From Pseudomonadota bacterium (lineage in GTDB: Bacteria > Bdellovibrionota > FAC87 > UBA2466), in contig JAYUGC010000143.1 of assembly GCA_043767805.1 (NCBI GenBank), forward strand, positions 1 through 25,703: a DNA stretch of 25,703 nucleotides, given 5' to 3'. The notes under the pieces are model-generated. The model saw nothing but the letters and a program-made list of their open reading frames with translations, was not told the DNA's origin and searched no databases. Below, in pieces: positions 1 through 25,703 of this stretch (position 1 is its first letter; the number at the start of each line of letters is the position of its first letter). Both the position numbers and the translations under genes were made by a program.

Positions 1-675
1 TATCTCAATAAAGCCATCTTCGAGCTCTACTGCTCCACGCTCACTCAGCGGCGCATGGCTCGCGTACTAAGAATCAGTCGCACGACGGTGGTAAAGAAGT
101 TCCTCTTTCTCGCGCTAAGGGCACGGTCCGCGCAAGAGGCGTGGCTTCGTACCCAGAGGTTTCTCCATTTAGAGTTCGATGAGATGGAAAGTTTCGAGCA
201 CACTCGACTAAAGCCCGTGAGCGTTGCCCTCGCCGTTGAGACGGGATCTCGTAAAATCGTCGACATCCAGGTGGGGGAGATGCCCTATAAGGGGCGGCTC
301 GCGCGGCTTGCGTTTCGAAAGTACGGACCGAGAGAGGATCATCGGCCACAGATCCGTAGAAGGGTGCTGAAGCGACTAAGTGAGGCCACCACTCTCACCA
401 CCGATGAGCACCCAAGCTACGGCCCTGTGATTCGAAACCTTCTGCCTCGTACCACCCACATCGCTGTTCCCAGTGCGTCTAAAACCTTTCGGCCTGAAGG
501 CTCCAGAAGAAATCCCGATGACCCGATGTTTGCTATAAACCACGTGTCCGCGAAACTTCGAGCCGACCTTAGCCGCCTACTGAGAAAAATCTGGGTCACC
601 ACTAAACGCGTCAACCGCCTCCAAGCCCACCTCGACCTATACCTCGCCTACCACAACGGCTTAGCTCTCAACTGA
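1..675 (+). mobile_element. IS1/IS1595-superfamily-like transposase, 5' end outside the window
   Basis: Frame +1 is open from base 1 (YLNKAIFELYCSTLTQRRMARV...). It has an HTH-like segment (QRRMARVLRISRTTVVKK), a first acidic motif (FDEMES), a second (TTDEHPSYG), and a C-terminal LRADLSRLLRK...TTK...HL.LY..YHN segment resembling IS1 InsB. Element ends could not be defined. Confidence 0.7.
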
Positions 676-804
676 CACGGCTTCCCCCTCCCGAGAAAGA
701 CACAAAACCCACACTCAAGTGAGCCAGGTATTTAACTCATCGTCCCAATACAGACCGAAAACCCGAGGGTACTTTAGGCCCGGCTCAAAATGGGGGACCT
801 AAAA

Positions 805-1659
805 ATGATCCGATTTACGTGGGTTGTACTGTTCGCACTGAGGGGGCTCAACGCTTTCGCGTCTCCGGAGGCCCCAGGCTTCATTTTCTTCGGCGACTGG
901 GGCCAGGGAAACCGGCACCAAAAAGCAGTGGCTGCCGGCATCGGCGAGTATTGCCGCCACGAGACGTGCGATTTCATCACGGCTCTCGGCGACAACTTCT
1001 ATCCCTCGGGGGTCAAGTCCACCACCGACTCCCAGTGGAAGACCAAGTTCCATGACGTTTACGATTTTCTCCGCCTCCGTTTCTACGTGGCTCTCGGCAA
1101 TCACGATTACAGCGGCAGTATCCAAGCTCAAATGGACTACAGCCGAGTGAGCGGACTTTGGGCGATGCCTACGGCCTATTACGAGTTCATTCACGGCGAC
1201 ATTCACTTCTTCGTCATCGACACCAACGCGTTCGATGCGCGCCAAGCCACCTGGCTCAAGCAAAAGATCGCCGCGTCGCGCTCGCCCTGGAAAGTCGTCT
1301 ACGGCCATCACCCCTTGTTCTCGACGGGCTGGCATGGCGATACCAAGAGTTTGGGAAAGGACTTGCTTCCTCTTTTGCGCGGACGCGTCGATTTTTACCT
1401 GGCCGGTCACGACCATCATAAGGAAGCGCTGGCGCCGGACTCCGGGGTTAATTTTTTCATCAGTGGCGCCGCGGCGGAAACCCGCGCGGCCAAGGGCGGT
1501 AGCCGCACCCTTTTCAAATCGGCCACGCTCGGATTCGCGCATTTCGAGCTGAAGGGGCAGACGGTACGCGTCCGGTTTTTGGATCAAACGGGAAAAGTCG
1601 AATGGGAAAAGCTCGTCACCAAAGCGAGGGCCCCCGGCCGACTCCCCGTTTTTCCTTGA
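805..1659 (+). CDS. Secreted calcineurin-like metallophosphoesterase (purple/tartrate-resistant acid phosphatase type)
   Basis: Motifs GDWG, GDNFY, GNHD, GHH and GHDH. Signal peptide begins at ATG 805, which has a GGGGG SD-like sequence upstream; the alternative start is 790. Confidence 0.9.
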   Translation: MIRFTWVVLFALRGLNAFASPEAPGFIFFGDWGQGNRHQKAVAAGIGEYCRHETCDFITALGDNFYPSGVKSTTDSQWKTKFHDVYDFLRLRFYVALGNHDYSGSIQAQMDYSRVSGLWAMPTAYYEFIHGDIHFFVIDTNAFDARQATWLKQKIAASRSPWKVVYGHHPLFSTGWHGDTKSLGKDLLPLLRGRVDFYLAGHDHHKEALAPDSGVNFFISGAAAETRAAKGGSRTLFKSATLGFAHFELKGQTVRVRFLDQTGKVEWEKLVTKARAPGRLPVFP

Positions 1660-1785
1660 AAACTCGGTACGCCTCCAGGAAAGTGGAGGCTGGGTGATTT
1701 CGTGGAGTCGGTCGATTCCCCGAGAGTAAACCTCCAGAGCTTTTTCAGAGTCTTAATTCTCGAAAGAGACAGAAAGGAACCGCAA

Positions 1786-4014
1786 ATGACTTCGTTTGAA
1801 TCCAGCGCTCCTACGGAGCGCAAATCCGCATTAACCGCTTTAGCTTCAGAGACCCGAAGACACGTGAAAAGATCACACCATCAAGAACCGGCGCCCGCTA
1901 TTTCAGAATATTTCGGAGAGCTCACCTTCGGTCTAGGCCAGATGCGCGAGCGGCTTCCCCACTCCGCTTATCAGGATCTCCTGAAAGCCCTCGATCAGGG
2001 CAAGAAGCTCAGTAAGGAGTCCGCCGACGCGATCGCTCAAGTCGTCAAGGAATGGGCGGTCACCAAAGGCGCGACTCACTTCTGCCACTGGTTTCAGCCC
2101 ATGACGGGACTGACAGCGGAAAAGCACGACTCTTTCATTTCCATTCAGCACTCCAACCACTCGGAGCTGAAAGTGGTGGAGCGTTTCTCCGGCAGCATGC
2201 TCATTCAGGGCGAGCCCGATGCCTCGAGCTTTCCGAGCGGCGGCATGCGCTCCACCTTTGAAGCGCGCGGTTACACGGCTTGGGATCCCTCGAGCCCCAT
2301 CTTTTTGATCGAAGGCCCCACGGGACGCACGCTCTGCATCCCGACAGTGTTCTTCGGCTTCCACGGGCAGGCGCTCGACTTGAAGACGCCGCTCTTGCGG
2401 TCCATCCAGGCCCTCTCTTCCACCGTCTGCGGCTTCTTGAAAGTGCTCGGCGATGTGGACGTGAAGCGGGTCGTTTCGACCTTGGGCTGCGAGCAGGAAT
2501 ACTTTCTCATCGACAAGCGTTTCGTGGCCCTTCGCCCCGACTTGCTGCTCTCGGGCCGCACGCTCCTCGGCGCTTCGTCGCCCCGGCATCAGCAGCTCGA
2601 AGATCATTACTTCGGCGCGATCCCGGAGCGCGTGAAAGCGTTCATGGAAGACGCGGAAACCGAACTCTATAAGCTCGGTATCCCGGTGAAAACCCGCCAC
2701 AACGAAGTGGCGCCGAGCCAGTTCGAGCTCGCCCCGATTTTCGAGGACGCGGGCATCGCGGCCGACCACAACACGCTTCTCATGGAGACCTTGAAACGGG
2801 TCGCCCTCCGCCACGGCCTCGTGTGCCTCACACACGAAAAACCGTTCGCGGGCATCAACGGCAACGGCAAGCATTGCAACTGGAGCATGTCGAACGACAA
2901 GGGCGAGAATCTGCTCGATCCCGGCAACACGCCCCACCAGAACTTGCGCTTTCTCGCGGTTATGGCAGTGGTGATGAAGGCGGTCAACGATCACGCGGAC
3001 GCGCTTCGAGCGGCCATTGCGTCTCCCGGAAACGATCACCGCTTGGGCGGCAACGAAGCGCCGCCCGCGATCATCTCCATCTTCCTGGGCTCGCTTCTTT
3101 CCAAGATCTGCGACGACATCGAAGCGGGTAAAGCCTCCAGCGCGACGGAATCTCAGATTCTCGAGCTCGGCGTTGGCCATATTCCGAATATTTCCCGCGA
3201 TTACACCGACCGTAACCGGACGAGCCCCTTTGCCTTTACCGGCAATAAGTTCGAGTTCCGCGCGGTGGGCGGCTCGGCGAACGTCGCGGTTCCCGTTGCC
3301 ACGCTGAACGCGGCGGTGGCGAACGTGATGATGGACGCGACGGAGCGATTGAAAGAGCTGCTCGGCAAAAAAGGCCGGGACGAAGCGGTCATGGAGCTCA
3401 TCCGGGAATACGTTAAGGCGTCCCGCGCGGTGCGCTTTGAAGGAAACAATTATTCGCAAGAGTGGCAGAACGAGGCCAAGAAGCGCGGGCTTCCCGTCTT
3501 GAACTCCACGGCGGAAGCCTTGCAGGTGCTCAACCAGCCGAAGTCGGTGGAGTTCCTGCAGCGAACGAAGGTCTTGTCGAAAGACGAGATCCATTCCCGC
3601 TTCCACGTCGGGGTCGAGCGTTACAACAAGACGCTTCTCATCGAGCATCACACGCTGGCCGAGCTGGTCACGACTCACGTCGTACCGGCGGTGGAAGCGC
3701 AGCTCCGTCAGAGCGCCTCGACCCTCGCGGCTCTGACCACGCCGTCCGCCAAGACCGCCATGCAAAAACGCATAGGCGCTCTCGAGACGACGTTCGCGGC
3801 GATTCTGAGCCAGCAAGACAACCTGAAAGCCGTGCTCGATAAAGTCGCGACTCTGACGGATGAGACGGAAGCCATGAAGTTTATCGCGAGCGACGTCACG
3901 CCCGCCGCGCTCAAAGTGCGGCACGCGGCGGACGCGGCGGAGACTCAAGTCTCCGACGATCTCTGGCCGCTGCCGAAGTACCGCGAGATGCTCTTCGCTT
4001 TCGCGCTCTCGTAA
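1786..4014 (+). CDS. glnA: Glutamine synthetase type III
   Basis: GSIII signatures: HFCHWFQPMTGLTAEKHD, GEPDASSFPSGG.RSTFEARGYTAWD, GCEQEYFL, HNEVAP.QFE, HEKPFAGINGNGKH, DRNRTSPFAFTGNKFEFRAVG, WPLPKY.EML. SD AAAGGA precedes ATG 1786. Confidence 0.95.
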   Translation: MTSFESSAPTERKSALTALASETRRHVKRSHHQEPAPAISEYFGELTFGLGQMRERLPHSAYQDLLKALDQGKKLSKESADAIAQVVKEWAVTKGATHFCHWFQPMTGLTAEKHDSFISIQHSNHSELKVVERFSGSMLIQGEPDASSFPSGGMRSTFEARGYTAWDPSSPIFLIEGPTGRTLCIPTVFFGFHGQALDLKTPLLRSIQALSSTVCGFLKVLGDVDVKRVVSTLGCEQEYFLIDKRFVALRPDLLLSGRTLLGASSPRHQQLEDHYFGAIPERVKAFMEDAETELYKLGIPVKTRHNEVAPSQFELAPIFEDAGIAADHNTLLMETLKRVALRHGLVCLTHEKPFAGINGNGKHCNWSMSNDKGENLLDPGNTPHQNLRFLAVMAVVMKAVNDHADALRAAIASPGNDHRLGGNEAPPAIISIFLGSLLSKICDDIEAGKASSATESQILELGVGHIPNISRDYTDRNRTSPFAFTGNKFEFRAVGGSANVAVPVATLNAAVANVMMDATERLKELLGKKGRDEAVMELIREYVKASRAVRFEGNNYSQEWQNEAKKRGLPVLNSTAEALQVLNQPKSVEFLQRTKVLSKDEIHSRFHVGVERYNKTLLIEHHTLAELVTTHVVPAVEAQLRQSASTLAALTTPSAKTAMQKRIGALETTFAAILSQQDNLKAVLDKVATLTDETEAMKFIASDVTPAALKVRHAADAAETQVSDDLWPLPKYREMLFAFALS

Positions 4015-4024
4015 TATTCAAGTG

Positions 4025-4059
4025 AAGCGGGGTCGGCGGAAACGCCGGCCCCGTTTTTT
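4025..4059 (+). terminator. Rho-independent terminator after glutamine synthetase
   Basis: GCGGGGTCGGCG-GAAA-CGCCGGCCCCGT followed by a T-tract. Confidence 0.9.
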
Positions 4060-4118
4060 ATGCTCCGGCAGTATTTGAACGTAATTCCAAACGCTTGACT
4101 CGGTAACTTCAAGTAGAC

Positions 4119-4146
4119 TCAAGGCAGGGTAAGGCCACTCCGATAA
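4119..4146 (+). promoter_or_regulatory. Candidate sigma28 (FliA)-like promoter
   Basis: TCAAG-N15-TCCGATAA, similar to TAAAG/TCAAG-N14-GCCGATAA but with a spacer one base longer; lies directly upstream of GTG 4154. Confidence 0.35.
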
Positions 4147-4153
4147 GTCTTTC

Positions 4154-4633
4154 GTGGTTCTCCTCATTCTAGAAAACCAGACCGGAGTGCGAAGCTCCCT
4201 GGGTCAGATGCTCAAAAAGCATCACGAAGTTTTGCTCTGTGACGACGCGGCCAGCGCACTCATCCTGCTTTCGAATCGCACCATAGACTTCGTCATTGCC
4301 GAGCCGTTAGAGAGCCTTGAGTTCATCCGCAAAGCTCAGGAAGTCTCCCCGAAAACGTCCGTGCTTTTGATGGCGCCGCACCAAGCGGCCGATCAGGCGA
4401 ACGTGCTCGAAAGACTTCTAGTTTTGGCGCCGAGCTCTCCACCCCAGACCGAGACTCCCGGTGACCTGAACGCGACTCTCGAAGCTCTCGAGTACCGCAT
4501 CCTTCAGGAAACCCTCGCGGTTCACCATTACAATCAAGTCAAAGCGGCCGAAGCGCTGGGTATTACTCGTGGCGCCCTTCAGTACAAGATGAAGAAGTAC
4601 CATCTTGCCGACGAAGACAAGAAAGCCGCCTAA
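4154..4633 (+). CDS. Degenerate receiver domain fused to a Fis-type HTH (no AAA+ domain)
   Basis: N-terminus follows the receiver beta1-alpha1-beta3 pattern (LILENQ..VRSSL..ML...HEV...DFVIAE). C-terminus LEALEYRILQETL..HHYNQVKAAEALGITRGALQYKMKKY is a classic Fis/NtrC HTH. Confidence 0.75.
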   Translation: MVLLILENQTGVRSSLGQMLKKHHEVLLCDDAASALILLSNRTIDFVIAEPLESLEFIRKAQEVSPKTSVLLMAPHQAADQANVLERLLVLAPSSPPQTETPGDLNATLEALEYRILQETLAVHHYNQVKAAEALGITRGALQYKMKKYHLADEDKKAA

Positions 4634-4692
4634 CTCTCCCTCTCGAAATTTTCACGCGACTTTGGTTTAAGCGCCGTGCTAAGCCATTCGCC

Positions 4693-5694
4693 ATGAAAAT
4701 GAAAGCTATGTTAGCCAACAAGCCCGGCCCCGCCGATGTGTTTCAGCTCACCGAAGTCCAGGTTCCCGAAATTCGTCCGGGACACCTTCTGATTCAGGTC
4801 AAAGCGACCAGCGTGAACCCCATCGACATGAAGGTCCGTTCGAAGGAATTGCCCTTTTCCCCTCCGTTTCCGGCCATTCTCCACGGAGATTTTGCGGGCA
4901 TCGTGACCGAAGTTGGACCCAACGTCTCGGGCTTCAAGACGGGCGACAAAGTGTATGGCTGCGGCGGTGGAATCAAGGGAACCGTTGGCGGCGCCTTGGC
5001 CGAGTACCTTCTCGTGGACGCATCGCTAACCTCTCCCATGCCGACGACTTTGAATTTCGCCGAAGCCGCGGCCCTTCCTTTGGTCGCCATCACTTCGTGG
5101 GAGGCGCTTCTCGACAAGCTTCAGCTCAAATCCGGCGAGACGATTCTCGTGCACGGAGGCGTGGGCGGCGTGGGCCACATCGCGGCCCAACTCGCAAAGC
5201 ACGTGGGCGCCATCGTGCACACCACGGTCTCGAGTGACGGCGACGCCGAATTGTCGAAAACTCTCGGCGCCGACTTTCCGATCAATTACAAAACGACTCA
5301 GGTCGCCGACTACGTGACGAAGTACACGAACGGCCGCGGCTTCGATAAGATCTTCGACACCGTGGGCGGACCAAACCTCGCCAACTCCTTCCGGGCCGCG
5401 CGGTTAAACGGCTCCATCGCCTGCATCGCGACCGGCGGGGATCACAATCTGAATACCATGTACGGCAAAGGCATCAACCTCATGTCCGTCTTGATGCTCA
5501 TTCCGCTCATGACGGGCGAGAACCGCGCGCACTACGGCAAGATTCTCTTCGAAACGAAGCTTCTCGTGGACGCCGGCATCATTAAGCCCCTCGTCCATCC
5601 GGAAGTCTTCGACTGGAAAGACATCGCGAAAGCCCATGCGCTCATCGAGAGCGGCAAGCAAACGGGCAAGATCGCGGTCACCGTCAGCAATTAA
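4693..5694 (+). CDS. MDR-superfamily oxidoreductase (NADPH:quinone reductase-like)
   Basis: SVNPID.K.R, ILHGDFAG.V..VG, AAALPLVAITSWEAL, HGGVGGVGH, FDTVGG, AH.LIESG..TGKI. Confidence 0.9.
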   Translation: MKMKAMLANKPGPADVFQLTEVQVPEIRPGHLLIQVKATSVNPIDMKVRSKELPFSPPFPAILHGDFAGIVTEVGPNVSGFKTGDKVYGCGGGIKGTVGGALAEYLLVDASLTSPMPTTLNFAEAAALPLVAITSWEALLDKLQLKSGETILVHGGVGGVGHIAAQLAKHVGAIVHTTVSSDGDAELSKTLGADFPINYKTTQVADYVTKYTNGRGFDKIFDTVGGPNLANSFRAARLNGSIACIATGGDHNLNTMYGKGINLMSVLMLIPLMTGENRAHYGKILFETKLLVDAGIIKPLVHPEVFDWKDIAKAHALIESGKQTGKIAVTVSN

Positions 5695-6518
5695 GCCGTA
5701 TAGCGGTTAAAGAGAATGTCCTTGAAGCGCTTCGCGAGAAGCATTTTGGACGATCGCTGCGTGGTGCGGGGAAAGAGCCGGTAGAGCCTTAGTATCAGCC
5801 GGCCATTCCACGTGGGGAAGATTTCGTCCTGCCCGCGGGAGAGCGCTTCCAAAACCTCGTCGACGACGCCCTGCGGTTTCGCGACGGCCCATCTCAGCCA
5901 ATCGGGGAAATTGAGTCCCTGCTCGGCGCCGATCATGGGCGTGTCCACGAAACCGGGCGCGACGAGAACGAGCCGCGTATTCGAGCACTCGAGCCGCAAC
6001 TCTTCGCGCACGGCGCGGGTGAAACCAACGACCGCGTGCTTGGTGGCGCTATAAAGAGAAAGATAAGGTGCCGGTAAAAATCCCGCGACGGAAGCGATGT
6101 TCACGATGGCGCCGCCGCCCATGGCTTCCATATGGCTTAGGGCGGCTTGGGTGCCGTTCAAGACGCCGTTCAAGTTCACGTCGACTATTTTCTTAATGGC
6201 GCCCGCTTCCATCTTGCGAAAGCCACCGCGAATGCCGACGCCGGCGTTATTGAAAAAGAGCTCGATGCGGCGCCGTTCCGCCAGGATGGCGTCCAAAGCT
6301 TTTTTGATTTGCGCGGGCTTGGTGACGTCGACTTCGGCCGTGTGCAGGCTCCACCCCTGAACCTTGGCCTCGGCTTCAAGCTGAGCGAGCCCTTCCGGAT
6401 TCAGATCCCAAGCCCAGACTTCGGCACCTCGTCGGCAGAGGGACTCACAAAAGAGCCGTCCGAGGCCGCCCGCGGCCCCCGTGATCACGGCGACCTTGCC
6501 ATCGAATCTTGCGGTCAT
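5691..6518 (-). CDS. SDR family oxidoreductase
   Basis: TGAAGGLG, NNAG, NIAS, YSATK and PGFVDT; Asp after beta2 (WDLN) suggests NAD(H) preference. Confidence 0.92.
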   Translation of the reverse strand: MTARFDGKVAVITGAAGGLGRLFCESLCRRGAEVWAWDLNPEGLAQLEAEAKVQGWSLHTAEVDVTKPAQIKKALDAILAERRRIELFFNNAGVGIRGGFRKMEAGAIKKIVDVNLNGVLNGTQAALSHMEAMGGGAIVNIASVAGFLPAPYLSLYSATKHAVVGFTRAVREELRLECSNTRLVLVAPGFVDTPMIGAEQGLNFPDWLRWAVAKPQGVVDEVLEALSRGQDEIFPTWNGRLILRLYRLFPRTTQRSSKMLLAKRFKDILFNRYTA

Positions 6519-7357
6519 AAAAATTCCTCTTGCAGCCAGCGGGCGCCTTGCTCGTCGACTACGAGAATTTCCTCGAACTTGGCGCCAAACTCTTTTCCGC
6601 CGATATGAGGCTCGACGGCCCAGAGGCCCATGAGCCCACCCTCATGAAAGCGGGCGAGCAACTGACCGAAGAGCCCCCGCGAAGCGAGCGACCAGTAACT
6701 CTGCCAGCCGAAATGGAGCATCTTCAGCGGTGCCGCCTTCGAAGTCACCCGGGGCACGCGGTGACCCAGGACTTCGAACGGGTAACGCTGGTGAATATTG
6801 TCGTAGCCGCCGGCCCGTAGGCGCTCATCGACCCTGGCCCAGATCTCGCCGCCCGAAGAGGCGCTCTCGAACATTCCCGGCAAATCGTTCCGAAGGGACC
6901 GCAACCAGACGCGCGCCGACTCTAAATCAGCGTTCGGCCCAAGACTCGTCGTATAGCCGATGTCGCAGGTAAAACCGTCGACGATGGGTGCGACGTCCAA
7001 AATGAAAATCTCTCCGGGCTGCAGCCGCCGGCTCGACGGCTGATAGGCGGCGTAGGAGCGGATGCCGCGAAAGCGAGTGCGCGGGCCGAACCAAGCAAAG
7101 GGGTGATGAAAAAAAGCGCTGACCCCGTGATCGCGCAAGTAGGTGCCGAGAGTTTCGGCGGCTTGGACTTCGGTCCACCCTTCCCCGACGAGACTTGCCA
7201 CCTCACGCGTGGCTTGGCGGGCCAGAGTTTGCGCCCTGGCATAACCCGCGAGCTCTTCCTCGGTGGGCGCGGCCTCGACGGACGGAGACAGACGGTTTAT
7301 CATGGGCAGCGAGCCCAAGCGAGACAGCCGACCCATCCATTTCGCCGCCGACATCAT
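6515..7357 (-). CDS. M24 (pita-bread fold) metallopeptidase-like protein
   Basis: Five metal-ligand positions present: ILDVAPIVDGFTCDIGYT (D, D), LGHRV (H), AVEPHIG (E), KFEEILVV (E). Confidence 0.85.
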   Translation of the reverse strand: MMSAAKWMGRLSRLGSLPMINRLSPSVEAAPTEEELAGYARAQTLARQATREVASLVGEGWTEVQAAETLGTYLRDHGVSAFFHHPFAWFGPRTRFRGIRSYAAYQPSSRRLQPGEIFILDVAPIVDGFTCDIGYTTSLGPNADLESARVWLRSLRNDLPGMFESASSGGEIWARVDERLRAGGYDNIHQRYPFEVLGHRVPRVTSKAAPLKMLHFGWQSYWSLASRGLFGQLLARFHEGGLMGLWAVEPHIGGKEFGAKFEEILVVDEQGARWLQEEFL

Positions 7358-8193
7358 GCTTTACCTTCGAAAAAACGCTCCAAGGCTTCGTTCACGTCCG
7401 CCGCCCGTTCCCGGTGCACCCAGTGATTGCCTTGAATCACCCGGGACGTGGGATGAGCGGTATAAGGAGTCAGCTCGTTCCACTCAGGAGGCAGAAGAAA
7501 GGCGTCTTCCGATCCCCAAAGCACCAGCACCGGTGCTTCGAGCTTAGTCGTTTGCCGCCGTCCCAGCCAAGGAAACTCGCGCGCGAACGCCCGGTAATGG
7601 GGCAACGACCCATCCATGAGCCCTTCGATCTCGGGCCGATCCGCGACGGGCAATTGACCGATGGTGTGAGCGAGACGCAAACAAGACTCCGGGAAACGAC
7701 GCGCTAAAAATTCAGGCAGGCGCGGGATCTGAAACGCGTAAATATACCAGGATTTCATCAGCTGCTTGACTCGTGTCCGGCGCCGAAACATCTGCACGAG
7801 AGAAAGCCCGTTCACAATCGCCATGCCTTTCAGCCGATCGCCCAAAAGCGGGGCGAGATTCCAAGCCGCCACGGCGCCGAGATCGTGGCCCACGAGCCGT
7901 ATCTCTCTTTTCCCGGACGGGTCCACGGCTTTCAAAATCTGAAGCAGGTCGAGTGTCGTCGATCCTTCGCGGTAGCGGTCGAGCGTGGGTGCCGCTTCCG
8001 ACGAGCCCGCGCCGCGCGCGAAGGGCGCGATGACCTGGTGGCGATCGGAAAAATAGGTCAGCTGCCGGTCCCAGCTGGATGGCGTATCGGGAAAGCCGTG
8101 CAGGAAACAAAGAATGGGCGCGGTTTTCGTCGGGGCGTCGCCTTCAAGCCACCCCGTCTCCAGTCCCCGCAACCGCAAGGACTTGGTCTTCAT
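7354..8193 (-). CDS. Alpha/beta hydrolase, epoxide hydrolase-type
   Basis: HGFP oxyanion motif, GHDLG (Asp nucleophile), SWY and HYRA tyrosines, WG.ED..L, NHW catalytic His. Confidence 0.88.
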   Translation of the reverse strand: MKTKSLRLRGLETGWLEGDAPTKTAPILCFLHGFPDTPSSWDRQLTYFSDRHQVIAPFARGAGSSEAAPTLDRYREGSTTLDLLQILKAVDPSGKREIRLVGHDLGAVAAWNLAPLLGDRLKGMAIVNGLSLVQMFRRRTRVKQLMKSWYIYAFQIPRLPEFLARRFPESCLRLAHTIGQLPVADRPEIEGLMDGSLPHYRAFAREFPWLGRRQTTKLEAPVLVLWGSEDAFLLPPEWNELTPYTAHPTSRVIQGNHWVHRERAADVNEALERFFEGKA

Positions 8194-9227
8194 GCTACCT
8201 TCTTCTTTCGGCGGGCCGGAAGATCGGGCACGTAAACGGGAGCGAGATTGGGCTCCGGGAACGGAAAGCTCAAGACGCCGAGCTCGGAGGCCGCCTTGCG
8301 CGCCAAGCGATGATGGCGCGGGTTCAAAACAAGACTAATGAACGGCGCCGAGACGAAAAGTTTTTTCAAGAGCTCGGCGTAAGACACGGTCTTAAACAGC
8401 GGCAAGCAGCTCGTGATGACTTCGAAGAACGGGTGCTTGTTTCTGAGCCGGCCCACCTCTAGGACTTTGGTCATCTCGGCCAAAACCCAAGCGGTGGTCA
8501 AAGCCTGCGCGCGGAGTGAGTCCGTCTTGCGCCGGATCTTTTGCGTGATGGAGCCCGGCTGGCTGTAGATGAGATCGAGCATCAGGAAAGCGTAATTGCG
8601 GTGCCGGGCTTCCTCTTCGAGATGGCGCCGATGGATCGAATAGAAAAGCGGCTCGATGGATTTCTCGTGGGCCCGCAGGTGCCGGTACACCTCGACGGAA
8701 ACTTCCTCGGTCGCGGCCACGATCCACCAGAAAGCGAAGCCGCCTTTTCTGGCGTTATCCTGAGTCGCCTTGATGAGGTGCGAGCCGAAGATCTTTGGCA
8801 GAATCTGATCGAGGGCGTCTTTCGGAACCCCCGTCGATTCACAAAATTTATCGATGTAGCGCGCGAAGGTCGCCGAGTGCTTGCTCTCTTCTTCGAAAAA
8901 CAAATCTCCCAGGGCGAGCATCTCCGGATTCACCGGACGGACTCTGAGGCATTGTTCCCAAGCCACGTCCCGAAGCTTCAAGATGGCGTCTTCCATCTCG
9001 CCGATGGTGGCGTTCAAAAGCAGACCCAAAAGCTGGGAGAGCGCGAGGCGCTGTTCGGCGGAGGCGCCCGGGAAAACCACGGCGTCCCGATCCAAAGGCA
9101 CCAAATACCGCGACGTATCAACCGGAGTTTTCCAGTCAATGTCTTTCTCGATGTCCCACCGGTGCTTTAACTGGCTTCGAATCTGAGCACGAAGGACTGC
9201 GTCATTTAGGGGATTCCAGGCCCGCAT
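8190..9227 (-). CDS. Ferritin-like diiron oxygenase (AurF-like)
   Basis: Candidate ligands GEMED, EEESKH (ExxH), ATEEVS and HLEEEARH (H-x3-E-x2-H); N-terminal WD...DIDW. Confidence 0.8.
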   Translation of the reverse strand: MRAWNPLNDAVLRAQIRSQLKHRWDIEKDIDWKTPVDTSRYLVPLDRDAVVFPGASAEQRLALSQLLGLLLNATIGEMEDAILKLRDVAWEQCLRVRPVNPEMLALGDLFFEEESKHSATFARYIDKFCESTGVPKDALDQILPKIFGSHLIKATQDNARKGGFAFWWIVAATEEVSVEVYRHLRAHEKSIEPLFYSIHRRHLEEEARHRNYAFLMLDLIYSQPGSITQKIRRKTDSLRAQALTTAWVLAEMTKVLEVGRLRNKHPFFEVITSCLPLFKTVSYAELLKKLFVSAPFISLVLNPRHHRLARKAASELGVLSFPFPEPNLAPVYVPDLPARRKKKVA

Positions 9228-9347
9228 CTACTTCCATTGTACTTAAGCGGACGCGGCGTGGGTAGCGCAACGCATCCATTAAGATTCGTCCCCTTAAGTA
9301 CCGAAGAGAAGAGTGGAGAATCCTTAAGGAACTATCAGAAACGACCC

Positions 9348-11396
9348 ATGGCGAGACGGCACGACATTCGGCCCCTTTCTTGGATCCGCATCACGGTGGC
9401 CTGCTTTGGCGGGATCTCCGCTGTCTGCGCCGTGGTCATCTATTTCTGGCTGTCCGGCCTCGGCGTGTTCAGCGTTTCCGAATCGCAGATGGATTTGATC
9501 ACCAAGCAACCGCACGCGGACAATAGCCTCGTCTTCGATCGCGACGGCAATAAGATCGGTGAGTTCTTCACGCAGTACCACCACTTCGTCGCCTACCAAG
9601 ATATTCCCAAGCCCCTCGTGCAGGCGATCCTCGCCGTCGAGGATCGCAGCTTCTTCCGGCACAAAGGCTTCGACCCTCGCGGCATAGTGCGCGCTTTTTT
9701 CGTTTCCATGCGGGACAAAAGCTATTCCCAGGGCGCGAGCACTTTGACTCAGCAGCTCGTCCGCCATTTTCTTTTGACCAAGGAAAAAAGCATCAACCGC
9801 AAGGTGCAGGAAGTTTTCCTCGCCTATCAGCTGGAGAAACGGCTCAGCAAAGAGAGAATTCTCGAGCTCTACGTGAATCGATTCTTTCTCGGAAACGGCG
9901 CCTACGGGGTGGGAGCCGCGGCCGAGCGCTACTTCGGCAAACCGCTCTCGCAATTGCACCTCGCGGAAATCGCGCTCATCGCGGGACTCTTTCAATCCCC
10001 TTCGGCTTACAACCCGATGCGCTCACCGCAAAAGGCCGTCACCCGCCAGCACGTGGTTTTGCAAGCAATGGTGGACGCGAATTACGTGGAGGCGGGAGTG
10101 GCGACCCAAGCCCTGCTCTATCCCTTGAACTTCAGAGCGTACCAGCCTCTCAATACGCAAATCGCGCCGTACTTCATCGACCACATCAGTCAGGAAGCGA
10201 AAACGCTTCTGGAGAACAAGATGAAGGTGGAAGGCCAAGGCCTGCGCATTCACACCACGCTCGATCCCAAAATGCAGACCCTCGGCGAAAAAGCACTGAA
10301 AGCGGCGCCCGAGCTCTGGGAAAAATCCGCCTCAGAAAAACGCAAAGGCGCGCCCGTTCGGTTTTCCGCCTCCGCTCTCGAAGCGGCCATGGTGGTCGTC
10401 GATCCCAAGTCGGGAGAAGTCCTCGCCATGCTCGGCGGCCGGGACTACGGCAAGTCTCAGTTCAACCGCGTGACCGCCGCCGCCCGCTCTCCGGGCTCAA
10501 CCTTCAAGCCGGTCGTCTACTCCCTGGCGCTGCAAAACGGCTGGAACTGGAACGCGATTCACTACATCGAGCCCATTACGGTGAAAGACTACCGCCCTCG
10601 CAACTTCGCTTCCGATTACGGCTCGGAGACAACGCTCTTTCGCGCCTTCTATAAGTCTCTCAATACCGCGGCGGTGGAGCTCGTAGGGGATCTCGGAGTC
10701 ACGCGCCTTTTGCAACACGCGAAGCTGATGGGCGTGACCTCGACGCTGAAAGCGGAAGTCGGAACGGCGCTCGGCGGTTCCGAAGTCACCATGCTCGATC
10801 TCGCCCGGGTCTATGGCACTCTCGCCAATGAAGGCGTGCGCATGGACACGACCACCATCACTCGCATCGAAGACCGCGAAGGCAATACGCTTTACCAGGC
10901 GCCCCCGGCGGACTCCCGTGGAACGCGCGCGCTCACTCCGCAATCCGCTTTTCTGATGACCGAAGGGTTGAGAGCGGTCTTGATTCACGGAACGGCCGCT
11001 CAAGCCCGCGATCTCTCGGCGGTCGCCGTCGGCAAAACAGGAACCTCGAACCAGGCGAAGGACAACTGGTTCGCGGGTTACACCTCGAACTTGGTTTGCG
11101 TGGTTTGGGTCGGCACCGACGGCAACGAAGCGCTCCCGAACGAAGCGATGGGAAGCACCCTCGCACTCCCCCTCTGGCAGATGTTCATCAAGGACTCTCT
11201 CGCCATTCGGCGGCCCGAGCCTTTCAATCGGCCGGCCGGCATCACCGAAGCTCAGGTGCATCCCCTCTATGGCAACCGGCTCGAGCACGGCGGCATGACG
11301 ATGTACTTTCAAACGGGACGCGAGCCACAGCTTCGTGGCCCGAGTGCGCTCGAAATCGTGACCGAGCGGGGCGGCTTTCGGAGGGTCTTCGAATGA
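9348..11396 (+). CDS. Class A bifunctional penicillin-binding protein (PBP1A family)
   Basis: N-terminal TM anchor. GT51 motifs EDRSFFRHKG, GASTLTQQL, RKVQE and KERILELYVN. Transpeptidase motifs STFK, SLN and KTG. Start placed at ATG 9348. Confidence 0.93.
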   Translation: MARRHDIRPLSWIRITVACFGGISAVCAVVIYFWLSGLGVFSVSESQMDLITKQPHADNSLVFDRDGNKIGEFFTQYHHFVAYQDIPKPLVQAILAVEDRSFFRHKGFDPRGIVRAFFVSMRDKSYSQGASTLTQQLVRHFLLTKEKSINRKVQEVFLAYQLEKRLSKERILELYVNRFFLGNGAYGVGAAAERYFGKPLSQLHLAEIALIAGLFQSPSAYNPMRSPQKAVTRQHVVLQAMVDANYVEAGVATQALLYPLNFRAYQPLNTQIAPYFIDHISQEAKTLLENKMKVEGQGLRIHTTLDPKMQTLGEKALKAAPELWEKSASEKRKGAPVRFSASALEAAMVVVDPKSGEVLAMLGGRDYGKSQFNRVTAAARSPGSTFKPVVYSLALQNGWNWNAIHYIEPITVKDYRPRNFASDYGSETTLFRAFYKSLNTAAVELVGDLGVTRLLQHAKLMGVTSTLKAEVGTALGGSEVTMLDLARVYGTLANEGVRMDTTTITRIEDREGNTLYQAPPADSRGTRALTPQSAFLMTEGLRAVLIHGTAAQARDLSAVAVGKTGTSNQAKDNWFAGYTSNLVCVVWVGTDGNEALPNEAMGSTLALPLWQMFIKDSLAIRRPEPFNRPAGITEAQVHPLYGNRLEHGGMTMYFQTGREPQLRGPSALEIVTERGGFRRVFE

Positions 11397-12781
11397 AGCG
11401 CCTCCTCTTGGTCTTCCTTTTTTCGTGGATAGCGCAAGGCGCGAGCCTTTGCCCTTGGATCACCGGCACCCTCGCTCCCAACTACCGGGACCTGATTAAA
11501 CGCCAGCCGAACCGCGTAGAGCTTCTCAATCGTGAGGCCGTGCGCCAAGTGCTCCGGCTCCGCCCCTCCGACTGCGGGCGGGAAAGCGGCGAGACCAAAG
11601 CGCAAGAAGCGTTTCGAGTCGCGGTCGAAGCGCACTCCGGAAAGATCGGCGCCATCCTGCCTTTGACCGGAAGAGACGCGGCTAAGGGCCGGGCGATGCG
11701 AAAAGGAATGGAGACCGCCATGGGCGCGGCGCTTGCGGGTCGCCTCATCGTGAAGGACTCGGCCTCGAGCCCTTGGGTCGCGGAAAGGCAGCTCGCCGAG
11801 CTGCTCTTTAAGGACAATGTCGCCATCGTGCTCGCGGGGGGCAGCCGCACCGAGCTCGATCGGCTCGTGCCCTGGGCGGACGGGCTCCTGATGCCGCTAC
11901 TCATCTTGAGCTCGGATAAAGTTTCCTTGGACGGCGCGCGATTCGCGTTCCGGGTTTTCCCGAGTGAAAAACGCCTCGGCATGGCGCTCGCGGCCGCCGC
12001 CCAGCAACGAGGCTTGAAACGGCTCGCCGTACTTCGGCCGGATGAAGGCCAGTCGGACCGGCTCATCAAACACTTTCAAGACGAGGCAAAAAAACGAGGC
12101 CTCGAGATTAGGCCCGCCGTGTTTTACCGCTCGGGCGATGCGGCCTCTCTCGACCAGGCGGTGAGAACACTCTACCAAATCGATTCGAAGGCGCGCGCCG
12201 AGGAGTTCGACAAGATGAGAGAGGACGGAGAGAAAAAGGCCAAGGAACGAGGGCTCGCTTTCGATCCTCGAACCGTTTTCTTAAAACCGGTCATTGAAGT
12301 GGACGGCATTCTCGTTCCCGATCATTTTCGCACGCTTCGCCATTTGACGAAGATTCTCGCTTATCACGGTGTACCCCGGACCCCTCTCTTCGGCTCACAA
12401 AGCTGGAGGAGCTCGGCGCTTCTCGAGCCGCCGGATCCGATGCTGACCGGCTCGGTCTTTGCCGACTTCATGGGCTCTTACGACGCCCTACCGGAAGGCA
12501 TTCGCGTGCCCGGGGACGGTTTCTTCGCGGAGCCGAGCCAGGCGACTGATGCCGATTTCGGCGCCGTGGGCTTTCGCGCGGCCCGCATCGCAGATTCCGC
12601 GATTACTTCAGGCGAAACGCGCCGCAAGCTTCCCGAGACGCTCTCTCGTTTAAGCGATCTCGACTCCGGCCTCTACGGCATGGGAGCGGTATTTAACGAC
12701 TCTCACGAAACCCGCTGGCCCGTCTTCCTTTTCACCATCGGCACTGACAAGCTCGAAGTCATGCCGATGCTAATGCCCTAA
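11393..12781 (+). CDS. LpoA/LppC-like PBP activator, or type 1 periplasmic binding protein fold
   Basis: ATGA overlap with the PBP stop. Signal peptide MKRLLLVFLFSWIAQG. IGAILPLTG..A..G.AMRKG, KRLAVL.P and DGILVPD...PLFGSQSW are typical of the LpoA-C/leucine-binding fold. Confidence 0.7.
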   Translation: MKRLLLVFLFSWIAQGASLCPWITGTLAPNYRDLIKRQPNRVELLNREAVRQVLRLRPSDCGRESGETKAQEAFRVAVEAHSGKIGAILPLTGRDAAKGRAMRKGMETAMGAALAGRLIVKDSASSPWVAERQLAELLFKDNVAIVLAGGSRTELDRLVPWADGLLMPLLILSSDKVSLDGARFAFRVFPSEKRLGMALAAAAQQRGLKRLAVLRPDEGQSDRLIKHFQDEAKKRGLEIRPAVFYRSGDAASLDQAVRTLYQIDSKARAEEFDKMREDGEKKAKERGLAFDPRTVFLKPVIEVDGILVPDHFRTLRHLTKILAYHGVPRTPLFGSQSWRSSALLEPPDPMLTGSVFADFMGSYDALPEGIRVPGDGFFAEPSQATDADFGAVGFRAARIADSAITSGETRRKLPETLSRLSDLDSGLYGMGAVFNDSHETRWPVFLFTIGTDKLEVMPMLMP

Positions 12782-12801
12782 AAGGGCCCAGGGCCTTTTA
12801 G
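12778..12801. terminator. Compact palindrome between convergent genes, possible bidirectional terminator
   Basis: CTAAAAGG-gcccaggg-CCTTTTAG contains both stop codons. Confidence 0.4.
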
Positions 12802-14282
12802 AGGACGCGGGCTACTAGCTCCACTGCGAAGCGGACGCCGAAGCCTGTCGTGTCGCTTCCGACGTGGGCCAAGCCGCCTTCGCTTTCCATCGCCGAAAGA
12901 TCCACGTGCACGTACGGCACCTTCTTATCGACGAATTGGCGCAGGAAGTAGCTCGCCTCGATATGGTCGCAGCCTCCCTTCAGGCGGCACTGCTTGATGT
13001 CGGCGATGGACGACTTCAAGCAACGGCCGTAATCCGGGTCGTTGGGAAACGGCCAAACCCGCTCGCCGCTATCCCGGCCCGCTTCGCGAACGAGGGGCAA
13101 AAGCGATTTGCGATTCGAATAAGCCCCACAGTAATTCGTCCCGATCGCGCGGATGCACGAGCCAGTAAGCGTCGCGAAATCCATCATGAAGTCGGGCTTG
13201 TCCTGGCAAGCCAGCGCCAGCGTGTCGGCGAGCACCATGCGGCCTTCGGCATCCGTGTCGATGACCTCGATGCTTTTGCCCGCGAGCGTCGTCACAACGT
13301 CGTTCGGCCGATAAGAGTTCGCGGTCAGCTGATTGTCGGTGATGGCAAGATACGCGGAAGCGGCGTAGGGCGCTTTCGTTTTCACCGCGTGGAGCACCAG
13401 CGCGAGAGCCACGGCGGAACCCGCCATGTCGCCGTGCATGCCGAACATATAAGCGCCAGTCTTTAACTGCGCGCCGCCCGTATCGAAGGTGATGCCTTTA
13501 CCGACGAACGCGACCTTCTTCGCGGCCTCTTTCTGCTCGTAGTGGATTTTCAAGATCCCGGACTTTCCGTTGGCCCCTTGAGCGACCGCACAGAAAGCGC
13601 CAGCGCCCATTTGCTTCAAAGTCTCGAAATCGAGGAACTCCGTTTTGAGCCCGGCGTCCGTCGCGAGCTCGGTGGCAAGCGCCACATAGCGATCTGTCGT
13701 CAAATCGTTGCCCGCCATGGTCGCGAGACGGCGCACGAGGTTCGTGCCTTCGGTAAGCGCCCAAGCTTTTTGTCCGGCGGCCTTCGCCGCGTCCTTCTCG
13801 GCGCCTTTCACCCAAACGCTCATCGCCGCGGCCTTCTTCTTTTTTCCGGGCTCGGCTTTGCGGTACCGCGGCCCCTCATACACGGCGGCCGCCATCGCCG
13901 AGACGAAAGCGTCGGCCCACGGCGTGCCGCTCACCTGACGTAAATCGACGAGAACGTGCTTACCCTTCGTGGCCCGAACCGCCCCGAGCGTACGCCGAGC
14001 CGTTTCCAGCCGTCGAAAGGAAGAGGCGCTCGAGGAAACCACGCGGATGACGAGCCTAAGCTCGGGACCGACGTCGAAAGCAAGCCGCCAGCCCATCCCG
14101 GGTTTCGGCAAGTGGCGCGCCGCAAATTCCAGCGCGGTCTTACGAAGATTGGCCGGCAGCCCTTTCAGAGCCCCACTCAGGCCCTCCTTCTTGACGACGG
14201 CGGCGTCGAGCACGACGACGAGACCGTCCGTGTCTTTAAGCTCGTTCTTGCCTTCGCCTTCAAAAACTCGGTACGGATTCAT
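12798..14282 (-). CDS. pepA: M17 leucyl aminopeptidase
   Basis: VGKGITFDTGG..LK, DMAG, DTDAEGR..LAD.L, DFATLTG, HVD. Confidence 0.93.
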   Translation of the reverse strand: MNPYRVFEGEGKNELKDTDGLVVVLDAAVVKKEGLSGALKGLPANLRKTALEFAARHLPKPGMGWRLAFDVGPELRLVIRVVSSSASSFRRLETARRTLGAVRATKGKHVLVDLRQVSGTPWADAFVSAMAAAVYEGPRYRKAEPGKKKKAAAMSVWVKGAEKDAAKAAGQKAWALTEGTNLVRRLATMAGNDLTTDRYVALATELATDAGLKTEFLDFETLKQMGAGAFCAVAQGANGKSGILKIHYEQKEAAKKVAFVGKGITFDTGGAQLKTGAYMFGMHGDMAGSAVALALVLHAVKTKAPYAASAYLAITDNQLTANSYRPNDVVTTLAGKSIEVIDTDAEGRMVLADTLALACQDKPDFMMDFATLTGSCIRAIGTNYCGAYSNRKSLLPLVREAGRDSGERVWPFPNDPDYGRCLKSSIADIKQCRLKGGCDHIEASYFLRQFVDKKVPYVHVDLSAMESEGGLAHVGSDTTGFGVRFAVELVARVL

Positions 14283-14308
14283 AGCGGTTCCCCTTCTTTA
14301 AGTAGCGG

Positions 14309-14348
14309 ACTCTAATGCCCCGGACGGATGGCGGCAAGCCGCGTGCCG
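14309..14348 (-). promoter_or_regulatory. Overlapping candidate sigma70 and sigma54 promoters for pepA
   Basis: Minus strand: TTGCCG-N17-TAGAGT (14337-14309) and CGGCACGCGGCTTGCC (GG-N10-GC; 14348-14333). Confidence 0.45.
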
Positions 14349-14351
14349 GTC

Positions 14352-14380
14352 TCGACTTAAGGCGAAAATTTTTCTAAAAT
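14352..14380 (+). promoter_or_regulatory. Candidate sigma70 promoter for the GT2-GT2-rluB unit
   Basis: TCGACT-N17-TAAAAT, 10 nt before ATG 14391. Confidence 0.5.
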
Positions 14381-14390
14381 CAGGGACTTT

Positions 14391-15392
14391 ATGGATGAGC
14401 TCTCAATCATCGTCCCCGTGCGTGGCGCGACGCTCGCTTTTCGCAGGTCGCTCGAAGCGCTTGCCGCGCTGGAGCCCCCGCCGCTCGAAATCATCGTCGT
14501 CAATGAGGGGCCGGATCCGCTGGTCCGCGAACTTTGCCGGCGCCTTCCCGTGCGCCACCTCGAAGCCGAGCTTTCGCCGGGCAATGAGCCCGGCCGCAAT
14601 TTAGGCGCCGTTCACGCGGGCGGAGAGCTTCTCCTCTTTCTCGAGCCGGAAACGGTCGTCTCCAGCGATCTCGTCTTCCAAATCGAGGCGTCTTTCGAGG
14701 ACAATCCGCATCTTTCCGCCCTCGTCGGGTCGTTTGATGCCTCGCCCTCGGACCAGGGCTTCTTTTCTCAGTTCGAAAGTCTGAGTCTCTTTTTTGCCCA
14801 TCAAAACGCCGGGCGAAGCACCGATCGGTTTTCGACGGCGTTCGGGGTCATCCGGCGCGAGGTTTTCTTCGTGCTGGGCGGCTTCGACCGCGTCACGAAC
14901 CCCGGCCTCGAGCTGGGAAGGCGACTGAAAGCACGGGGCTTTGAGATCGAGCTGCGATCCGATCTTCACGCGAACAGCCTCAAGCTTTGGAACTTCGCCG
15001 AGGCCCTCCAGGCCAGTGTCTTTCAACGCGGGATACCATCCGCGGATCTGCTCTGGCGCTACCCCGCGCGCTTACGCTCTCTCGACGTCAAAGCCAGAGA
15101 CTTAGCCGCGAGGGCGCTAGCCCTCTTGGTTTTGCCGCTCCTCGTTGTTGGCTTTCGCGGGACTGGGCTAAACTGGGTAGCACTTTCTGTGACGCCACTC
15201 TGGATCGCCTTGAACTGGCCCTTGTACTCTTTTTTCCTGCGGCGCCGCGGGCCCCGCTTTTTGGGCGCGGCCGTTGCGTGGCATTGGCTGACCACTTTCC
15301 TGGAAACCGCGGGCTTTTGCTTTGGCACCGCACGCGCCTGGGCGGCGGGGGCCCCGTCTCGCGAAACCTATTTGCACGAGGTATCCGTCTGA
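14391..15392 (+). CDS. Glycosyltransferase family 2-like membrane protein with degenerate catalytic motifs
   Basis: LSIIVPV, EIIVVNEG, RNLGA..A.GELLLFLEPE, IRREVF..LGGFD, and C-terminal TM helices. Confidence 0.8.
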   Translation: MDELSIIVPVRGATLAFRRSLEALAALEPPPLEIIVVNEGPDPLVRELCRRLPVRHLEAELSPGNEPGRNLGAVHAGGELLLFLEPETVVSSDLVFQIEASFEDNPHLSALVGSFDASPSDQGFFSQFESLSLFFAHQNAGRSTDRFSTAFGVIRREVFFVLGGFDRVTNPGLELGRRLKARGFEIELRSDLHANSLKLWNFAEALQASVFQRGIPSADLLWRYPARLRSLDVKARDLAARALALLVLPLLVVGFRGTGLNWVALSVTPLWIALNWPLYSFFLRRRGPRFLGAAVAWHWLTTFLETAGFCFGTARAWAAGAPSRETYLHEVSV

Positions 15393-16162
15393 GCGCGCCG
15401 CTGCCGTTGGTCTCGGTCGTCATTCCAGTCCACTCCGCCCAAGAGGGCCTCGGGCCCTGTTTGGAGGCGCTTCGCCTTCAAACGTACCCTTTCGACGCCA
15501 TCGAGATCATCGTGGTCGACAATCTCCCGGCGACTCGAAATAGCCATGACGCCCGCAACGCGGGCGCGGGCCGCGCGCGAGGAGAAATACTCGCCTTCAC
15601 CAACGCCGACTGCCGCCCGGAGCCCGAGTGGATCCAAAAAGGCGTGGCCCATCTGCTTCACACGCCGGACTGCGGCCTCGTCGCGGGGAAAATAGAAGTG
15701 GGATTCGCCGATCCCACTCACCCCACCGCGCCCGAGCTCTACGATCGGTATGCGGGCTTCCAACAAGCGGAGCAGCTGAAACGGCAGCACTTCGGCGTGA
15801 CCGCGAATCTCTTCACCTTCCGTTCGGTATTTGAGACCGTCGGCCCCTTCCGCCCCGACCTCGGACCGAGCGCCGACGTGGAATGGGGTCAGAGAGTTTT
15901 TGCGGCAGGCTACCGCCAAGTGTTCGCAGCCGCCGCGCTCGTGCATCACCAAGCCCGGAAATCTCTGCCGGAGCTCATCGCGCGTTGCCGTCTGAAAGGC
16001 CAGCGGCTAAGACTGGCCATGTCGGGCCCTAAACGTCTGCATCCCCTCAAAGAGTTCGGTACGTCAAAAATGATCCAAGTGTTTGCCATCGCCTGCTTGC
16101 TTCGTTTCGTGGAATGGGCCGAGTGGGGCCGCGGTCATCTGAGAGCGAGTCCCGCCCGATGA
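15389..16162 (+). CDS. Glycosyltransferase family 2-like protein, start uncertain (CTG 15389 or TTG 15407)
   Basis: LVSVVIPV, CLEAL..QTY, EIIVVDN, ARN.GA..ARGEILAFTNADC.PEPEW, TANLF..RSVFE.VG.F. The upstream part of the 14987 ORF overlaps the previous gene and is not considered coding. Confidence 0.8.
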   Translation: MSAPLPLVSVVIPVHSAQEGLGPCLEALRLQTYPFDAIEIIVVDNLPATRNSHDARNAGAGRARGEILAFTNADCRPEPEWIQKGVAHLLHTPDCGLVAGKIEVGFADPTHPTAPELYDRYAGFQQAEQLKRQHFGVTANLFTFRSVFETVGPFRPDLGPSADVEWGQRVFAAGYRQVFAAAALVHHQARKSLPELIARCRLKGQRLRLAMSGPKRLHPLKEFGTSKMIQVFAIACLLRFVEWAEWGRGHLRASPAR

Positions 16163-16908
16163 GCGAGCTTCGCCTGCAAAAATGGCTTTCGAGCCTGGGC
16201 GTCGCTTCCCGGCGCGAGGCCGAGCGCCTGATGCTGGCGGGCCGAATCAGCCTCAATGGCAAAGTCTGCAAGGAGCTCGGGACGAAGGTCGCTCCCGAAA
16301 CGGACGAAGTCCGTCTCGACGGAGAATTGGTCAACGCGAAGGCGCCCACCAAAGTGTATTTCCTGCTGTGCAAACCGGACGGCGTCATTACCACGCGGAG
16401 CGATCCGGAGGGACGCCCCACGGTCTTTGGCCTTCCTAAGGTAAAGGACCTCCCAAAAGGGCTCTTCCCCGTGGGCCGACTCGACTTTCATACCGAAGGC
16501 TTGCTGCTGCTTTCCAACGACGGAGAGCTGGTGCACCGGCTGATGCATCCAAAGTGGAAGCTCACTCGGCATTACTACGTGTATGTGGAACAAAGGCTTT
16601 CGCCGACCCACGAGCGCGCCCTAAGAAGCGGTCTCACTTTAGACGATGGCCCTAGCGCACCGGTGGAGCTCGATTTTCTGGAGAAGAAAAAGGGAAAGGG
16701 CGCCTGGTACCGCATCGTCGTGCGCGAAGGCAGAAACCGCATCGTACGCCGGCTTTTCGAGGCGTGTAACGCCGACGTTAGACGCCTCATTCGTTTCGGC
16801 TTCGGAGACGTCCGCCTGGACGAGGACCTGACGCCCGGAAACGTGCGCCCGCTTCTGCGCCAGGAAATCCTGCACCTGCTCAAAGCGACCGATCTCCTGG
16901 AGCGCTAG
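16159..16908 (+). CDS. rluB: RsuA/RluB family rRNA pseudouridine synthase
   Basis: S4 domain RLQKWLS.LGVASRREAE, KP.GVITT.SDPEGR, PVGRLDFHTEGLLLL, EGRNR.VRR. ATGA overlap with the upstream gene. The exact paralog assignment is tentative. Confidence 0.88.
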   Translation: MSELRLQKWLSSLGVASRREAERLMLAGRISLNGKVCKELGTKVAPETDEVRLDGELVNAKAPTKVYFLLCKPDGVITTRSDPEGRPTVFGLPKVKDLPKGLFPVGRLDFHTEGLLLLSNDGELVHRLMHPKWKLTRHYYVYVEQRLSPTHERALRSGLTLDDGPSAPVELDFLEKKKGKGAWYRIVVREGRNRIVRRLFEACNADVRRLIRFGFGDVRLDEDLTPGNVRPLLRQEILHLLKATDLLER

Positions 16909-18710
16909 ATCGAAAGCTCGGCCGGGCGTTTCTTCTTTTTGCCGTGGGCCTTCTGCTTGAGGTTCTTGGCCTGGGCGAGACTCGTCGCATCGACCTGAGC
17001 CCCGGAGAGAAGGCGCGCGATCTCACGCGCGCTCTCGTCGTCGGAGAGCGGCACGATCTGCGACTCCGTGCGATCGCCCTTCTTGGTTTTCTTCACCAGG
17101 AAGTGGTTGTCGGCATAGACCGCGACCTGGGGCAAATGCGAGATGCAAAGCACTTGAAAGGAAGAGGCGAGCTCCTGCAGCTTTTTCCCGACGACGTCGG
17201 CAACCCGGCCGGAAATACCGCTGTCGATCTCGTCAAAGACCAAGACGCACGTTTCAGCATCGGCCACGAGCGCTTTTTTGAGCGCGAGCAGGATGCGGGA
17301 CATTTCGCCGCCGGAAGCGATGCGCGCCAGCGGCAACATGGGCTCGCCGGGATTGGCAGACAAGAGAAACCGTCCCTGCTCCGCCCCTCTATCGCCCACG
17401 GAAGTGAGGATCTCCATGGCGCTCTTCCATTCCTCGACGACGCCACCGCCAAAAACCGATAAATCGAGCGCGGGTAAGCCCCGCGTGGTGGGCACGAAAT
17501 CGACGCCGAACTCCGCGCCTTTCATAACGAGCTCCTCGAGCTCTTTCTCCACCGAGTTTTTCACCCGAAGGGCGGCCTCCGCGCGGGCCGCGGAAAGCTT
17601 TTTCGCGACTTTCTCTAAACCTAAAGCTTTTTTCCCGAGAAGCGCGACGGAGGATTCGAGGCGGCTCGCCGCGGTCTCCAGGAACTCGAGCTCACCGCCG
17701 AGGCGCGCGCTTTCTGCCAGTAACAGCTCCACCGTCGGCGTGCCGTGCTTGCGGAAAAGATTTTGATAACCGTAGATGCGCTCCTGCGCATTCTCAAGCT
17801 CCCCTTCGTCGACTTCCACGGAAGAGGCGAGCTTGGTGAGCTCGAAGCTCAAGTCTTCGAGCTGGGCCGCGGCCGACTCGGCTTGCGCGCGAAGCTCCGG
17901 AATGCGCTGAAACGGCTCGCCCATGCCTTCCAAAGCAAAAAGCGCCCGAGCGGCTTCGCGCACCGCGCGGGCCGGATTGGTATCTTCGCCTTCCAATGCG
18001 GCGAGCGCGCCTCCGATGGACTCACTCACTTTGCGGCGGCTATCGCCGTCCAAGGAAAGCGATGCCACGCGGGTGTAATCTTCCTCGCTGGGATCGAAAT
18101 CCTTCAGCGCTTTCAGGCGAAACTCTATGTAGTCGCGGTTCTTCTGCCGCTCGAGAAAACCATCCACGAGAGTACTGACCTCGCGCAAAATTTCGAGGCA
18201 GTCGCGGTTCGCGATTTCGACGGCGGTAAGCGGCGCCGGGTCTTTCAAGAAAGCGTCGAGATAGTTGAGGTGCTCGCTTTCGCGCATGAGACGTTGATTC
18301 TCGTGCTGAGCGAAAATATCGAGTAGCGACTCGCCGAGAGCCCGCAGCGTGGGCTGAGTGACGGAGATGTCATTAACCCAGCCTTGAGCGCGGCCTTTGT
18401 CGGTGAGCTGGCGGCGCAGCAAGATCTCCGTCCGACCGTCCGCGGTTTCCGCCGCGATGCCCAGATCTTCGAGAAGCGATAGCGCGGCATGTCCCTTCGG
18501 CACGCTGAACTCTCCCGAGACGGTGGCCGCCGAGAAACCTTTTCGAACGGTGTCGGGACCCGCCTTACCGCCCATCAGAAAGTTCAGCGCCTTGATGAGA
18601 ATGGATTTTCCCGCGCCAGTTTCGCCCGTAATGACGTTAAAGCCCGGGGAGAATGATATGGAGAGCGACTCTATAATCGCCATTCCCTCGATTTGCAGCC
18701 GGGTAATCAT
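16905..18710 (-). CDS. recN: DNA repair protein RecN
   Basis: Walker A TGETGAGKS, coiled coils, ASGGEMSR signature, VFDEIDSGISG, CISHLPQVA, EIARLLSG. Confidence 0.97.
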   Translation of the reverse strand: MITRLQIEGMAIIESLSISFSPGFNVITGETGAGKSILIKALNFLMGGKAGPDTVRKGFSAATVSGEFSVPKGHAALSLLEDLGIAAETADGRTEILLRRQLTDKGRAQGWVNDISVTQPTLRALGESLLDIFAQHENQRLMRESEHLNYLDAFLKDPAPLTAVEIANRDCLEILREVSTLVDGFLERQKNRDYIEFRLKALKDFDPSEEDYTRVASLSLDGDSRRKVSESIGGALAALEGEDTNPARAVREAARALFALEGMGEPFQRIPELRAQAESAAAQLEDLSFELTKLASSVEVDEGELENAQERIYGYQNLFRKHGTPTVELLLAESARLGGELEFLETAASRLESSVALLGKKALGLEKVAKKLSAARAEAALRVKNSVEKELEELVMKGAEFGVDFVPTTRGLPALDLSVFGGGVVEEWKSAMEILTSVGDRGAEQGRFLLSANPGEPMLPLARIASGGEMSRILLALKKALVADAETCVLVFDEIDSGISGRVADVVGKKLQELASSFQVLCISHLPQVAVYADNHFLVKKTKKGDRTESQIVPLSDDESAREIARLLSGAQVDATSLAQAKNLKQKAHGKKKKRPAELSI

Positions 18711-18747
18711 AAGTGCGGGTTCGGTATCCCTAGTTTCCCTTTAGGCG

Positions 18748-19206
18748 TCAATGAGCGGCGAGTAGCGCGTCGAAGAACGCGTCCGGCTCGGGCGCCGAAG
18801 GCACGGTGCCCTCTCCCAAAAACACTAAATCCTCGTCCGCATCGACCTCGCGCCGAGTGCGGCTGCAAAGGCTCGTCTGAAGCTTTCCTTGCGAATCGAT
18901 ATGAGCGTACACCAGGTAATTATCCCCCTCGCGGAACCCGTAGCCGCACATGGCGGAGCTCGACCACGTCCCCACTACTACATGCCGGGAGGTCAGCCCT
19001 TTCCAGAAACGATCCACTTTAAATTTCACCTGCACTTCACCGAAAGGCTGAGACGAGCTCGGCGCAGCGACTTTTTCGGCTTTGCCGAGAAAGATGGCGG
19101 AGGCCTGAGCCGCGGCTTGTTGAGGGGTGAAACCCGGGGCGCAACTACAGGCCCAGCTGCTTCTTGCTAACGAAAAAACGCAGAGAACGGAAAACCAAAA
19201 CCGCAT
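18748..19206 (-). CDS. Secreted single-domain TIMP-like (N-TIMP/NTR fold) protein
   Basis: SD GGGAGG before ATG 19206. Signal peptide ends SSWA, followed by CSCAP..TPQQA, FWKG, SSAMCG, G..YLVY and GKLQTSLC, which is the N-TIMP motif pattern. Confidence 0.85.
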   Translation of the reverse strand: MRFWFSVLCVFSLARSSWACSCAPGFTPQQAAAQASAIFLGKAEKVAAPSSSQPFGEVQVKFKVDRFWKGLTSRHVVVGTWSSSAMCGYGFREGDNYLVYAHIDSQGKLQTSLCSRTRREVDADEDLVFLGEGTVPSAPEPDAFFDALLAAH

Positions 19207-19234
19207 CGAACCTCCCAAATGAACTAACCTGGAA

Positions 19235-19263
19235 ACCCTACAAAGACGGGCCTCTGCGGTCAA
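19235..19263 (-). promoter_or_regulatory. Candidate sigma70 promoter for the TIMP-like gene
   Basis: TTGACC-N17-TAGGGT on the minus strand. Confidence 0.55.
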
Positions 19264-19373
19264 CGCTTACCCATCTTGACGCTCCCAACCAAAACGACAC
19301 CGGCTACCAGGAATATTTTGTTCGTTTTTTATTGTTAACGGGACTTTTAGGCTCGCAAAGATAGCGCTCCCAG

Positions 19374-19389
19374 CGGCACGGAGATTGCT
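19374..19389 (+). promoter_or_regulatory. Candidate sigma54 -24/-12 promoter for the metalloprotease
   Basis: CGGCACGGAGATTGCT versus consensus TGGCACG-N4-TTGCW, with an AT-rich tract upstream (about 19311-19338). Confidence 0.6.
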
Positions 19390-19546
19390 CTACATTCATA
19401 AGTGGTTGGGGCGCTGCGGCCAATGGGGGTTGGCGGGCGCCAAGATGGAATTGCTCACGTTGAGACTGGTTTCTCGTTCACCGTTCTACGCTCTTCGCTG
19501 ACACCCAAAAAAACTTATTAATGTAACAGCCTGGGGGTGTGCCTTG

Positions 19547-21802
19547 ATGAAGCGACGCGTGTTCTCGTCTCTGAGTCTCGTTCTGACTTCTCTTTTCCTT
19601 CTGAGCGCCTGCCAAAAGGGGGAAACGCTCACTGAAGCGAACCTCGTGACGGCGGACTCCGTGGCGGACGGCCGCAAGATTGGAAGCGCGCAAACGCCCT
19701 TCTCGGTCCTGTCGTCCAGCGACGCGAAGAAAGACGTCGCCAGCGGAAAAATCCTGCTCGCCAGCTCGGAAAAAGGCGGGCGCCTCTTGAAGGCTCTCGT
19801 CGACCCGACGCCCGCGGACCCCGCCCTGGCAACGACTCCCGCCCCGGCTCCCGCGGCTCCGGCCGTAGAGCCCGACCGGGCCAACTCTCTCGTCTTGGGA
19901 TTTCCCATCGGATTACTTGGCGAAGCGCAAGTTTTCGGAGGCGTCATCACGAAGGCCTCGAAGGGCGATAGCGAGACCATCGGCCGCTTGAAGCTCATTG
20001 ATCTAACGCCGCTTCACATCCGGCCGGTAGTTGCGACCGCGTTGGACGGAAGCTATAGCCTGGCTCTCATCGGTTGCGCGCAAGCGTGCACGGAAACTTC
20101 CGTGCCGAGCCGCCTTCAGGACATTCCCATCGTCGGCATCAATCAGGCGGACAGCACCCTCATCCTCGATCTCGCGACCTTGGGTGACGACCTGAATCTC
20201 GTACAGATGATGGATCCGAAGGGCGACTATCTGAAGATGAAGACGAAGACGTCTCAAGTCGTCCTCTTCGATTACTCGGTTTCCACTCTCGTCTTTGACG
20301 TCGAAGTGACGATGATTCCTCTCGACGCCGCCGCCCTTCAGGACGAAGTGAAGTTCACCGCCCGCTGGTACTTGCGCCTGGGCTCCGTGTTCCACTCGGA
20401 GTTCCTCTCGCGCCCGGCGGTTCCCGGTGTCGGCTTCTTCATGACCGAGCGGACGGCGACGCCGAAAATTCAGCGTCACAACCTCACTCAGCTCATCCCG
20501 GGCCAGGCTCCGGTGAAGTACTACATCAAGAACGTTCCCGTCGAGTACCAGGCGTCGTTCGCCAAAGCGTTCGATAACTGGAACGAAGTCTTGAAAAAGG
20601 AAGTGGGCACAGCCCTGCTCCGTTACGAGTTCGTCGACGCCACCGACCCGAGGGCGAAGCTCCTCATCGCGGGCGATCCTCGCTACAACATCGTCGAATG
20701 GGATCTGGACAACCTCGCCCCTTACGGCGGCTTGGGACCCTCGATCGCCAACCAGTTCACGGGTGAAATGCTCACCTCCAACATCCTGGTGCAAGGCCCG
20801 CATATCGTCGAGCTCTACACCAACTGGTTCAAGGTCGGTGAAGTGGCGCGGAACTTGAAAGCCCGCGGCATGGACGAAGAAGCTTCCACGTTACTGCGCG
20901 ACTACGCTCGCTCGGTGGATAAGGACATGAAGCGTCTCGCGTCCGCCGGGAAAGTCGAGATGTCTCTCGGTAACTTGAAGTTGCGGGTACCATCGCAGAT
21001 GCCTGAGCTCGAGGATCCGCTCTTCGCGCGGGACGACTTCGAGCTCCTTCCGCCGAACATGAAGTACGAAGAGTACATGTCCGGCTACTGGGCGGAGCTC
21101 GTGGGCCATGAGATGGGCCACAACTTGGGCCTTCGTCATAACTTCCGTGGCAACTTGAGCGCCGAGGCCGTGAAGACTCCGGGCAAAGTCTCGGGCAGCA
21201 TCATGGAGTACTTGGGCCGCGGCTTCCGTTACCTGGATACCGTTGGACCCTACGACGTCATGGCGCTCGCCTACGGCTACCACGGCAAGACGCCGACGGT
21301 TCTCACCACGTTCTGCACCGACGAGGATGTCGCGGATCTGAAGACGAAGGGCAATTCTCCGGAATGCTCTCGGGACGATGCCACGCCGGATCCGTTCGGC
21401 TTCTTCGAATCGCGTCTCGCCCGGGCGGTGAGCCTCCTCACCAATCCCGGCAAGACGGTCGCTTCCACGTGGACGCTGGCCGATCTCGAAGGACCGCTCG
21501 GCATCTCGGTGGGCGGCATGGGACTCTATGCCGCGAGTGCCTCGGTCACCGGAGCGAAGTGGACCAATTTCTTCAACGGGGGCGATAGACCCTGGTTCAC
21601 CTCGGGCGTGAAGCCTTACGTGATCAAGAAGATTAAGGCTCAGCTCTGCGACGCGAAACTCGGCGACGCGATCGCCGAGAAGGCGTCGCTCGAGGACAGA
21701 AGCAAGACGGCGTCTCTCGTCGGCGCGCTGCGCGCAAAGGTCGCCTCGCTCTTGACCGGCGCCGGAATTACCGCCGCCGACCTGACCTGCGTCTCTCGAT
21801 AA
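19547..21802 (+). CDS. Lipoprotein zinc metalloprotease, metzincin clan (EcxA/matrixin-like)
   Basis: Lipobox LSAC; Pro/Ala linker; VKYYI..VP......AF..WN; HEMGHNLGLRH (HExxHxxGxxH); Met-turn SIMEY; GPYD.MAL.YGY. Confidence 0.92.
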   Translation: MKRRVFSSLSLVLTSLFLLSACQKGETLTEANLVTADSVADGRKIGSAQTPFSVLSSSDAKKDVASGKILLASSEKGGRLLKALVDPTPADPALATTPAPAPAAPAVEPDRANSLVLGFPIGLLGEAQVFGGVITKASKGDSETIGRLKLIDLTPLHIRPVVATALDGSYSLALIGCAQACTETSVPSRLQDIPIVGINQADSTLILDLATLGDDLNLVQMMDPKGDYLKMKTKTSQVVLFDYSVSTLVFDVEVTMIPLDAAALQDEVKFTARWYLRLGSVFHSEFLSRPAVPGVGFFMTERTATPKIQRHNLTQLIPGQAPVKYYIKNVPVEYQASFAKAFDNWNEVLKKEVGTALLRYEFVDATDPRAKLLIAGDPRYNIVEWDLDNLAPYGGLGPSIANQFTGEMLTSNILVQGPHIVELYTNWFKVGEVARNLKARGMDEEASTLLRDYARSVDKDMKRLASAGKVEMSLGNLKLRVPSQMPELEDPLFARDDFELLPPNMKYEEYMSGYWAELVGHEMGHNLGLRHNFRGNLSAEAVKTPGKVSGSIMEYLGRGFRYLDTVGPYDVMALAYGYHGKTPTVLTTFCTDEDVADLKTKGNSPECSRDDATPDPFGFFESRLARAVSLLTNPGKTVASTWTLADLEGPLGISVGGMGLYAASASVTGAKWTNFFNGGDRPWFTSGVKPYVIKKIKAQLCDAKLGDAIAEKASLEDRSKTASLVGALRAKVASLLTGAGITAADLTCVSR

Positions 21803-21815
21803 GTTCCTAATCCTT

Positions 21816-21851
21816 AAAGAGCCCGCTCTCCGAACGGGGAGCGGGCTTTTT
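21816..21851. terminator. Rho-independent terminator, probably bidirectional
   Basis: AAAG-AGCCCGCTCTCC-GAAC-GGGGAGCGGGCT-TTTT between convergent genes. Confidence 0.88.
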
Positions 21852-21889
21852 CACGTCCGCAAGGGAGAGATCTAATGGATTACCTCGTA

Positions 21890-21921
21890 CCAGCATCCAG
21901 CATCCAGCATCCAGCAACCAG
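21890..21921. repeat. Heptanucleotide tandem repeat (CCAGCAT)3 CCAGCAA CCAG
   Basis: Read directly from the intergenic sequence. Confidence 0.9.
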
Positions 21922-21955
21922 TGACCGGGCCGGATCGAACGCGCGGTAGCGCGGC

Positions 21956-23218
21956 TTAGCGAGAGCGGACTTTTTTGGGAGCGCGGTAGTAGCCTTCGAT
22001 AAAGTGGCGGGCGATGCGCGACGCCTTGATCCGCCATTTCTCGACATTTACCGTCAGCGCCGCGACGGCGATGCGGCTACCATCGGCAAGCGCATAACCC
22101 ACGAACCAGTCGGTGTTGCCAACGGGATCCAAGCCGCGCAGAGAACCGGTCTTGCCGCCAATCTCGAACACATCGGGCCGGATGTAATGGCGAATGCCCG
22201 CAAACGATCCGACCGCCGTTCCGGCGGTGACCGTTTCGCGCATCAGCTTTCTCAGCTCGTACGCGGTCTCGGGCCGCATCACGCGGGAGGCGACCTTCGG
22301 CTTTGGCTCATAGAGCACGTCGCCATCGGAGTTCGCCGCCGGAGAGCCGTCCCATTTCATCAAGCCATCGACGACATGAGGCTCGACGATGACGCCATCG
22401 TTGGCGACAGCCGAAGCGATGAGGGCCGCCTGCAAAGGGCTCATGCGCACGCCGCGGTTATAGCCCGACGCCACTTCCGCGATGGAGAACGCGTCCGGGC
22501 CCGCGAGTTCGAACGCGCCGGCCTGCACGGGCAAGTCGCCGGGAATCTCTCTATTGAATAGGAAACGATCCGCGTACTCTTCCATGCCGAGCTCGCCCAC
22601 GTGCCGGATGCCGACCATGCCGAAAACGGTGTTGATGGATTTCGCGAAGGCCTTCTTGATGCTGACGATGCGGGTCCAGCGGTTTTTCGAGAAGCTCGTC
22701 ACATTCCGACGATAAAGCGTGTGATCGGAGCCGTTGAACTCGATGTTGCTATCGGAGTTGAGCTTTCCCGAATCGAGCGCCGCGGTGGCGGTCACGATCT
22801 TGAAAATGGAAGCGGAGGGGAAGGAAGCGCGCAGCGCGAGGTTTCCCAGATTCGAGCTCTCGTCCTTGATGTAGCTGACGAGCGAGAGCACGCGGCCGGT
22901 CTCCGGATCGAGCGCGACGAAAGCGCCGTAGTCGGGCTTATACGCCTCGAAGAGCTTTTCCATGCGCTCTTGCATCTCGTTGTTCAGCGTATATTTCGCG
23001 CGCGCGAGATAACTCACGTCCTCGCCGGCGAAACGAAGCTCGTCGGGAAAAACGCCTTCCGCGAGCGGCTCACGCAACGCTTGCGAAATCAGCGTCTGCA
23101 ACTTCGGCGTGTTGCCCGAAACTTGCTGAATCACGGGACGAGAGTGACCGAGCACCCAAATGATGGCCATCGACCCCAGTACCGATACCAAGACTGTGAA
23201 CCAAGAATCTTTCTTCAC
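21956..23218 (-). CDS. Penicillin-binding protein, transpeptidase domain with TM anchor
   Basis: N-terminal TM; GAFVALDPETGRVL; ASIFK (SxxK); KSIN (SxN); MSPLQAA; GGKTGS; WFVGY. GTG start. Confidence 0.9.
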   Translation of the reverse strand: MKKDSWFTVLVSVLGSMAIIWVLGHSRPVIQQVSGNTPKLQTLISQALREPLAEGVFPDELRFAGEDVSYLARAKYTLNNEMQERMEKLFEAYKPDYGAFVALDPETGRVLSLVSYIKDESSNLGNLALRASFPSASIFKIVTATAALDSGKLNSDSNIEFNGSDHTLYRRNVTSFSKNRWTRIVSIKKAFAKSINTVFGMVGIRHVGELGMEEYADRFLFNREIPGDLPVQAGAFELAGPDAFSIAEVASGYNRGVRMSPLQAALIASAVANDGVIVEPHVVDGLMKWDGSPAANSDGDVLYEPKPKVASRVMRPETAYELRKLMRETVTAGTAVGSFAGIRHYIRPDVFEIGGKTGSLRGLDPVGNTDWFVGYALADGSRIAVAALTVNVEKWRIKASRIARHFIEGYYRAPKKVRSR

Positions 23219-23227
23219 GAGGTCTTA

Positions 23228-23256
23228 ATTATAGACGAGGAGCCGGGAATGCTTAA
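23228..23256 (-). promoter_or_regulatory. Candidate sigma70 promoter for the PBP
   Basis: TTAAGC-N17-TATAAT, 9 nt before GTG 23218. Confidence 0.55.
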
Positions 23257-23257
23257 C

Positions 23258-24598
23258 TCAAACTTGCGGAAAAACGATCGTCACTTCGGTACCCTGGGGC
23301 CCGGATGTGAAGTCGAGCTTCCATTCGTATCTCTGACAGATGGCGTGGACCCAAGCTAGCCCAAGACCAGTACCGGAAGAATCGCCGCTCTCGTCCCCTC
23401 GATTGAACGGAAGGCCGATGCCCTTGAGCACCGCGTCGGGAATCCCGCGCCCGACGTCCGAAATCTTCAACAAAGTACCTTCGAGAGAAACCTCAACGAG
23501 TCCGGAGGAATATTTCAAAGCGTTCGAGAAAAGATTCGAGAGCACTTGCTCCAGGTGCGCGGGCTGAGCAAATACCGTGCAGTCTCCCGAAACGGTGAGC
23601 TTTAATCGATCGGGATAGGGCCCCTGATGACGCTGCACTTCCCCCGAGAGAAATCCCGCCACCTTAATAGCGTGGAGATGAGTCATTTCTCCCGCCGCGT
23701 TCTCCAGCGCGCTCCATTCCAGAAAGCCGCTGATGATTTCGTTTAGGCGCTCGATTTCGAGAATGGCGACGTCGGGGTTGCCCCCCTTCTTGATGCCCTC
23801 CACCGCGTTGCGCGCAATGGTGAGCGGCGTTTTCAGCTCATGGGCAAGCTGAGCCGTGCGCGTACGCTGAGACTTCGCCGTCTCGCGAATGCGCTCGACG
23901 AGCCGCTCGATGCCCTCGGCGAGCTCGCGAATCTCTCCCCGGTTTTGCGTCGACAAGCGCTTTAAACGCGCGAGGCTCGCCGGCTCGTGCCCCGACATGT
24001 AAGTGTCGAGACTCGTCGCCAAATGCCTCAGGTAACGGGCCAGCACCCGAAGCGGCTTAAGCAATACGACGCTGAGCGAATACGAAACAATTACGACGAG
24101 TAAGATGACGAGAGCGATGTAAAGAATGAGGCTCGTATTGAGCTGACGCCATCGAATGAGATCGCGGTCCATCAACAAGCCGACCTGAAGCGTGCGATCG
24201 GTATTGGGCAGACGAAGCGACAGAATGCGCACGAGATGATGCCCGCGCTCCACCATCTGCCAACGCTCGCCCACCGGAAAGTTGGCCCCTAAAAGGACGG
24301 CGTTGCGGTTACTGTAGACGGGCCGGTTCTGTTTGTCGTAGAGGACGATGACCAAGTCGACGCGCTCCTGCCCCAAGGCATCGGCGATGATGTCGTTGGC
24401 CTCCTCGACGTCCTCAATTTCCGATACGGAAAGATCGGATGAGTAGAGAGCCGACGCCATCTCCTCGATGCGGCGATCCACGAGCCGGCTTTGCTCGTCG
24501 CGGAAAAATTTCGACTGAATGGTGGCCACCGTCCCGACGGTGATGAGAAGAGCCGCCAGCGTCGTAAAGAAGAAGCGAAGCCTCACGGCTCGACCCAA
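23258..24598 (-). CDS. Membrane sensor histidine kinase
   Basis: Two TM segments, HAMP-like region, H box AHELKTPL, N box NLFSNALKY, G1 DVGRG, G2 GTGLGL. TTG start overlaps the regulator's 3' end. Confidence 0.92.
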   Translation of the reverse strand: MGRAVRLRFFFTTLAALLITVGTVATIQSKFFRDEQSRLVDRRIEEMASALYSSDLSVSEIEDVEEANDIIADALGQERVDLVIVLYDKQNRPVYSNRNAVLLGANFPVGERWQMVERGHHLVRILSLRLPNTDRTLQVGLLMDRDLIRWRQLNTSLILYIALVILLVVIVSYSLSVVLLKPLRVLARYLRHLATSLDTYMSGHEPASLARLKRLSTQNRGEIRELAEGIERLVERIRETAKSQRTRTAQLAHELKTPLTIARNAVEGIKKGGNPDVAILEIERLNEIISGFLEWSALENAAGEMTHLHAIKVAGFLSGEVQRHQGPYPDRLKLTVSGDCTVFAQPAHLEQVLSNLFSNALKYSSGLVEVSLEGTLLKISDVGRGIPDAVLKGIGLPFNRGDESGDSSGTGLGLAWVHAICQRYEWKLDFTSGPQGTEVTIVFPQV

Positions 24599-25260
24599 TA
24601 CCCGACGTTGCGCTTACTCAAGACTTCGAGCTTGGAGCCTGATTCCTTTAGTTTTTTTCGGAGCGCGTTGACCGTGACTTCCACCACGTTGGACTCGATG
24701 TCGGCCTGCACGTCCCAGATCCGATCGAGGAGCTGGAAACGGTGGTAGACGCGCCCCGGGTGCTCGATGAGCGCGCAGAGAAGCTGAAACTCTTTTTTGC
24801 CGAGATCCACGCGCTTGCCCTCGACCGAAACCCCTTGGGATCGCAAATCCACGATGACGTCCCGGCACTGGAAAAGCATCCCGGTGGTCGCGGCCGAGCC
24901 GCGGCGGGAAAGCGCTCTGAGGCGGGCCGAGAGCTCGTTGAAGGAAAAGGGCTTGGCCATGTAGTCGTCGGCCCCGAGATCGAGGGCGGACGCCTTTTCG
25001 TCGGCGAAGTTGACCGCCGAGAGGACCACGATGCGGCAGTTGGGAAAACGCAGGCGAAAGGGCTGAATGAGGCACATGCCGTCCTCGCCCTTCAAGAGCC
25101 GGTCCAAAATCAAAATATCGGGCGCCGGCGTGCCGGTGACGAGGACCATGCGGGCCTCTTCCACCGTCTCGCATCTCTGCACGGCGTAACCGCCGGCCTG
25201 AAGGGACTCGGCAAGATAGGACGCCACCCGGACGTCGTCTTCCACCACCAGCACTTGCAT
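24583..25260 (-). CDS. OmpR/PhoB family response regulator
   Basis: VLVVEDD, LILDR (phospho-Asp), GADDYMAKPF, KEFQLL, NVVEVTV..LRKKL, RNVGY. Alternative start 25278. Confidence 0.95.
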   Translation of the reverse strand: MQVLVVEDDVRVASYLAESLQAGGYAVQRCETVEEARMVLVTGTPAPDILILDRLLKGEDGMCLIQPFRLRFPNCRIVVLSAVNFADEKASALDLGADDYMAKPFSFNELSARLRALSRRGSAATTGMLFQCRDVIVDLRSQGVSVEGKRVDLGKKEFQLLCALIEHPGRVYHRFQLLDRIWDVQADIESNVVEVTVNALRKKLKESGSKLEVLSKRNVGYWVEP

Positions 25261-25302
25261 GGGGTTACCTAACCTCATGATTCCGGCCTTGTCGACGGGG
25301 CC

Positions 25303-25340
25303 AAAGAAAAAAGGGGCTACGGGTCGTCCCCGCAGCCCCT
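25303..25340 (-). terminator. Rho-independent terminator after the small secreted protein
   Basis: Minus strand AGGGGCTGCGGG-GACGA-CCCGTAGCCCCT-TTTTTCTTT. Confidence 0.88.
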
Positions 25341-25364
25341 CTCAAACCATGAACAAGGAGACGA

Positions 25365-25607
25365 TTAGTGCTTCGTCTTTTCCTTGATGCAAGCCTTGAG
25401 GTCGTCCTTTTTCTTGCCTTCTTTTTGGCACTCGGACTTCGCCTGCTTGTACGTGACCTTCTTCTCAGCGGACGCCGTCGTGGCGGCGGCCGGAGCGGTT
25501 TCCGTCACGGGAGCGGAAGCCGGCGGAGCGGTGTCCGTGGTGGCGGCAGGCGGGTTGGCGAACAAGGGAAGAGCGGCGAACGCGGCCAAGAGGAATAGAT
25601 TCTTCAT
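25365..25607 (-). CDS. Small secreted protein with a two-Cys basic C-terminal module (PsiF-repeat-like)
   Basis: SD AAGGAG; signal peptide MKNLFLLAAFAALPLFA; Ala/Pro/Thr linker; YKQAKSECQKEGKKKDDLKACIKEK; own terminator. Confidence 0.8.
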   Translation of the reverse strand: MKNLFLLAAFAALPLFANPPAATTDTAPPASAPVTETAPAAATTASAEKKVTYKQAKSECQKEGKKKDDLKACIKEKTKH

Positions 25608-25703
25608 GAAGTATCTCCTTAAAAGAGGCGCTAAAGCGCTTTGGGTTACTCTTGAGACTAAGCCTCCAAGCTAAGCTGCCCGTGAAACGAGCCTAAAATT
25701 TTT

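Follow-up and report, generated by a model that had tools for sequence, protein, structure and literature searches.

A gene for a predicted exported TIMP-like protein lies head-to-head with a metzincin lipoprotein gene in the 25,703-nt stretch of DNA analysed here (the window; contig JAYUGC010000143.1). This arrangement raises the question of whether the two genes encode a protease and its dedicated inhibitor or are separately regulated neighbours. The first-pass annotation had proposed a protease plus immunity module; as it described, the genes diverge and their ATGs are 340 bp apart. The features on which the argument depends are as follows.

16905..18710, minus strand: recN, with Pfam SMC_N and AAA_23 matches; product 81% identical to the protein of the sister genome G004
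18748..19206, minus strand: TIMP-like gene, 152-aa precursor; stop codon 18748-18750
18751..19149, minus strand: mature TIMP-like domain, 133 aa, predicted OB-type beta-barrel plus helices; cysteines C1, C3, C68 and C95
19150..19206, minus strand: predicted signal peptide, 19 aa, ending S-W-A; predicted signal-peptidase-I cut giving mature Cys1-Ser2-Cys3
19211..19216, minus strand: ribosome-binding site GGGAGG, 4 nt before the ATG of the TIMP-like gene
19374..19389, plus strand: sigma-54-type -24/-12 element CGGCACGgagaTTGCT, about 158 nt upstream of the metzincin ATG
19547..21802, plus strand: metzincin lipoprotein gene, 751 aa, DUF4953 family; listed ORF 19544..21802, ATG at 19547
19610-19612, plus strand: Cys22 of the lipobox LLSAC, read from the sequence
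20426..21307, plus strand: metzincin catalytic domain, residues about 294-587, supported by VIA-align
21107..21139, plus strand: zinc-binding motif HEMGHNLGLRH (H521, E522, H525, G528, H531), invariant in 80 orthologs
21197..21211, plus strand: Met-turn SIMEY (M553); M553 and Y555 invariant in 80 orthologs

Homology of the exported protein to animal TIMPs

The listed frame of the TIMP-like gene (18748..19263, minus strand) encodes 171 aa, and the ATG at 19206, with GGGAGG just before it, is its likely start. In G004, AAGGAGG precedes the GTG start of the corresponding gene. The precursor would then begin MRFWFSVLCVFSLARSSWA|CSC, with the cut after Ala19 placed by the A-x-A rule alone. Its description as a secreted TIMP-like protein was borne out by a Pfam TIMP match (PF00965; 30.9 bits against a cut-off of 23.1, E 2.9e-7) and by the Cys-x-Cys N-terminal edge. 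The match spans residues 38-134 of the 171-aa frame and only profile positions 2-108 of 183, and NCBIfam gave no family for the protein. A PF00965 search of this genome and control genomes was uninformative, returning nothing at a genome-scaled E<=0.01; the family's own profile finds exactly two copies in this genome.

Among 111 sequences of the family, C1, C3, G51, C68, Y81, C95 and D107 are invariant. When the profile built from these 111 members was compared with PDB sequences, all 15 matches at E<=6.3e-4 were to TIMP-1, -2 or -3. The best was N-TIMP-2 (E 2.8e-10), in an alignment that begins exactly at Cys1. Relative to TIMP-2, C1, C3 and C95 correspond to Cys1, Cys3 and the LC cysteine, and the profile segment ssasCG to SSAVCG (the SSAxCG segment), while Cys13 is aligned to a non-Cys column. 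The mature protein has four cysteines only, from which two disulfides are predicted. An AF2 model (pLDDT 92.8) shows a five-stranded OB-type barrel with TIMP/NTR topology, and in a Foldseek search with this model ranks 1-17 were all TIMP chains (E 4.7e-7 to 3.3e-5; TM-score normalised to target up to 0.69). By sequence and predicted fold, the 152-aa exported protein and the inhibitory N-domain of animal TIMPs are true homologs.

The comparison with animal TIMPs (MEROPS I35; TIMP-2 is closest by sequence) extends to Cys-Ser-Cys placed right behind the signal peptide, cysteines at Cys1, Cys3 and their partner positions, the SSAxCG ridge, and an OB barrel followed by helices. The protein differs in being prokaryotic and in being a single 133-aa domain; vertebrate TIMPs have a C-terminal domain with three more disulfides. 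Their third N-domain disulfide, formed by Cys13 and its partner, is also absent. Based on the conserved edge, we consider that the protein is probably a metalloprotease inhibitor acting through a Cys1 wedge. The missing third disulfide and C-terminal domain count against TIMP-type inhibition, as does the existence of non-inhibitory NTR relatives.

Those relatives suggest another function. The chains directly below the TIMPs in the Foldseek list are the NTR/OB-fold proteins agrin NtA and PCOLCE NTR, which are not known to inhibit proteases in the manner of TIMPs. The protein could accordingly be a non-inhibitory binding or adhesion head, like the NTR modules of agrin, netrin and PCOLCE, with its adjacency to a protease coincidental. 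Family architecture is consistent with this: in Acidobacteriota the domain sits on CarboxypepD_reg or prealbumin-like stalks in adhesin-like proteins of 430-510 aa (5/5 long forms scanned), none of the 26 longer members scanned carries a fused protease domain, and the neighbourhoods of TIMP-like genes consist mostly of housekeeping genes. We nonetheless think a binding head unlikely. A C-x-C within the first 80 residues occurs in 157/159 family members (CSC in 135 of these) and mostly comes after A-x-A among the 40 sequences listed; its position directly after the signal-peptide site is nearly universal. A free N-terminal Cys typifies inhibition by TIMPs and is not known as a feature of other NTR modules; unless this Cys has a role, it is difficult to account for the conserved SSAxCG ridge. 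The similarity is, moreover, specific to TIMPs in every one of the significant PDB matches.

The family is large, with 14,771 cluster representatives at E<=1e-3, and was found in 21/401 Bdellovibrionota and 27/201 Acidobacteriota genomes. Thousands of bacterial and archaeal proteins have sequence, fold and the inhibitory N-terminal edge in common with animal TIMPs. A passage of PMC3516229, citing Brew & Nagase 2010, places TIMPs in 'Eubacteria'. A full-text literature search found no inhibition or binding tests on any bacterial member of the family.

The neighbouring lipoprotein and its clan

The description of the divergent gene as a lipoprotein with HEMGHNLGLRH and SIMEY proved accurate: it has the lipobox LLSAC and matches Pfam DUF4953 'Met-zincin' at 32.5 bits (cut-off 24.2). 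Export of both products, as had been suggested, is predicted from the signal peptide of one and the lipobox of the other. Precomputed annotation assigns PF16313 to 120/120 of the homologs listed, and the 464 homologs at E<=1e-5 are called 'zinc-dependent metalloprotease' wherever named. With the AF2 model (pLDDT 90.6, pTM 0.90), the top VIA-align rows for residues ~292-587 were all metzincin catalytic domains at Z 8.0-10.3, namely EcxA, proMMP-9, alkaline protease, archaemetzincin, snapalysin, MMP-20, MMP-2, astacin and MMP-12. Foldseek with the whole protease gave no match at E<=0.001, and NCBIfam only a sub-threshold one. The HExxHxxGxxH/D motif, the Met-turn and the modelled catalytic fold together place the lipoprotein in the metzincin clan.

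The likeness to MMP and ADAM proteases that had been drawn from the zinc motif holds for the motif and not for the family. DUF4953 is the only Pfam model to pass its cut-off; Peptidase_M10 gave no match, and Reprolysin_3/4/5 scored 14.5-16.3 bits, under cut-offs of 22-27. By its Pfam assignment, the lipoprotein is a DUF4953 metzincin and neither a matrixin/MMP (M10A) nor an ADAM/reprolysin (M12B), the classical TIMP targets. It is also one among about 15 candidate targets in the genome, in which 15 of 3,983 ORFs carry a metzincin motif. A complex prediction from alignments, run without controls on the mature TIMP-like protein and protease residues 111-751, gave a score of 0.01 and a mark of 0.32, which speaks neither for nor against binding.

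Promoters and gene order

The two genes lie on opposite strands and do not share an operon. A sigma-54-type promoter had been suggested for the protease, and further analysis strengthened this. The element has one mismatch to TGGCACG-N4-TTGCW, ranks first among the 7 sites of the window that match with <=2 mismatches, and sits in a conserved block common to this genome and G004. GGCAY-N5-YTGC was found upstream of protease orthologs in 8/10 genomes, against 0.018 expected per 500 nt, and the genome encodes rpoN (G000:C10). To judge from these sequence matches, the metzincin lipoprotein gene has a conserved sigma-54-type promoter. Sigma-54 control of a DUF4953 lipoprotein protease, conserved across the family, is a regulatory finding separate from the question of inhibition.

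The sigma-70-type promoter proposed for the TIMP-like gene fared less well. A consensus scan of 18600-22100 found 0 sites, and the best candidate picked by eye, TTGACC-17-TAGGGT, has a -10 matching at only 3/6 positions and is not conserved in G004. On the same strand, recN begins 37 nt downstream of the TIMP-like stop codon, and the sole terminator-like site found in 18600-22100 lies within the metzincin gene on the plus strand. The TIMP-like gene and recN are likely co-transcribed. No convincing match to LexA-box patterns was found in the recN-side intergenic region.

We then examined gene order among 34 genomes of the family. Protease orthologs were found in 19/34 (E<=6.3e-75) and TIMP-like genes in 4/34, and the two are adjacent only in this genome (G000) and G004, which belong to one genus. 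In two genomes of two other genera (G018 and G003), recN is the immediate divergent neighbour of the protease gene, with nothing intervening, and so the TIMP-like gene looks inserted upstream of recN. At 8 orthologous protease loci in 6 other genera, no TIMP-like ORF was detected even at E<=1. A GTTAACA motif recurs in these intergenic regions whether or not the genome has the TIMP-like gene. By parsimony over the 34 genomes, applied without a rooted tree, the event looks like an insertion and not a loss.

Other TIMP-like genes of the family have different neighbours. The second copy in this genome (C146) is beside ppk and glutamine synthetase, with ppk also at its G004 counterpart; that of G009 adjoins ATP synthase and that of G019 a C11 cysteine peptidase.

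Cognate pair or neighbours by insertion

The data bear most directly on whether the DUF4953 lipoprotein has its cognate periplasmic inhibitor in the TIMP-like protein, which would shield the envelope of the producing cell until the protease, driven by sigma-54, comes into use. The two genes are divergent neighbours with predicted exported products, and G004 retains the arrangement even though the TIMP-like proteins are only 53% identical. A JGI contig of 4,526 bp is reported as the source of both a TIMP-like protein of 256 aa (P0006) and a protease with 69% identity (P0161), and could be a third case. By chance, only ~0.75% of genes in this genome would lie next to one with a metzincin motif (2 x 15/3983). 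Despite these points we hold a dedicated pair to be improbable. The arrangement is restricted to one genus and 2/34 family genomes, although the protease is widespread, and the module that had been envisaged does not extend to the 8 loci of the 6 other genera. Three of the other four family TIMP-like genes adjoin unrelated genes, the fourth being that beside the C11 peptidase. At the present locus recN follows the TIMP-like gene after 37 nt, which suggests that the latter hitch-hikes on recN transcription.

The wider family gives a similar picture of co-occurrence, which had been named as a check on the module. A metzincin-motif frame was found nearby at 1/65 other TIMP-like loci. Profile searching of genome contigs gave 3 loci, with L004, the L007 contig and G004 being the same and hence not independent; a narrow-alignment search of metagenome contigs gave 2 distant TIMP-like loci with nothing relevant beside them. 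Peptidases of other kinds appear sporadically next to TIMP-like genes (M60 at L043, a matrixin at L038, M48-like HExxH paralogs at L031 and C11 at L014), and these are hints of functional links. A zinc peptidase is the immediate neighbour at ~3/58 independent loci (DUF4953 here, L038 and L043) against ~1-2 expected; since this difference is not significant, we claim no enrichment.

Precedents for bacterial metzincins with adjacent inhibitors favour a pair in principle, and both differ from the present locus. The report on Listeria monocytogenes Mtz-Tim (Boichis et al. 2021, PMC8235301) describes a metzincin gene adjoining a gene for a TIMP-like exported protein and discusses regulation of the metzincin by Tim. 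A bacterial metzincin/TIMP-like pair is therefore already published, and the earlier statement that no characterised cognate target of bacterial TIMP-like domains was known needs qualifying to that extent. According to the same paper, Tim is TIMP-like in predicted structure only, whereas the protein here is a PF00965 sequence homolog; Tim is a lipoprotein encoded immediately downstream of the metzincin without its own promoter, and what is shown is its cleavage by the metzincin, not inhibition of the enzyme. The Listeria linkage is described there as consistent across Gram-positive bacteria (PMC8235301), in contrast to the single genus found here.

In Tannerella forsythia, the KLIKK peptidases and potempins, for example karilysin-PotA, are presented in PMC9890683 as secreted (metallo)peptidases inhibited by small OB-fold envelope proteins encoded next to them, which protect the outer membrane. 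This system is the functional model that matches the protease plus immunity module first proposed. Potempins as described there are lipoproteins whose genes lie immediately upstream of the peptidase genes and are co-transcribed with them, unlike the TIMP-like gene; they inhibit by loops ('bilobal' or standard mechanism) and not by an N-terminal Cys (PMC9890683), and they are not TIMP sequence homologs. In both precedents the genes share a transcript, whereas here they are on opposite strands with promoters of different types. PMC8235301 also mentions a Pseudomonas aeruginosa AprA inhibitor whose N-terminus makes a TIMP-like interaction with the protease. AprA and its periplasmic inhibitor make up a Gram-negative metzincin with an endogenous inhibitor, as a pair would here, but the inhibitor has a fold unrelated to the TIMP-like protein, and AprA is a serralysin and not a DUF4953 protease. 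The AprA inhibitor gene sits in the protease secretion operon.

Taken together, these results lead us to favour, with moderate confidence, a reading in which both envelope genes of the locus are real and separately regulated, became neighbours by a lineage-specific insertion and were not inherited as a module, with the TIMP-like protein most likely a Cys1-wedge inhibitor. In the ancestor of the genus, the TIMP-like gene would have landed between recN and the recN promoter region, beside a protease gene that is conserved family-wide and has a sigma-54 promoter; today the TIMP-like gene and recN probably share a transcript. The TIMP-like product would carry a Sec signal peptide, be cut after Ala19 and, once in the periplasm, form an OB barrel with two disulfides. 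The edge retained (the free Cys1 N-terminus, Ser2, Cys3 and the disulfide-tied SSAxCG segment) would wedge into the cleft of a zinc metalloprotease, with Cys1 chelating the zinc as in TIMPs. From homology, fold and motifs, inhibition is the most likely activity. Candidate targets would be the DUF4953 neighbour, other metzincin-motif proteins of the genome, and foreign proteases of prey or competitors. Insertion right beside a metzincin could itself have been selected, which counts against this reading. The two products may possibly be a cognate pair, in genes that are neighbours only in this one genus of a predatory-type bacterium.

The strongest version of the pairing seems to us unlikely: that prokaryotic PF00965 proteins are genuine Cys1-wedge inhibitors and that one copy was captured in this Pseudobdellovibrionaceae genus as the dedicated guard of a sigma-54-controlled DUF4953 protease. 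If true, it would provide the first cognate target for a bacterial TIMP sequence homolog, and TIMP-metzincin inhibition would be older than animals. The locus is one of few at which a TIMP-like protein adjoins a metzincin. If the neighbour is not inhibited, the focus would shift to the ~14 further proteins that carry a metzincin motif in this genome, or to proteases of foreign origin. If the TIMP-like protein does inhibit, the family would gain a function, and the origin of TIMP-type inhibition would move back to prokaryotes.

The TIMP-like protein and its family

Both ORFs named in the first-pass annotation appear in the ORF list at the positions it had assigned to them.

18748..19263, minus strand: TIMP-like ORF; the most likely start is the ATG at 19206, with GGGAGG before it
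ATG 19547 to stop 21802, plus strand: protease ORF, with the lipoprotein signal LLSAC, HEMGHNLGLRH and the Met-turn SIMEY

The TIMP-like counterpart in G004, the sister genome from the same genus, has an equivalent layout at its start, AAGGAGG followed by GTG. The product of 152 aa begins with MRFWFSVLCVFSLARSSWA, followed directly by CSC, and the ORF matched the Pfam TIMP model PF00965 at 30.9 bits (cut-off 23.1). Its AlphaFold2 model (mean pLDDT 92.8) was compared with the PDB using Foldseek, and ranks 1–17 were occupied exclusively by TIMP chains (E 4.7e-7 to 3.3e-5), with agrin NtA and the PCOLCE NTR domain next below. In contrast to vertebrate TIMPs, the protein has only two predicted disulfides and lacks the C-terminal domain.

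A word-indexed search retrieved only 4 close relatives (52–89% identity). A profile built from these five sequences and run against 1.84 billion cluster representatives matched 14,771 proteins at E≤1e-3, and 5,545 of them also passed E≤1e-10; the source name of the matches is 'hypothetical protein', and Chloroflexota and archaeal Nitrosopumilaceae entries are among them. C-x-C lies inside the first 80 residues in 157/159 family proteins, as CSC in 135 of these, and in the 40 sequences inspected it is mostly preceded by an A-x-A signal-peptidase-I site. Residues C1, C3, G51, C68, Y81, C95 and D107 are invariant in a 111-member alignment. When the corresponding profile was searched against the PDB, 15 sequences were matched at E≤6.3e-4, every one of them TIMP-1, -2 or -3, and the sole remaining row was an unrelated protease at E 0.52. 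The top match, N-TIMP-2 (E 2.8e-10), aligns from exactly Cys1 and continues through the SSAVCG and LC cysteines. Profile, Pfam and fold matches all lead to TIMPs, and the small protein, noted earlier as TIMP-like, is a true TIMP homolog.

In animal TIMPs, Cys1 coordinates the catalytic zinc through its amino and carbonyl groups, with residue 2 in the S1′ pocket. Because C-x-C is near-universal at the predicted mature N-terminus, and is accompanied by a conserved ridge and TIMP-specific similarity, we argue from sequence that the family would use the TIMP mechanism. A binding role that involves no inhibition is an unlikely reading of the protein beside these features. A full-text literature search found no paper that tests a bacterial PF00965-type protein; TIMPs are said, in a statement that cites Brew & Nagase 2010, to occur in 'various Eubacteria' (PMC3516229).

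Members of the family differ in size and copy number. A domain scan of the longer members found no protease domain, and in the longer Acidobacteriota forms the TIMP-like head is mounted on stalk domains of the CarboxypepD_reg type. Many copies in that phylum are 430–510 aa and combine the head with CarboxypepD_reg or prealbumin-like stalks (L044, L045, L049, L063, L069), and two acidobacterial genomes, G401 and G402 (loci L005 and L006), hold 4 and 8 TIMP-like copies. Three Chloroflexota proteins of 1030–1213 aa (P0007, P0012, P0038) have 2–3 TIMP-like stretches each and no further Pfam domain.

The adjacent metzincin lipoprotein and its promoter region

The protease matched the Pfam 'Met-zincin' model DUF4953 at 32.5 bits (cut-off 24.2); reprolysin models stayed under cut-off and matrixin models gave no match. 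A search with residues 280–751 returned 464 homologs at E≤1e-5. PF16313 is present in all 120 of those listed, and the names given are 'zinc-dependent metalloprotease' (from Bdellovibrio or Bacteriovoracaceae MAGs) or 'hypothetical protein'. H521, E522, H525, G528, H531 and M553 are invariant in 80/80 orthologs, across which the lipobox Cys22 is almost invariant. In the structure model (pLDDT 90.6, pTM 0.90), residues from about 292 to 587 align at Z 8.0–10.3 with the catalytic domains of EcxA, proMMP-9, alkaline protease, archaemetzincin, snapalysin, MMP-20, MMP-2, astacin and MMP-12. The invariant motif and Met-turn, the catalytic fold and the LLSAC signal bear out the initial assignment of the neighbour as a metzincin lipoprotein. 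No paper was found in a full-text literature search for 'DUF4953'.

The first-pass annotation had also placed the protease under a sigma-54-type promoter and the TIMP-like gene under a sigma-70 promoter. Of the sigma-54-type matches in the window, the best is upstream of the protease ORF.

19374-19389, plus strand: sigma-54-type -24/-12 element, CGGCACGgagaTTGCT

This element sits within a block conserved between the window and G004. GGCAY-N5-YTGC occurs upstream of protease orthologs in 8/10 genomes (the window, L007–L011, L017, L018) and is absent at L012 and L013; the genome-wide rate predicts 0.018 occurrences per 500-nt region. rpoN is encoded in the window's own genome (G000). The sigma-54 proposal is upheld by these results, and from the conserved element the entire protease ortholog group appears to be under sigma-54 dependence. 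For the TIMP-like gene, a consensus scan recovered no sigma-70 promoter.

GTTAACA(A/T) is found at about 19331–19340 (plus strand) and also in the recN–protease intergenic DNA of G004, G018 (L010) and G003 (L012). GTTAACA is thus common to the four genomes that were compared, whether or not a TIMP-like gene separates recN from the protease gene, and the motif could serve as an operator or an enhancer site. LexA-type patterns were tried on it and did not fit. Elsewhere in the window, 4154–4633 (plus strand) encodes a 159-aa protein that has a Fis-type HTH_8 domain and lacks a sigma-54 AAA+ domain; its gene comes just after that of a type III glutamine synthetase (1702–4014), and the protein is possibly an NtrC-like regulator in truncated form.

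Gene order around recN

The pair is flanked as follows.

16905-18710, minus strand: recN, 37 nt downstream of the TIMP-like stop
21956-23218, minus strand: PBP transpeptidase gene, the other flank of the pair

Gene order was compared across the 34-genome family of G000, in which the congener G004 is a MAG labelled Pseudobdellovibrionaceae. The TIMP-like profile matched 4/34 genomes, at 6 places. The protease is matched in 27/34 at E≤1e-5; at E≤6.3e-75 it is found in 19/34 (46–68% identity), with matches spanning more than 600 residues in 16/19. Within this family, the two genes are adjacent in G000 and G004 only. Locus L004 is the same contig as G004:C65, and therefore adds no independent case.

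G018 (genus g9) and G003 (genus g3) have recN and the protease gene as immediate divergent neighbours, and the gap, about 328 bp in the former and 216 bp in the latter, contains no gene; at six further orthologous loci the protease gene has other neighbours. When every frame of these 8 loci, which come from 6 other genera, was searched with the profile, no TIMP-like ORF came up even at E≤1. Between G000 and G004, identity is 53% for the TIMP-like protein, as compared with 67% for the protease, 78% for PBP, 81% for RecN and 88% for the response regulator; only a glycosyltransferase, at 43%, falls below it. The simplest history would be insertion of the TIMP-like gene between recN and the recN upstream region in the genus ancestor, and the gene is probably now co-transcribed with recN.

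The proposed inhibitor/protease module is not supported by an adjacency confined to 2/34 family genomes of one genus and missing from 8 orthologous loci. As for chance, 15 of the 3,983 ORFs in G000 carry a metzincin motif, so that a given gene would adjoin one by chance in about 0.75% of cases; the figure is low, but the adjacency was the reason for choosing the window. That the two proteins nonetheless form a dedicated pair seems improbable to us. We lean, by a little, toward the protein being a metalloprotease inhibitor of no assigned target that became the neighbour of the protease by insertion.

Neighbours of other TIMP-like genes

In G000, a second TIMP-like paralog of 266 aa (C146:47681-48100; L016:6676-7476) is flanked by ppk and a glutamine synthetase gene; its C-terminal extension matches no known family, and it has an ortholog in G004 (C100). 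The G009 copy adjoins ATP-synthase genes. In G019 (L014, C8, 6406-6831; PF00965 30.1 bits), the TIMP-like gene is divergent beside a 721-aa clostripain-family (C11) cysteine peptidase (4107-6272), a head-to-head layout as in the window, yet with a neighbour of different catalytic class.

Across Bdellovibrionota, the family occurs in 21/401 genomes, at 26 places. Twenty new loci were fetched, and of the 151 ORFs that flank the TIMP-like genes within 3.5 kb and are 90 aa or longer, 150 were scanned (one 93-aa ORF was left out); the neighbours are mostly housekeeping genes. At L038 (G377:C31, 2338-3153 / 3177-3587), a matrixin (Peptidase_M10, 44.4 bits, HELGHVIGLDH) is directly downstream of a divergent TIMP-like ORF that lacks the N-terminal C-x-C. 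This pair may belong to the Mtz-Tim type. In Listeria (PMC8235301), Tim is a lipoprotein whose likeness to TIMPs is confined to its predicted structure; the metzincin encoded beside it cleaves it, and the two are consistently paired. Potempins are described in PMC9890683 as OB-fold lipoprotein inhibitors co-transcribed with their peptidases. At L031 (G380:C3, 360-5383 / 5954-6367), five tandem secreted HExxH paralogs of 289–314 aa are separated from the TIMP-like gene by one FHA-domain gene. They are weakly M48-like (one scores 22.5 bits on Peptidase_M48; the best PDB match is an HtpX homolog, E 0.0023), and their predicted mature N-termini likewise start with Cys. L033 has an M14 carboxypeptidase 1.1 kb from the TIMP-like gene, and L021 a marginal M48 match nearby.

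In Acidobacteriota, the family occurs in 27/201 genomes, at 39 places; 38 loci were fetched and a TIMP-like ORF was called in 34/38. Among 262 neighbour ORFs (at least 100 aa, within 4 kb), none has a metzincin motif and 2 have HExxH. At L043 (G593:C15, 3706-5031 / 5036-5476), a Peptidase_M60 gene (enhancin-like, 151.7 bits) ends 5 bp upstream of a same-strand TIMP-like gene, so that the two look like an operon in which the partner is a zinc peptidase other than a metzincin.

When the 65 TIMP-like loci besides the window and G004 were all scanned in six frames, a metzincin motif turned up only at L038. The gene-neighbourhood survey does not support the module first proposed. A zinc peptidase is the immediate neighbour at about 3/58 independent TIMP-like loci versus roughly 1–2 expected, for which we claim no enrichment. 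Taken together, the TIMP homolog, the metzincin lipoprotein and the sigma-54 element of the original interpretation stand; the proposed module is not supported as a conserved one, and the sigma-70 promoter was not recovered. The locus is not evidence for a conserved bacterial TIMP-MMP system. The TIMP-like gene is a further member of a database-annotated family, and a genus-specific event has given it a candidate target as neighbour; for the bacterial TIMP-like family, the window locus would make a sensible first test.
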